Positions 1 to 64,000 of a DNA stretch of 64,000 nucleotides are shown here, piece after piece. The stretch is taken from NCBI RefSeq assembly GCF_003991155.1, contig NZ_CP031293.1; one strand, given 5' to 3'. The DNA is from Escherichia coli (GTDB taxonomy: Bacteria; Pseudomonadota; Gammaproteobacteria; Enterobacterales; Enterobacteriaceae). How positions within the stretch are numbered: the first letter of the stretch is position 1; each line of letters opens with the position of its first letter. The notes under the pieces were generated by a model, which did not search any database, had not been told where the DNA came from, and was given only the letters and a program-made list of their open reading frames with translations. A program made the position numbers and the translations under genes.

Positions 1-436
1 GGGTTGGTGGCGAGGATCACTTCAGTGATTTTTTCCTCTGCCAGACGCTGTTCCAGGCGATCAAGGCCGATGTCATCCGGACCGATGCCGTCCAGCGGCG
101 ACAGGTGCCCCATCAACACAAAATAACGACCTGAAAACTGCCCCGTCTGCTCAATGGCGTAAATGTCCGCCGGACTCTCCACCACGCAGATTTGACCGTT
201 TTCCTGACGACGCGGATTCGAACAGATGTTACAGACTTCCTGTTCGGTGAAAGTGCGGCAATCGGCGCAGTGGCCGATTTCCGACATCGCCCGGGTGAGC
301 GCCTGCGCCAGACGCATCCCGCCGCTACGATCGCGCTGAAGCAGCGTGAACGCCATACGCTGCGCCGACTTCGGGCCAACGCCCGGCAGACAGCGCAGTG
401 CTTCCATAAGCTGTGTTAACAGCGGGCTGGTTTGCA

Positions 437-437
<1 letters not shown>
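1..437 (-). CDS. recR: Recombination protein RecR, partial; start codon at 435-437, 3' end runs off the window
   Basis: Reverse-strand translation from the ATG at 435-437 begins [30 protein letters not shown], the RecR N-terminus. Start overlaps the ybaB stop by 1 nt (ATGA). Confidence 0.9.
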
Positions 438-781
<344 letters not shown>

Positions 782-818
782 TCACGTTAAGGATGACGAA
801 CGTAAGCTGTGCTTACGA

Positions 819-2750
819 TCAAATGGGGCGGATACTTTCTTCATCCAGCTCCGCATCGAAGAACCGACGCAGGGTCTGAATATTATTATCCGCAATAATG
901 GACTCGCGCGCCTGCGCAAGTTTTTCTTCGTATATCGCCTGACGCCACTCCAGCGGCGTACGCACCGCGGGATTATCATCTTCAACGATAGTCAGTTCAA
1001 CCGTTGAACCTTTTAACGTGCTCAACGCTTCAGCCAGTTTTTGCTGTGCACCGCGGTTGTTCAAATGCCGCTGAGAGGAGCGCAAATGCAGACATACTGC
1101 GTTGTCGCTCTCCTCTTTCCAGGCATTTAAGGCCACCTGTTCGACCAGTTTTGGTAGCGAAAGTTGACTCACCTGTGCCGCCCACGCGTCGCGCTCAATG
1201 GCTTCTGCCGCCAGCTTCGCCGCCAGTTCCGGCGTTTTTTCATGTTCCAGCGCTTTTTTCAGCGCCTTCGGCGTGGCGACCACTTCTTTTTGCTGCATCA
1301 CTGGAGTGGTAGCCTTCCAGCGATACGCTTCTTTTTTGGCTGGCGCTTTTTCCAGCGCCGATGGCACCGGACGCGCCTGAACGCGATCGGTGACCGAAGC
1401 CAGTCTTTCCAGCGCAGCGTTATTCACCGGCCGCGCGCGGGTAGCGGCTGCCGGTTCACTCTTTTTTGCTTTGGTTGCTCCCTGCACGCGCTGCAACTGC
1501 TGGCGCGCCGCCAGCACCTGGCTGGTGGTTTCCGGGAGCGGTACAGTCGGTGCCTGCTGCGGCGCTGATTGCGGTTGCGGCGGCACCTGGGTTGGCGTCA
1601 TTACTGCCGTTGGCGCGACGGGCGCAAAGGACTGGCGTGGCACTTCTGGCTCAGGCAGAGGCATACGTGGATGGAACGCCAGCGCGCGCAGCAGCGTCAT
1701 CTCAACGCCCATGCGGCGGTCCGGCGCATACGGTAATTCTTTGCGACCAATCAACAGCGTCTGATAGTAAAGCTGAATATCCGTCGGCGGTATGGTGCGC
1801 GCCAGTTCACGCATCCGCAGCTCAATGGCGGCCATGTCGTTGCCAAGTGCAGCAGGCGAAAGTTGTACCATCGCAATACGATGCAACAGGCCGAGCATTT
1901 CCACCAGCAACGCTTCCCACTCGATACCACGGGCAGCGGCTTCATTAATCAGCGCCATTACGCGCTCGCCGTTGGCCTCGACCATCGCTTCAACCAGCGA
2001 CAGCGCCTGATCGTCGTCAAGCGTACCCAGCATCGCACTGACTGCCTGGGTTGAAACCTGGCCGTCACCGCTGGCAATCGCCTGGTCGGTCAGACTTAAG
2101 GCATCTCGCAGGCTGCCTTCAGCGGCGCGCGCCAGCAATTGCAACGCCCGCGGCTCGTGAGCGATATGTTCTTCGTTGAGGATGTGCTCAAGTTGATGGC
2201 GAATTTGCTCGACATCCAGCGCCTTGAGATGAAATTGCAAACAGCGCGACAAAATCGTCACCGGCAATTTCTGTGGATCGGTCGTCGCCAGCAGAAACTT
2301 AACGTGCTCCGGCGGCTCTTCAAGGGTTTTTAACAGTGCGTTAAAGCTGTGGCGCGACAGCATATGCACTTCGTCGATCAGATAAACTTTGAAACGACCA
2401 CGCGCCGGAGCGTACTGGACGTTATCCAGCAGGTCGCGGGTATCTTCAACTTTGGTGCGCGAGGCGGCGTCGATTTCAATCAGATCGACAAAGCGCCCCT
2501 GCTCGATTTCACGACAGTTATCGCACACGCCGCACGGCGTCGCGGTAATGCCGGTTTCGCAGTTTAGCCCCTTCGCCAGCAGTCGGGCGATAGAGGTTTT
2601 TCCGACGCCACGGGTACCGGAAAAAAGATAAGCATGATGAATACGCCCTAACGACAAGCCGTTCGCCAGTGCGGTCAGCACATGTTCCTGGCCGACGACG
2701 TCAGCAAAGGTTTGTGGGCGCCATTTTCGGGCTAAGACCTGATAACTCAT
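819..2750 (-). CDS. dnaX: DNA polymerase III subunits tau/gamma
   Basis: 643-aa ORF with Walker A GTRGVGKTS and the tau C-terminal region. Contains the known internal frameshift site. Confidence 0.97.
   Translation of the reverse strand: MSYQVLARKWRPQTFADVVGQEHVLTALANGLSLGRIHHAYLFSGTRGVGKTSIARLLAKGLNCETGITATPCGVCDNCREIEQGRFVDLIEIDAASRTKVEDTRDLLDNVQYAPARGRFKVYLIDEVHMLSRHSFNALLKTLEEPPEHVKFLLATTDPQKLPVTILSRCLQFHLKALDVEQIRHQLEHILNEEHIAHEPRALQLLARAAEGSLRDALSLTDQAIASGDGQVSTQAVSAMLGTLDDDQALSLVEAMVEANGERVMALINEAAARGIEWEALLVEMLGLLHRIAMVQLSPAALGNDMAAIELRMRELARTIPPTDIQLYYQTLLIGRKELPYAPDRRMGVEMTLLRALAFHPRMPLPEPEVPRQSFAPVAPTAVMTPTQVPPQPQSAPQQAPTVPLPETTSQVLAARQQLQRVQGATKAKKSEPAAATRARPVNNAALERLASVTDRVQARPVPSALEKAPAKKEAYRWKATTPVMQQKEVVATPKALKKALEHEKTPELAAKLAAEAIERDAWAAQVSQLSLPKLVEQVALNAWKEESDNAVCLHLRSSQRHLNNRGAQQKLAEALSTLKGSTVELTIVEDDNPAVRTPLEWRQAIYEEKLAQARESIIADNNIQTLRRFFDAELDEESIRPI
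1427..1467 (-). promoter_or_regulatory. dnaX: dnaX programmed -1 ribosomal frameshift cassette: slippery heptamer A-AAA-AAG (1461-1467) plus downstream GC-rich stem-loop (1427-1454); gamma stop UGA at 1456-1458 in the -1 frame
   Basis: Plus strand shows CTTTTTT at 1461-1467 (minus strand A AAA AAG encoding the AKK of ...GATKAKKSEP...). It is followed on the minus strand by the palindrome CCGGCAGCCGCUACCCGCGCGCGGCCGG. The -1 frame reads AAA AAA GAG UGA. Confidence 0.9.
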
Positions 2751-2878
2751 TGGCAGGCTCTGAAACGCTGGAAGGTGGATTCACGAAGGGGTAATGCTAA
2801 CACAGCCCCGTCAGAACGGCGAGGCTGAATGCACATCTTGTGCTGTCCGTAGCGTGGGCAGCACAAGACTGGCGATAA

Positions 2879-3430
2879 TTAATGGCCCGGGAACGGGACA
2901 AGGCTGTAGCTGGTAATGCCCTGTTTTTCGAGACGCTGTTCGCCGCCGAGATCGAACAGGTTGATAATGAACGCAGCGTCAGCCACTTCACCACCCAGAC
3001 GACGGATCAGTTTAACGGTCGCTTCGATAGTGCCGCCGGTTGCCAGCAGATCGTCCACCACCAGAACTTTGTCGCCCGGTTTGATGGCATCAACGTGGAT
3101 CTCCAGCTGATCGGTGCCGTATTCCAGGTCGTAAGTTTCACTGATGGTTTCACGCGGCAGTTTGCCCGGTTTACGGACCGGTACAAAGCCAACGCCCAGA
3201 CCCAGAGCTACCGGAGCGCCAAACAAGAAGCCACGCGCTTCGGTGCCGACAACTTTGGTAATGCCCGCATTTTTGTAACGCTCAACCAGCAAGTCGATGC
3301 TGAGAGCGTAAGCTTTCGGGTCTTCCAGTAAGCTGGTGACATCGCGGAAAAGAATGCCGGGTTTTGGGTAGTCCTGAATGCTTTTGATGCTATTTTTGAG
3401 ATACTCAAGCTGCTGTGCAGTCGCGGTCAT
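2879..3430 (-). CDS. apt: Adenine phosphoribosyltransferase
   Basis: ORF 2879..3484; canonical start [16 protein letters not shown] at 3428-3430; PRPP-binding motif [13 protein letters not shown]. Confidence 0.95.
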
Positions 3431-3582
3431 AAGTGTATGCCTGCTTGTTACGGTGGTACTCACGGCGCGTTTTAAACGTATCAAAAGTAACAGTTGTTTA
3501 ACCTTTGACCGCCTGCGCCTGTGCTCGAAAACGCCAGAATGTACTGGCTGTACGCAATAATTGCAACTGCGAATGTTGTGCT

Positions 3583-3960
3583 TCAGTGCTTTTCTTGCTT
3601 TTCATCAATCACCGGAATTCGCCACATATAGAAAAGCAAACAGGCGAGAATTACCAGCAACATGATGCGCACCCATGGCATCTGGACGAACCACAGAGAA
3701 ATGGCAAACGTGAGCAAAATAAGCAAAATCGCCCGCGGTTTGACGCCGCGCGGCATCGCATGATGTTTCTGCCAGAAACGTAGATAGCTGCCAAACCATG
3801 AGCGGTACAGCAACCAGGCGTGAAAGCGCGGGGAAGAACGGGCAAAGCACCAGGCCGCCAGCAGGATAAACGGCGTCGTCGGTAATACCGGTAATACCAC
3901 GCCCAGCGTACCCAGCACTACCGCCAGCCAGCCAATGATGATTAAAATGATTCGTTGCAT
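3583..3960 (-). CDS. ybaN: Inner membrane protein YbaN (DUF454)
   Basis: 125-aa hydrophobic [40 protein letters not shown]; position between apt and priC. Confidence 0.85.
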
Positions 3961-4029
3961 ATTGAGTGTTGTCAGCTTACAGAGTGGCTACTTTAGCATA
4001 ACAATTATCATTTTCATTGAGGTCTTATC

Positions 4030-4557
4030 GTGAAAACCGCCCTGCTGCTGGAAAAACTGGAAGGACAGCTCGCTACGCTGCGTCAGCGTTGTGCCCCGGT
4101 AGCGCAATTTGCCACGCTAAGTGCCCGTTTTGACAGACACCTTTTTCAAACCCGTGCGACAACACTGCAGGCTTGTCTCGATGAGGCGGGCGATAATCTG
4201 GCTGCGCTTCGTCATGCAGTTGAGCAGCAACAGCTGCCGCAAGTGGCCTGGCTGGCGGAACATCTGGCGGCACAACTGGAAGCCATCGCGCGTGAAGCCT
4301 CCGCCTGGTCATTGCGCGAGTGGGACAGTGCGCCACCGAAAATTGCCCGCTGGCAGCGTAAACGTATTCAGCATCAGGATTTTGAGCGGCGGCTACGTGA
4401 GATGGTTGCCGAACGCAGAGCCCGCCTGGCGCGGGTGACCGATCTCGTGGAACAGCAAACGCTGCATCGTGAAGTGGAAGCCTATGAAGCGCGCCTGGCA
4501 CGCTGCCGCCATGCGCTGGAAAAAATCGAAAACAGGCTAGCGCGCTTAACCCGCTAG
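4030..4557 (+). CDS. priC: Primosomal replication protein N'' (PriC), GTG start
   Basis: 175-aa [30 protein letters not shown]...; starts at GTG 4030. Confidence 0.9.
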
Positions 4558-4570
4558 CAATGGAGAGAGT

Positions 4571-4732
4571 ATGTCACTGGAAAATGCCCCTGACGATGTC
4601 AAACTGGCTGTCGATTTGATTGTGCTGCTGGAAGAAAATCAGATCCCAGCCCGCACCGTGCTGCGCGCGCTGGATATTGTAAAACGCGATTATGAAAAGA
4701 AATTAACGCGCGATGATGAGGCGGAAAAGTGA
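4571..4732 (+). CDS. ybaM: Small protein YbaM (DUF2496), 53 aa
   Basis: ATG at 4571 to TGA at 4730-4732, immediately downstream of priC. Below the 60-aa cutoff of the ORF track; called from position and reading the frame by eye. Confidence 0.7.
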
Positions 4733-4785
4733 GAAATAAATGGGGCCGCTAAATGTCCCCTAAGATTGTGGGCAAACGCAAAACT

Positions 4786-4884
4786 GCCTGATGCGCTACG
4801 CTTATCAGGCCTACACCGCTCCTGCAATACATTGAATTCTTGCGGTTTCGTAGGCCGGATAAGGCGGTCACGCCGCATCCGGCA
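4786..4884. repeat. REP (repetitive extragenic palindromic) cluster, two units
   Basis: GCCTGATGCGCTACGCTTATCAGGCCTAC (4786-4814) and GTAGGCCGGATAAGGCGGTCACGCCGCATCCGGCA (4850-4884) in the ybaM-mscK convergent intergenic region. Confidence 0.85.
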
Positions 4885-4943
4885 TGAACAACGCGCACTT
4901 TGTCAGTAATCTCGGGGCAACTAAATGTCGCCCCCTTTGGTTA

Positions 4944-7900
4944 TTACCCTACCGCTGGCGTCGGGTCATCGCCTTTGTAGTCGCGTTTGACTTCCGTCAC
5001 CTCATCGCCCTTCTCGTTGTGCAGATGCACTTCAAGCTGGTTAAAGGCAATGTTGATGTCGTTTTCACGGCACAGCTGATCGATAGTACGGTTCAGCTCA
5101 TCGACAGTACGACTACGGTCACGCAGTTCACGCACATACAGACGCAGCTCATGATCCAACGTGCTGGCACCAAATGCCGTAAAGAAGACTTCCGGCATTG
5201 GTTCGTGCATCACCCTTGGGTGCTCAGTCGCCGCCTTCAGTAACACTTTACGCACTTTTTCCAGATCGGAGCCATAGGCCACGCCGAGACGGATCACCAG
5301 ACGCGTAGTAGTGTCAGTCAACGACCAGTTGATCAGACGCTCGGTAACAAACGCTTTGTTCGGGATGATCACTTCTTTGCGATCGAAATCGGTAATCGTT
5401 GTCGCACGAATACGGATCTTACTTACCGTCCCCGAGAAGCTACCAATGGTTACCGTATCACCAATACGCACCGGACGTTCGAACAGGATGATCAAACCAG
5501 AGACAAAGTTACCGAAGATCTCCTGTAAGCCAAAACCAAGACCTACGGATAATGCTGCCGCCAGCCACTGGAGTTTATCCCACGAGACGCCCAGCGATCC
5601 GAACACCGTCATCGCACCAACGGCAATAATGATGTAGTTAAGGATGGTAGTAATGGCATACGACGCGCCCTGACGCATATTCAGTCGCGAGAGCACCAGC
5701 ACTTCCAGTAAACCAGGCAGGTTGCGAATCAACGCCCAGGCCACCATTGAGGCGATAATCGCAAACAACAGACTGCCCATGGTGACGTTTTTCACCACCG
5801 CAGCGCCAGCTTCAGTGCCGTTGTAATGCCAGAGCGTGATGCTGTCGAGATAGCTGAACACGGTGATCAAATCGGACCAAATTGCCCAGAACATGACACC
5901 GAACAGCGCAAACATCAGCAACATGGTAATACGCAGCGTCTGCTGGTTAACCTGTTCCAGTGCAATGGTGGGTTCTTCCGGCGGTTCGGCACCTTCTGCG
6001 CCCTCTTTCACCAGATTCTGCCGACGCGCCAGCGCACGACGCCAGGCGATACGCCGCGCCGCTACGCTTAAGCCGCGCAATACCGTCTGGTACAGCAGGT
6101 TCCAGATGATCACCAAATAAACGGTTTCAATCCAACGCCCGGAGAGGCGCAGCGTGGTGTAGAAATAACCCGTGGCGGTCAGCACCATCAACGCAATCGG
6201 GATAATCGACAGTACGGTAATGGTGACCAGTCGCATGGTGTGCGACTCTTTATCACGCCAGCTTTCGCGGCACATCGGCCACACCAGGAAGGCAATCAGC
6301 AGCAAGTTGAAGAAAATCATCGCCTGCCCCAGCACATCATCCATCAGATGCAGCGGGGAAAGTTCTGCCACCACAGACCAGAAATGGATAGGCAGCAACG
6401 CGAGACTGATGCGGACAATTTGCCGACGCCAGTGGCTGGTCTGCTGTTCCGGCATGCCGAAGTGACGCACGGCAACGCCGTTTTTCTCCAGTACCTTCCA
6501 GCACAGGCCAAACACCAGCCAGAAAATCGCCAGTTTTTTGCTGAACGACCATAGCAGTTCGCTGATGTTGAGCTGCATGGTCAACAGAATCAGGCCAACC
6601 GCGAGAATAATCAGGCACACCGGCAGCGCACGGATCAGGTCGATAAGGATCGCTTTTGGTGTGTTGAGCTGGCTGTCGTTACGCAGGGAACCCACAGCGG
6701 AAGCCAGTTTTTGTTGATACGCTTTCAGCCAGCCCAGACGCCAGTGGATCAGCCCGGCAATCAACAGCAGCGGCAAACCAGCGAGGAAAGCGATAAAAAC
6801 GGCAGGCCAGGCTTTTTCCCAGTTCACCGTGATTTTCATCGACTTAAATTCATCTCTCAGGCTTTGCGGGAACGCTTTGATCCAGTCCCAGTCCATTGGA
6901 CGGTTACTGTTCACCCAAAAGATTTGCTGAGTCAGGATGGATTTCAGGTTTTTCGACACACTCATTAACTGCTGCTGGTTGATTTGCAGGTTAATGGCCA
7001 TCATCAATTGGTTACCCAACTGTTTGTTAAGCTGATCCAGCAATTCGCGACGCATATCAACTACTTGCAATAACGCATCGTGAACTTCGCTGTTAACTTC
7101 GTTGGCATGACCTTCCTCCAGCTTGTTAACGAATGCATCGCTCTGGAAGAGTGCGTCACGCTGCTGGTTGACTTCAAACTGTTCGAGACGCAAATCCGCG
7201 ATACGGTTGGTCATGTTTTCCAGTTCATCCGCCGAGGGCAGCGTTTGTTGTTGCTGGTAAAGGATACGAGACAACAGCAGGCTGCCTTTCAGGACAGAAA
7301 TCTGCTCTTTGATATTACGTTCCGATTGCAGCGCCCGCTCAAGCCAGTTTTTAACTTTGATGTTTTGCTGCATCAGCTGATTACCGTTTTCGGTAGCGGT
7401 AATCAAACGCTGACTCAACTGCTGGTTTATTTCCAGCTCCTGCTTCACCAGCGGATTAGCCTGAATACGCGCGGCTTCATCCGGGGAGACGGCTTCCTGC
7501 GCCGTTTTTTCGGTTAAAGTCAGACGCTTGCTGTTTACTGCTTCTTGCAACAGCTGCAACTGGTGCTCCAGACGGGCGCTGTTCGCCGTCACGTAATCCC
7601 GTTGCTTTTGCAAGGTATCCTGCAAGACGGTGTTCCCTTCCAGGCTTTTACGCTGCTGGTCAATCTCGGCATTCAGCAAAGCCTGCTGAGCCTGCATTAA
7701 CACTTTCTGGCTGGGACGTAAGGCAGTCTCGCCGACATCAGTCCCGTCCAGACGACTGCGAATTTGTTGCAGCTGCTGCGAAGCGTTATACATCGCATTT
7801 TGCACACGTTCGGGCTGCGTCTGTAACGAAACCAGCTGGCTGTTATAAGACGCCAGATCGTTTTGTGCGTTTTGCAAATCGTCCAGCGCCTGGGCAACGC

Positions 7901-8306
7901 GAGTTTCCAGCTGGCGCAACGAAAGCGTGCTCAGAATTTTGCGCGTTTCTTCGTCGTTATCGACATCGCTAAGTGCTGTTAACGCCGCGGTCGCCTGGCG
8001 CATTTTTTCCGGCGCTTCAGCGACTTTTTGCCGTAGCTGAACTGTCTCTTCTTTTACGCGATCGATTTTATCGAGGGTGGCTAATGTATCTGTCAGATCC
8101 TGCTGCACCAGTTTGTCCTGAGCAGAAAGATCTTTTTGTTTATTCAGTGAGTCAAGTTGTGCCTGCAGGTCCGCTTTTGTCGGCAGATCACCATTCGATG
8201 ACGCCCGCGCAAACGCCGTGTTCTGGCATAACAAGACAAAAACAAAAGCAATAAATGCTGAAAAAACAAAATGCCGTGATCGTTTGTAATACTGGAACAT
8301 AGTCAT
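4944..8306 (-). CDS. mscK: Potassium-dependent mechanosensitive channel MscK (KefA)
   Basis: 1120-aa ORF with N-terminal signal peptide, long coiled-coil periplasmic region, multiple TM helices and a C-terminal MscS-like domain. Confidence 0.95.
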   Translation of the reverse strand: MTMFQYYKRSRHFVFSAFIAFVFVLLCQNTAFARASSNGDLPTKADLQAQLDSLNKQKDLSAQDKLVQQDLTDTLATLDKIDRVKEETVQLRQKVAEAPEKMRQATAALTALSDVDNDEETRKILSTLSLRQLETRVAQALDDLQNAQNDLASYNSQLVSLQTQPERVQNAMYNASQQLQQIRSRLDGTDVGETALRPSQKVLMQAQQALLNAEIDQQRKSLEGNTVLQDTLQKQRDYVTANSARLEHQLQLLQEAVNSKRLTLTEKTAQEAVSPDEAARIQANPLVKQELEINQQLSQRLITATENGNQLMQQNIKVKNWLERALQSERNIKEQISVLKGSLLLSRILYQQQQTLPSADELENMTNRIADLRLEQFEVNQQRDALFQSDAFVNKLEEGHANEVNSEVHDALLQVVDMRRELLDQLNKQLGNQLMMAINLQINQQQLMSVSKNLKSILTQQIFWVNSNRPMDWDWIKAFPQSLRDEFKSMKITVNWEKAWPAVFIAFLAGLPLLLIAGLIHWRLGWLKAYQQKLASAVGSLRNDSQLNTPKAILIDLIRALPVCLIILAVGLILLTMQLNISELLWSFSKKLAIFWLVFGLCWKVLEKNGVAVRHFGMPEQQTSHWRRQIVRISLALLPIHFWSVVAELSPLHLMDDVLGQAMIFFNLLLIAFLVWPMCRESWRDKESHTMRLVTITVLSIIPIALMVLTATGYFYTTLRLSGRWIETVYLVIIWNLLYQTVLRGLSVAARRIAWRRALARRQNLVKEGAEGAEPPEEPTIALEQVNQQTLRITMLLMFALFGVMFWAIWSDLITVFSYLDSITLWHYNGTEAGAAVVKNVTMGSLLFAIIASMVAWALIRNLPGLLEVLVLSRLNMRQGASYAITTILNYIIIAVGAMTVFGSLGVSWDKLQWLAAALSVGLGFGLQEIFGNFVSGLIILFERPVRIGDTVTIGSFSGTVSKIRIRATTITDFDRKEVIIPNKAFVTERLINWSLTDTTTRLVIRLGVAYGSDLEKVRKVLLKAATEHPRVMHEPMPEVFFTAFGASTLDHELRLYVRELRDRSRTVDELNRTIDQLCRENDINIAFNQLEVHLHNEKGDEVTEVKRDYKGDDPTPAVG

Positions 8307-8433
8307 GATGAATGAAGGTTTCTGAACCTGAAGAACGACCTGAAAAAGTCAAACCGCAAGAATATCACGACGCAGTGAACCAGAATAGCAACGACGAAAA
8401 TGTCCAGGAAAAATCCTGGAGTTAGATTCAGGG

Positions 8434-9081
8434 TTATTCGTTAGTGGCAGGATTACGAAGCGTGGGGCACAGGAGATACATCTCCAGTAAGATGGCGACG
8501 TAATCGCGGGCTTCTTTTTTAAGATCAAAAGATTGCGGGGCAAAGAGCCAGTTTTCCATCAGGCCGGAAATATAGCCGCGCATAATAATTGCTGCGCGAC
8601 GCGTCATTAAATCCGCAGGCAACATTTTCGCTTCAATACAATGTTTTAACGTTTGTTCTATACGGTCATAACTTTCCAGACAGAGATTACGTTGTGCCTG
8701 TTGCACAACAGCCATTTCTCCGACAAATTCGCATTTGTGGAATATAATCTCCATCAATAATCGACGCCGTTCTTCTGTCACCGTGGATTCAAGAACATGA
8801 ATTAATATCTCTCTTAATACTGAGAGTGGATCGCCAGGGAATTTTGCCTGATACTCAAGCTCTAGTTCACCAATATTGGATTCTGACAGTTCCCAGATCT
8901 CACTGAACAAATCCGACTTGTCTTTAAAATGCCAGTAGATTGCACCGCGCGTAACGCCAGCTGCTTTTGCAATCTCACCCAGCGAGGTGGATGATACCCC
9001 CTGCTGTGAGAAAAGACGTAGAGCCACATCGAGGATGTGTTGGCGCGTTTCTTGCGCTTCTTGTTTGGTTTTTCGTGCCAT
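8434..9081 (-). CDS. acrR: TetR-family repressor AcrR
   Basis: 215-aa [62 protein letters not shown] (TetR HTH); divergent from acrA. Confidence 0.95.
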
Positions 9082-9109
9082 ATGTTCGTGAATTTACAGG
9101 CGTTAGATT

Positions 9110-9133
9110 TACATACATTTGTGAATGTATGTA
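9110..9133. promoter_or_regulatory. AcrR operator, 24-bp palindrome in the acrR-acrA divergent promoter region
   Basis: Sequence TACATACATTTGTGAATGTATGTA read directly; perfect 10-bp arms around TGTG. The known AcrR binding site lies at this position. Confidence 0.85.
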
Positions 9134-9222
9134 CCATAGCACGACGATAATATAAACGCAGCAATGGGTTTATTAACTTTTGACCATTGACCAATTTGAA
9201 ATCGGACACTCGAGGTTTACAT

Positions 9223-10416
9223 ATGAACAAAAACAGAGGGTTTACGCCTCTGGCGGTCGTTCTGATGCTCTCAGGCAGCTTAGCCCTAACAGGATGTGAC
9301 GACAAACAGGCCCAACAAGGTGGCCAGCAGATGCCCGCCGTTGGCGTAGTAACAGTCAAAACTGAACCTCTGCAGATCACAACCGAGCTTCCGGGTCGCA
9401 CCAGTGCCTACCGGATCGCAGAAGTTCGTCCTCAAGTTAGCGGGATTATCCTGAAGCGTAATTTCAAAGAAGGTAGCGACATCGAAGCAGGTGTCTCTCT
9501 CTATCAGATTGATCCTGCGACCTATCAGGCGGCATACGACAGTGCGAAAGGTGATCTGGCGAAAGCCCAGGCTGCAGCCAATATCGCGCAATTGACGGTG
9601 AATCGTTATCAGAAATTGCTCGGTACTCAGTACATCAGTAAGCAAGAGTACGATCAGGCTCTGGCTGATGCGCAACAGGCGAATGCTGCGGTCACTGCGG
9701 CGAAAGCTGCCGTTGAAACTGCGCGGATCAATCTGGCTTACACCAAAGTCACCTCTCCGATTAGCGGTCGCATTGGTAAGTCGAACGTGACAGAAGGCGC
9801 ATTGGTACAGAACGGTCAGGCGACTGCGCTGGCAACCGTGCAGCAACTTGATCCGATCTACGTTGATGTGACCCAGTCCAGCAACGACTTCCTGCGCCTG
9901 AAACAGGAACTGGCAAATGGCACGCTGAAACAAGAGAACGGCAAAGCCAAAGTGTCGCTGATCACCAGTGACGGCATTAAGTTCCCGCAGGACGGTACGC
10001 TGGAATTCTCTGACGTTACCGTTGATCAGACCACCGGGTCTATCACCCTACGCGCTATCTTCCCGAACCCGGATCACACTCTGCTGCCGGGTATGTTCGT
10101 ACGTGCACGTCTGGAAGAAGGGCTTAATCCAAACGCTATTTTAGTCCCGCAACAGGGCGTAACCCGTACGCCGCGTGGCGATGCCACCGTACTGGTGGTT
10201 GGCGCGGATGACAAAGTGGAAACCCGTCCGATCGTTGCAAGCCAGGCTATCGGCGATAAGTGGCTGGTGACAGAAGGTCTGAAAGCAGGCGATCGCGTAG
10301 TAATAAGTGGGCTGCAGAAAGTGCGTCCTGGTGTCCAGGTAAAAGCACAAGAAGTTACCGCTGATAATAACCAGCAAGCCGCAAGCGGTGCTCAGCCTGA
10401 ACAGTCCAAGTCTTAA
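9223..10416 (+). CDS. acrA: Multidrug efflux periplasmic adaptor AcrA
   Basis: ORF 9187..10416; canonical start MNKNRGFTPLAVVLMLSGSLALTGC (lipobox) at ATG 9223. Confidence 0.95.
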   Translation: MNKNRGFTPLAVVLMLSGSLALTGCDDKQAQQGGQQMPAVGVVTVKTEPLQITTELPGRTSAYRIAEVRPQVSGIILKRNFKEGSDIEAGVSLYQIDPATYQAAYDSAKGDLAKAQAAANIAQLTVNRYQKLLGTQYISKQEYDQALADAQQANAAVTAAKAAVETARINLAYTKVTSPISGRIGKSNVTEGALVQNGQATALATVQQLDPIYVDVTQSSNDFLRLKQELANGTLKQENGKAKVSLITSDGIKFPQDGTLEFSDVTVDQTTGSITLRAIFPNPDHTLLPGMFVRARLEEGLNPNAILVPQQGVTRTPRGDATVLVVGADDKVETRPIVASQAIGDKWLVTEGLKAGDRVVISGLQKVRPGVQVKAQEVTADNNQQAASGAQPEQSKS

Positions 10417-10435
10417 CTTAAACAGGAGCCGTTAA

Positions 10436-13588
<3,153 letters not shown>

Positions 13589-13605
13589 TACAACGTGTAA
13601 TCACT

Positions 13606-13630
13606 AAGGCCGCGCAAGCGGCCTTTTTTA
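13606..13630 (+). terminator. Intrinsic terminator downstream of acrB
   Basis: AAGGCCGCGCAAGCGGCC followed by TTTTTTA; GC stem with GCAA loop and T-tract 18 nt after the acrB stop. Confidence 0.8.
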
Positions 13631-14133
13631 TGCATAACCTACGAACATTAAGGAGTCATTGAACCACCAACTCAGGATCTCATACGAAAACCAGTATTAA
13701 ACACGTATAAAATTCATAAAAAATACTGATTGTTAGTTAATTTATATTAAGTAGCGCTAATAGATTTAATAATCCATAATCATTTAGAGGCTATTCTTAA
13801 TTATTTGCGGTAATTCTTTATTCATTCCTCGGTTATTACGTCATATTCAGAGCAATCCTGGTATTAGTGTTACCAATTTCATCTGGCGATAATCCTGAAA
13901 TGTTATGAACAGTTCGAGCAAACTGCTTTTACCTGCTGCGGGTTAGTGCTAGTATGAAAAAGTAAGTCCTGTCCCGCTTCCTTCCTAATTGTAATTTTTC
14001 GTAATAATGCGATGAAAACCTGCAAAGAGTGGCTTATAGTTAAGCTAACAAACGAGAGGGCAAGTCCAGGTCAGTAAGTTTTTTCCATCCCGAAAGGTGT
14101 CCGTTAGTTCAACCGCTAAGAAGGGGACGCGTT

Positions 14134-14508
14134 ATGGATGAATACTCACCCAAAAGACATGATATCGCACAGCTTAAGTTTCTCTGTGAAACCCTGTATC
14201 ATGACTGTCTTGCAAACCTTGAAGAAAGCAATCATGGCTGGGTTAACGACCCAACCTCGGCGATCAACCTCCAGTTGAATGAACTGATTGAGCATATTGC
14301 GACCTTCGCACTTAATTACAAAATTAAGTATAATGAAGACAATAAGCTCATTGAGCAGATCGACGAATATCTGGATGACACCTTTATGTTGTTCAGCAGT
14401 TATGGTATTAATATGCAGGATCTTCAGAAATGGCGGAAGTCAGGTAATCGACTATTCCGTTGTTTTGTCAATGCGACGAAAGAGAATCCTGCGAGTTTAT
14501 CTTGTTAG
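14134..14508 (+). CDS. tomB: Hha toxicity modulator TomB (YbaJ)
   Basis: 124-aa [43 protein letters not shown]; immediately upstream of hha. Confidence 0.9.
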
Positions 14509-14533
14509 AATTATTACAACCATGGGTAGAAGT

Positions 14534-14752
14534 ATGTCCGAAAAACCTTTAACGAAAACCGATTATTTAATGCGTTTACGTCGTTGCCAGACAATTGACA
14601 CGCTGGAGCGTGTTATCGAGAAAAATAAATACGAATTATCAGATAATGAACTGGCGGTATTTTACTCAGCCGCAGATCACCGCCTCGCCGAATTGACTAT
14701 GAATAAACTGTACGACAAGATCCCTTCCTCAGTATGGAAATTTATTCGCTAA
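14534..14752 (+). CDS. hha: Haemolysin expression modulator Hha
   Basis: 72-aa frame [75 protein letters not shown] at 14534 inside the longer track ORF 14288..14752. Confidence 0.93.
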
Positions 14753-14923
14753 TAAATAATTCGCTTTCGGAGCTATAACCAGCTGTTTATTAAGAATTTT
14801 ATACTTTATCGCCATGAAGGCATACCCTATGTGATCTTCATCACACAGACGTAATGGGAACGTTCTCTTCACTGACTTTTCGTCTTACTGTGTTGCCGCA
14901 TTTTCAGCAACCGGAGGTCAGTA

Positions 14924-15475
14924 ATGAGCACAGAAAAAGAAAAGATGATTGCTGGTGAGTTGTATCGCTCGGCAGATGAGACGTTATCTCGCGATCGCCT
15001 GCGCGCTCGTCAGCTTATTCACCGATACAATCATTCCCTGGCGGAAGAGCACACATTACGCCAGCAAATTCTCGCTGAATTATTCGGTCAGGTGACAGAG
15101 GCTTATATTGAGCCAACGTTTCGCTGTGACTATGGCTATAACATTTTTCTCGGCAATAATTTTTTCGCCAACTTCGATTGCGTGATGCTTGATGTCTGCC
15201 CTATTCGCATCGGTGATAACTGTATGTTGGCACCAGGCGTTCATATCTACACGGCAACACATCCCATCGACCCTGTAGCACGTAATAGCGGTGCTGAACT
15301 GGGGAAACCCGTCACCATCGGTAATAACGTCTGGATTGGCGGACGCGCGATCATTAACCCTGGTGTGACCATTGGTGATAACGTCGTGGTAGCCTCAGGT
15401 GCAGTTGTCACAAAAGATGTCCCGGACAACGTTGTCGTGGGCGGTAATCCAGCCAGAATCATTAAAAAATTGTAA
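14924..15475 (+). CDS. maa: Maltose O-acetyltransferase (hexapeptide-repeat acyltransferase)
   Basis: 183-aa ORF with left-handed beta-helix hexapeptide repeats ([45 protein letters not shown]). Confidence 0.93.
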
Positions 15476-15590
15476 CCTGTTTTTCGCAACTGTTATGCAA
15501 AATCGTGGCAAATCTGTTACTTTCCCTCTACTATTCCCACGTTAAAATAGGGTGTTCCCTGGAAAGTTGCAGATACCACGAAGGCAAACG

Positions 15591-16061
15591 ATGACCGAAA
15601 TACAACGCCTGCTGACCGAAACGATTGAGTCTCTGAATACCCGCGAAAAACGCGACAACAAACCCCGCTTTAGTATCAGTTTTATCCGTAAACATCCGGG
15701 GCTGTTTATCGGTATGTATGTTGCTTTTTTTGCCACCCTGGCGGTGATGTTGCAGTCCGAAACGCTTTCAGGCTCTGTCTGGCTACTGGTTGTATTATTT
15801 ATCCTGCTTAATGGTTTCTTCTTTTTCGATGTCTACCCACGCTACCGCTATGAAGATATCGACGTGCTGGATTTCCGCGTTTGCTATAACGGCGAATGGT
15901 ACAACACGCGCTTTGTACCTGCCGCGCTGGTTGAAGCCATCTTGAACTCTCCGCGTGTCGCGGATGTTCATAAAGAACAACTGCAAAAAATGATCGTCCG
16001 TAAAGGTGAACTGTCTTTTTACGATATTTTTACCCTCGCTCGCGCCGAATCAACATCTTAA
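15591..16061 (+). CDS. ylaC: Inner membrane protein YlaC
   Basis: ORF 15552..16061; start placed at ATG 15591 ([27 protein letters not shown]); two predicted TM segments. Confidence 0.85.
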
Positions 16062-16218
16062 GTTAGGGTTACATACCAGGCGTAAAGCTCTGCGCCTGGT
16101 CAAATGACAACGTTCGTTTCCACCCATCCCTTCATGAAATCCCGGCTCTACCTCCTTATCTCCTGCCAGCCTTTTTCCACAATCAGATATACTTTCCCTA
16201 CACTGTGTTAATAAGGAT

Positions 16219-17775
16219 ATGCTGGTGAGAACACGACATCTGGTCGGCCTTATTTCGGGAGTACTGATTCTTTCAGTATTGCTGCCTGTCGGCTTAAGCA
16301 TCTGGCTGGCCCATCAGCAGGTAGAAACATCATTTATTGAAGAGCTGAATACCTATTCCTCCCGCGTCGCTATTCGGGCCAATAAGGTGGCGACACAAGG
16401 GAAAGATGCGCTGCAAGAGCTGGAAAGATGGCAAGGCGCTGCCTGTAGCGAAGCCCATCTCATGGAAATGCGTCGGGTATCTTACAGTTATCGCTATATT
16501 CAGGAAGTGGTTTATATCGATAACAACGTTCCCCTGTGTTCGTCTCTGGAGCATGAAAGCCCACCCGATGCCTTCCCCGAGCCAGGTAAAATTTCGAAAG
16601 ATGGTTATCGTGTCTGGTTAACATCGCATAACGATTTAGGCATTATCCGTTACATGGTCGCCATGGGAACGGCACATTATGTCGTCATGATCGACCCCGC
16701 TTCCTTTATTGATGTCATTCCCTATAGCTCATGGCAAATTGATGCCGCCATTATTGGCAATGCCCATAACGTTGTGATAACCAGCAGCGATGAAATTGCT
16801 CAGGGAATTATTACCAGACTACAAAAAACACCCGGTGAGCATATCGAAAATAATGGAATCATTTACGATATCCTGCCCTTACCGGAGATGAATATTTCGA
16901 TCATCACCTGGGCTTCAACGAAAATGTTGCAGAAAGGCTGGCATCGGCAAGTCTTTATTTGGTTACCGCTCGGGTTGGTGATTGGCCTGCTGGCAGCGAT
17001 GTTTGTGCTGCGTATTTTGCGCCGTATCCAGTCACCGCATCATCGGCTGCAGGATGCTATCGAAAATCGTGATATTTGCGTGCACTATCAGCCGATTGTC
17101 TCCTTAGCCAATGGCAAAATTGTCGGTGCTGAGGCACTGGCGCGCTGGCCGCAGACAGACGGTAGTTGGTTGTCACCAGATAGTTTTATTCCGCTGGCAC
17201 AGCAAACGGGCCTTTCTGAGCCATTGACGCTACTGATTATAAGAAGCGTCTTTGAAGATATGGGCGACTGGCTGCGTCAGCATCCTCAGCAGCATATTTC
17301 GATCAATCTTGAATCCACCGTGCTCACCTCGGAAAAAATCCCGCAATTGCTGCGTGAAATGATCAATCACTATCAGGTTAATCCCAGACAGATCGCGCTT
17401 GAACTCACTGAACGCGAGTTTGCCGATCCGAAAACCAGCGCCCCGATAATTTCTCGCTACCGGGAGGCGGGCCATGAAATTTATCTCGATGATTTTGGTA
17501 CGGGGTATTCAAGTTTAAGCTATTTACAGGATCTGGATGTCGACATTCTGAAGATCGATAAATCTTTCGTTGATGCGCTGGAATATAAAAATGTCACGCC
17601 ACATATCATCGAAATGGCAAAAACACTGAAACTGAAAATGGTAGCGGAGGGAATCGAAACCAGTAAACAAGAAGAGTGGCTACGCCAGCATGGCGTGCAC
17701 TACGGCCAGGGCTGGCTCTACAGCAAGGCATTACCGAAAGAGGATTTCTTACGCTGGGCCGAGCAACATTTGTGA
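16219..17775 (+). CDS. pdeB: c-di-GMP phosphodiesterase PdeB (YlaB), CSS-motif sensor plus EAL domain
   Basis: 518-aa ORF; N-terminal TM segment, periplasmic CSS region, C-terminal EAL domain (EALARW...DDFGTGYSSLSYL). The canonical start may be the GTG two codons downstream (16225). Confidence 0.88.
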   Translation: MLVRTRHLVGLISGVLILSVLLPVGLSIWLAHQQVETSFIEELNTYSSRVAIRANKVATQGKDALQELERWQGAACSEAHLMEMRRVSYSYRYIQEVVYIDNNVPLCSSLEHESPPDAFPEPGKISKDGYRVWLTSHNDLGIIRYMVAMGTAHYVVMIDPASFIDVIPYSSWQIDAAIIGNAHNVVITSSDEIAQGIITRLQKTPGEHIENNGIIYDILPLPEMNISIITWASTKMLQKGWHRQVFIWLPLGLVIGLLAAMFVLRILRRIQSPHHRLQDAIENRDICVHYQPIVSLANGKIVGAEALARWPQTDGSWLSPDSFIPLAQQTGLSEPLTLLIIRSVFEDMGDWLRQHPQQHISINLESTVLTSEKIPQLLREMINHYQVNPRQIALELTEREFADPKTSAPIISRYREAGHEIYLDDFGTGYSSLSYLQDLDVDILKIDKSFVDALEYKNVTPHIIEMAKTLKLKMVAEGIETSKQEEWLRQHGVHYGQGWLYSKALPKEDFLRWAEQHL

Positions 17776-17816
17776 ATTTTTGGGCTGACGGCACGCCGCA
17801 CAGCCCGTCACGCTAC

Positions 17817-18170
17817 CTATTCGTCGATGATTGACTCGAATCCGCCATAGATCATTCGCTTACCATCAAACGGCATGGACTCGCCGAACTCTTTCATCCG
17901 TGGGTCCGACATCATCTTTTGATTAGCAGCGTCGCGGACCTCTTTTGAAGGGTATTCAATCCAGCTAAAGACAACCTCTTCATTCTCTTCAGCTTTTACC
18001 GCCATACGAAAATCGGTCACTTTGCCATCCGGTACATCGCTGGCCCAGCATTCGACAATACGAAGCGCGCCAAACTCTTTAAACAATGGCGCGGCCTTAG
18101 CGGCCATTTCCCGATAGGCATCCTTTTTATCGGCAGGAACGGCAACCACAAAACCATCAACATACTTCAT
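17817..18170 (-). CDS. ybaA: DUF1428 protein YbaA
   Basis: 117-aa ORF MKYVDGFVVAVPADKKDAYREMAAKAAPLFKEFGALRIVECWASDVPDGK. Confidence 0.88.
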   Translation of the reverse strand: MKYVDGFVVAVPADKKDAYREMAAKAAPLFKEFGALRIVECWASDVPDGKVTDFRMAVKAEENEEVVFSWIEYPSKEVRDAANQKMMSDPRMKEFGESMPFDGKRMIYGGFESIIDE

Positions 18171-18280
18171 CAGACATACCTCCGAAGCGTACTGCGCAGC
18201 CAGACAATTCTTGCGACGTCAGTTGTGGTTAAAGTTTAGCCATGTTGGGATTTTTTGACGAAACGGTGGGAGGTAGAAAT

Positions 18281-18394
18281 GGGTGGGGGCCCTGCCAGCT
18301 ACATCCCGGCACACGCGTCATCTGCCTTGGCTGCTTCCTTCCGGACCTGACCTGGTAAACAGAGTAGCGTTGCGGGAGAACCAACAGAGCCCCC
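18281..18394 (-). ncRNA. ffs: 4.5S RNA (signal recognition particle RNA)
   Basis: Reverse complement of 18281-18394 reads GGGGGCUCUGUUGGUUCUCCCGCAACGCUACUCUGUUUACCAGGUCAGGUCCGGAAGGAAGCAGCCAAGGCAGAUGACGCGUGUGCCGGGAUGUAGCUGGCAGGGCCCCCACCC, matching 4.5S RNA from memory. Exact ends are +/- 2 nt. Confidence 0.93.
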
Positions 18395-18470
18395 ATTGAG
18401 AGCGTTGAGAACCAACGCGCAGGCGCATTATCACTGCTGCCCCGGCTAATTGCAACCCATTGCGTGCCGG

Positions 18471-18860
18471 ATGCTGGTTTCTTGCGCAATGCGACTTCAC
18501 TCGGGCGTTTTTCCAGATTATGCTGAAAAATTACCTCAGGAAGAAAAGATGGAAAAAGAAGATTCATTTCCCCAACGCGTCTGGCAAATCGTCGCCGCTA
18601 TTCCCGAAGGCTATGTCACCACTTACGGTGATGTGGCGAAACTGGCAGGATCGCCCCGCGCCGCGCGCCAGGTGGGCGGTGTGTTAAAGCGTCTCCCTGA
18701 AGGCAGCACCTTGCCCTGGCACCGGGTGGTTAATCGCCACGGCACAATTTCGCTAACCGGACCGGATTTACAGCGTCAACGACAGGCATTACTGGCAGAA
18801 GGTGTGATGGTATCGGGAAGCGGGCAAATCGACTTGCAGCGTTATCGCTGGAACTACTAA
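18471..18860 (+). CDS. atl: DNA base-flipping alkyltransferase-like protein Atl (YbaZ)
   Basis: ORF 18450..18860; start placed at MLVSCAMRLHSGVFPDYAEK (129 aa); O6-alkylguanine-transferase-like DNA-binding domain. Confidence 0.85.
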   Translation: MLVSCAMRLHSGVFPDYAEKLPQEEKMEKEDSFPQRVWQIVAAIPEGYVTTYGDVAKLAGSPRAARQVGGVLKRLPEGSTLPWHRVVNRHGTISLTGPDLQRQRQALLAEGVMVSGSGQIDLQRYRWNY

Positions 18861-18890
18861 CCCTCTCCGGGCGGAGAGGGTTAACTGCGC

Positions 18891-19463
18891 TTAATATTGC
18901 GTAGGAGCTGGAACTGCCGAAGACGGATTCACCTGAGTTGGTGAAGTCGAAGGTACGGTAGTCGTTGCGCCACCGCTGGCCTGAACCGGCACGGCGGTTT
19001 GCTGCACCGGCACCAATGTCAGGTCGGCTTTAGTTCCGCCCTGGTTGATCACCGGCTGAACGGTATCGGTAATAAATACCAGTTTGTCATTCACGGTAAT
19101 CGCCGCACTCAACAGAATACGCGCATTCGGCTGAACATCTGCCGGGTTAAATGGCAGAACAAAGCTGAATGGTGACTGTTTACCTTCGGTACGCACCGCT
19201 TTCTGCGCCAGCACTTTCGACGGCGCATCGGCTAAAGACGCGTCAGAAAGTGTCACGGTCAGCACGGCATCAGGCGGCAGTGCGACTTTCTGACGGATCC
19301 AAACGGTACCGGAGACATTCGGTTGCTGGATAGCAGGTTGTTGTGTTGCTGAAATAGACGTATTTGCAGCCGGTGCTGGCGTCTGAATATCCGCGCTTTT
19401 ATCTGCGCAAGCCGCCAACGCAATCGCAACCGCTAAACCACTGGCCATGTGCACGAGTTTCAT
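18891..19463 (-). CDS. ybaY: Lipoprotein YbaY
   Basis: 190-aa ORF MKLVHMASGLAVAIALAACADKSADIQ (lipobox LAAC). Confidence 0.88.
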   Translation of the reverse strand: MKLVHMASGLAVAIALAACADKSADIQTPAPAANTSISATQQPAIQQPNVSGTVWIRQKVALPPDAVLTVTLSDASLADAPSKVLAQKAVRTEGKQSPFSFVLPFNPADVQPNARILLSAAITVNDKLVFITDTVQPVINQGGTKADLTLVPVQQTAVPVQASGGATTTVPSTSPTQVNPSSAVPAPTQY

Positions 19464-19680
19464 TCACTTCTCCTTATTATCAATGCACCAGCGGGCTAAC
19501 TTTCCTCGCCGGAAGAGTGGTTAACAAAATAGTAACGTCAACAAGTGTGGCACACATCACGCATTTCTGCCTGTAATTAGCCCGTAATTCAGACTATTGC
19601 ACCCATCGGACCAGTGGCAAATTTGCGTTATACTCAACTCACTTTGGCTTGCTGCGGCAGCTTTGTTACTGGAGAGTTAT

Positions 19681-20541
19681 ATGAGTCAGGCGCTAAAAAA
19701 TTTACTGACATTGTTAAATCTGGAAAAAATTGAGGAAGGACTCTTTCGCGGCCAGAGTGAAGATTTAGGTTTACGCCAGGTGTTTGGCGGCCAGGTCGTG
19801 GGTCAGGCCTTGTATGCTGCAAAAGAGACCGTCCCTGAAGAGCGGCTGGTACATTCGTTTCACAGCTACTTTCTTCGCCCAGGTGATAGTAAGAAGCCGA
19901 TTATTTATGATGTCGAAACGCTGCGTGACGGTAACAGCTTCAGCGCCCGCCGGGTTGCTGCTATTCAAAACGGCAAACCGATTTTTTATATGACTGCCTC
20001 TTTCCAGGCACCAGAAGCGGGTTTCGAACATCAAAAAACAATGCCGTCCGCGCCAGCGCCTGATGGCCTGCCTTCGGAAACGCAAATCGCCCAATCGCTG
20101 GCGCACCTGCTGCCGCCAGTGCTGAAAGATAAATTCATCTGCGATCGTCCGCTTGAAGTCCGTCCGGTGGAGTTTCATAACCCACTGAAAGGGCACGTCG
20201 CAGAACCGCATCGTCAGGTGTGGATCCGCGCAAATGGTAGCGTGCCGGATGATCTGCGCGTTCATCAGTATCTGCTCGGTTACGCTTCTGATCTTAACTT
20301 CCTGCCGGTAGCTCTACAGCCGCACGGCATCGGTTTTCTCGAACCAGGAATTCAGATAGCGACCATCGACCATTCCATGTGGTTCCATCGCCCGTTTAAT
20401 TTGAATGAATGGCTGCTGTATAGCGTGGAGAGCACCTCGGCGTCCAGCGCACGCGGCTTTGTGCGCGGTGAGTTTTATACTCAGGACGGCGTGCTGGTTG
20501 CCTCGACCGTTCAGGAAGGGGTAATGCGTAATCACAATTAA
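19681..20541 (+). CDS. tesB: Acyl-CoA thioesterase II
   Basis: ORF 19597..20541; canonical start [47 protein letters not shown] at ATG 19681 (286 aa). Confidence 0.93.
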
Positions 20542-20580
20542 AAAAATAGCCGGAGGTGAAAACCGTCCGGCTGTTTTTTG
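20541..20580. terminator. Bidirectional intrinsic terminator between convergent tesB and amtB
   Basis: AAAAAAATAGCCGGAGGTGAAAACCGTCCGGCTGTTTTTTG: stem AGCCGGA/TCCGGCT flanked by an A-tract and a T-tract. Confidence 0.8.
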
Positions 20581-20589
20581 CAGTGCTTG

Positions 20590-21876
20590 TTACGCGTTAT
20601 AGGCATTCTCGCCGTGGCTGTTGACGTCCAGCCCTTCTCGCTCCTGTTCTTCCGGTACACGCAGACCAACCGTCAGATCCGCCAGTTTGTAGCCAATAAA
20701 CGCCACCACACCGGACCAGACGATCGTAATGGCGATGCTTTCCAGCTGTACCAGCAACTGATGGCCCATCGTCACACCTTCAGCGAAGCCCACGCCGCCC
20801 AGCGAGCTGGCGGCAAAAATCCCGGTCATGATACAGCCGACAATGCCACAAACGCCGTGCACACCGAAAACATCGCAGGGATCATCCACCCGCAGCAAAC
20901 GTTTGAGCATGGTAACGCCCCACAAGCCCGCCAGACCAGCTACCACGCCGATAATCAACGCGCCGCCAACCCCAATGTAGCCACAGGCTGGCGTCACGCC
21001 GACCAGACCGGCAATCGCGCCAGAACACGCTCCCAGCAGTGAAGGCTTACCGCGCAGCGCCCATTCACCGAAGATCCAGCCAAGAATTGCTGCCGCCGTT
21101 GCGACCACAGTATTCACAAATGCCAGTGCTGCGATTTCATTCGCCGTGCCCGCTGACCCGGCGTTAAAGCCAAACCAACCGATATAGAGAATGGCAGTCC
21201 CGGTGAAGACCATCGGCAGGTTGTGCGGTTTAAACGCCTCTTTGCCGAAGCCCACGCGTTTGCCTATCAGATACGCGCCCACCAGACCGGCGATTGCGGC
21301 GTTAATGTGCACCACCGTGCCACCCGCGAAATCCAGTGCACCGTGAGAAGCCAGCAAACCGCCGCCCCAGACCATATGCGCAATCGGAATGTAGGAGAGC
21401 GTCAGCCATACCACCACGAAAATCAACACAGCTGAGAAGCGGATTCGTTCCGCCAGTGCTCCAACTATCAAGCCTACGGTAATGCAGGCAAACGATCCCT
21501 GAAACGCTACGTGGATATACTGATAAATGCTGCCCATCACCGCCGTCAGTTCGATGTTTTTCAGCATCAACCAGTTAATGTTGCCGAAGAAGTTGTTTCC
21601 CTCACCAAACGCCAGCGAGTAACCGTAAACCACCCAGAGAATACAGACCAGTGCAAACGTCACCGTCACCTGCGTCAGCATCGACAGCACGTTTTTGCCG
21701 CGAATCAACCCACCGTAAAACAGGGCAATCCCCGGAATAGTCATAAACAGCACCAGCGCAGTACAAATCATCATAAACGCATTGTCGGCTTTATCGGCCA
21801 CCGCAGGTGCAGCCATTACCAGTCCCGGCAGCATCGCCAGTGAAGCAAGCCCAGTTTTTATCGTCGCTATCTTCAT
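20590..21876 (-). CDS. amtB: Ammonium transporter AmtB
   Basis: 428-aa ORF MKIATIKTGLASLAMLPGLVMAAPAVADKADNAFMMICTALVLFMTIPGIALFYGG; Amt/MEP family. Confidence 0.96.
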   Translation of the reverse strand: MKIATIKTGLASLAMLPGLVMAAPAVADKADNAFMMICTALVLFMTIPGIALFYGGLIRGKNVLSMLTQVTVTFALVCILWVVYGYSLAFGEGNNFFGNINWLMLKNIELTAVMGSIYQYIHVAFQGSFACITVGLIVGALAERIRFSAVLIFVVVWLTLSYIPIAHMVWGGGLLASHGALDFAGGTVVHINAAIAGLVGAYLIGKRVGFGKEAFKPHNLPMVFTGTAILYIGWFGFNAGSAGTANEIAALAFVNTVVATAAAILGWIFGEWALRGKPSLLGACSGAIAGLVGVTPACGYIGVGGALIIGVVAGLAGLWGVTMLKRLLRVDDPCDVFGVHGVCGIVGCIMTGIFAASSLGGVGFAEGVTMGHQLLVQLESIAITIVWSGVVAFIGYKLADLTVGLRVPEEQEREGLDVNSHGENAYNA

Positions 21877-21905
21877 TTTTCGTTCCTGTTGCTGTGTGCC
21901 AGAGA

Positions 21906-22244
21906 TTACAGCGCCGCTTCGTCGGCTTCGCCGGTACGAATACGAATGACGCGTTGCAATTCAGCGACGAAGATTTTGCCGTCGCCAATTTTTCCGGTGT
22001 AAGCCGCCTTACTGACGATATCAATCACTTCATCGAGTTGGTCATCAGCAATCGCCACATCAATTTTTACTTTTGGCAGGAAGTTGACGCTGTATTCCGC
22101 CCCCCGGTACAGCTCGGCATGCCCTTTCTGACGCCCGAAACCTTTCACTTCGGTGACGGTCAGGCCCTGAATACCAATGGAAGATAACGCTTCACGAACG
22201 TCTTCCAGCTTGAATGGTTTGATTATCACGGTCACCAGCTTCAT
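21906..22244 (-). CDS. glnK: Nitrogen regulatory protein P-II 2 (GlnK)
   Basis: ORF 21906..22382; canonical 112-aa start MKLVTVIIKPFKLEDVREALSSIGIQGLTVTEVKGFGRQKGH at 22242-22244. Confidence 0.95.
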   Translation of the reverse strand: MKLVTVIIKPFKLEDVREALSSIGIQGLTVTEVKGFGRQKGHAELYRGAEYSVNFLPKVKIDVAIADDQLDEVIDIVSKAAYTGKIGDGKIFVAELQRVIRIRTGEADEAAL

Positions 22245-22295
22245 AGATCCCCTCCGGTCAGAATTCGGTAATGGTTCTGCTACACGAAGAAGGTA

Positions 22296-22312
22296 TTGCA
22301 AGCGGTGTGCCA
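22296..22312 (-). promoter_or_regulatory. Sigma-54 (-24/-12) promoter of the glnK-amtB operon
   Basis: Minus-strand sequence TGGCACACCGCTTGCA (GG-N10-GC spacing), about 55 nt upstream of the glnK start. Upstream palindromes (GCACTATGACAGTGC at 22364-22380; TGCACCA near 22397) could be NtrC sites. Confidence 0.8.
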
Positions 22313-22424
22313 GAAATGAAAAACGAGAAAGAGAGCAGGAAGTTAAGAAGATTGAAAATGAAAACGCACTATGACAGTGCACAGTGCGTTACATTTTTGC
22401 ACCAACGATCAAATATTGCGCTAT

Positions 22425-25971
<3,547 letters not shown>

Positions 25972-26000
25972 GCGTTGTGTCCTGACCTGATTCTGGATAT

Positions 26001-26459
26001 TTATTCGATGGGTAAAGAAGTGGTGTATTTAATCTGTTCCATCGCGAAGCTGGAAGTGACGTCCGACAGCCCCGGCACGCTGTTTACCAGACGCTTATAA
26101 AACTCGTCGTAGCGTTTCATGTCGGCAACCTGGACGCGCATCAGATAATCGTATTCACCGGCCATGCGCCAGAACCCCAGCACTTCTGGCATTTCGGTAA
26201 CCACCGTGACAAAGCGGCAATACCATTCGCTGCTGTGATGTTGCGTTTTTATCAGCACAAAGGCGGTCAGGCCGAGGCCTATTTTTTCCGGATCCAGCAG
26301 GGCGACTTTGCCGATAAGGATACCGTCGTCCTCCAGCCGTTTCAGACGCTTCCAGCAGGGGGTGGTTGTCAGATTAACGGCTTCAGCCAGTGCCTGCAAA
26401 GAGAGGGTGCAATCCTGCTGTAGCAAGGCCAGCAGCTTACGGTCAATTTTATCTAACAT
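26001..26459 (-). CDS. decR: Lrp/AsnC-family transcriptional regulator DecR (YbaO)
   Basis: ORF 26001..26687; start placed at [48 protein letters not shown] (HTH_AsnC), 152 aa. Confidence 0.9.
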
Positions 26460-26611
26460 AGCCCTTCCACAGAGAATTTTTTTCTCTTTTAATTCTATTT
26501 TAAAGGTGAAATCGCGACAATTTATTCTGTGCGGTTTAAGCACCACGGCACAAAATGACAAATTCAACGCAAAAAAAACCGGGCAATTGCCCGGTGCTGG
26601 AAGGGATCTCG

Positions 26612-27442
26612 TTATTCGGGGGAATAAGGTAGATGTGGATAGTCCAGCCAGTGCGTCAAATAGTGAGAGACAGCCTGATTTCGGCAATGTCCAATCACCG
26701 GTAAATGCGGGAGCTCCGCGCGCAGTTGCGGCATCGCATTGCCCATAATAAATCCGCTACCGACACTGCCTAACATTTCGCGATCGTTCATCGCATCACC
26801 AAAGGCCATGCAATCGCGTAACGATAAACCTAAATGTTGGGTCAGCACCGTCAATGCAGCGCCTTTATTGCAGCCCACCGGCAGCACTTCGAGGCAATCC
26901 GTGGCGGAAAAACATAAATGTGCACGCTCGCCTAATGCTTCGTATAGCTGGATCTGCAAGCGTGTAAGATCGTCGTGATCGCCACAGAAGCAGATCTTGG
27001 TGACGCTGCCGAGTGGCATTTTTTTGACATCGATTATCTGATAACGAAAACCGCTATAGACAAATGCCTGCAACAACGCAGGGATCTCTTTCCCGGTAAA
27101 CCAACCGTCGTCATTGAAGATATGCATGCTGGCTCGGGTATCCCATTGCTGATACAGCACCAGCTCCGCGACATCCGCAGGTAAATCATCACGATGTAAA
27201 AGTTCACCTTCCAGAGAATGCACGCGCGTTCCGTTGCCAGTAATCAAATATGCATCCAGCGATAGCGCCCCGAGAATATGCTGCATCTCCAGCGCATGAC
27301 GCCCCGTGGCAAAAGTGAGGGTAATGTCGCGTTCACGCAGTCGCGCCAAAGTAGAGAGGGTTTTCTCACCTAAATGATGGTCAGGCATCAATAAAGTGCC
27401 ATCCATATCAAATGCTGCCAGACGAGCCATTTCTTTCTCCAC
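26612..27442 (-). CDS. cof: HMP-PP phosphatase Cof (HAD superfamily)
   Basis: ORF with HAD motif I FDMDGTLL. The canonical start is probably [14 protein letters not shown] (27430), four codons inside the track ORF. Confidence 0.9.
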
Positions 27443-27529
27443 TCTGTGACACGGTTAATGGTGATTGAGTATCACCTGATATATACGGAAGTAATAGTGA
27501 ATAGTTAAATAATATTGTTCCGGGTTTAT

Positions 27530-29230
27530 ATGCGACTGCTCAACCGTCTTAACCAGTATCAACGTCTGTGGCAACCTTCCGCCGGAAAGCCGCAAACCGT
27601 CACAGTCAGCGAACTGGCCGAACGCTGTTTTTGCAGCGAACGCCATGTTCGTACGCTGTTACGCCAGGCACAGGAGGCGGGATGGCTGGAGTGGCAGGCG
27701 CAGTCAGGACGCGGAAAGCGCGGTCAACTACGCTTTCTGGTCACGCCAGAATCGCTACGAAATGCGATGATGGAACAGGCGCTGGAAACCGGAAAGCAGC
27801 AAGATGTGCTGGAGCTGGCGCAACTGGCCCCAGGTGAGCTGCGCACTCTGTTACAGCCGTTTATGGGCGGACAATGGCAAAATGATACGCCCACGTTGCG
27901 TATTCCCTACTATCGCCCGCTCGAACCGCTACAACCGGGCTTTTTGCCCGGTCGTGCCGAGCAGCATCTCGCCGGACAGATATTTTCCGGCCTGACCCGC
28001 TTCGATAATAATACCCAGCGCCCGATTGGCGATTTAGCGCATCACTGGGAAACCTCTACTGACGGGTTACGCTGGGATTTTTATCTTCGCTCAACCTTAC
28101 ACTGGCATAACGGCGATGCAGTAAAAGCCTCCCACTTACACCAGCGGTTATTGATGCTGTTACAACTGCCAGCACTGGATCAATTATTTATTAGCGTGAA
28201 GCGTATTGAAGTCACCCATCCGCAGTGTCTGACCTTCTTTTTACATCGCCCCGATTACTGGCTTGCGCACCGGCTGGCGAGCTATTGCAGCCATCTGGCG
28301 CATCCGCAATTCCCCCTGATCGGCACAGGTCCTTTTCGCTTAACACAATTCACAGCGGAACTGGTGCGCCTGGAGAGCCATGATTATTACCATTTACGTC
28401 ATCCGCTGCTTAAAGCGGTTGAGTACTGGATAACTCCGCCGCTTTTCGAAAAAGATTTGGGAACCAGTTGTCGGCATCCCGTGCAAATCACCATCGGCAA
28501 ACCGGAGGAGCTGCAACGGGTCAGCCAGGTCAGTAGTGGCATCAGTTTAGGTTTTTGCTATTTAACGTTGCGCAAAAGTCCCCGACTGTCCCTCTGGCAG
28601 GCGCGAAAAGTGATCTCCATTATTCATCAATCCGGTTTATTACAAACGTTAGAAGTCGGAGAAAACCTGATCACCGCCAGTCATGCATTACTGCCAGGCT
28701 GGACTATTCCGCAATGGCAAGTACCGGATGAGGTCAAACTACCGAAAACCTTGACGCTGGTTTATCACCTACCGATAGAACTTCATACCATGGCAGAACG
28801 TCTACAGGCGACACTGGCAGCGGAAGGCTGTGAACTCACAATTATTTTTCATAACGCAAAAAACTGGGACGACACGACCCTACTGGCACACGCAGACCTC
28901 ATGATGGGCGACAGATTAATTGGCGAAGCACCGGAATATACCCTGGAGCAATGGCTGCGTTGCGATCCACTGTGGCCACATGTTTTCGACGCTCCAGCAT
29001 ATGCACATTTGCAATCGACACTGGACGCGGTGCAAGTAATGCCTGATGAGGAAAACCGATTTAATGCCCTGAAAGCGGTTTTTAGCCAGTTAATGGCAGA
29101 CGCGACGCTGACGCCGCTATTCAACTATCACTATCGCATTAGTGCCCCTCCCGGCGTGAACGGTGTGCGACTGACACCGCGCGGCTGGTTTGAATTTACC
29201 GAAGCCTGGCTTCCCGCGCCGTCGCAATGA
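27530..29230 (+). CDS. ybaE: Uncharacterized protein YbaE (N-terminal wHTH plus solute-binding-protein-like domain)
   Basis: ORF 27515..29230; start placed at ATG 27530 (MRLLNRLNQYQRLWQPSAGKPQTVTVSELAERCF). Confidence 0.85.
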   Translation: MRLLNRLNQYQRLWQPSAGKPQTVTVSELAERCFCSERHVRTLLRQAQEAGWLEWQAQSGRGKRGQLRFLVTPESLRNAMMEQALETGKQQDVLELAQLAPGELRTLLQPFMGGQWQNDTPTLRIPYYRPLEPLQPGFLPGRAEQHLAGQIFSGLTRFDNNTQRPIGDLAHHWETSTDGLRWDFYLRSTLHWHNGDAVKASHLHQRLLMLLQLPALDQLFISVKRIEVTHPQCLTFFLHRPDYWLAHRLASYCSHLAHPQFPLIGTGPFRLTQFTAELVRLESHDYYHLRHPLLKAVEYWITPPLFEKDLGTSCRHPVQITIGKPEELQRVSQVSSGISLGFCYLTLRKSPRLSLWQARKVISIIHQSGLLQTLEVGENLITASHALLPGWTIPQWQVPDEVKLPKTLTLVYHLPIELHTMAERLQATLAAEGCELTIIFHNAKNWDDTTLLAHADLMMGDRLIGEAPEYTLEQWLRCDPLWPHVFDAPAYAHLQSTLDAVQVMPDEENRFNALKAVFSQLMADATLTPLFNYHYRISAPPGVNGVRLTPRGWFEFTEAWLPAPSQ

Positions 29231-29294
29231 ATAGCTGGTCCGGGTTAATCGCAGGCGTTACCATAACGCTTTTATTGTTCAAGCAGGATTATCT

Positions 29295-29990
29295 ATGAAA
29301 CGTGCTGTCGTTGTGTTCAGTGGAGGCCAGGATTCCACCACCTGTCTGGTGCAGGCATTACAACAATATGATGAAGTCCATTGCGTGACGTTCGATTACG
29401 GTCAGCGACATCGCGCAGAAATCGACGTGGCACGCGAACTGGCGCTGAAACTGGGGGCACGCGCGCATAAGGTTCTTGATGTAACGCTGCTCAACGAGCT
29501 GGCGGTCAGCAGCCTGACGCGTGACAGCATTCCAGTGCCTGATTATGAACCTGAAGCTGATGGCATCCCGAATACGTTTGTCCCTGGGCGTAATATTTTG
29601 TTCCTGACACTGGCGGCAATATATGCGTATCAGGTAAAAGCAGAAGCGGTGATTACCGGCGTCTGCGAAACGGATTTCTCCGGCTACCCGGATTGCCGCG
29701 ATGAGTTTGTGAAAGCACTAAACCATGCCGTCAGTTTAGGCATGGCGAAAGATATTCGTTTTGAAACGCCGCTGATGTGGATTGATAAAGCGGAAACCTG
29801 GGCGCTGGCAGATTATTACGGCAAGCTGGATTTAGTCCGTAACGAAACGCTGACCTGCTATAACGGCATTAAAGGCGACGGTTGCGGTCATTGTGCGGCA
29901 TGTAATTTACGCGCCAACGGTTTGAATCATTATCTGGCCGATAAACCGACGGTGATGGCAGCGATGAAGCAGAAAACCGGGTTGAATTAA
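29295..29990 (+). CDS. queC: 7-cyano-7-deazaguanine synthase QueC
   Basis: 231-aa [42 protein letters not shown] (PP-loop SGGxDS) and C-terminal Zn-binding CxxC...C. Confidence 0.95.
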
Positions 29991-30002
29991 TTATTCCGGG
30001 TG

Positions 30003-30032
30003 TCGCCGGATGCGGCTTGAGCATCCGGCACC
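30003..30032. repeat. REP-like palindromic unit downstream of queC
   Basis: GTCGCCGGATGCGGCTTGAGCATCCGGCACC; GCCGGATGC / GCATCCGGC arms. Confidence 0.7.
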
Positions 30033-30041
30033 ACAAAACGT

Positions 30042-30440
30042 TTACTTAACCATCTGCTCCAGCTTTTCGCGCAATTCCCCTTCCAGAGCTAATGCTTTCT
30101 GCGTTTTAAGATCAATACAAACAAACGTAATAAGCGCATCCGCTACTACCTGCCCTTCCGGCTCCAGTGTAATGACCTGGCTTAAGATGCCACTTTTACC
30201 GTTTAATTGCTGCAACTGACTGGTAATAGTTAACAGGTCGCTTAATACCGCCGGGCGACGATAGTTAATATTGATATTGACCACGACGAAGGCGATGTTA
30301 TGGGCCGTCATCCACTGAAAACTGTCGCTATTTTCCAACCCATCCCAGCGGGCTTCTTCGAGAAATTCAAGGTAGCGGGCGTTGTTTACGTGCTGGTAAA
30401 CGTCGAGATGATATCCACGAACTTTGATTTGTGTTTGCAT
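30042..30440 (-). CDS. fadM: Long-chain acyl-CoA thioesterase III FadM (YbaW)
   Basis: 132-aa ORF MQTQIKVRGYHLDVYQHVNNARYLEFLEEARW (hot-dog fold thioesterase). Confidence 0.92.
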   Translation of the reverse strand: MQTQIKVRGYHLDVYQHVNNARYLEFLEEARWDGLENSDSFQWMTAHNIAFVVVNININYRRPAVLSDLLTITSQLQQLNGKSGILSQVITLEPEGQVVADALITFVCIDLKTQKALALEGELREKLEQMVK

Positions 30441-30493
30441 AGCGCAATAACCTTACGTTGTTTTTATAAAAACTGTTATAAGTACAGAGGTCA

Positions 30494-32939
<2,446 letters not shown>

Positions 32940-33068
32940 GGTGTAACAACACTCCGCTGTAGATGACTGTGTACCTCACGCAACGTATCGATGCGCGCAA
33001 AGGCCTATTGTGACAAGAAACGGGGGCAATTGTCAGCCCACAAGACGCAGAAAGTCACCGATTACAAA

Positions 33069-33096
33069 TAAAAAAGGCACATCAGTAGATGCGCCC
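33069..33096 (-). terminator. Intrinsic terminator of hupB
   Basis: Minus-strand GGCGCAUC-UACU-GAUGUGCC followed by UUUUUUAUUUG, about 35 nt after the hupB stop. Confidence 0.75.
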
Positions 33097-33130
33097 TTGA
33101 ACTTCGTCACATCCCCACTGGGGACAACGC

Positions 33131-33403
33131 TTAGTTTACCGCGTCTTTCAGTGCTTTACCTGCACGGAAGCTCGGTACTTTAGCGGCAGCGATGGTGATC
33201 TCTTTACCGGTCTGCGGGTTGCGGCCAGTACGGGCAGCACGCTCTTTAACGGCAAAAGTACCAAAACCTACCAGTGCTACATCATCCCCTTCTTTCAGAG
33301 ATTCAGTTACGGAAGCAATAATAGCATCTAACGCACGGCCAGCCGCAGCTTTAGAGATATCAGCCCCTGCAGCAATCTTGTCGATCAATTGAGATTTATT
33401 CAC
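33131..33403 (-). CDS. hupB: DNA-binding protein HU-beta
   Basis: 90-aa [93 protein letters not shown]. Confidence 0.97.
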
Positions 33404-33542
33404 TCTTCTCTTCCTCTTTATAATTTATATCGCACTTGAATCCTTCAAGGTACGAACGCGCAGCAGTTATATCAGGCCAGCCATCCCCTTACAACACCCC
33501 TTAATAAGGGCAAGCCCAATCCGCCATCTAACTTAGCGAGAC

Positions 33543-33588
33543 AAAAAAAGGCTGGCAAGTCCGAATTAGCCTGCCAGCCCAGTTTTTA
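33543..33588 (-). terminator. Intrinsic terminator downstream of lon (palindrome flanked by A- and T-tracts, potentially bidirectional)
   Basis: AAAAAAAGGCTGGCA...TGCCAGCCCAGTTTTTATT; 8-bp stem GGCTGGCA/TGCCAGCC. Confidence 0.7.
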
Positions 33589-33611
33589 TTAGTGCATTTT
33601 GCGCGAGGTCA

Positions 33612-35966
33612 CTATTTTGCAGTCACAACCTGCATGCCAGACGGTTCATTTTGCAGCGCCAGAGTCAGAACTTCCTCAATGCGTTTCACAGGATGAATAT
33701 CCAGATCGGCAATTACGTTGTCAGGAATCTCTTCCAGATCGCGTTTATTTTCGAACGGAATTAACACTGTTTTAATCCCGCCGCGATGCGCTGCCAGTAG
33801 TTTTTCTTTCAAACCACCGATAGGCAGTACCTGACCACGCAGAGTGATCTCACCGGTCATTGCCACATCGGCACGAACCGGGTTACCGGTCAGGCAAGAA
33901 ACCAGCGCGGTGCACATAGCAATACCGGCACTCGGACCATCTTTCGGCGTCGCACCTTCCGGTACGTGGACGTGGATGTCGCGTTTTTCATAAAAATCAG
34001 GGTTGATCCCCAGTTTTTCCGCACGCGCACGAACCACCGTTAACGCCGCCTGAATGGACTCCTGCATCACTTCGCCAAGCGATCCGGTATAGGTCAGTTT
34101 GCCTTTACCCGGAACGCACGCGGTTTCAATGGTCAGCAAGTCACCGCCCACTTCCGTCCACGCCAGACCAGTTACCTGACCGACACGGTTTTCGTTATCC
34201 GCGCGACCATAGTCGAAACGCTGAACACCGAGATAGTCATGCAGGTTATCGCCGTTAATTTCGATATGTTTTAATGACTTATCGAGCAGTAACTGCTTAA
34301 CCGCTTTGCGACACAGTTTGGAGATTTCACGCTCCAGACCACGCACGCCCGCCTCACGGGTGTAGTAACGAATAATGCCGATAATGGCGCTATCGTCGAC
34401 GGTCAGCTCACCTTTTTTCAGTGCATTACGTTCAATCTGCTTCGGCAGCAGGTGACGTTTGGCGATGTTCAGTTTTTCATCTTCGGTATAACCGGAGAGG
34501 CGAATCACTTCCATACGATCCAGCAGCGGTGCCGGAATGTTCATGGAGTTCGACGTCGCGACAAACATCACGTCGCTAAGGTCGTAATCCACTTCCAGGT
34601 AGTGGTCGCTGAACGCTACGTTCTGCTCTGGATCCAGCACTTCAAGCAGTGCGGAAGCCGGATCGCCTCGCATGTCAGAAGACATTTTGTCGATCTCATC
34701 GAGCAGGAACAGCGGGTTTTTCACGCCCACTTTCGCCATTTTCTGGATCAGTTTACCCGGCATAGAACCGATGTAAGTACGGCGGTGACCACGGATTTCC
34801 GCTTCATCACGCACGCCGCCCAGCGCCATACGGACATATTTACGCCCGGTGGCTTTGGCGATGGACTGCCCCAGGGACGTTTTACCTACCCCCGGTGGCC
34901 CTACCAGGCAGAGGATCGGTCCCTTGATTTTGTTGACACGGCTTTGAACCGCAAGATACTCAAGGATGCGATCTTTCACGCGCTCCAGACCATAATGGTC
35001 GGTATCAAGGATTTCCTGCGCCTGACGCAGGTCTTTTTTGACCTTGCTACGCGCATTCCACGGTACCTGTACCATCCAGTCGATATAACCACGCACTACG
35101 GTCGCTTCTGCCGACATCGGAGACATCATTTTCAGCTTCTGCAACTCTGCTTCCGCTTTCTCTTTTGCCTCTTTCGGCATTTTCGCCGCGTCGATTTTGC
35201 GCTTCAGGGCTTCGTTTTCGTCCGGCGCGTCGTCCATTTCACCGAGTTCTTTCTGAATAGCTTTCATTTGCTCGTTCAGATAGTACTCACGCTGGGATTT
35301 CTCCATCTGCTTTTTAACACGGTTGCGAATGCGTTTCTCAACCTGCAGCAGATCGATTTCCGATTCCATCATTGCCATCAGATATTCCAGACGTTCGTTA
35401 ACGTCGGACATCTCCAGAACGGACTGTTTGTCAGCCAGTTTCAGCGGCATATGTGCAGCAATGGTATCCGCCAGACGCGCCGGATCGTCGATGCTATTCA
35501 GCGACGTCAGCACTTCTGGTGGAATTTTTTTGTTCAGCTTGATGTAGCCTTCGAACTGGCTGATTGCAGTACGCACCAGCACTTCCTGTTCCCGCTCATC
35601 AATGGTCGGCGACTCCAGATACTCCGCCTTCGCAGAAAAGTGTTCGCCATTGTCAGAGAGCGCAGAAATACGCGCGCGCTGTAACCCCTCGACCAGCACT
35701 TTGACGGTGCCGTCAGGCAGTTTCAGCATCTGCAATATAGAGGCCACGGTCCCGACGGTGAAAAGATCGTTTACACCCGGCTCATCCGTTGAAGCTTCTT
35801 TCTGCGCGACCAGCATAATTTTTTTATCATGGTCCATCGCCGCTTCCAGACAACGGATAGATTTTTCCCGCCCGACAAATAAGGGGATGACCATGTGCGG
35901 ATAAACCACCACATCGCGCAGCGGCAATACGGGGATTTCAATGCGTTCAGAACGCTCAGGATTCAT
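33612..35966 (-). CDS. lon: ATP-dependent protease Lon
   Basis: ORF 33612..36011; canonical start [37 protein letters not shown] at 35964-35966 (784 aa); Walker [10 protein letters not shown]; catalytic S in PKDGPSAG. Confidence 0.96.
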
Positions 35967-36153
35967 AGAGCTCTCTCTTAGTTTAATTTCCGCCAGGTAA
36001 TCAGATGACACGACTGTGCTTCACGCCATCTATTAACATGTACGTCAGTATATGGGGATGTTTCCCCCACATTCAACGCCGAGAATAGAGGAAAAATTAA
36101 AGGGGAGATAAAATCCCCCCTTTTTGGTTAACTAATTGTATGGGAATGGTTAA

Positions 36154-37428
36154 TTATTCACCAGATGCCTGTTGCGCTTCCGGCTTGCCATAAATCAGCA
36201 ACGGCTTGCTTTGACCATCAATTACCGATTCGTCGATAACCACTTTTTCGACGTCTTCCATGGACGGCAGATCGTACATGGTATCGAGCAGTGCGGCTTC
36301 TACGATGGAACGCAGGCCACGGGCACCGGTTTTACGCGCCATCGCTTTCTTAGCGATAGCATCCAGCGCCTCGTCACGGAATTCCAGATCCACGCCTTCC
36401 AGATTAAACAGCGCCTGATACTGCTTGGTCAGGGCGTTTTTCGGCTCTTTGAGGATCTGAATCAGAGCTTCTTCGCTCAGTTCATTCAACGTTGCGACAA
36501 CCGGCAGACGACCAATGAACTCAGGGATCAGACCAAACTTGATCAGATCTTCCGGTTCAACCTGCGCCAGCAGTTCACCTTCGCTTGCTTTGTCGGACTT
36601 CGCTTTTACCGTCGCGCCAAAACCAATGCCGGAACCGGTTTCTACACGATGGGAAATCACTTTATCCAGACCGGCAAACGCACCGCCACAGATAAACAGG
36701 ATCTTAGAGGTATCAACCTGCAAGAATTCCTGCTGCGGATGTTTACGCCCACCTTGCGGCGGAACAGCAGCTACCGTACCTTCGATCAGTTTTAACAGTG
36801 CCTGCTGTACGCCTTCACCGGAAACGTCTCGGGTAATGGACGGGTTGTCTGACTTACGAGAAATCTTGTCAATTTCATCGATGTAGACAATCCCGCGCTG
36901 CGCTTTCTGTACGTCGTAATCGCACTTCTGCAACAGCTTCTGAATGATGTTTTCAACGTCTTCGCCCACATAACCGGCTTCGGTCAGCGTGGTTGCGTCA
37001 GCCATGGTGAACGGAACGTCCAGCAGGCGCGCCAGCGTTTCGGCCAGCAGCGTTTTACCGGAACCGGTCGGACCGATCAGCAGAATGTTACTTTTGCCCA
37101 ACTCGACGCCATTGCTGGTATCTCCGTTGCGCAGACGTTTGTAGTGGTTGTATACCGCGACCGCCAGCACTTTTTTCGCCTGTTCCTGACCGATAACGTA
37201 ATCGTCCAGGTGGTTGCGAATTTCATGCGGCGTCGGTAGCGCACTGCGTTCACGATGCGGTGCAACTTCTTTAATCTCTTCGCGAATGATGTCGTTACAT
37301 AAATCAACACATTCGTCGCAGATATACACGGATGGACCGGCAATCAGCTTGCGCACTTCATGCTGGCTTTTGCCGCAAAAAGAGCAATACAGCAATTTGC
37401 CTGAGCCATCTTTGCGTTTATCTGTCAT
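36154..37428 (-). CDS. clpX: ATP-dependent Clp protease ATP-binding subunit ClpX
   Basis: 424-aa [47 protein letters not shown] (zinc-binding domain); Walker A GPTGSGKT. Confidence 0.97.
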
Positions 37429-37553
37429 GGGTCAAAACCTCTTCTTTGTTCTTTGTGCCGCACACGACGACGCAAATGCCATTCTCAGGCGCAAGCCGCT
37501 TACAGCGTTGTGCCGCCCTGGATAAGTATAGCGGCACAGTTGCGCCTCTGGCA

Positions 37554-38177
37554 TCAATTACGATGGGTCAGAATCGAATCGACCAGACCGTATTCCACCG
37601 CTTCAGGGGCGGAAAGGAAGCGATCGCGCTCGGTATCACGTTCAATCTGTTCTAATGATTGACCCGTATGAAGCGCCATAAGTTCATTCATGCGCCCTTT
37701 AACTTTCAGAATTTCACGGGCATGAATTTCGATATCGGTCGCCTGGCCCTGGTAGCCGCCCAACGGCTGGTGAATCATCACGCGCGAATTCGGCAGGCAG
37801 AAACGTTTACCTTTTGCCCCTGCAGTCAGCAAGAAAGCGCCCATCGAGGCCGCCTGGCCCATACAGATGGTGCTGACATCAGGCTTGATAAACTGCATGG
37901 TGTCATAGATAGACATCCCGGCAGTAATCACCCCGCCTGGAGAGTTAATGTACAGATAGATATCTTTTTCTGGGTTTTCTGCTTCCAGGAACAGCATCTG
38001 CGCCACAATCAGGTTAGCCATGTGGTCTTCAACCTGGCCAGTCAGAAAAATGACGCGTTCCTTAAGTAGACGAGAATAGATATCAAAAGAGCGCTCACCT
38101 CGTGAGGTCTGTTCAATGACCATCGGCACCAGCGCCATATGGGGTGCAAAGTTATCTCGTTCGCCGCTGTATGACAT
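37554..38177 (-). CDS. clpP: ATP-dependent Clp protease proteolytic subunit ClpP
   Basis: 207-aa [52 protein letters not shown]. Confidence 0.97.
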
Positions 38178-38356
38178 TTCCGTCTCCTGGATAAAATTGA
38201 AAAAACCTGCTGTACCGATTGTAACCTTATGGACGGATTATCAGCTAGTCCCTGTGTTATGGGTACGGCATCACCATATTTCAAGCATAACAATCTTTTG
38301 TTGTTACGCTAACACCGAAAGAGGCTTTTCGCACGGTTCCATGCAAAATTCATGAC

Positions 38357-38390
38357 AAAAAAAAGCCCACCACCTGGCGGTGACGGGCCT
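38357..38390 (-). terminator. Intrinsic terminator of tig
   Basis: Minus-strand GCCCGUCACC-GCCA-GGUGGUGGGC followed by UUUUUUUU, about 33 nt after the tig stop. Confidence 0.8.
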
Positions 38391-38422
38391 TTGTGCGAAT
38401 TTAGCGCGTTATGCTGCGTAAA

Positions 38423-39730
<1,308 letters not shown>

Positions 39731-40064
39731 TCAAAAAATCACAGTGCTCGGTCAACTCTTACCCCGCAAGCACAGGTTGTTGGCTTCGCGGAACCGGGAT
39801 GTTCTTATAATCAATCACATTCCCTGTTACCAGAATCATCCCGAAAGCATTCAAATAGGACGCGGCATTATAGCGGCATCACTTTTATGAGTCGAGAACG
39901 GTTATTGCGCGCTGTCGCGTATTTTTTCACAATTCCCGGGCAATTTTCGTCTGAATGCTGGGCAAAAAGCGCAAAATCCAGACAAAACAAAACGGCCCGC
40001 AGGCCGTTTTTCATAAAATCTTTAGCAACATACTGGAAAAGCGCCGACAGTTGCAAATGCGTTT

Positions 40065-40382
40065 TTACGCGATGCTTCCTGCTCCACGACAGGGAGGAGA
40101 GGCAAAGACGGTATCCTGCAACCCTTCCCACTCCTTAATAGTGTAAGTATGCAGAGCCAGCGCATGAACGGTAGTAGAGAGTTCCTCCGCTAAAGTACTG
40201 TAAATCATTCGATGACGATTCAGAAAACGTTCACCCGTAAAACGATCGCTGACCAGCACAACTTTAAAATGGCTTTCAGAGCCGGCTGGGACATTGTGAC
40301 GATAGCTTTCATCCACTACTTCGAGGAATACGGGTTGGAACGCCGCCCTTAATTTTTCTTCTATCCGCTCACGTATCATCAT
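40065..40382 (-). CDS. bolA: Transcriptional regulator BolA
   Basis: ORF 40065..40415; canonical start [31 protein letters not shown] (105 aa). Confidence 0.92.
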
Positions 40383-40686
40383 GAAATATCTCCTCCGACA
40401 ACGCTGAGATGTCATCCATCCCTTTAAATACTAGCCGCTTTTACCGTTTCCATTGCAGCTTAACAACAAATATTTAGGTTTCGTCCTGGTTTTTCCGTCA
40501 AGCGTATGAAGTTTACTGATTTAAAGATTGAAACACAGGCCTCGCATCAGCGTTTCTTTTACCAGGGGCGATTATTTCGTCAACATGATGAATTTACATG
40601 CCTTACCCACTTCCCCTCGCCGTTGGCAATGTTATGATGGCGGGAATTTTTACCAAACACGCTTAAGAGTCTCTGAGAGCCCGAAC

Positions 40687-41265
40687 ATGTTCAAAAAAAT
40701 CCTCTTCCCGTTAGTTGCTCTGTTTATGCTTGCAGGATGCGCAAAACCGCCAACAACTATTGAAGTTTCACCGACGATAACACTGCCACAGCAGGATCCA
40801 AGCCTGATGGGCGTCACCGTAAGCATTAATGGTGCCGATCAGCGTACCGATCAGGCGCTGGCAAAAGTCACCCGCGATAATCAAATCGTTACCCTGACCG
40901 CCTCCCGCGATCTGCGTTTCCTGCTGCAAGAAGTGCTGGAAAAACAGATGACCGCGCGTGGTTACATGGTTGGTCCGAATGGCCCGGTTAATCTGCAAAT
41001 CATCGTTAGCCAACTGTATGCTGACGTGTCCCAGGGCAACGTGCGCTATAACATCGCCACCAAAGCGGATATCGCTATCATCGCTACCGCGCAGAATGGC
41101 AACAAAATGACCAAAAACTATCGTGCCAGCTACAACGTTGAAGGTGCGTTCCAGGCCTCCAACAAAAATATCGCCGATGCGGTTAACAGTGTGCTGACCG
41201 ATACCATCGCTGATATGTCTCAGGACACCAGCATCCACGAATTCATCAAGCAGAACGCGCGTTAA
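40687..41265 (+). CDS. yajG: Lipoprotein YajG
   Basis: ORF 40528..41265; start placed at ATG 40687 (MFKKILFPLVALFMLAGCAKPPT, lipobox LAGC), 192 aa. Confidence 0.9.
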   Translation: MFKKILFPLVALFMLAGCAKPPTTIEVSPTITLPQQDPSLMGVTVSINGADQRTDQALAKVTRDNQIVTLTASRDLRFLLQEVLEKQMTARGYMVGPNGPVNLQIIVSQLYADVSQGNVRYNIATKADIAIIATAQNGNKMTKNYRASYNVEGAFQASNKNIADAVNSVLTDTIADMSQDTSIHEFIKQNAR

Positions 41266-41308
41266 TTTCTGCCCTCTGGCCCGGTGCAAGCCGGGCCTGT
41301 AGACGCCC

Positions 41309-42784
41309 ATGTCCAGTCAATATTTACGTATTTTTCAACAGCCGCGTTCAGCCATATTGCTGATCCTGGGTTTTGCTTCCGGGCTACCGCTCGCCCTGAC
41401 GTCCGGCACCTTACAGGCCTGGATGACGGTCGAGAATATCGATCTCAAAACCATTGGTTTCTTCTCTCTGGTAGGCCAGGCTTACGTTTTTAAATTCCTC
41501 TGGTCACCACTGATGGACCGCTACACGCCCCCATTTTTCGGGCGGCGGCGCGGTTGGCTGCTCGCCACGCAAATTCTGTTATTAGTCGCCATTGCGGCGA
41601 TGGGTTTTCTCGAACCAGGCACCCAGCTCCGCTGGATGGCGGCACTGGCGGTGGTGATCGCTTTTTGCTCTGCCTCCCAGGATATTGTCTTCGATGCGTG
41701 GAAAACCGATGTGCTCCCGGCAGAAGAACGTGGTGCGGGCGCGGCAATCAGCGTGCTGGGTTACCGTTTAGGGATGCTGGTTTCCGGCGGCTTAGCCCTG
41801 TGGCTGGCAGATAAATGGCTGGGCTGGCAGGGCATGTACTGGTTGATGGCGGCGCTGTTGATCCCCTGTATTATCGCGACGTTACTTGCACCAGAACCCA
41901 CCGACACCATTCCTGTGCCCAAAACGCTGGAACAAGCGGTTGTTGCACCTCTGCGCGATTTCTTTGGTCGCAATAATGCCTGGCTTATTTTGCTTCTTAT
42001 CGTGCTGTATAAGCTGGGCGACGCATTCGCTATGAGCCTGACAACCACGTTTTTGATTCGTGGCGTCGGGTTTGATGCGGGTGAAGTAGGCGTGGTTAAC
42101 AAAACGCTTGGCTTACTGGCGACCATTGTTGGCGCATTGTACGGTGGGATTTTGATGCAGCGCCTGTCGCTGTTCCGTGCACTGCTGATTTTCGGCATTT
42201 TACAAGGTGCATCTAACGCCGGTTACTGGCTGCTGTCGATTACTGATAAGCATCTCTACAGCATGGGTGCAGCCGTCTTTTTCGAAAACCTCTGTGGCGG
42301 GATGGGTACATCAGCCTTTGTCGCGCTGTTAATGACGCTGTGTAATAAGTCATTTTCCGCTACTCAATTTGCCCTGCTCTCAGCGCTTTCTGCTGTAGGG
42401 CGAGTTTATGTCGGCCCCGTGGCGGGTTGGTTTGTTGAAGCACACGGCTGGTCGACATTCTATCTGTTCTCCGTCGCCGCTGCCGTACCAGGGCTTATTT
42501 TACTGCTGATTTGTCGCCAGACGCTTGAATATACACGAGTAAATGACAACTTTATCTCCCGTACCGAATATCCGGCAGGTTATGCCTTTGCCATGTGGAC
42601 ACTGGCGGCGGGCGTCAGCCTGTTGGCCGTGTGGTTACTGCTGTTGACGATGGACGCGCTGGATTTGACGCACTTCTCTTTCCTGCCTGCTCTGCTGGAA
42701 GTCGGGGTTTTAGTCGCCCTTTCTGGCGTCGTGCTTGGTGGTTTACTGGATTATCTGGCGCTACGAAAAACGCATCTGACGTAA
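41309..42784 (+). CDS. ampG: Anhydromuropeptide permease AmpG (MFS)
   Basis: 491-aa ORF MSSQYLRIFQQPRSAILLILGFASGLPLALTSGTLQAWMTVENIDLKTIGFFSLVGQAYVFKFLWSPLMDRY. Confidence 0.95.
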   Translation: MSSQYLRIFQQPRSAILLILGFASGLPLALTSGTLQAWMTVENIDLKTIGFFSLVGQAYVFKFLWSPLMDRYTPPFFGRRRGWLLATQILLLVAIAAMGFLEPGTQLRWMAALAVVIAFCSASQDIVFDAWKTDVLPAEERGAGAAISVLGYRLGMLVSGGLALWLADKWLGWQGMYWLMAALLIPCIIATLLAPEPTDTIPVPKTLEQAVVAPLRDFFGRNNAWLILLLIVLYKLGDAFAMSLTTTFLIRGVGFDAGEVGVVNKTLGLLATIVGALYGGILMQRLSLFRALLIFGILQGASNAGYWLLSITDKHLYSMGAAVFFENLCGGMGTSAFVALLMTLCNKSFSATQFALLSALSAVGRVYVGPVAGWFVEAHGWSTFYLFSVAAAVPGLILLLICRQTLEYTRVNDNFISRTEYPAGYAFAMWTLAAGVSLLAVWLLLLTMDALDLTHFSFLPALLEVGVLVALSGVVLGGLLDYLALRKTHLT

Positions 42785-43243
42785 TCTGTAAATATTATTT
42801 AGCTGTAGTAATCACTCGCCGTAATTATTACGGCTAAATAAACATCAGCATCGCTTATTAATATTTGTTCTTTTGTGCGGCTTAGCGTCTGGAAATTATT
42901 GACGCTATTTATGAATTCTATTTTTCTTACACGATTCAGCTAATGAGTCTTTATTTTCTCACTACCAAGTTGTCACCTTAATGATAATTATTTGTTAAAT
43001 AATTGTTTTATTTCGCATTGGTTATACCAATTGCCAGCCCAGACTCCTTCTGCACTCCCCTTTTGTTATAACGCCCTTTTGCAACAGCTTCTTAAAATCA
43101 ATCCGATATGTTTTGCAACATATGTGACCTGGAAGCCAAATCCAAGTAACAGGAATTTAATCATGTTTACAGTAATGTAACCTTCCCGTAAAATGCCCAC
43201 ACACTTTAAACGCCACCAGATCCCGTGGAATTGAGGTCGTTAA

Positions 43244-44191
<948 letters not shown>

Positions 44192-44200
44192 AGGGGTTGA

Positions 44201-47137
<2,937 letters not shown>

Positions 47138-47148
47138 GAGCGGCGGTT

Positions 47149-55933: not shown

Positions 55934-56832
55934 TGGACTTTCCGCAGCAACTCGAAGCCTGCGTTAAGCAGGCCAACCAGGCGCTGAGCCGTTTTATCGC
56001 CCCACTGCCCTTTCAGAACACTCCCGTGGTCGAAACCATGCAGTATGGCGCATTATTAGGTGGTAAGCGCCTGCGACCTTTCCTGGTTTATGCCACCGGT
56101 CATATGTTCGGCGTTAGCACAAACACGCTGGACGCACCCGCTGCCGCCGTTGAGTGTATCCACGCTTACTCATTAATTCATGATGATTTACCGGCGATGG
56201 ATGATGACGATCTGCGTCGCGGTTTGCCGACCTGCCATGTGAAGTTTGGCGAAGCGAACGCGATTCTCGCTGGCGATGCTTTACAAACGCTGGCGTTCTC
56301 GATTTTAAGCGATGCTGATATGCCGGAAGTGTCGGATCGCGACAGAATTTCGATGATTTCTGAACTGGCGAGCGCCAGCGGTATTGCCGGAATGTGCGGT
56401 GGTCAGGCATTAGATTTAGACGCGGAAGGCAAACACGTACCTCTGGAGGCGCTTGAGCGTATTCATCGTCATAAAACCGGCGCATTGATTCGCGCCGCCG
56501 TTCGCCTTGGTGCATTAAGCGCCGGAGATAAAGGACGTCGTGCTCTGCCAGTACTCGACAAGTACGCAGAGAGCATCGGCCTTGCCTTCCAGGTTCAGGA
56601 TGACATCCTGGATGTGGTGGGAGATACTGCAACGTTGGGAAAACGCCAGGGTGCCGACCAGCAACTTGGTAAAAGTACCTACCCTGCACTTCTGGGTCTT
56701 GAGCAAGCCCGGAAGAAAGCCCGGGATCTGATCGACGATGCCCGTCAGTCGCTGAAACAACTGGCTGAACAGTCACTCGATACCTCGGCACTGGAAGCGC
56801 TAGCGGACTACATCATCCAGCGTAATAAATAA
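55933..56832 (+). CDS. ispA: Farnesyl diphosphate synthase
   Basis: 299-aa ORF with FARM motif LIHDDLPAMDDDDLRRG and second aspartate-rich motif FQVQDDILD; start overlaps the xseB stop (TAATG). Confidence 0.96.
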   Translation: MDFPQQLEACVKQANQALSRFIAPLPFQNTPVVETMQYGALLGGKRLRPFLVYATGHMFGVSTNTLDAPAAAVECIHAYSLIHDDLPAMDDDDLRRGLPTCHVKFGEANAILAGDALQTLAFSILSDADMPEVSDRDRISMISELASASGIAGMCGGQALDLDAEGKHVPLEALERIHRHKTGALIRAAVRLGALSAGDKGRRALPVLDKYAESIGLAFQVQDDILDVVGDTATLGKRQGADQQLGKSTYPALLGLEQARKKARDLIDDARQSLKQLAEQSLDTSALEALADYIIQRNK

Positions 56833-56856
56833 ACAATAAGTATTAATAGGCCCCTG

Positions 56857-58719
<1,863 letters not shown>

Positions 58720-58773
58720 TCCCTACTCCACTCCTGCTATGCTTAAGAAATTATTCATGGCAGGAGTGGCAGC

Positions 58774-59748
58774 ATGCAATACAACCCCTTAGGAAAAACC
58801 GACCTTCGCGTTTCCCGACTTTGCCTCGGCTGTATGACCTTTGGCGAGCCAGATCGCGGTAATCACGCATGGACACTGCCGGAAGAAAGCAGCCGTCCCA
58901 TCATTAAACGCGCGCTGGAAGGCGGCATAAATTTCTTTGATACCGCCAATAGCTATTCCGATGGCAGCAGCGAAGAGATCGTCGGTCGCGCACTGCGGGA
59001 TTTCGCCCGTCGTGAAGACGTGGTCGTTGCGACCAAAGTGTTCCATCGCGTTGGTGATTTACCGGAAGGATTATCCCGTGCACAAATTTTGCGCTCTATC
59101 GACGACAGCCTGCGCCGTCTCGGCATGGATTATGTCGATATCCTGCAAATTCATCGCTGGGATTACAACACGCCGATCGAAGAGACGCTGGAAGCCCTCA
59201 ACGACGTGGTAAAAGCCGGGAAAGCGCGTTATATCGGCGCGTCATCCATGCACGCTTCGCAGTTTGCTCAAGCACTGGAACTACAAAAACAGCACGGCTG
59301 GGCGCAGTTTGTCAGTATGCAGGATCACTACAATCTGATTTATCGTGAAGAAGAGCGCGAGATGCTGCCGCTGTGTTATCAGGAAGGCGTGGCGGTGATT
59401 CCATGGAGCCCGCTGGCGCGGGGCCGTCTGACGCGTCCTTGGGGAGAAACCACCGCACGGCTGGTGTCGGATGAAGTGGGGAAAAATCTCTACCAAGAAA
59501 GCGATGAAAATGACGCACAAATTGCAGAACGCTTAACGGGCGTCAGTGAAGAACTTGGTGCAACACGAGCACAAGTTGCGCTGGCCTGGTTGTTGAGTAA
59601 ACCGGGCATTGCCGCACCGATTATCGGAACTTCGCGGGAAGAACAGCTTGATGAGCTGCTGAACGCGGTGGATATCACTTTAAAGCCGGAACAGATTGCT
59701 GAACTGGAAACGCCGTATAAACCGCATCCGGTAGTAGGATTTAAATAG
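58774..59748 (+). CDS. yajO: Aldo-keto reductase YajO
   Basis: 324-aa ORF MQYNPLGKTDLRVSRLCLGCMTFGEPDRGNHAWTLPEESSRPIIKRALEGGINFFDTANSY. Confidence 0.93.
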   Translation: MQYNPLGKTDLRVSRLCLGCMTFGEPDRGNHAWTLPEESSRPIIKRALEGGINFFDTANSYSDGSSEEIVGRALRDFARREDVVVATKVFHRVGDLPEGLSRAQILRSIDDSLRRLGMDYVDILQIHRWDYNTPIEETLEALNDVVKAGKARYIGASSMHASQFAQALELQKQHGWAQFVSMQDHYNLIYREEEREMLPLCYQEGVAVIPWSPLARGRLTRPWGETTARLVSDEVGKNLYQESDENDAQIAERLTGVSEELGATRAQVALAWLLSKPGIAAPIIGTSREEQLDELLNAVDITLKPEQIAELETPYKPHPVVGFK

Positions 59749-59754
59749 GTATGC

Positions 59755-59790
59755 AGGCCTGATGAGACGTGACAAGCGTCACATCAGGCA
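59755..59790. repeat. REP-like palindromic unit between yajO and pgpA (convergent)
   Basis: AGGCCTGATGAGACGTGACAAGCGTCACATCAGGCA; CCTGATG / CATCAGG arms. Confidence 0.7.
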
Positions 59791-59801
59791 TCGGTGCACA
59801 A

Positions 59802-60320
59802 CTACGACAGAATACCCAGCGGCCAGTGATGTCCAATAAAGTACAGGATGCCTGCGGAAATCACCCCGGCGACAATATCGTCAATCATGATCCCCATGCC
59901 GCCATGTACATTGCGATCAAACCAACGGATCGGCCACGGCTTCCACATATCCAGAATACGGAAAATCACAAACCCGGCGGCAACCCACTGCCAGTCATTG
60001 GTCGGCAGCGCCATGAGCGTGATCCACATACCGATAAATTCGTCCCAGACAATGCTGCCGTGATCGTGCACACCCATGTCTTTCGCCGTTTGATGACAAA
60101 GATACACGCCGATACAGATCCCCAGCATCACCACCAGCGAATAGAGCTGCCAGGGCAAAAAAGTCATCAGATACCAGAACGGAATCGCTGCCAGCGATCC
60201 CATCGTGCCAGGAACGATTGGGCTTAATCCACTTCCGAATCCGACAGCAAGCAGATGCCACGGATTACTCATCTTCAGGCGACTTTTCGCGACATCTTTA
60301 TGGCGTGGCAAAATGGTCAT
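59802..60320 (-). CDS. pgpA: Phosphatidylglycerophosphatase A
   Basis: 172-aa [54 protein letters not shown]; 23-nt overlap with the thiL 3' end. Confidence 0.95.
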
Positions 60321-61275
60321 ATCCTTTCCAGTCTAACGTGACAGGTTCGCCGTCACGAATAAAACAAAGCCCTTCGATATCGGCGGTCATTTGCCCGATA
60401 CAGGTAAACGGTACGCCCAGGTGTCCGAGAGCCACATCCAGCGCGCCACGGTTCAGTTCCGGCACAGTGAAACACAACTCGTAATCTTCACCGCCAGAGA
60501 GCGCCCAGCGCAACGCCTGTTCAGGTTCAACATGGCGAGAAAGCGCATCAGAAAACGGCAGCAATGCCAGGTCAATACGTGCGCCGCAGTCGCTGGCTTT
60601 CACGATATGCCCGAGATCGGAAATCAGACCGTCAGAGAGATCGATAGCTGAATTTGCCAGATCGCGCAGTGCCTGCCCCTGTAAAATACGCGGCGATGGA
60701 CGGAGATGACGTTTGATCAAGTAGTCCGCATCTTTAGCATCGGCAACCTGCAAACGGTTTTGCAAAATCGCCAGCCCGGCGGCGCTATCGCCCGGTGTAC
60801 CGGTCACATAGATCCAGTCACCCGGTTTCGCCCCAGCGCGCGTTAAGGCTCGTCCCATCGGAACAAAGCCGTGGATACCCAGCGTCATTGATAATGGCCC
60901 ACGCGTGGTATCGCCGCCAATGAGTTGCATATCGTAATAATTGAGAAGATCAAACAAACTGTCGCTGAAGGACTCAAGCCACGCTTCGTCGACGTCCGGT
61001 AAGGTTAATGCCAGCGTCAGCCAGGCTGGATCGGCCCCCATCGCTGCCAGATCGCTTAGGTTCACCGCCAGTGCTTTATACGCCAGATCAGCAGGATCGA
61101 TATCAGGGAGGAAGTGGTTGCCCGCCACCAGCGTATCAGTGCTGATCGCCAGGGTCTGCTTCTCGGGGATATTGAGAAGTGCGCAATCGTCGCCGATGCC
61201 CAGTTCGACATCAAGACGAGAACTTCTTACACGGTCAAAATAACGGGCAATCAGGGAGAACTCGCCACATGCCAT
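60298..61275 (-). CDS. thiL: Thiamine-monophosphate kinase
   Basis: 325-aa [58 protein letters not shown]. Confidence 0.95.
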
Positions 61276-61352
61276 ACGTTATGCCTCAGCAGGTAAAAAA
61301 GAAAAGGCCGGCGATCGCGGAACGGTCTTCCGTGAATCTACCGGCCTGGATA

Positions 61353-61772
61353 TCACTTTTTGTTAGGGCGAATCACAGGTGCTGCTTTATCGAGTACGCC
61401 GTTGACGAACTTATGGCTGTCTTCTGCGCCGAACGATTTCGCCAGTTCGATCGCTTCGTTAATGGCCACTTTGTATGGCACATCGCTACGTTTAGACAGC
61501 TCGTACAGCGCAATGCGCAGTACTGCTTTTTCTACCTGGCCCAGTTCTTCCAGCAGGCGGGACAGGTATGGCTTCATCAGTCCGTCGAGGTATGCGGTGT
61601 TAGTCGCCACCCCGGCCAGCAGCTCACGGAAGTACAGGACGTCAACGTCTTTTACATCCTGTTCAGCCAGGAACTGGTATTCAACATCAGCGATGTCGTT
61701 CTGGGACAACTGCCAGGAGTAGAGCGCCTGGACGGCACACTCACGAGCGCGGCGACGAGCAGCAGGTTTCAC
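61353..61772 (-). CDS. nusB: Transcription antitermination factor NusB
   Basis: 139-aa [58 protein letters not shown]. Confidence 0.97.
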
Positions 61773-61791
61773 GGATTTCCCCTTACTAATT

Positions 61792-62262
61792 TCAGGCCTT
61801 GATGGCTTTCAATACATTAATCATTTCAAGCGCGGTCAGTGCAGCTTCTGCACCTTTGTTGCCAGCTTTGGTGCCAGCACGTTCGATCGCTTGTTCAATG
61901 CTTTCAGTGGTCAGAACACCAAAAGCAACCGGAATTTCGCTGTCCTGGGCAACATGCGCCAGGCCGTTGCTTGCACCACCAGCGACATATTCAAAGTGGG
62001 CAGTGCCACCACGAATAACCGTACCCAGCGCAATCACCGCGTCGTATTTACCGGTTTTAGCCAGTGCACCCGCCGCCAGCGGCAGCTCATAGGCACCAGG
62101 CACCCAAACAACGGTAATGTTTTCATCTTTTACCTGACCGATACGTTTCAGTGCGTCAATTGCACCTTCCAGCAGGCTGTCATTGATAAAGTTGTTGAAA
62201 CGCGCGATGGTGATGGCGACGCGAGCGTCCGGGGTAGCAACGTTAGCTTCAATAATGTTCAT
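61792..62262 (-). CDS. ribE: 6,7-dimethyl-8-ribityllumazine synthase
   Basis: ORF 61792..62358; canonical start [42 protein letters not shown] at 62260-62262 (156 aa). Confidence 0.95.
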
Positions 62263-62350
62263 TTTCTTCCTTCGGGTTCGAGTATGGCCCCGCAGGGGGG
62301 CGGATTTTAGCATAATATTTCGTGCTCTGCTTCCCTTTCGAGCCGGGAGA

Positions 62351-63454
62351 TCATGCACCCACTAAATGCAGGCAAACATCCGGGCCTACATGACGTATCT
62401 CTTTGAATTTAAATTGGGGGGCGTCGGCTAATTTCTCAAGCCCTGGCAGCGAGCATAATCCACGGGCGTCGCTGCCTAATAGTTTAGGTGCGATATAGAC
62501 AATCAGCTCATCGACTAACCCCGCCTGTAGCAATGCGCCAGCGAGCGTTGGCCCCGCTTCCACCCAGATGCTGTTAATTTGCTGTTTACCCAGTTGCATC
62601 ATCAGTACAACCAGATCCAGATGACCTTTATGCTCTGGAATCAGCAAGGTACGCACCGTTTCCGGCCACTCACGAGAATCATCCTGAGTACGCGCGAACC
62701 AAGTTTCGCCGGGCTGCTGCACAATGCGATGTTCCGGCGTCACGCGATTTTGGCTATCAATCACAATACGTATCGGCTGACGGAGATTTTGTTGCGGATA
62801 GAGCGCCTGAGTTTGTTCATCCAGTTCAGACCAACGCACTGTTAAGGCTGGATCATCCGCCAGCACCGTGGCGCTGCTGGTTAAAATGGCATGACTTTGT
62901 GCGCGCAGTCGTTGTACGTCGCGCCGCGCCTGAGGCGAAGTGATCCACTGGCTTTCGCCGCTCGCCATCGCCGTGCGGCCATCAAGCGATGCGCCAAGTT
63001 TTAACTGAATATAAGGAAAGCCGGTGCGCATCCGCTTGAGAAAGCCTTTATTCAATTGCTCGGCTTCACTCATCATCAACCCGTGGCTGACGTCAATACC
63101 AGCCTGTTGTAGACGGTAAAGTCCACGCCCAGCGACCTGCGGATTGGGGTCTTGCATTGCAGCAACCACGCGCGCCACGCCCGCAGCAATTAATGCATCA
63201 CAACACGGTGGCGTACGACCATGATGGCTACAGGGTTCGAGTGTGACATACGCCGTTGCGCCTTTGGCTTTTTCGCCGGCCATGCGCAACGCGTGTACCT
63301 CGGCATGCGGTTCACCCGCTCGTTGATGGTAACCTTCACCGACAGTTTCGCCATCTTTGACAATGACGCACCCGACATTCGGGTTGGGATGCGTGGTAAA
63401 ACGTCCTCGTTGCGCCAGCTTTAGCGCCCGCGCCATGTAATACTCGTCCTGCAC
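62351..63454 (-). CDS. ribD: Bifunctional riboflavin biosynthesis deaminase/reductase RibD
   Basis: 367-aa [59 protein letters not shown] (CMP/dCMP deaminase zinc motif HAE...PCxxC). Confidence 0.96.
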
Positions 63455-63457
63455 GGC

Positions 63458-63943
<486 letters not shown>

Positions 63944-64000
63944 TTACCCTGAACTGACGATACAACAAAGGCGCAACGCTTTTGAGATAAAGGATCGATG

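Follow-up and report, generated by a model that had tools for sequence, protein, structure and literature searches.

REP and BIME repeats between convergent genes in a 64-kb stretch of the Escherichia coli chromosome

REP and BIME repeats have been on record since the 1980s as elements at gene 3′ ends in E. coli. Published descriptions distinguish three REP types in this species, y (35 nt), z1 (29 nt) and z2 (37 nt), each preceded by GTAG, carrying an AA/GC bulge and combined in pairs as y-z1 or y-z2. Around 60% of REPs genome-wide sit between convergent genes, a REP is present at ~30% of the convergent junctions in E. coli, and the convergent gene pairs that carry one are more highly expressed genome-wide. 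REPs have been reported as partly Rho-dependent terminators and as exonuclease blocks, with stabilisation of the upstream mRNA; genome-wide data indicate that their effects vary widely, with no general effect on mRNA half-life. According to a citing paper, ribosomes stall and trans-translation is set off when a stop codon has a REP within 15 nt (Liang et al. 2015), and IHF binds to RIBs located at transcription-unit 3′ ends (Boccard & Prentki 1993, likewise through a citing paper). The E. coli TnpA-REP tolerates no mutation of the GTAG motif.

For strain MG1655, the supplement of a recent preprint (Harris et al. 2026) places REP43 between ybaM and mscK (489960-490057), REP41 between fadM and queC, REP39 between thiI and yajL, and REP38 between pgpA and yajO. 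The full-length RNA mapping in the same supplement has REP38, 39, 41 and 42 overlapping bidirectional terminators in both log and stationary phase. An in vitro screen for Rho binding yielded regions that overlap REP41 and REP43 of this strain or adjoin them.

We compared these systems with a window of 64,000 nucleotides of E. coli chromosome running from recR to nrdR, the MG1655 counterpart of which extends from ~494.5 kb down to 433 kb, in reversed orientation. The two sequences are collinear save for three differences (a 2275-bp islet, an absent 126-bp element and a 12-bp insertion). The initial annotation had listed five REP or REP-like sites, each between convergent gene ends. Inspection of the sequence located all five where they had been reported, with offsets of 1-4 nt, and the flanking genes, named from the annotation of a collinear genome, were convergent at 5/5 loci:

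4786-4884: between rsmS (+) and mscK (-), spacer of 211 nt
30003-30032: between queC (+) and fadM (-), spacer of 51 nt
51748-51835: between yajR (+) and yajQ (-), spacer of 127 nt
53984-54026: between yajL (+) and thiI (-), spacer of 53 nt
59755-59790: between yajO (+) and pgpA (-), spacer of 53 nt

Convergent junctions represent 9 of the 62 gene junctions of the window and hold all five REP loci (hypergeometric P = 2e-5), which agrees with the published genome-wide preference. All units are extragenic, the sole overlap being that of a GTAG motif (53980-53983) with a stop codon. This codon is the TAG of yajL (53981-53983), where the repeat motif and the gene end share bases. The MG1655 orthologues are nearly identical in sequence to the sites of the window. 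Because the MG1655 RefSeq annotation carries no REP features in the two regions looked at, REP names were taken from the preprint supplement: the counterparts are REP43 (rsmS/mscK), REP41 (queC/fadM), REP39 (yajL/thiI) and REP38 (yajO/pgpA), and the yajR/yajQ element is probably REP40, an assignment made from number order alone.

REP identity was tested independently with a covariance model comprising the outer stem, the bulge and the inner stem. A training region of 250 kb of MG1655, outside the region studied here, yielded 45 GTAG-anchored units, and the 24 distinct canonical sequences among them were used to build the model, with which the window was scanned with filters off. The five loci hold seven units, five of them significant by this model and two REP-like only. 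They are given below with the linker of the first pair; the types (y, z1, z2) were assigned from length and pairing:

4786-4814, - strand: REP unit, 47.9 bits, E = 4e-10; short T-type, GTAGGCCTGATAAGCGTAGCGCATCAGGC, 29 nt, z1 by length, left half of a BIME-1 (REP43)
4815-4849, no strand: L-type linker, 35 nt, between both units of this BIME-1
4850-4883, + strand: REP unit, 55.2 bits, E = 6e-12; G-type, GTAGGCCGGATAAGGCGGTCACGCCGCATCCGGC, 34 nt, assigned to y, right half of the same BIME-1
30005-30031, - strand: REP-like unit, 10.3 bits, E = 1.3; the hairpin itself, GCCGGATGC-GGCTTGA-GCATCCGGC, spans 30005-30029 (no strand) and corresponds to MG1655 REP41; no GTAG, no bulge, single copy, z = -3.25
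51748-51776, - strand: REP unit, 35.0 bits, E = 8e-7; short T-type with two stem substitutions, left half of a decayed BIME-1
51801-51834, + strand: REP unit, 21.2 bits, E = 2e-3; degenerate G-type, GTAGGCCGAATCAGGCGTTCATGCCGCATCTGAC, GTAG kept, two outer-stem pairs broken, bulge reading CA
53980-54012, + strand: REP-like unit, 13.8 bits, E = 0.18; within a REP39-like unit at 53980-54025 (+ strand), GTAG at 53980-53983, stem GTCGGATGCG/CGCATCCGAC at 53985-54012, z = -3.06
59753-59789, + strand: REP unit, 29.8 bits, E = 2e-5; long T-type, z2-like, corresponding to MG1655 REP38, GCAG for GTAG, one A.A mismatch, z = -3.8

Run on K-12, the same model scores canonical units at 42-58 bits and a decayed tail at 21-38 bits, with noise from ~16 bits; the score of 30005-30031 lies in the noise range. 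The GTAG motif lies directly 5′ of the palindrome in four units (4814-4786 and 51776-51748 on the - strand, 4850-4883 and 51801-51834 on the + strand) and is separated from the stem by one extra base at 53980-54012; it is absent at 59753 and at 30005-30029. The AA/GC bulge is present in both 4786-4883 units and in 51748-51776, is down to the single mismatch at 59753-59789, and has given way to perfect stems at 30005-30029 and 53985-54012. The doublet at 4786-4883 and the unit at 51748-51776 share GTAG, the 7-bp outer stem, the AA/GC bulge and the inner stem with the y, z1 and z2 units of E. coli. The other sites differ from the family by the GCAG of 59753-59789 and, for the hairpins at 30005-30029 and 53980-54025, by the lack of a bulge, a single copy and scores below those of the canonical model.

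Copy number was then taken across 5426 complete genomes, in a search that needs ~20 matching bases at that database size and would therefore miss diverged relatives. The rsmS/mscK region (4786-4883) matched a median of 18 places per genome, the yajR/yajQ element (51748-51834) at least 22 places per genome with a median of at least 40, and the yajO/pgpA unit (59753-59789) a median of 17. These three are thus multi-copy and extragenic like the family. The queC/fadM (30005-30029) and yajL/thiI (53980-54025) hairpins were found at their own locus only (median 1 per genome, in 5424/5426 genomes). The BIME linker by itself gave no detectable repetition in this search (median 1 place per genome); divergence of the L motif is too great for copies to be counted in this way.

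All REP and REP-like hairpins fold better than shuffled controls (z -3.1 to -4.8). Exact REP outer stems of the 7+7 form number 50 in 313 kb of K-12, against 0.1 expected by chance, and the bulge signature was missing in only 3 of these 50, namely REP21 and the orthologues of 30005-30029 and 59753-59789 in K-12. The two weak units carry exact REP outer stems (GCCGGAT..ATCCGGC and GTCGGAT..ATCCGAC); even these two hairpins are not random sequence. All five sites belong to the REP/BIME repeat family of E. coli or derive from it. Two other detectors were rejected. The short consensus GTAGGCCKGAT with up to 2 mismatches gave 36 matches against 21.5 expected and was too noisy, and the longest exact match to canonical units was indecisive for 30005-30029 and 53980-54025, since matches of 12-13 nt turn up by chance in a sequence of 64 kb.

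The two units at 4786-4883 lie inverted around the linker (z1 on the - strand, 35 nt, y on the + strand), with their GTAG ends facing inward. The linker includes an IHF-like site at 4825-4837, which reads ATTCAATGTATTG on the - strand, one mismatch from the consensus WATCAANNNNTTR. The 4786-4814 unit is identical to 7 K-12 units outside the region, the 4850-4883 unit has two mismatches to the K-12 REP16 sequence, and the alignment of the whole element with the unrelated K-12 REP37 runs from flank to flank through the linker. The element has the canonical BIME-1 / RIB architecture, as in the described BIME-1/RIB/RIP elements, with inverted z1-type and y-type units and a putative IHF site between them.

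The element at 51748-51834 aligns with the 4786-4883 BIME and with K-12 REP37 save for a deletion of 11 nt in the linker (51777-51800), the very nucleotides that would carry the IHF-like site. It differs in this respect from BIME-1/RIB/RIP elements, as it does in the decay of its units, and it is a decayed BIME-1, substituted in both units and deprived of its IHF-like site. Both elements are also alike to REPIN/REPtron systems in being inverted GTAG REP doublets, and the rayT gene of K-12 is flanked by the same unit type as the doublets of the window. However, no rayT lies within the 64-kb window. Across the complete E. coli genomes, rayT was found in 3574/5426 at the sensitivity of megablast, and REP copies were found in all genomes.

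The three single hairpins (30005-30029, 53980-54025 and 59753-59789) almost fill their 51-53-nt spacers. Counted from the upstream stop codon, they start at -4 to 14 nt, and 10-24 nt separate their ends from the opposing one. At 30005-30029, a 7-nt loop separates a 3′ arm equal to that of a y unit from a 5′ arm that has GC where a REP has AA, which makes the stem perfect. At yajL/thiI, a second hairpin (53998-54025) overlaps the first, the middle arm being common to both. The tetranucleotide that precedes the yajO/pgpA unit is GCAG in the window and CCAG in MG1655. As no change of GTAG is tolerated by TnpA-REP, the units at 59753-59789 and 30005-30029 would be immobile and not substrates of this enzyme.

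One further REP annotated in MG1655, REPt42, was missing from the initial list:

20540-20579, no strand: REPt42, A-tract, hairpin (20548-20572) and T-tract, between tesB and amtB, z = -5.6

REPt42 gave no match to the canonical REP model in the window scan and is a bidirectional intrinsic terminator of textbook form; in the Harris et al. 2026 preprint it is called a coincidental Rho-independent terminator. The convergent junctions pdeB/ybaA and ybaZ/ybaY (17776-17816 and 18861-18890), which have no annotated REP, carry inverted repeats that read as hairpins, and the supplement of that preprint maps a bidirectional terminator of MG1655 to the ybaZ/ybaY hairpin (AACCCTCTCCGGGCGGAGAGGGTT). Each of the core convergent junctions of the window therefore has a hairpin-like element, supplied by REP or REP-like units at 5/8 of them, or at 6/8 with REPt42.

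Identity, copy number, location, hairpin stability and population distribution were determined here directly. Taken together with the published MG1655 data, from which function is drawn, they make it very probable that the REP hairpins are 3′-end elements, acting as bidirectional terminators and/or as protectors of RNA 3′ ends. Each REP site would be transcribed into the 3′ end of one or both convergent genes, and its GC-rich hairpin would stop or attenuate RNA polymerase arriving from either side and block 3′-to-5′ exonucleases, so that one element would serve both genes. In the preprint supplement, the MG1655 orthologues of the three single hairpins and of 20540-20579 overlap termination sites on both strands, like bidirectional terminators. 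An A-tract and T-tract typical of intrinsic terminators are seen only at 20540-20579; the others have no U-runs and may need Rho or may mainly block exonucleases. The three single hairpins would be fixed bidirectional terminators, and might slow translation termination too, because they start no more than 14 nt after the upstream stop codon. The doublet at 4786-4883, given its intact GTAG motifs, AA/GC bulge and IHF-like site, may remain a target for IHF binding and for cleavage by the REP-associated transposase RayT.

For the two BIMEs, a competitor of a 3′-end role is that 4786-4883 and 51748-51834 are selfish insertions, mobilised by RayT, tolerated between convergent genes because they do least harm there, and without host function. 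We regard this as possible, though on balance unlikely. It draws on the population distribution of the rsmS/mscK locus, where the spacer is full length in only 3880/5426 genomes and the BIME is missing from ~28% of them. The O157:H7 and ST131 genomes examined have instead a 38-nt spacer with one terminator (A-tract, hairpin and T-tract) that serves both genes, and no BIME. In the window, the BIME has a hairpin on each side:

4742-4760, + strand: rsmS-proximal hairpin copy, weak fold, z = -0.6
4914-4932, + strand: mscK-proximal hairpin, z = -2.6, orthologous to MG1655 489902-489933, a mapped bidirectional terminator

According to the supplement of Harris et al. 2026, the terminator mapped at rsmS/mscK in MG1655 is this hairpin adjoining mscK and not the BIME. 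The flanking terminator and the ~28% of genomes without the element make a host function of the rsmS/mscK BIME doubtful. The decay of the 51748-51834 element and the REPs that flank rayT in K-12 also suit a selfish origin. However, the 4786-4883 units are near-perfect consensus copies, which suggests recent origin or selection, a Rho-binding region abuts REP43, REP-bearing convergent pairs are the more highly expressed ones, and rayT itself is confined to the genomes counted above.

The hairpins that flank the BIME are 84% identical to each other and make up a direct repeat of 19 nt, with starts 172 nt apart. The allele of the window is 170 nt longer than the BIME-less O157:H7/ST131 allele, where a single copy of the hairpin is present. 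An insertion with duplication of the hairpin would account for this pattern, and so would a deletion between the direct repeats. That the locus preserves the footprint of a BIME insertion, with the hairpin as duplicated target, as opposed to a later deletion between the repeats, seems to us improbable; if true, it would supply both a concrete target and a footprint of in vivo insertion by REP/BIME elements, the mechanism of which is not fully established. In E. coli ETEC4067, an IS200C-family element was observed in the BIME-less rsmS/mscK allele, adjoining the terminator hairpin.

A different objection concerns the hairpins at 30005-30029 and 53980-54025, which, together with REPt42, could be ordinary locus-specific bidirectional terminators that never belonged to the mobile REP family. 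Their single copy per genome, their E values (1.3 and 0.18, and no match for REPt42), the lack of the AA/GC bulge in both and of GTAG in 30005-30029 would all be expected of such hairpins. Moreover, exact 12-13-mer matches to REP units arise by chance in a 64-kb window, and pdeB/ybaA and ybaZ/ybaY carry unrelated hairpins, one of which (ybaZ/ybaY) is a mapped terminator. Against this stand the exact 7+7 REP outer stems of both hairpins, so rare by chance, their 3′ arms matching canonical units over 12-13 nt, the GTAG preceding 53980-54025, and the MG1655 annotation, which names both as REP41 and REP39. We therefore consider a terminator-only origin fairly unlikely, a little more so than the selfish origin of the BIMEs. 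A milder reading, related to that of the insertion footprint and likewise held to be improbable, takes the three single hairpins as former REPs, fixed as terminators after loss of GTAG and 'repair' of the bulge to a perfect stem.

The largest difference between the window and MG1655 is the islet:

48083-50357, no strand: accessory islet with a TacA-family antitoxin, a GNAT toxin and a Sel1/TPR-repeat gene (frameshifted); no REP

The islet occupies 2275 bp where MG1655 has 95 bp, is carried by 1367/5426 complete E. coli genomes (25%) and has a GC content of 0.32-0.47 against ~0.52 in its flanks. On these three grounds, it is truly accessory. The initial annotation had also held that no REP lies in 48081-50367 and had seen in this a sign of separate origin. 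The absence itself was borne out, the best model match there scoring 8.2 bits (E = 4.6) with no REP-like palindrome, and so was the accessory nature of the segment, through the counts and GC content; the absence of REPs lends it no support. At ~0.08 REP loci per kb, 0.18 would be expected in 2.3 kb, with a probability of ~0.83 of finding none, and this makes the absence uninformative, saying almost nothing on the origin of the islet. The islet contains a single convergent junction. Nor are REPs a clean marker of core DNA, as had been implied, the rsmS/mscK BIME being itself polymorphic and the CP4-6 cryptic prophage of K-12 carrying a canonical REP pair between mmuM and afuC. That REP presence marks core and REP absence foreign DNA, hence a separate origin of the islet, is accordingly very hard to credit, since its one agreement with the data, an islet that is both accessory and devoid of REPs, is what chance alone would mostly give, and REPs are both polymorphic and present in a prophage.

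Several other features were noted in and around these differences. The Sel1/TPR gene of the islet contains a perfect 22-nt inverted repeat with a 26-nt spacer (49413-49482). Strain 120899 has ~100 nt in place of the CCGGAAGAC of the window, a sequence reverse-complementary to the right arm of this repeat, and the replacement looks like a template-switch (quasi-palindrome) deletion. The change frameshifts the gene into two ORFs on the - strand (49404-50021 and 49117-49398). In the dxs-yajO spacer, MG1655 (438150-438275) and strain 120899 have a 126-bp element at a site that is empty in the window (58758/58759), so that a second repeat family shows presence/absence polymorphism; we take this element, with the core ...GTGAAGCCCCAGGAGCTTACATAAGTAAGTGACTGGGGTGAACG..., to be an ERIC/IRU-like repeat. 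Compared with both MG1655 and strain 120899, the fadM-ybaV spacer of the window holds a 12-bp insertion (TTTTATAAAAAC, ~30462-30473).

The REP/BIME sites of the window are real but ordinary and already known, these loci having been annotated in MG1655. For the reading of E. coli genomes, the lesson is one of method: the absence of REPs from a 2-kb segment is no evidence of foreign origin, which presence/absence counts and base composition decide.

Follow-up and report, generated by a model that had tools for sequence, protein, structure and literature searches.

The locus described here lies within a window of 64 kb (the whole stretch of 64,000 nucleotides that was analysed) from an Escherichia coli genome, and it comprises the operon for AcrAB, the principal multidrug efflux pump of E. 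coli, together with the gene for its local repressor. The acrR gene is read from the minus strand and diverges from acrA and acrB, both of which are read from the plus strand. The interval highlighted by the first-pass annotation, 9082-9222, coincides precisely with the 141 bp that separate the start codon of acrR (9079-9081, CAT on the plus strand) from the acrA ATG (9223-9225). The genes and the features found within and beside this gap are as follows.

8434-9081, minus strand: acrR coding sequence, 215 aa, TetR-family local repressor of acrAB (from the ORF, K-12 comparison, profiles and PDB)
9063-9081, minus strand: putative marbox (MarA/SoxS/Rob activator site) ATGGCACGAAAAACCAAAC, spanning acrR codons 1-7 (19/19 match to AYNGCACNNWNNRYYAAAY)
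9082-9222, no strand: acrR-acrA intergenic region, 141 bp (141/141 identical to K-12 MG1655)
9108-9113, plus strand: candidate acrAB -35 hexamer TTTACA (sigma-70 consensus scan; 80% to >95% conserved in 84 Enterobacterales sequences)
9110-9133, no strand: predicted AcrR (and EnvR/AcrS) operator, with arms at 9110-9119 and 9124-9133 and spacer TGTG at 9120-9123 (exact match to the published site)
9132-9137, plus strand: candidate acrAB -10 hexamer TACCAT, with 2 nt in common with the right operator arm (consensus scan; at least 80-95% conserved)
9144-9222, plus strand: probable acrA mRNA leader of about 79 nt (conserved blocks 9157-9171 and 9184-9216; start inferred)
9162-9189, plus strand: conserved leader inverted repeat, CAATGG (9162-9167) and CCATTG (9184-9189) (Enterobacterales alignment)
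9223-10416, plus strand: acrA, periplasmic adaptor, 397 aa (one amino acid difference from K-12)
10439-13588, plus strand: acrB, RND transporter, 1049 aa (no amino acid differences from K-12)

Comparison with the K-12 reference, MG1655 (NC_000913.3), was made gene by gene; the window corresponds to K-12 positions 432,909-494,841 in reverse orientation. The intergenic region shows no differences from that between b0464 and b0463 (485,620-485,760), and the operator and marbox are likewise identical base for base. Within the genes, acrR has two synonymous differences (C105T and T585C) and no amino acid changes, acrB has 29 synonymous differences and encodes an identical protein, and acrA has 11 nucleotide changes that result in a single amino acid change, T104A (codon 9532-9534), the sole one across acrRAB. 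The differences in these three genes spare every regulatory element. Alanine is the commonest residue at position 104 of AcrA across species (61 of 105), and is also present in E. albertii and in other E. coli; by residue frequency, T104A is a natural polymorphism, with the threonine of K-12 representing the minority state. An alignment of acrR and the operator to K-12 had been suggested as a check in the first-pass annotation. It revealed no change in the operator, only the two silent differences in acrR, and no substitution at a functional residue of either.

The operator sequence, TACATACATTTGTGAATGTATGTA, occurs once in the 64-kb window, and a search allowing up to 3 mismatches located no further matches in it. 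In 100 dinucleotide-preserving shuffles there were no matches, even with 3 mismatches. The site consists of two perfectly complementary arms of 10 nt, separated by a 4-nt spacer that is not palindromic. Thus, the earlier description of an intact 24-bp palindrome holds with respect to its integrity, and the term palindrome is better replaced by a 10-4-10 inverted repeat. The same 24-bp string is given as the AcrR site in PMC9769551 and PMC10597343, both citing Su et al. 2007. The latter describes two 10-bp inverted repeats that are 4 bp apart, and proposes that AcrR binds the 24 bp as two dimers, probably a dimer of dimers (PMC10597343). AcrR shares this palindrome with EnvR, which binds it as well (PMC9780535), and electrophoretic mobility shift (EMSA) data have been published on this exact site (PMC9769551, PMC10597343, PMC9780535). 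The segment 9110-9133 is the predicted AcrR operator in its wild-type form.

Hexamers of the acrAB promoter were assigned by a consensus scan for sigma-70 sites on the acrA strand, combined with their conservation, and the candidate -35 and -10 sequences are separated by a spacer of 18 nt. The operator fills the space between them and overlaps both hexamers, an arrangement to be expected if repression works by occluding the promoter. From the position of the -10 sequence, transcription of acrAB would start at approximately 9144, in agreement with what we take to be the annotated start in K-12. A candidate promoter for acrR (-35 TTAATA at 9176-9171, with TATATT or TATTAT) was considered and rejected, its -35 sequence lying where conservation across the region is lowest.

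The putative marbox is the only sequence in 64 kb that matches the consensus AYNGCACNNWNNRYYAAAY at 19 of 19 positions, and any perfect match was produced by just 3 of 100 shuffles. When up to 2 mismatches were allowed, the window contained 13 matches compared with 16 expected, a comparison that is uninformative and leaves only the perfect match as meaningful. The marbox occupies the 19 nt to the left of the highlighted 9082-9222, covering the first seven codons of acrR, start codon included. It reads on the strand opposite to acrAB and ends 26 nt upstream of the -35 hexamer, a spacing that is conserved. In this respect, an alignment of 84 distinct Enterobacterales control regions shows that the stretch from the marbox towards the -35 hexamer (9082-9096) is poorly conserved in sequence and fixed in length. 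Furthermore, conservation across Enterobacterales at the third positions of acrR codons 2-6 is 90% or higher, as opposed to 20-70% for codons 7-15. This pattern fits a constraint at the level of DNA, imposed by the marbox in addition to that of the encoded protein, and constraints on translation initiation could contribute to it.

A role for this sequence has support in the literature on K-12. PMC11642870 places a marbox within the first ~20 nt of acrR, and activation through it by MarA, SoxS and Rob is reported for the identical K-12 sequence in PMC11642870 and PMC11633057. Full up-regulation of acrAB needs inactivation of AcrR plus retention of the marbox, and the effect of an acrR deletion depends on whether the marbox is lost or kept (PMC11642870). 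The control region is wider than the interval first highlighted, extending from about 9063 to 9222 and including acrR codons 1-7. Because the marbox sits there, annotation checks should span this whole region, including the first seven codons of acrR.

Local repression of acrAB by AcrR had been considered possible in the first-pass annotation, and the exact operator and the K-12-identical repressor bear this out. The annotation also predicted that efflux would not be derepressed by loss of acrR. This stands for the local route; the genes behind the global routes (marR, soxR, rob and others) are located beyond the window. The sequence supports the view that there is no acrR-loss genotype here, and nothing in the control region would predict raised efflux. 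An alternative is that the locus is wild-type and AcrAB is, nevertheless, overexpressed through changes elsewhere, such as mutations in marR, soxR or rob, loss of Lon, or other activators. With its marbox intact and perfectly consensus, the promoter should remain fully responsive to MarA, SoxS and Rob, which have been described as the main drivers of up-regulation (PMC11642870, PMC8277102). The genes marR, soxR and rob are absent from the window. Lon degrades MarA and SoxS, and its loss stabilizes both of them. The relevant gene inside the window is lon (33612-35966); its protein is identical to that of K-12 and its upstream region aligns without insertion. Nothing within the window points to up-regulation, and we consider overexpression by such routes to be unlikely in this strain.

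The reading of 9110-9133 as an AcrR operator can be judged further from its recurrence across species. When one genome from each species was scanned for TACATACATT-N4-AATGTATGTA, with exact arms required, at least 120 loci were identified; given this requirement, the scan shows recurrence of the site in context, not the rate at which sites are lost. At even base composition, a 20-base exact palindromic pattern is expected by calculation approximately 0.3 times in 298 Gb. In 115 of the 120 matches listed, and hence in at least 115 species, the site adjoins an AcrR homologue (35-99% identity), which is almost always divergent from an AcrA homologue. The spacer of the operator varies between species, and includes TGTG, TATG, CGCG, CTTG, CATG and others. 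Among the 93 Enterobacterales in the list, the site lies 28 nt from the acrR ATG in 61 and 27-29 nt from it in 90.

The repressors adjoining these sites have diverged unevenly. In distant homologues from Aeromonas, Comamonadaceae and Oxalobacteraceae, the first 65 residues are 62% identical and the helix-turn-helix (HTH) is 74% identical, compared with 27% in the ligand domain. Conservation of the DNA-binding domain in these distant homologues explains the persistence of the operator arms. Arms identical at 20 of 20 bases are also seen beside AcrR-like TetR genes of 35-43% identity in Aeromonas, several Betaproteobacteria and one member of the Bacteroidota. Examples among loci L004-L123 are L017 (Aeromonas, 5138-5161), L004 (Acidovorax, 4674-4697) and L081 (Fulvivirga, 896-919).

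These observations bear on the suggestion that no protein binds the inverted repeat, which would have arisen by chance or would simply be a structural feature of AT-rich intergenic DNA. The operator arms are indeed AT-rich (16 of 20 bases), and occasional chance matches occur: two of the 120 listed are in Firmicutes of 26-29% GC that have no TetR neighbour, and may be of this kind. However, the shuffled sequences yielded no match, at least 120 matches were found where a fraction of one was expected, 115 of those listed have an AcrR homologue as neighbour at a constant spacing, and EMSA data exist for the exact site. This conservation of context effectively refutes an origin by chance, which we regard as exceedingly improbable, and assignment of the site as an AcrR operator is retained.

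The repressor itself is encoded by an uninterrupted ORF with no frameshift, stop or insertion, so that the full-length, 215-aa acrR gene noted at the outset is upheld. The protein is identical at 215 of 215 residues both to that of K-12 and to the crystallized protein (PDB 2QOP/3BCG). It scores 419.3 bits with the NCBIfam equivalog for AcrR, NF007949, for which the cut-off is 271. The next NCBIfam models fall below their cut-offs (EnvR, 179/274; MtrR, 167/280). Within the protein, Pfam identifies a TetR_N domain (PF00440) at residues 16-62 (E 1e-19), and a TetR_C_2 domain (PF08361), which is a ligand domain of the MAATS type, at residues 84-202 (E 2e-53). Binding of the operator and release by ligand are known for K-12 AcrR, the identical protein (PMC9769551, PMC8277102), and substrates of the pump free AcrR from DNA (PMC8277102, PMC11642870).

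A full-length acrR gene is, on its own, no proof of function because missense alleles such as L34Q act as nulls (PMC11642870). The proposal that this gene encodes a repressor made defective by a missense change in the HTH or ligand pocket draws on such alleles, but it is refuted at the sequence level by the absence of any amino acid difference from K-12 AcrR and the crystallized protein, and its probability is negligible. Known resistance substitutions such as R45C are moot since the protein has no substitutions. Among related proteins, AcrR of Salmonella (PDB 3LHQ) is a close, non-identical homologue. The TetR-type efflux repressors TtgR, MtrR and NalD belong to the same fold family, provide the next-best PDB matches (E 1e-44 to 1e-29), and share a layout in which the repressor is divergent from an RND pump operon and the operator lies over the pump promoter. 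However, they are distinct proteins with their own operators, and the AcrR described here falls short of the equivalog cut-offs for EnvR and MtrR.

Within the species, variation in the control region is rare. Of 5423 complete E. coli genomes, 5421 carry the 221 bp at 9040-9260 with an identity of 99% or more, and an intact operator is thus overwhelmingly the normal state in E. coli. One rare variant, in strain B-DolR (L124, NZ_CP117044.1), has C9101T, located between the marbox and the -35 hexamer. This strain is a dolutegravir-resistant laboratory derivative of E. coli B. In the other, a chicken isolate designated Z1323CEC0008 (L125, NZ_CP148461.1, 1405-2501), an element of the IS481 family is inserted at ~9103-9108 and separates acrR and the marbox from the -35 hexamer and the operator. 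Over 25 kb, many sequenced strains match the window with 100% identity, and two of the closest relatives, W4 and UID2309220009, do so too except for an IS1 in acrR. These IS-disrupted alleles (IS1 in acrR, IS481-family in the intergenic region) occur at the same locus and in the same lineage, whereas no such insertion is seen in the control region or acrR here. A wild-type acrR gene and operator constitute a useful negative in resistance genotyping. They exclude the commonest local route to AcrAB overexpression, which involves acrR frameshifts, IS insertions and operator lesions, and lesions of these types occur in close relatives.

We hold with high confidence that the locus is the canonical divergent acrR/acrAB control region of E. 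coli in its wild-type form, and no observation speaks against this reading. Identity, conservation and context come from the comparisons described above, and the roles of binding, occlusion, ligand release and activation are taken from the literature. This acrR-acrAB switch is already known and its presence here adds no new biology. AcrR would bind the 10-4-10 repeat at 9110-9133 and keep RNA polymerase off the acrAB promoter. Such a block should follow because the site fills the space between the -35 and -10 sequences, and AcrR should also limit transcription of acrR because the site separates acrR from any acrR promoter to its right. We infer both the occlusion of the -35 and -10 sequences and the control by AcrR of its own gene from this site. 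Among the pump substrates, rhodamine 6G, ethidium and proflavine would bind the C-terminal domain, leading AcrR to leave the DNA, and the paralogue EnvR/AcrS may use the same operator. Activation by stress would be separate, with MarA, SoxS or Rob acting at the marbox at 9063-9081, which lies at a fixed 27-29 nt from the operator. Control after transcription may operate through the conserved acrA leader, which carries a CsrA-type TCGGA motif beside the ribosome-binding site.

The predicted leader has two highly conserved blocks, 9157-9171 and 9184-9216, which flank a variable stretch at 9172-9183. The second block contains the highly conserved TCGGAC (9202-9207) and the Shine-Dalgarno sequence GAGG (9212-9215). 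In the acrAB leader of Salmonella, CsrA binds AAGGA and TCGGA and raises production of AcrAB (PMC5727465). The acrR-acrAB locus of Salmonella enterica likewise has a 141-bp intergenic region, a 24-bp AcrR/EnvR palindrome and TCGGA in the leader (PMC9780535, PMC5727465). However, the primary CsrA site of Salmonella, AAGGA, has no counterpart in this E. coli leader, where only TCGGA is present.

The two conserved blocks also contribute one arm each to the inverted repeat CAATGG/CCATTG. Among 72 distinct leaders from Enterobacterales, its pairs are retained in 65-72, and only 2 leaders have a double compensatory change. In most genera of Enterobacterales the repeat extends to CAATGGGT...ATCCATTG, with a G.U pair, and its loop varies freely in sequence and in length. 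Since the pairs are almost invariant, covariation cannot separate an RNA hairpin from a DNA site or from coincidence. RNAalifold analysis of the 72 distinct leaders did not predict the CAATGG/CCATTG stem, yielding no more than short helices at TCGG/CGAG and near the start codon. Folding of the single sequence 9144-9240, starting from the predicted leader start, gave -13.2 kcal/mol with z = -0.86, which is no different from shuffles. An Rfam scan of 8800-9500 on both strands, with E up to 1, identified no RNA family, and the sequence string of the repeat was not found in the literature searched. A tentative proposal, to which we assign a low probability, is that the repeat at 9162-9189 might be an undescribed cis-regulatory element of the pump operon, acting either as a hairpin in the mRNA, with an effect on its stability or translation, or as a protein-binding site. 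If true, this element would add a layer of regulation beyond AcrR, the marbox and CsrA. A second inverted repeat, ATAAACGCA/TGGGTTTAT, is present at 9152-9173, where arms of 9 nt with 89% complementarity start approximately 8 nt into the predicted leader. It corresponds to the first hairpin of the single-sequence fold, the whole of which is no better than shuffles.

Several other differences from K-12 were observed across the window. One is an insertion of 2.3 kb between cyoE and yajR (48083-50357), carried by 1372 of the 5426 complete E. coli genomes compared. It contains a gene for a TacA-like DUF1778 antitoxin (48158-48535) that overlaps a gene resembling a GNAT acetyltransferase toxin (48519-49061), together with a Sel1-repeat protein (49404-50021, minus strand) and a 93-aa ORF. 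Small changes affect intergenic regions: about 126 bp of the K-12 yajO-dxs region are absent from the window (at ~58759), and the gap between fadM and ybaV has 12 extra bp relative to K-12 (window ~30441-30545). Between ybaM and mscK, a segment of 130 bp (4774-4903) is 82% similar to a distant intergenic segment of K-12 (430,956-431,085), making it a probable dispersed repeat element.

Follow-up and report, generated by a model that had tools for sequence, protein, structure and literature searches.

The 545-bp gap between acrB and tomB in Escherichia coli, located at positions 13589-14133 of the 64-kb window (that is, the whole stretch of DNA analysed), can with considerable confidence be described as the acrB terminator followed by a multi-input promoter region for tomB-hha with a short leader. 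According to this description, the first ~45 bp of the gap would finish acrB, and the remaining ~500 bp would control tomB-hha transcription. The region is made up of known kinds of element, namely an intrinsic terminator, a sigma-70 promoter with a response-regulator site, and AT-rich upstream DNA of the H-NS type. Most of its inputs are already present in databases, and in this sense the finding is already known; the length of the gap, a conserved property of the family, can be traced to stacked control elements and not to a hidden gene. The initial annotation had considered the interval to be a complex regulatory region, a view supported by the presence of a terminator, a core promoter that is conserved, and four or more protein-binding boxes that are either conserved or backed by the literature.

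Extent and conservation of the acrB-tomB gap

The interval 13589-14133 comprises the entire intergenic gap between acrB, whose ORF ends at 13588, and tomB (124 aa), which starts at 14134 and is followed, in order, by hha, maa, ylaC, and pdeB. The gap has the identical size of 545 bp in K-12 MG1655 (480709-481253), with zero annotated features inside, and is likewise without annotation in a strain that is 100% identical across 13589-14133. When the annotation of the strain identical over the interval is applied to the window, the acrB-tomB gap ranks as the longest of 62 gaps between annotated features, with a median of 82.5 bp and a runner-up of 459 bp (ampG-cyoA), in keeping with the initial remark that it is unusually long. 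The accompanying description of AT-rich DNA with many A/T tracts also holds: GC content is 0.376 across the gap and 0.269 in its core (13701-13860), compared with a window average of 0.515, the segment 13683-13882 (GC 0.27) is the second most AT-rich 200-bp segment in the window, and eight A/T tracts fall within 13695-13838. Of 5426 complete E. coli genomes, 5423 contain the gap sequence, and the matches listed have no annotated features beneath them. Tandem-repeat and repeat-family searches of the gap returned only a 19-nt pair, and a reading as a REP or IS remnant was ruled out because E. coli genomes carry one copy of the gap.

For the family-wide comparison, a TomB-based scan with one genome per species yielded 80 loci from Escherichia, Citrobacter, Salmonella, Enterobacter, Klebsiella, Raoultella, Kosakonia, Kluyvera, and other genera, with Yersinia absent from the set. 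Gap length is a conserved property of the Enterobacteriaceae family, since it ranges from 435 to 559 bp in all 76 of the Enterobacteriaceae loci that extend to acrB. The mean column identity of the gap to E. coli is 0.46, compared with 0.52 and 0.61 at the 4-fold degenerate sites of tomB and acrB, respectively, in the same taxa. As the gap is no more conserved than these sites, its conservation is restricted to short islands of 7-23 bp amid neutral, indel-rich DNA. These islands correspond to the acrB terminator (13605-13630), an essentially invariant 22-bp block (13986-14007), the -35 region (14009-14019), the -10 region (14026-44), a CCATCCC motif plus its flanks (14082-14100), and the Shine-Dalgarno (SD) region (14116-14133). 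Judging from the alignment, such short islands in neutral DNA fit a protein-binding control region and do not fit an RNA gene or a coding gene. This anatomy and conservation pattern, together with the absence of RNA-gene or peptide-gene signals, were observed directly in the present comparison.

The first of these elements belongs to acrB, whose 3′ end and conserved intrinsic terminator (a hairpin with a T-run) occupy 13589-13632 on the + strand. The stem-loop itself (13606-13625, AAGGCCGC-GCAA-GCGGCCTT) has an 8-bp stem with six G-C pairs and a 4-nt loop, lies 18 nt past the acrB stop, and is followed by a T-run that extends to 13630, as is characteristic of an intrinsic (Rho-independent) terminator. 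Neither strand has another terminator-like site within 13400-14900. Over 76 loci, the mean column identity of the terminator is 0.83; its loop is variable, and one compensated stem change (GGTCGC...GCGACC) was found in Citrobacter amalonaticus. Immediately downstream lies a variable spacer (13633-13700) that is present in Escherichia only: its columns are gaps in almost all non-Escherichia loci, and even within the genus the E. coli sequence has diverged strongly from those of E. albertii and the cryptic clades. This spacer accounts for the greater gap length in Escherichia (545-559 bp) relative to most other genera (typically ~480-530 bp).

Core promoter and predicted tomB leader

The core sigma-70 promoter predicted for tomB-hha is located at 14012-14040 on the + strand and consists of a -35 hexamer ATGAAA (14012-14017), a 17-bp spacer, and a -10 hexamer TATAGT (14035-14040), from which the start is predicted at ~14047. 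The combination ATGAAA-17-TATAGT conforms to the sigma-70 hexamers and spacing, scoring 9/12 in the promoter scan, and both hexamers are conserved islands (0.80 for the -35 and 0.86 for the -10). Genomic SELEX with the RpoD holoenzyme revealed binding in the acrB-tomB spacer, where ATGAAA-17-TATAGT was likewise predicted (PMC3946193). In Salmonella, three candidate fragments lying up to 1 kb upstream were compared, and GFP was driven by the tomB-nearest fragment p922 alone, while p201 and p622, located farther upstream, were inactive (PMC5133643). A sigma-S ChIP-seq peak has also been assigned to tomB (K-12 479920-480115); it corresponds to approximately 14727-14922 of the window, downstream of hha, and therefore falls outside the gap.

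Directly preceding the core promoter is the invariant block (13986-14007, + strand, TAATTGTAATTTTTCGTAATAA), which has a mean identity of 0.90 over 76 loci. The CpxR consensus is a tandem direct repeat of the GTAAA-N5-GTAAA type. Within the block, a CpxR-type direct repeat, GTAAT-N5-GTAAT (13991-14005, GTAATTTTTCGTAAT), differs from this consensus by two mismatches and has its centre ~49 bp upstream of the predicted start; of 77 loci, 75 have this repeat, at a distance of 137-157 bp from the ATG. A search of the 64-kb window alone with the CpxR consensus gave 59 matches versus 47.6 expected, which is not significant. The RegulonDB CpxR regulon includes tomB and hha, and the CpxR iModulon includes tomB; tomB is absent from the direct CpxR targets determined by ChIP-exo in E. 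coli (PMC7657598).

The closest parallel is offered by the orthologous ymoBA operon of Yersinia pseudotuberculosis, which shares a CpxR motif ~56 bp upstream of a start and leaders of ~100-190 nt; its starts have been mapped and its CpxR~P binding demonstrated by electrophoretic mobility shift assay (EMSA), whereas the E. coli start is predicted. Transcription in Yersinia starts 188 and 106 nt ahead of ymoB, the proximal start TSS2 has a CpxR motif 56 bp upstream, the ymoBA promoter fragment is shifted by CpxR~P in EMSA, and constitutive CpxR increases ymoBA promoter activity (PMC13353760). In E. coli, 56-57 bp separate the beginning of the repeat from the predicted transcription start, the same geometry as in Yersinia. 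It is RegulonDB and the Yersinia work that point to CpxR binding at the E. coli repeat.

Upstream of the invariant block, an extended -10-like element (TGcTAGTAT, 13947-13955, + strand) is a possible second promoter, with a predicted start at ~13962 and a leader of ~171 nt. Of 76 loci, 19 carry the pattern TGnTAnnnT at a distance of 15-70 nt ahead of the invariant block, compared with 5.5 +/- 2.4 in shuffles, and 16 of the 19 (E. coli, Citrobacter, and Salmonella) have it at a fixed 42-52 nt; among the 76 loci, it is not conserved in Enterobacter and Klebsiella. The predicted leaders of ~87 nt and ~171 nt may be compared with the 106 nt and 188 nt mapped in Yersinia (PMC13353760).

On the basis of the hexamers and of orthology, the main tomB leader is predicted to be ~87 nt long (14047-14133, + strand, 87 nt), and leader length varies from 81 to 101 nt across 72 distinct leaders (E. 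coli plus 71 other loci). The long 5′ UTR suggested in the initial annotation is not supported for the main promoter: the leader of ~87 nt is predicted from the conserved -10 TATAGT, and the first ~45 nt of the gap belong to acrB. The leader contains a CCAUCCC motif (14085-14091, + strand) complementary to the SD region, a small covarying hairpin (GUUAG/CUAAG, 14103-14107 and 14116-14120, + strand), and the SD sequence AAGGGGA (14121-14127, + strand). A CAUCCC:GGGAUG helix across the ribosome-binding site is pairable in 95% of cells; both sides of this anti-SD helix are invariant and therefore provide no covariation evidence, and in E. coli the helix contains an A-C mismatch. For the inner hairpin of 4-5 bp, 30 cells carry changes on both sides, its covariation score was reached in 0 of 500 shuffles, and slid controls scored lower. 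No excess stability was detected in leader folding (z-score -0.04), and RNAalifold on the 72 leaders returned a weak consensus (-5.6 kcal/mol, covariation term -0.26). Another candidate helix in the leader, GGUG/CRCU, received little support and was discarded.

Taken together, these leader features offer a modest hint of translational control. They resemble SD-sequestering leaders and RNA thermometers in that the tomB CCAUCCC is complementary to GGGGAUG 30-40 nt downstream, with a covarying hairpin in between, but differ from them in that the tomB helix lacks covariation and has a mismatch in E. coli, the folding z-score is -0.04, and there is no Rfam family.

Upstream DNA and candidate regulator sites

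The AT-rich upstream block (13701-13860) is a probable H-NS/Hha binding region. It is almost unchanged within Escherichia, and a few short islands are kept across genera (13726-13736 and 13741-13748), along with a TATAAT-like element at 13767-13773; it also harbors a 19-nt direct repeat with 20-bp spacing (13784-13802 and 13804-13822). The acrB-tomB spacer has been marked as holding H-NS binding sites by genomic SELEX (PMC3946193). The H-NS nucleation motif TCGATAAATT showed no enrichment in the gap, where it gave one 2-mismatch match over the invariant block, and the H-NS assignment therefore draws on base composition and one SELEX table. A resemblance to the Fur box at 13768-13785 was dropped as it is not conserved outside E. 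coli.

At the downstream edge of this block, ~290 bp upstream of tomB, lies a palindrome (13847-13860, TCAGAGCAATCCTG in E. coli) that resembles the RcsAB box. Its consensus over 66 loci, TARGAATATTCCTR, agrees at all positions with the published RcsAB box, TaAGaatatTCcta (PMC4325325), and thus conforms in sequence to an RcsAB/RcsB box. The core motif of the palindrome was found in 73 of 77 loci, compared with 16.2 +/- 3.6 in shuffled gaps, and in 66 loci the element precedes the invariant promoter block by 144-187 bp. The E. coli copy is degenerate: it retains T1, A3, G4, T10, and C11 of the RcsAB box and matches the consensus at 9 of 14 positions. As it is off by 5/14, it is missed when up to 3 mismatches are allowed, and a search of the 64-kb window alone with the RcsAB consensus finds the E. 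coli copy statistically unremarkable.

The conserved palindrome suggests an Rcs input to tomB-hha, and the repeat at 13784-13822 (ATTCTTAAT and ATTCTTTAT) could possibly provide partner half-sites for RcsB/RcsAB. We give somewhat less than an even chance to the tentative proposal that this palindrome (13847-13860) functions as an operator for RcsB or RcsAB, with Rcs and CpxR setting the levels of the H-NS co-silencer Hha and its modulator TomB. Within a limited literature search, no report of RcsB binding or Rcs-dependent expression was found for tomB. Although tomB is induced 5.9-fold by a LolCDE inhibitor, such an inhibitor would be expected to activate Cpx as well, and the induction is therefore not diagnostic of Rcs. 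The RcsAB-type box is the sole element of the gap for which the same limited search found no published report, and should be regarded as a lead and not as a discovery. Compared with known RcsAB/RcsB operators (wza-cps, flhDC, rprA, and osmC), it shares the 14-bp palindrome, with a family consensus TARGAATATTCCTR equal to TaAGaatatTCcta, but differs in lying ~190 bp upstream of the main predicted start and in the 9/14 match of the E. coli copy.

Adjacent to the palindrome is a PdhR-box-like site (13862-13878, + strand, TATTAGTGTTACCAATT) that matches the PdhR operator palindrome AATTGGTnnnACCAATT at 12 of 14 positions. Only three PdhR-box matches with up to 3 mismatches exist in the 64 kb, and the two best lie upstream of tomB (13862-13878) and upstream of cyoA (43016-43032); the latter is the only match better than that of tomB and, cyoA being a textbook PdhR target, serves as an internal positive control. 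Both tomB and cyoA are published PdhR targets (PMC3265435; tomB SELEX peak, PMC7660256). Direct control of tomB-hha by PdhR has been described (PMC3265435, PMC7660256), with a PdhR SELEX peak at K-12 480770, or approximately 14072 in the window (PMC7660256). The site at 13862-13878 is specific to E. coli and is not conserved elsewhere. The tomB box printed in PMC7660256, AAcgGaatcgACCAgcT, falls within acrB (13119-13135) and fits the PdhR palindrome worse (8/14) than the site at 13862-13878 (12/14).

Alternative readings and proposed regulation

An arrangement in which tomB-hha is transcribed mainly from a distal promoter, with a leader of 240-360 nt subject to post-transcriptional control, appears unlikely. 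Candidate -10 elements for such a promoter are the TATAAT-like hexamer at 13767-13773, which is kept at the aligned position across many genera, and GATAAT at 13888-13893, downstream of the Rcs-like box; the latter lies 27 bp past the box and would suit an RcsB-activated promoter, whose geometry is known from rprA and osmC. The Rcs-like box and the conserved block that follows it are, however, separated by a variable distance (27, 38, and 54 bp), so that the two do not form one promoter unit, and the distal -10 lacks an acceptable -35 in E. coli or Salmonella. Two starts have been mapped at Yersinia ymoBA, and the extended -10 at 13947-13955 occurs in E. coli, Citrobacter, and Salmonella, both in favor of a longer leader, but the longest leader mapped in Yersinia is 188 nt (PMC13353760), and the upstream Salmonella fragments p201 and p622 are inactive (PMC5133643). 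In addition, the DNA that separates the distal elements from the core promoter shows approximately neutral evolution, with indels, and excess RNA structure is absent.

The initial annotation also suggested that the gap could hide a small RNA or a small protein; neither suggestion found support in the sequence, although an unstable or condition-specific transcript may still be produced. A conserved gene of either type is rejected as highly improbable on sequence grounds. An independent small RNA on either strand might be expected from the length of the gap, which is conserved family-wide, from its conserved islands, and from the promoter-like hexamers that abound in AT-rich DNA; this reading is nonetheless very improbable. 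The covariance search for structured RNA that had been proposed as a check was carried out as an Rfam scan of 13300-14900 with permissive E-value thresholds and gave sub-threshold matches only, with none at the gathering score; the best match, uxuA, reached 22.9 bits against a threshold of 66.8 bits, and the top matches, uxuA among them, overlap the acrB terminator, itself the sole intrinsic terminator on either strand. The 503 nt past the terminator fold like shuffles, with z-scores of +0.75 and +0.41 for the two strands. The islands, at 7-23 bp in neutral and indel-rich sequence, also differ from enterobacterial sRNAs, which conserve a seed and a terminator hairpin; a small regulatory RNA gene is recognized by its own promoter plus terminator, with a conserved structure or seed, or by a known family, and the gap lacks an internal terminator, excess fold stability, and an Rfam match at the gathering score. 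Translation of a small protein or upstream ORF from the gap is likewise very improbable. The observation in the initial annotation that no convincing ORF is present agrees with our results, as E. coli ORFs of at least 20 aa span just 21-40 aa, and none is conserved or has a convincing ribosome-binding site. Three candidates were nevertheless considered: a 21-aa ORF (14012-14077), a 13-codon TTG ORF (13659-13700), and a 13-codon ORF (13905-13946). The first codon of the 21-aa ORF falls within the -35 hexamer, ahead of the predicted transcription start; this ORF is truncated by a TGG>TAG change in the cryptic Escherichia clades and resembles other genera only over promoter DNA. The ORF at 13659-13700 has a strong SD sequence (AAGGAG) 5 nt ahead of its TTG, but it lies in the Escherichia-only spacer just past the terminator and has no homologue in other loci. 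Similarly, an 'ATGAA' island at 13905 is kept across genera, but the ORFs that begin there stop after 5 to >30 codons and have unrelated sequences. A comparison of all ORFs of at least 10 codons from 77 gaps found no conserved peptide; cross-genus likeness was limited to 7-16 residues, nearly all over the invariant block or promoter, and ORF lengths varied freely from 14 to 101 aa with shifting starts across the 77 loci, a pattern not expected of a small-protein gene. A minus-strand promoter reading of the 'ATGAA...TAAGG' island was also dropped, as E. coli has no -35 there.

Returning to the terminator and multi-input promoter region, the following scheme can be proposed. Transcription of acrB would halt at the hairpin, and tomB-hha transcription would start ~87 nt before the ATG, from a sigma-70 promoter with a weak -35 and a good -10. 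A response regulator that occupies GTAAT-N5-GTAAT may make up for the poor -35; according to RegulonDB and the Yersinia work, this regulator would be CpxR. The AT-rich block probably nucleates H-NS, together with Hha itself, leading to repression of tomB-hha and hence to negative autoregulation. We infer this repression from base composition, the SELEX flag, and autoregulation in Yersinia, where the ymoB transcript rises 81-fold in a ymoA mutant; a rise of this kind without YmoA indicates negative autoregulation. Silencing would probably be modulated or counteracted by proteins that bind between the AT-rich block and the promoter, namely PdhR in E. coli and, across the family, an RcsB-type protein as judged from the palindrome. 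In the E. coli/Citrobacter/Salmonella clade, a further leader of ~171 nt may arise from the extended -10 promoter, and pairing of CCAUCCC with the ribosome-binding site may damp tomB translation. In this scheme, the binding of RNA polymerase, H-NS, PdhR, and CpxR and the autoregulation in Yersinia are taken from the literature, while the exact start site, the protein assigned to the palindrome, and the logic of silencing and anti-silencing are our deductions.

With its long, AT-rich, H-NS-flagged upstream DNA and several regulator sites between that DNA and a weak core promoter, the region resembles H-NS-silenced promoters of the proU, csgD, bgl, and hilA type. It differs from them in that one of its products, Hha, is an H-NS co-repressor, so that silencing of tomB-hha would feed back on itself. 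The silencing of horizontally acquired genes by H-NS is adjusted by Hha and TomB, both of which also influence virulence, biofilm formation, and persistence, and the conditions sensed by tomB-hha are therefore of practical interest. The family-wide RcsAB-type box is the only new lead in this respect and predicts an Rcs input. If this were true, the Rcs phosphorelay and CpxR would oppose the autorepression of tomB-hha by H-NS/Hha, and two envelope-stress systems would be wired directly to xenogeneic silencing across the Enterobacteriaceae.

PdhR boxes at cyoA and tomB

A near-perfect PdhR box, CATTGGTTATACCAATT, which differs from the consensus at a single position, lies at 43016-43032 upstream of cyoA, a known PdhR target (PMC3265435), in the second-longest intergenic gap of the window (459 bp), and it served as the positive control for the PdhR-box-like site upstream of tomB. 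The box printed for the tomB peak in PMC7660256, AAcgGaatcgACCAgcT, maps within acrB at 13119-13135, outside the acrB-tomB gap, and matches at 8 of 14 positions, whereas the site at 13862-13878 is the better match, with 12 of 14. The coordinate printed for AAcgGaatcgACCAgcT, 480940, corresponds to neither location.

Repeated and conserved elements of the tomB control region

A 19-nt direct repeat occupies 13784-13802 and 13804-13822, its copies being spaced by 20 bp, or approximately two helical turns. The copies end with ATTCTTAAT or ATTCTTTAT, sequences similar to the right-hand half of an RcsAB box, and several other genera carry a 'ATTCTTAATT' island at the aligned position. Further from the gene, approximately 360-400 bp 5′ of tomB, the islands 'cTTATTGtta' and 'TTTATtTT', along with a TATAAT-like hexamer (13726-13773), are common to several genera; no −35 element matching the hexamer and no regulator assignable to these islands were found.

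Cross-genus conservation also extends to a block of the form 'CTAAC-N3-4-ATGAA-N3-TAAGG' (loci L017-L082 of the Enterobacteriaceae tomB comparison, aligned to approximately 13886-13915), which is conserved in Enterobacter, Klebsiella, Kosakonia, Trabulsiella, and others, while E. coli, Salmonella, and Citrobacter keep only its 'GATAAY...ATGAA' part. Because the ORFs opening at its ATG are unrelated in both length and sequence, the block appears to be a motif at the DNA or RNA level rather than a peptide.

Escherichia-specific sequence in the gap

Shortly past the acrB terminator, in the variable spacer confined to Escherichia, a 13-codon ORF with a TTG start, MNHQLRISYENQY, lies within 13650-13700, preceded 5 nt upstream of the TTG by AAGGAG, a strong Shine-Dalgarno sequence. 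The same ORF is present in K-12 and lacks a counterpart in other genera. Within the genus, the acrB-tomB gap of L004, a species representative labelled Escherichia coli strain SCPM-O-B-8794, is only ~74% identical to that of the window and clusters with those of Escherichia sp. E1V33 and E. whittamii, and the record therefore probably belongs to a cryptic Escherichia clade rather than to E. coli proper.

AT-rich domains

The lowest-GC 200 bp of the window (50105-50304, GC 0.25) are expected to correspond to the divergent gap between panE and yajQ together with the first part of yajQ, as judged by collinearity with an annotated E. coli strain identical to the window over the acrB-tomB gap. In 14100-14900, which holds tomB, hha, and their flanks, the two coding regions are also AT-rich (GC 0.38-0.45 versus 0.515 for the window), and the low-GC domain thus reaches ~1.2 kb past the gap, an extent that would fit spreading of H-NS across the operon.

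Follow-up and report, generated by a model that had tools for sequence, protein, structure and literature searches.

PdeB (YlaB, b0457) of Escherichia coli K-12 is the closest described counterpart of the gene considered here. It is controlled by sigma-S and regulated by DsbA-dependent disulfide formation and by DegP/DegQ proteolysis, and in its architecture two transmembrane segments flank a periplasmic CSS domain (Herbst et al. 2018; PMC5897775). Published work on the protein relied on C-terminal Flag tags (PMC5897775). The DNA that we analysed, the window, is a 64,000-nucleotide stretch of E. coli (contig NZ_CP031293.1). It holds the same gene: the order tomB-hha-maa-ylaC-pdeB, with ybaA convergent, is common to K-12 and the window, and the K-12 start-region DNA equals that of the window over the candidate promoter, the Shine-Dalgarno (SD) element and the codons ATG, CTG and GTG. 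Elsewhere in the protein, the two differ by a few amino-acid polymorphisms. The predicted product is a c-di-GMP phosphodiesterase with a CSS-motif and an EAL domain. A Pfam search places the CSS-motif domain (PF12792, E=1.3e-53) at residues 40-244 and the EAL domain (PF00563, E=9.9e-67) at residues 276-503, and the motifs ...NVPLCSSLEH... and ...VGAEALARW..., respectively, are seen in the translation. Two hydrophobic stretches read by eye in the translation, LVGLISGVLILSVLLPVGLSIWL at the N-terminal end and VFIWLPLGLVIGLLAAMFVLRIL before the EAL domain, are candidate transmembrane segments. The upstream neighbour, ylaC (15591..16061, + strand), is supported by annotation and by its match to the Pfam YlaC family (E=1.8e-70).

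Two kinds of described start-site ambiguity invite comparison with pdeB. In ordinary cases, where the longest open reading frame (ORF) disagrees with a start supported by a ribosome-binding site (RBS), there is likewise an in-frame alternative a few codons upstream, and both versions are present in databases. The pdeB case is unlike these in that the alternative is an ATG and the supported start a weaker GTG, and in that the ATG lies inside the SD-to-start spacer. Because the ATG competes with a weaker supported GTG, the longest-ORF choice is a tempting one for pdeB. The second kind comprises in-frame initiation sites upstream of annotated starts, the uTISs detected by Ribo-RET, 6 in BW25113 and 36 in BL21 (Meydan et al., bioRxiv 10.1101/520783); the pdeB ATG, if used, would be an N-terminal extension of that type. 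Unlike the Ribo-RET uTISs, this extension would consist of two residues only, a length that, according to the TRAINSPOTTER study, is close to the finest difference that ribosome profiling can resolve. The main text of the Ribo-RET study does not mention pdeB or ylaB, the TRAINSPOTTER N-terminomics supplements yielded no pdeB/ylaB entry, and the texts and supplements searched contained neither an experimentally determined N-terminus of PdeB nor a footprint of its initiation.

In the window, the start region reads ...AATAAGGAT ATG CTG GTG AGA ACA CGA CAT CTG..., and the longer upstream stretch is GTTAATAAGGAT. The upstream in-frame ATG (16219..16221, + strand) heads the longest ORF, which extends over 16219..17775 on the + strand and encodes 518 aa with the N-terminus MLVRTRHL. 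It is followed by a CTG (16222..16224, +), which belongs to the SD-to-start spacer if GTG is used and is Leu2 if ATG is used, and then by the GTG (16225..16227, +), which is annotated, conserved and most likely the principal start. The SD element UAAGGA (16212..16217, +) is supported by its conservation and by its duplex with the 16S 3' tail; its end is separated from the GTG by 7 nt and from the ATG by 1 nt. An earlier note on this DNA had reported two in-frame starts two codons apart, and ATG 16219 and GTG 16225 can indeed be read in the sequence.

We place the principal start of PdeB at GTG 16225, for a protein of 516 residues beginning MRTRHL..., with a probability of about 0.82. The upstream ATG is specific to Escherichia and is probably a minor or unused start. 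We infer the codon actually chosen by the ribosome from sequence, annotation, conservation, natural variants that have lost the ATG, and SD geometry. The preference for GTG rests mainly on conservation and on the ATG-loss variants, and RBS geometry provides a consistent mechanistic rationale. The earlier note had named experiment as the sole arbiter of the start, which is too pessimistic, since GTG is favoured, without experiment, by its conservation across species, by the ATG-loss variants and by SD geometry.

Reference annotation already handles this start-site pair correctly, and in that respect the ambiguity is a routine detail with nothing new to it. The pdeB (ylaB) coding sequence (CDS) is annotated at 16225..17775 (+, 516 codons and a stop), and RefSeq/PGAP starts the gene at GTG, with 1,551 nt encoding 516 aa plus a stop and the N-terminus MRTRHL, in every record inspected (2016C-3878, an O157:H7, c1-17 and K-12 MG1655, and the variant-haplotype strains 266917_2, MEW and CFSAN061763). 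Annotation was carried onto the window by the relation locus coordinate = window - 14499. Over a 601-nt query, the window matches strain 2016C-3878, and not K-12, at 100% identity, and over 50 kb it differs from that strain by 2 nt. Of 5,426 complete E. coli genomes, 5,424 carry the locus, in each case annotated as pdeB and lying beside ylaC. The curated K-12 MG1655 record (b0457 / NP_414990.2) spans 477067..478617 on the minus strand with a GTG start, and the window GTG at 16225 corresponds to K-12 coordinate 478617 on that strand. The annotated protein had been given in the earlier note as MRTRHL, from GTG, and the RefSeq/PGAP records and K-12 MG1655 bear this out.

Exact 518-aa forms of the K-12 and window proteins have both been deposited (e.g. 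BAJ42297.1, AFG39352.1, WP_000961248.1). They are represented by several accessions, with one RefSeq WP record among them, and the 516-aa forms are far more numerous. That several submitters and one RefSeq WP record carry the longer form lends some support to a reading in which translation in Escherichia principally begins at ATG 16219, for a protein of 518 aa, and the reference annotation lacks the first two codons. The same reading gains from the position of this ATG at the head of the longest ORF, and from the prevalence of ATG over GTG among the annotated starts of 45 neighbouring genes (41 versus 4). It fares poorly against the comparative data.

Nineteen loci were compared, nine from Escherichia and ten orthologs from other genera with 57-75% identity. 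The codons were read directly from DNA because gene callers could share a bias. A contig scan with a single protein gave only Escherichia-level relatives, and the distant orthologs were reached by a protein search and ten contig look-ups. Our anchor, the codon that aligns with GTG of E. coli, is a start codon in 19 of 19 loci (GTG in 16, ATG in 3). Six nucleotides upstream of the anchor, ATG is found in eight of the nine Escherichia loci and in none of the ten from other genera, which have ATC (five), AGC (two), AGG (two) or TTG (one) instead; the ninth Escherichia locus, from Escherichia sp. MOD1-EC7003, has ATA in its place. Apart from that single TTG, then, no ortholog outside Escherichia offers a start codon here, which argues against the ATG as principal start. 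AAGGA and GTG do not vary among the nine Escherichia loci, which cover E. coli, E. albertii, E. whittamii and cryptic clades; their middle codon is either CTG or TTG. The distance from TAAGGA to the anchor is identical in Escherichia and Citrobacter-like loci. In two orthologs an in-frame stop precedes the anchor, by 15 nt in Trabulsiella and by 18 nt in Leclercia, and an upstream start cannot fit there.

The protein search adds more than 100 orthologous proteins, all of which start M-x-[T/N/S]-R-x-L, with their first residue at the position of the GTG, from a set spanning Citrobacter, Enterobacter, Leclercia, Lelliottia, Phytobacter, Trabulsiella, Yokenella and further assemblies; RBS-based heuristics shared by gene callers may be partly responsible for this agreement. 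The simplest history would be a recent ATC-to-ATG substitution in the Escherichia lineage, inside a former SD-to-start spacer, with the new codon in frame by happenstance. Synteny 5' of pdeB differs among genera: the immediate upstream neighbour in Escherichia is ylaC, and divergent ribosomal protein L31/L36 paralog genes lie directly upstream in Citrobacter-, Enterobacter- and Leclercia-like loci. Downstream of pdeB, ybaA (DUF1428) stays in place in most orthologous loci.

Variation within E. coli was measured with 30-base probes, which count haplotypes exactly because megablast needs a 28-base exact word. The haplotype ATG-CTG-GTG occurs in 5,276 complete E. coli genomes, ATG-GTG-GTG (a probe suggested by metagenome matches) in 139, and ATA-CTG-GTG in one, strain MEW. 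Together the three account for ~5,416 of the ~5,420 genomes with the full locus. Probes for GGACATGCTGGTG and for the E69-type GATAAGGACATGTTGGTG had no match among complete E. coli genomes. An 87-nt spread search was set aside as uninformative for rare variants, and the genomes missing from the count were explained by the ATG-GTG-GTG probe. GTG is essentially fixed in E. coli. Strain MEW, which is without the upstream ATG, has an intact 1,551-nt pdeB annotated from GTG, and the ATG-GTG-GTG strains are likewise annotated from the third codon. An invariant GTG, next to an ATG that has been lost in lineages with an intact gene, is again difficult to reconcile with the ATG as principal start.

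A metagenome scan that left all three codons free gave 77 matches. The third codon, the anchor, is GTG in 77/77; the first is ATG in 75, ATT in 1 and ATC in 1; and the middle codon is CTG in 72, GTG in 2, and TTG, TGC and TTC in 1 each. Among the compared loci and the metagenomes, the middle codon is free to vary (CTG, TTG, GTG, TGC, TTC, ACT, AAC and others). Judged by these patterns, the first two codons appear to act as spacer sequence and the third as the start codon. The middle codon was itself considered as a start, in the form of CTG at 16222 or its TTG and GTG variants, and was rejected: its aligned spacing is ~1-2, it is a weak codon, and its position is free to vary. Polymorphism also extends into the coding sequence. 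Between 16222 and 16247, some 370 of 5,420 genomes depart from the window sequence, and a Gly8/Ser8 polymorphism (GGC/AGC) is common at window position 16246, in codon 8 of pdeB and within transmembrane helix 1; many database proteins read MRTRHLVSLIS.

The upstream ATG is kept in ~99.98% of E. coli genomes. Its near fixation could be taken to favour a second alternative, in which both codons are used appreciably, the ATG initiates independently of the SD, and PdeB exists as 516- and 518-residue isoforms differing by Leu-Val at the cytoplasmic N-terminus. Retention of the ATG in E. coli is, however, also expected from simple inheritance, and the codon is dispensable in two lineages (MOD1-EC7003 and MEW) and absent outside Escherichia. 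The change of the middle codon from Leu to Val in the 139 ATG-GTG-GTG genomes is non-synonymous, which suggests that the extension is without protein-level constraint.

The geometry of the RBS bears on both alternatives. In the computed duplex, the 16S 3' tail (ACCUCCUUA) pairs with UAAGGA at 16212-16217 at -6.0 kcal/mol, and the duplex computation found no other favourable duplex upstream that could serve as an alternative SD for the ATG. Measured to the full anti-SD, the aligned spacing is 4 nt for GTG, with a negligible penalty, and -2 for ATG, with a penalty of 12.2 kcal/mol; at this spacing the ATG overlaps the stretch facing the rRNA tail. The optimal aligned spacing, as reported by Chen et al. 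1994, is ~5 nt, and the GTG comes close to it. When a canonical SD-led start is defined by an anti-SD-complementary motif at an aligned spacing of ~5 nt (roughly 3-9), GTG 16225 belongs to this class and ATG 16219 falls outside it, and conservation at the homologous position separates the two codons in the same way. The pattern is the same in 18 modelled loci, where the anchor-codon duplexes range from -4.9 to -8.5 kcal/mol and the aligned spacing from 3 to 9. A 30S subunit anchored on UAAGGA would set its P site ~7 nt downstream, on the GTG, and ATG 16219 would fall inside the SD-to-start spacer, 1 nt past the SD core. The closeness of the ATG to the SD core and the lack of a substitute upstream add to the comparative data against it, and on all these grounds together it is highly improbable as the principal start. 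Neighbouring genes offer a further comparison, which is partly circular because PGAP uses RBS models: in 45 of them the gap from an SD-like 4-mer to the annotated start is 3-12 nt and never 1-2 nt, and on this scale GTG of pdeB, at 7-8 nt, is typical, and ATG sits at 1-2 nt.

For a quantitative comparison of the two codons, a simple RBS model was used, with spacing penalties and start-codon terms after the Salis 2009 RBS model. GTG is favoured ~150-fold if the ATG is obliged to use the UAAGGA SD. If the ATG initiates without an SD, a hand calculation gives totals of -6.07 versus -1.19 kcal/mol (beta 0.45), and GTG is favoured ~9-fold. Start sites are reported to be selected correctly across the genome even when SD pairing is missing, with A-rich sequence upstream assisting initiation (Saito et al. 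2020; PMC7043885), so SD geometry alone is not decisive against some initiation at the ATG. Appreciable use of both codons draws its support from here: ATG is a strong start codon, intrinsically above GTG; the upstream GUUAAUAAGGAU is A/U-rich, and A-rich upstream sequence promotes SD-free initiation (PMC7043885); and the SD-independent model leaves the ATG just ~9-fold under GTG. On the other hand, an SD-bound 30S subunit would occlude the ATG, and the two events would compete on one mRNA. Taken together with the natural variants, these considerations make appreciable dual use unlikely.

With GTG 16225 as the principal start, which we prefer, the ATG would at most give rise to a minor isoform that carries two extra N-terminal residues (Met-Leu-Val versus Met) in the short cytoplasmic segment preceding transmembrane helix 1. 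One could also envision a scenario in which the Escherichia ATC-to-ATG change created a second, SD-independent start that is actually used, either yielding the isoform with two additional residues or tuning PdeB output through competition with GTG. We consider this a long shot. If true, the ATG/GTG pair would be a small lineage-specific translational control element of a sigma-S-controlled phosphodiesterase, and not a neutral substitution.

A role for mRNA structure in hiding the GTG and favouring the ATG was considered and rejected. Predicted local folds do leave the ATG somewhat more accessible, with a probability of being unpaired of 0.47-0.61 versus 0.03-0.33 for GTG. The local fold is no better than that of shuffled sequence (z = -0.59), and the consensus fold across species reaches only -3.6 kcal/mol, with one compensatory pair.

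How often such ambiguity arises can be gauged from the 45 intact annotated CDSs in 50 kb of the window. In 19 of the 45, an in-frame ATG, GTG or TTG lies between the annotated start and the nearest stop on its upstream side. The upstream codon is at most five codons away in five of them, and it is an ATG that close in two, pdeB and hha. The start ambiguity of pdeB is no more than chance would give. A similar ambiguity is seen in ylaC, where the longest ORF begins at GTG 15552 (169 aa), a TTG follows at 15567, and PGAP takes ATG 15591 (156 aa).

The ambiguity has practical weight only and opens no biological question. The earlier note limited its relevance to N-terminal work, and we concur; this is an ordinary annotation detail. 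In designing N-terminal tags, translational fusions or scarless deletions of pdeB, one should count GTG 16225 as codon 1 and keep UAAGGA and its 7-nt spacer. A clone that begins at the ATG would carry an additional Met-Leu, and the GTG would be read as an internal Val; the product would be non-native, though this probably does no harm. The case illustrates on a small scale that the longest-ORF rule is unreliable, and that a cross-genus alignment of start regions can settle ambiguities of this kind without experiments.

Upstream of the RBS, a candidate pdeB promoter mapped by eye occupies 16176..16204 (+ strand), with TCCACA at 16176-16181, a 17-nt spacer and TACACT at 16199-16204. Genomic SELEX with RpoD holoenzyme had identified a site in the ylaC-ylaB spacer, for which TCCACA-17-TACACT was proposed as the promoter of ylaB (Shimada et al. 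2014; PMC3946193). An alternative -10-like hexamer, TATACT, which is sigma-S-like, lies at 16188-16193 inside the spacer of the candidate promoter. The block GATATACTTTCCCTACACTG (window 16186-16205), which holds both TATACT and TACACT, is conserved from Escherichia to Citrobacter-like genera. A simple scan for sigma-70 promoters and terminators returned nothing above threshold in 15900-16400. Either -10 would put both candidate codons on the transcript, and therefore the position of the promoter cannot discriminate between ATG and GTG.

An inverted repeat, ACCAGGCG-N10-CGCCTGGT, is located at window 16075-16100, 14 nt past the ylaC stop. Its stem is nearly invariant in the nine Escherichia loci, a single one of which departs from it by two changes in the left arm, and its flanks vary. 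The repeat has no T-run and therefore went uncalled in the terminator scan. Possible roles are termination of ylaC transcription or, as a hairpin, stabilisation of RNA.

Several E. coli genomes carry rearrangements at or near the pdeB start. In GCA_045585815.1, a ~1.3-kb IS3-family element is inserted exactly at the start (equivalent to window 16225-16229), with a 5-bp GTGAG target duplication; from the look of its ends, the element is presumably IS2. The insertion parts the candidate promoter, the SD and ATG-CTG-GTGAG from the GTG-led coding sequence, and gene callers extend the ORF into the end of the element, which results in two 543-aa proteins starting MTSLKT...GAS-LVRTRHL. Strains CFSAN061763 and CFSAN061768 have an IS1 insertion ~150 nt into pdeB and two annotated pseudogene fragments, and the N-terminal stub starts at GTG. 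In FCI56 (NZ_CM172715.1), the match stops at about window 16205, just 5' of the SD, and pdeB appears to be deleted or replaced from the RBS onward. Two of the 5,427+ matching places sit on records labelled as plasmids. Finally, NZ_JAHZMO010000130.1, a 510-bp, low-coverage contig in a Firmicute assembly labelled Terrisporobacter petrolearius, is 99% identical to E. coli pdeB and almost certainly represents contaminating E. coli DNA.

Follow-up and report, generated by a model that had tools for sequence, protein, structure and literature searches.

The mdlB/glnK spacer of Escherichia coli as the sigma-54-dependent promoter glnKp, with a possible overlap between its NtrC enhancer and an mdlAB terminator

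Introduction

Several described systems bear on the spacer studied here. The E. coli promoter glnAp2 depends on sigma-54, and NtrC-P activates it from paired upstream dyads by looping (PMC1865078, PMC3870243). It contains two high-affinity sites at -108 and -140, that is, 32 bp apart, as well as 'governor' sites of low affinity, and the sigma-70 promoter glnAp1 overlaps it. The glnK-amtB operon of E. coli is driven by glnKp, a textbook case of NtrC/sigma-54 control that also serves to report NtrC activity. This promoter has been proposed to fire only above an NtrC threshold (PMC3870243). In 2015 EcoCyc had the glnK promoter as 'predicted', not confirmed (PMC4591121). Both the RpoN holoenzyme and NtrC have been found in vitro, by gSELEX, on the mdlB/glnK spacer (PMC8743547). 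When glnG is deleted glnK mRNA is not readily detected, and complementation restores it (PMC4066584).

A second described property of glnKp concerns transcripts that enter it from outside. When a 50-bp glnKp fragment is transcribed from upstream it silences the downstream gene, and does so without any need for rpoN (Levy et al., bioRxiv 10.1101/086108). The same study traced the silencing to base pairing of the ribosome-binding site with 7 CT-rich nt centred at -4.

Here we compare with these systems the mdlB/glnK spacer contained in a 64-kb (64,000-nucleotide) stretch of E. coli DNA, hereafter the window. We conclude, with a probability of roughly 0.93, that this spacer corresponds to glnKp and drives the E. 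coli glnK-amtB operon in a sigma-54-dependent, NtrC-activated manner, an identification that is already known. We also describe a hairpin that overlaps the candidate NtrC sites and a stepwise variation of the distance between enhancer and promoter across species.

Results

The locus is that of K-12

The spacer between mdlB and glnK covers 180 bp (22245-22424), and the flanking genes are all encoded on the minus strand. On its 5′ side lies mdlB (22425..24206, minus), a co-directional ABC transporter gene whose TGA stop codon occupies 22427-22425 (minus) and whose start was set from the 1782-nt length of K-12 mdlB. On the other side lie the glnK coding sequence (21906..22244, minus; 112 aa), which encodes a PII-type nitrogen regulator and whose ATG begins at 22244, and amtB (20590..21876, minus; 428 aa), the second gene of the operon, which encodes an ammonium transporter. 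All three genes were identified from the list of open reading frames and from the RefSeq annotation under identical E. coli matches. The 1.1 kb surrounding the glnK promoter are 100% identical to several E. coli chromosomes, in which mdlB, glnK and amtB are annotated, and the same 1.1-kb region is found in 5,423 of the 5,426 complete E. coli genomes. The co-directional neighbour 5′ of glnK was mdlB at every locus that we checked. A Shine-Dalgarno sequence for glnK, GGAGGGG (22249..22255, minus), is kept in the enterobacterial alignment described below.

Comparison with K-12 MG1655 revealed two SNPs in 211 aligned bases (at 22410 and 22351), neither of them inside a motif, so that the K-12 literature is directly applicable to this sequence. 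The likeness to K-12 glnKp extends to the spacer sequence bar these two SNPs, to the sigma-54 17-mer and to the flanking mdlB, glnK and amtB, and we found no substantive difference: the element is that of K-12, present here in a different E. coli strain.

The sigma-54 promoter core

A first-pass annotation, made from the sequence alone, had placed a TGGCAC-N5-TTGCA element on the minus strand about 55 nt before glnK. The element is present at 22312-22297 (minus; TGGCACACCGCTTGCA), with its -24 element TGGCAC at 22312-22307 and its -12 element TTGCA at 22301-22297, and the actual gap between its last base (22297) and the A of the glnK ATG (22244) is 52 nt. It belongs to the 17-mer CTGGCACACCGCTTGCA (22297..22313, minus), which we designate the sigma-54 promoter core. 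Promoters of this class carry GG at -24 and GC at -12, and their transcripts begin about 12 nt past that GC. This is the sole exact match to TGGCAC-N5-TTGCA in the window, where 0.10 are expected, and 10 of 100 shuffled sequences contained one. The annotation had also suggested a scan with an RpoN position weight matrix. We ran it with a matrix derived from the 41 other intergenic-sense ChIP-seq sites of PMC4591121, leaving glnK out. The glnK site scored 16.2 bits, against a training median of 15.85, and ranked third among the ~128,000 positions of the window; the top-ranked match is a training site upstream of clpP.

The matrix also recovered published sites elsewhere in the window. A match at 38342-38358 (minus; TTGTCATGAATTTTGCA) is ChIP-seq site OS02, upstream of clpP, and another at 9040-9056 (plus; TTGGCGCGTTTCTTGCG) is site IA05, inside acrR. 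A further match, CTGGCATTATTAATGCT at 30715-30731 (plus), lies antisense within ybaV and reaches 16.5 bits, slightly more than the glnK site; it is absent from the ChIP-seq tables in the main text of PMC4591121.

Published binding data place sigma-54 on the same 17-mer. In K-12, the motif of ChIP-seq peak OS03 is CTGGCACACCGCTTGCA, with its centre at 471761 (U00096.2) and a signal 18-fold over threshold (PMC4591121), and this coordinate converts to position 22305 of the window, the centre of our 17-mer. Following the rule of that study, by which transcription starts 19 bp past the motif centre (PMC4591121), the start is predicted at ~22286 (22285..22287, minus), with a leader of ~42 nt. This position agrees with the CT-rich 7 nt described by Levy et al. 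as 'centred at -4' (bioRxiv 10.1101/086108).

Functional data are available for the orthologous promoter of Salmonella. Fused to lacZ, this fragment gave 1.1 Miller units when nitrogen was abundant, and nitrogen limitation raised the activity ~1600-fold, to 1778 (PMC3844500). Activity was sigma-54 dependent, and the site is TGGCACATCCTTTGCAAT (PMC3844500). Together with the published binding of sigma-54 and NtrC, this reporter supports the nitrogen-limitation control of glnK-amtB that had been proposed for the locus.

Candidate NtrC sites and their conservation

The first-pass annotation had further noted, upstream of the promoter core, a palindrome and a TGCACCA element that resemble NtrC half-sites. 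Both strings are where it had put them: the palindrome, GCACTATGACAGTGC, at 22366-22380 (plus), which reads GCACTGTCATAGTGC on the glnK strand, and TGCACCA at 22398-22404 (plus), which reads TGGTGCA on that strand. We scored 17-mers on 14 positions against the NtrC consensus TGCACCAnnnTGGTGCA, taken from PMC8743547. The palindrome falls in candidate NtrC site 1, TGCACTGTCATAGTGCG (22365..22381, minus), which agrees with the consensus at 10 of 14 positions and is centred at 22373, about -87 from the predicted start. A weaker candidate, NtrC site 2 (TGCAAAAATGTAACGCA; 22385..22401, minus), agrees at 9 of 14 and is centred at about -107; it is the more upstream of the two, with 20 bp between the centres. 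TGCACCA is best taken as the left edge of this weak 17-mer rather than as a free-standing half-site.

The presence of the strings stands, but their agreement with the consensus is at chance level. In the window, 31 17-mers match TGCACCAnnnTGGTGCA at 10 or more of the 14 positions, the expectation from shuffled sequence being 31.3 ± 5.4, and GCAC-N7-GTGC occurs twice against 1.9 expected. NtrC-like strings thus appear at the rate expected by chance, and the significance of sites 1 and 2 has to come from position, conservation and published binding data instead of the consensus match. Consensus and mismatch counts were dropped as evidence for calling NtrC sites. We also set aside a third NtrC-like dyad, AGCGCCTGAATAGCGCA (22433-22417, minus), which lies 32 bp further upstream than site 2, across the mdlB stop codon, and scores 9 of 14: it is probably due to chance, since its conservation fails as near as E. 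albertii and Citrobacter. Inspection by eye of the DNA between enhancer and promoter revealed no match to the IHF motif WATCAANNNNTTR.

Binding of NtrC in this region has been observed in nitrogen-starved E. coli, in which ChIP-seq yielded a 39.7-fold peak at 471741-471821 that was assigned to glnK-amtB (PMC4066584). This bin corresponds to 22245-22325 of the window. The sites that we propose are located 40-130 bp upstream of it, which is within the resolution of ChIP.

Conservation was assessed at two scales. A scan with the GlnK protein, using one genome per species, returned 79 loci across Gamma- and Betaproteobacteria, and upstream of glnK a sigma-54 match of at least 14 bits was found in the sense orientation at 61 of them and in the antisense orientation at none of the 79. 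For 16 Enterobacterales, ranging from Escherichia to Photorhabdus and an Orbaceae genome, we also aligned the 240 nt that precede glnK, which gave a mean column identity of 40%. Outside the coding sequence and the ribosome-binding site, the only invariant or nearly invariant columns are GCAC (22380-22377), T22371 and GTGCG (22369-22365), TGGCA (22312-22308) and TTGC (22301-22298). The sigma-54 element is kept in sense orientation, at 14 bits or more, in all 16 species, and GCAC-N7-GTGC is found in 15 of the 16 upstream regions, whose spacers have otherwise diverged. The NtrC site is better in other genera than in E. coli, for example TGCACCGTCATGGTGCG and CGCACTAATTTGGTGCG (with GGTGCG). The more upstream site is also traceable: TGGTGCA-N10-CGCA is conserved in 8 Enterobacteriaceae, and Yersinia aldovae, Rahnella and Acerihabitans possess a second TGCAC- or CGCAC-type 17-mer exactly 20 bp upstream, the same offset as E. 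coli TGCAAAAATGTAACGCA. In NtrC enhancers, neighbouring sites serve to nucleate the oligomer. This shows that the NtrC sites of E. coli are not callable from the consensus alone, and that conservation and spacing bear the evidence. On the strength of that conservation, the exact assignment of sites 1 and 2 is likely to be correct.

The distance between the centres of GCAC-N7-GTGC and of the sigma-54 element varies in steps. Across 28 lineages we recorded values of 68, 78-79, 89-92, 99, 109-114, 120-125, 132 and 164 bp, the shortest being those of E. coli (68 bp) and E. albertii. Rayleigh analysis of these spacings gave a period of 10.5-10.75 bp with R = 0.72, a value that none of 5000 random sets reached, and a figure that overstates the independence of the observations because the lineages share ancestry. 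Despite this shared ancestry, stepwise differences of this kind are what a helix-face constraint on a looping activator would produce.

A hairpin over the candidate enhancer

The palindrome is embedded in a hairpin. A terminator scan identified, 34 nt past the mdlB stop codon, the sequence AACGCACTGTG-CACTGT-CATAGTGCGTT (22390-22363, minus) followed by the tail TTCATTTTCA, the whole element extending over 22353..22390 (minus), with an 11-bp stem and a 6-nt loop. This stretch takes in NtrC site 1 and the right-hand end of NtrC site 2. The first-pass annotation, which had rightly reported the string, described it only as NtrC-like and missed both this hairpin and the insulator layer presented in the next section.

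Folding of an 81-nt RNA gave -23 kcal/mol (z = -2.86), and none of 200 shuffled sequences did as well. In 9 Enterobacteriaceae, 95.6% of the cells are paired and the CGTTTT run is invariant. Covariation is restricted to one pair (C-G to U-A). Of 500 shuffles, 3 performed equally well, and the test is confounded because the arms double as NtrC-like half-sites. The compensating change occurs in the upstream arm (CGCACT to CGCATC or CGCACC), outside the left half of NtrC site 1, and points to an RNA hairpin in preference to a protein dyad. An Rfam scan of 21500-23000 returned nothing beyond a meaningless snoRNA match (E = 0.32).

Like rho-independent terminators, the element has on the transcribed strand a stem-loop that contains G+C and then a T-run, here 34 nt past a stop codon. 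It differs from them in that its stem and loop double as a candidate activator binding site, and in that its T-run is interrupted (TTTTCATTTT). From the terminator scan, the fold and the conservation, we judge it rather probable that the hairpin and its T-run are the intrinsic terminator of mdlAB and that in Enterobacteriaceae this terminator overlaps the glnK enhancer.

A stricter version of this idea would make the palindrome the mdlAB terminator and nothing else, its resemblance to an NtrC site being coincidental and NtrC binding elsewhere in the spacer or only at TGGTGCA. The chance-level match to the NtrC consensus would be in keeping with this, as would the quality of the conserved 11-bp hairpin with its T-run and its one covarying pair, and the palindrome is away from the centre of the NtrC ChIP-seq bin. 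However, Yersinia, Rahnella, Acerihabitans and Photorhabdus lack the T-run and the long stem and yet retain GCAC-N7-GGTGCG. Conservation extends to the TGCAC of the loop, of which a terminator has no need. Finally, the spacing between palindrome and promoter is helically phased, which is sensible only for a DNA-bound activator. A palindrome with the terminator function alone is hence very improbable, and we retain it as part of candidate NtrC site 1. The same ~28 bp in Enterobacteriaceae may serve both as the mdlAB terminator hairpin, in RNA, and as the main NtrC enhancer site of glnK-amtB, in DNA, a proposal that we advance as tentative.

The anti-Shine-Dalgarno stretch

Between the -12 element and the predicted start lies the CT-rich stretch CCTTCTTC (22286..22293, minus), which is the glnKp anti-Shine-Dalgarno 'insulator' of Levy et al. 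We folded the native sequence and compared the accessibility of the glnK GGAGGGG (22255-22249) in two RNAs. Its mean probability of being unpaired was predicted to be 0.60 in the RNA starting at 22286 and 0.01 in the read-through RNA, the latter value being low because GGAGGGG pairs with CCUUCUUC (22293-22286). Folding predicted an effect in the same direction, often weak, in 14 of 16 Enterobacterales. The sequestration that Levy et al. described is reproduced in silico, as a folding prediction, in the native glnK context; their tests had used reporter constructs with a synthetic ribosome-binding site.

These features also bear on whether the -24/-12 element is productive. Many of the sites that sigma-54 occupies in ChIP do not coincide with known promoters (PMC4591121), and the glnK start at 22286 is a predicted one; the element could accordingly be a site that sigma-54 occupies unproductively, with glnK expressed from an overlooked sigma-70 promoter or by transcription that continues from mdlAB. 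A promoter scan of 21800-22800 found no sigma-70-like promoter, however, and a terminator-like hairpin lies upstream. The read-through RNA is moreover predicted to be untranslatable, as was shown experimentally in constructs (bioRxiv 10.1101/086108). In addition, glnK mRNA requires NtrC (PMC4066584), and the Salmonella promoter fragment is by itself dependent on sigma-54 and on nitrogen (PMC3844500). We consider unproductive binding highly improbable, and read the element as the functional core of glnKp.

The leader region of a different group of loci drew our attention in the course of the species comparison. In Pseudomonas and Stutzerimonas (L016-L044) the sigma-54 motif is situated 180-210 nt upstream of glnK, and the leader contains a highly conserved block of ~75 nt, ~110 nt before glnK (for example L030:2390-2500), with a GACUUG/CAAGUC hairpin. 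RNAalifold predicted 17 pairs in this block, 2 of them covarying, and a search of Rfam gave no match at E <= 0.1. The block is possibly an undescribed leader element.

Discussion

Our reading of the spacer as glnKp leads to the following model for its activity. The starting point would be sigma-54 RNA polymerase held at the -24/-12 element (22313-22297) in a closed complex that is inactive, its occupancy being known from published ChIP-seq. Upon nitrogen limitation NtrC-P would bind the imperfect dyad at 22381-22365 and the weaker dyad at 22401-22385, 20 bp upstream, the exact sites being those that we infer from conservation. As established for this family of activators, NtrC would then assemble into an ATPase ring, loop the ~70 bp of DNA to the polymerase and open the promoter, and transcription would begin near 22286, the predicted start. 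Both NtrC sites are poor matches to the consensus, so that activation should require abundant active NtrC, and this fits the late, starvation-only induction that has been published.

Two further elements would keep the operon silent in this model. The hairpin and T-run over site 1 probably end mdlAB transcripts and would thereby help to silence the operon. The CT-rich stretch would add a second silencing layer by pairing with the glnK ribosome-binding site in read-through RNA only, as has been published for glnKp and as our in silico folding reproduces.

Compared with glnAp2, with its high-affinity sites 32 bp apart, glnKp has two imperfect sites 20 bp apart, at about -87 and -107, and no sigma-70 promoter was found there, in line with its description as a 'simpler' promoter (PMC3870243).

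Part of the worth of this analysis is to show that the earlier call of the promoter was right, and as a discovery it has little significance. What goes a little beyond the literature that we found is the overlap between terminator and enhancer and the helically quantised distance of the enhancer, both of them modest. If the dual role of the palindrome is true, its sequence would be constrained by both functions at once, and NtrC bound there could in addition obstruct or tune read-through. With the anti-Shine-Dalgarno stretch added, the arrangement would amount to a three-layer insulation of a tightly off promoter, and the distance of the enhancer would be free to evolve in whole helical turns only.

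Follow-up and report, generated by a model that had tools for sequence, protein, structure and literature searches.

Conserved bases of the sraA small RNA gene of Escherichia coli coincide with the lon promoter and the clpX terminator

Does the short spacer between clpX and lon in Escherichia coli hold a small RNA gene, and, if so, is the RNA itself under selection or are its bases kept by the elements of the neighboring genes with which it shares them? An initial annotation of the DNA analyzed here (the window, a stretch of 64,000 nucleotides from the E. coli chromosome), made from the letters alone, had proposed, with limited certainty, that a small RNA, SraA, was mapped between these two genes, and it had placed the RNA somewhere in 36012-36153, an interval that it described as about 140 bp long, devoid of open reading frames (ORFs) and also home to the lon heat-shock promoter. 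The clpP, clpX and lon genes all lie on the minus strand of the window, and the features that frame the question are the following.

33612-35966, minus strand: lon coding sequence; the ATG at 35966-35964 is the true start (MNPERSE...) and corresponds to 458888, where lon begins in K-12
36154-37428, minus strand: clpX coding sequence, an ORF of 424 amino acids with its stop codon at 36154-36156, named clpX in matching RefSeq genomes, which also name lon
36038-36133, plus strand: match to the Rfam family RF02029 (sraA), 106.7 bits, E = 6e-17, covering model positions 1-95 of 95
36070-36126, plus strand: sraA in its 57-nt database version, equal to the complement of NC_000913.3 458728-458784 and to the upper-case part of the cloned sequence

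The presence of SraA between clpX and lon was confirmed, with an RF02029 match that falls wholly inside 36012-36153 at roughly twice the cut-off (gathering score of 56 bits for a model of 95 positions) and that is antisense to both clpX and lon. The left edge of that interval did not hold, since the lon ATG sits at 35966 and the clpX-lon spacer thus occupies 35967-36153, or 187 bp; the misplacement arose because the mechanically called lon ORF extends 45 nt past the ATG, to a GTG at 36011. The K-12 counterpart of the spacer (458701-458887, where the K-12 coordinate in NC_000913.3 is 494854 minus the window coordinate) has the same length, and every base of the spacer is identical to that of MG1655. 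Over the broader region 35900-36250, identity was 100% to several non-K-12 isolates and 99.4% to K-12. The mechanical extension of the lon ORF (35967-36011) also masked a conserved part of the lon leader.

The locus is securely identified as sraA. The SraA clone sequence given in the supplement of Bak et al. 2015 (PMC4606813) aligns to the interval, with the cloned form at 36070-36126 on the plus strand, and a review (PMC3384567) tabulates SraA (psrA3/t15; psrA/t15) between clpX and lon. Compared with SraA RF02029 of E. coli K-12, the locus, strand and sequence are the same and there is no difference, which makes it the same gene, one described in 2001 and already catalogued, and in that respect an ordinary find. 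Published lengths for the RNA disagree, at 57 nt in the database, 95 nt in Rfam, ~120 nt by northern blot and 158 nt in a Klebsiella annotation; the SraA entry in the table of Bak et al. gives ~120 nt, with the size citing Argaman 2001, and a function listed as unknown, and Hfq binding appears in the same table as “ND” (PMC4606813). The MG1655 RefSeq record (NC_000913.3 458701-458887, corresponding to 3202-3388 of our comparison sequence L001) carries no sraA feature and does annotate ffs and other ncRNAs. EcoCyc-based sRNA lists of 2025 still carry sraA, and the gene is not mentioned in the supplements of PMC12306157, PMC12266141 and PMC4161252. A search of 35800-36400 for other Rfam families at E-values up to 1 returned chance-level matches only (DapZ, L20 leader, leuA-Halobacteria).

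On the opposite strand, the same bases carry a predicted sigma-32 heat-shock promoter upstream of lon.

36071-36076, minus strand: predicted lon sigma-32 -35 hexamer, TTGAAT
36050-36057, minus strand: predicted lon sigma-32 -10 element, CCCCATAT
36040-36046, minus strand: approximate lon transcription start, as estimated from the -10 spacing
36054-36068, both strands: palindrome GGGGATGTTTCCCCC, between and across the promoter elements, and the 5' hairpin of the sraA model according to the Rfam structure line

The sigma-32 consensus is CTTGAAA-N13-15-CCCCATNT, and the lon promoter has this layout, with a TTGAA-type -35 and a -10 like CCCCATNT separated by 13-15 nt (here TTGAAT, 13 nt and CCCCATAT), placed ~85 nt upstream of the lon ATG. 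The heat-shock promoter that the initial annotation had put in this interval is thereby supported, its elements being present in the window and invariant across 106 Enterobacterales spacers. A sigma-70-like match (TTGAAT-18-TATACT, with its -10 at 36052-36047) overlaps the sigma-32 promoter.

The palindrome within this promoter is the known IS186 hot spot; it fits the IS186 target form, a G-run, 6-7 nt and a C-run, and a passage in PMC3045373 that cites SaiSree 2001 names the lon promoter as an IS186 hot spot. In one comparison sequence (L122, 2650-2690), an IS186 end is joined at ~36067, after ...GTTTCCCC, and the identical lon-promoter::IS186 junction was present in 56 of 5426 complete E. 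coli genomes, mostly B/BL21 together with some clinical isolates and K-12 derivatives. This junction explains essentially all of the genomes in which the clpX-lon spacer is interrupted. One junction case is a 129-kb plasmid record that carries both the junction and lon.

Toward clpX, the sraA match runs into a hairpin that can be read in both directions.

36099-36123, both strands: two-way intrinsic terminator hairpin, with a G+C-rich stem and, on each strand, a U-run after it

Read on the minus strand, this hairpin is AAAGGGGGGAU-UUU-AUCUCCCCUUU followed by a U-run, and it ends clpX; read on the plus strand, it is GGGGAGAU-AAA-AUCCCCCC followed by UUUUUGG, which is the 3' hairpin of the sraA model. 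Terminator-like sites on both strands numbered 6 against 0.6 expected in shuffles, and the stem is retained in the 106 spacers, with GC to AT covariation in 13 of them. E. coli and 31 other species have one stem position at which the clpX sense forms a G.U pair and the sraA sense is left with an A.C mismatch; across the alignment, G.U asymmetry gave no strand bias for the terminator (52 versus 51 species). The hairpin resembles bidirectional intrinsic terminators in having a G+C-rich stem between an A-run and a U-run, so that a hairpin and U tail form both ways, but it differs from them in that the second direction ends only a short antisense transcript, with no convergent gene, and in that the E. 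coli stem is perfect only in the clpX direction.

Evolutionarily, the spacer could be followed well beyond E. coli. We retrieved spacers with a pattern of the first 13 lon codons, which is independent of the spacer sequence, from 120 Enterobacterales genomes, extracted 114 clpX-lon spacers and aligned the 106 distinct ones, the window's own included. Their length is strikingly constant (176-224 bp in most), and mean identity to E. coli in the 106 spacers falls from 1.00 in the -35 and 0.99 in the -10 (over 36048-36057) through 0.88 in the 3' part of the lon leader, 0.79 in the terminator stem-loop, 0.62 in the promoter spacer and 0.54 in the start region to 0.47 in the linker from the terminator to the -35 (36077-36090) and 0.45 in the leader hairpin. 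Conservation reaches 90% or more at 31 positions of the sraA match, and 30 of these 31 lie in the terminator, the T-run, the -35 or the -10, with the last adjoining the -35; the conserved bases of SraA coincide with the promoter hexamers and the terminator. Of 15 representative Enterobacterales genera, 11 gave an RF02029 score that exceeded the cut-off, each time antisense to lon, a breadth that the lon promoter and the clpX terminator alone would yield.

Features that would belong to SraA alone proved harder to find. Structurally, the 5' hairpin has a GGGGG arm only in E. coli and E. albertii; it is reduced to GGG in Salmonella, Citrobacter and Enterobacter and to GG in Klebsiella, and is missing in Yersinia, Pantoea, Photorhabdus and others. 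Of the 106 spacers, 24-79 keep Watson-Crick bases, depending on which of the four core pairs is considered. In the sraA sense, the promoter segment folds with a mean z of -0.54 (3% of species below -2), and its hairpin shows no significant strand bias in G.U asymmetry (31 versus 65 species, p = 0.13). No structure on the sRNA strand was found to be backed by covariation across the spacers, the 5' hairpin being weakly paired and the 3' hairpin, conserved but with no strand preference, being the clpX terminator. Nor did the 106 spacers reveal a conserved single-stranded seed in SraA, as the linker at 36077-36090, which would be single-stranded in the RNA, is its least conserved part. In E. coli itself, the plus-strand RNA folds ambiguously (z = -2.08), because its G- and C-runs can mispair, whereas the minus-strand RNA folds cleanly into two hairpins (z = -3.72). 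A scan of the plus strand for a sigma-70 promoter of sraA returned none at threshold, and a lenient scan yielded a single weak -10, TAACAT (36034-36039), with a -35 matching at 3 of 6 positions. The -10-like hexamers of the plus strand (TAACAT, TATAAC, TAATAT) are kept within Enterobacteriaceae and not beyond, and the bases of TAACAT double as the 5' end of the lon leader.

Coding capacity was also considered. That the interval lacks an ORF, as first annotated, is correct at a length of 60 amino acids and fails below it, where a 32-amino-acid minus-strand ORF and two short plus-strand ORFs occur, none of them conserved. The 32-amino-acid ORF (35978-36076, minus strand) was rejected as a gene, since its initial TTG belongs to the -35 hexamer and precedes the estimated lon start, and the region is rich in indels; a plus-strand small protein was likewise rejected, the ORFs from 36038 and 36052 spanning anywhere from 1 to >40 codons across species. 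Elsewhere in the window, two long plus-strand ORFs were called mechanically, one of 410 amino acids antisense to lon (34452-35684) and one of 433 amino acids (38411-39712) antisense to a 432-amino-acid minus-strand ORF upstream of clpP, which, from the K-12 gene order, we take to be trigger factor. Both resemble the ordinary shadow ORFs that lie opposite highly expressed genes.

Downstream of the approximate lon start, the lon leader is resolved here into two segments.

36003-36033, minus strand: lon 5'UTR stem-loop, AGAUGGCGUGA...UCGUGUCAUCU, with a 12-bp stem in the minimum free energy (MFE) fold
35967-36002, minus strand: 3' part of the lon leader, CCUGGCGG and then AAACUAAGAGAGAGCUCU directly before the ATG, with many invariant columns

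Upstream of the lon ATG, the order is an invariant CCUGGCGG and then an invariant, palindromic AAGAGAGAGCUCU in the ribosome-binding region. In 25 Enterobacteriaceae, 88.7% of the cells of the stem-loop alignment are paired, with compensatory change at 9 of 11 pairs, a result reached by 0 of 500 shuffles. Across 89 distinct Enterobacterales sequences, realigned with a covariance model, pairing was 86.5% against 58.8% in shuffled and 33-44% in slid alignments, with compensatory change at all 11 of 11 pairs and double changes in 211 cells against 66 in shuffled ones, figures for pairing that are somewhat inflated because the alignment was fitted to the structure. The leader folds better in the lon sense than as its complement (71 species versus 26, p = 2.5e-7), and the constraint is therefore on the lon mRNA. 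No Rfam family covers this stem-loop within 35800-36400. Two published studies that mention lon mRNA and UTRs may bear on the leader; one deals with CsrA in Erwinia amylovora (PMC5109040), the other with RNase III and the adaptation of E. coli to stress (PMC9032294). In two Mangrovibacter spacers (L017 and L105), an extra insert of ~32 nt (ATCGCCTGTATCATGGTGGTATGAACAGGTT) lies between CCUGGCGGAAAC and the lon ribosome-binding region.

Taken together with the features above, the reading that we favor, and hold to be rather probable while well short of established, is that SraA is a by-product: transcription initiates close to the lon start, in the antisense direction or divergently, the two-way terminator sets the 3' end, and the RNA has no selection of its own. 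The spacer is a compact, well-known regulatory junction read on both strands. Its minus strand holds the clpX terminator, the lon sigma-32 promoter with the overlapping sigma-70-like one, and the start of the structured lon leader. On the plus strand, SraA would be initiated somewhere near the lon start, transcribed antisense across the lon promoter and halted at the reverse face of the clpX terminator (A-run, G+C stem, U-run), which would give it a discrete 3' end. Any effect of the RNA would then be local and spare distant targets: it would change how the lon promoter is occupied or act on transcripts that read through from clpX into lon. Published data agree with this reading, among them the unchanged level in a Klebsiella hfq mutant, the lack of effect on overexpression, the even expression across nutrient conditions and a mouse phenotype of a Salmonella sraA deletion, seen in a pool, that was not reproduced singly. 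A promoter symmetry model, said to have been put forward by Warman et al. in 2021, reportedly accounts for divergent transcripts from bacterial bidirectional promoters, and SraA may be likened to such transcripts as a short non-coding RNA back-to-back with an mRNA promoter. By the same analogy, the A/T-rich -10 region of lon (TATACT, with ATATGG on the other strand) could be read both ways, but the plus-strand hexamers here are poor matches. Several observations run counter to the by-product reading. Weak conservation outside the overlapping elements is no proof of functionlessness, since a cis-antisense RNA needs no seed of its own, its sequence being fixed by what it overlaps; a plus-strand -10-like hexamer is kept within Enterobacteriaceae; the two loop-proximal pairs of the 5' hairpin are still possible in the sraA sense, as G-C or G.U, in ~90% of species; and SraA has been reported to be induced early in Yersinia ruckeri biofilm formation, and sraA to be flagged in a Salmonella Tn-seq screen.

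The counterpart in which the same RNA is functional, a cis-antisense regulator that lowers or tunes Lon synthesis by pairing or by head-on transcription across the promoter, strikes us as unlikely. With a 3' end at ~36126, the ~120 nt of the northern blot and the 158 nt of the Klebsiella annotation, both in excess of 57 nt, would reach into the lon leader, and a ~120-nt form would begin near 36005 and be able to pair with the initial ~38 nt of the lon mRNA and with clpX-lon read-through RNA, its 5' part being antisense to the leader stem-loop at 36003-36033. The hexamer kept in Enterobacteriaceae is in keeping with this, as are the unstable or stress-related phenotypes that follow deletion or interruption of sraA: an E. 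coli sraA deletion strain behaved erratically, and the Salmonella Tn-seq screen flagged the gene. These phenotypes, however, cannot be told apart from the effects of a damaged lon promoter or clpX terminator, because they involve the same bases; as sraA, the lon promoter, the IS186 hot spot and the clpX terminator share ~100 bases, an sraA deletion, a transposon hit or an IS186 insertion alters lon or clpX expression as well, and one group designed its lon deletion expressly to spare SraA. Against a cis-antisense role there are also the lack of a recognizable plus-strand promoter upstream of 36005 and the expression of SraA, which is flat across conditions (RNA-seq detected it in all nutrient conditions with no significant differences), whereas lon is heat-inducible. 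Moreover, the leader hairpin in the lon sense contains many G.U pairs (~19% of cells); selection there is on the lon mRNA and not on its complement. A lower SraA level has been described in a ydgT mutant.

Two further readings place the RNA elsewhere, in its targets or in its strand. It is very improbable that the northern-blot RNA came from the minus strand, as a clpX 3'UTR fragment that ends at the clpX terminator or as a short lon leader transcript, with the plus-strand assignment an artefact of the promoter-plus-terminator prediction of 2001. The better minus-strand fold, the terminator stem that is perfect in the clpX sense only, the failure to find a plus-strand promoter and the K-12 RefSeq record that shows other ncRNAs without sraA would all agree with such an origin, but the published clone and the Rfam model are both in the plus sense, and the sRNA lists of 2025 keep sraA with RNA-seq detection, a point that bears on strand only if the reads were strand-specific. 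G.U asymmetry does not assign the strand of the RNA, showing bias only for the lon leader and none for the terminator or the promoter hairpin. Least credible of all, in our view, is that SraA acts in trans by pairing with distant mRNAs, as do most Sra/Ryb RNAs of the same screens. RyhB/SraI, ArcZ/SraH and MicA/SraD are Hfq-dependent trans-acting sRNAs from those 2001 screens, and SraA, like them, is intergenic and small and has a terminator hairpin that ends in a U tail; in outline it is sRNA-like, with its 5' hairpin followed by unpaired bases and then by the terminator hairpin, and RF02029 is found in 11 of 15 representative Enterobacterales. It differs from the three in having no conserved single-stranded seed, no Hfq dependence in Klebsiella and no known target: the unpaired stretch is the least conserved (mean identity 0.47), the lon promoter and the clpX terminator account for the breadth of RF02029, the SraA level was unchanged in a Klebsiella hfq mutant (-1.02-fold), overexpression had no effect in a screen of biofilm and motility, and 25 years have brought no report of a target.

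The finding itself changes little, as a catalogued sRNA gene and a textbook heat-shock promoter have been re-identified; it does call for caution, since phenotypes attributed to SraA cannot be taken at face value. A bolder, two-part proposal can be put forward only tentatively, and we regard it as possible and somewhat doubtful: that RF02029 is in effect the lon sigma-32 promoter and the clpX terminator seen from the reverse strand, with SraA not a gene under selection and in need of another label, and that the truly constrained RNA of the spacer is an apparently undescribed element in the lon leader, made up of the stem-loop and the invariant CCUGGCGG and ribosome-binding region after it. Such an element, if real, may act on how much Lon is made or on how stable the mRNA is, and the longer forms of SraA would be antisense to it. 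The stem-loop is worth a separate look, as Lon levels matter for stress tolerance, for persistence and for protein production strains. Elsewhere in the window, Rfam matches above the gathering score were found for the dnaX ribosomal frameshifting element (1422-1486, minus strand, 96.8 bits) and for the small SRP (4.5S) RNA (18290-18386, minus strand, 68.1 bits).
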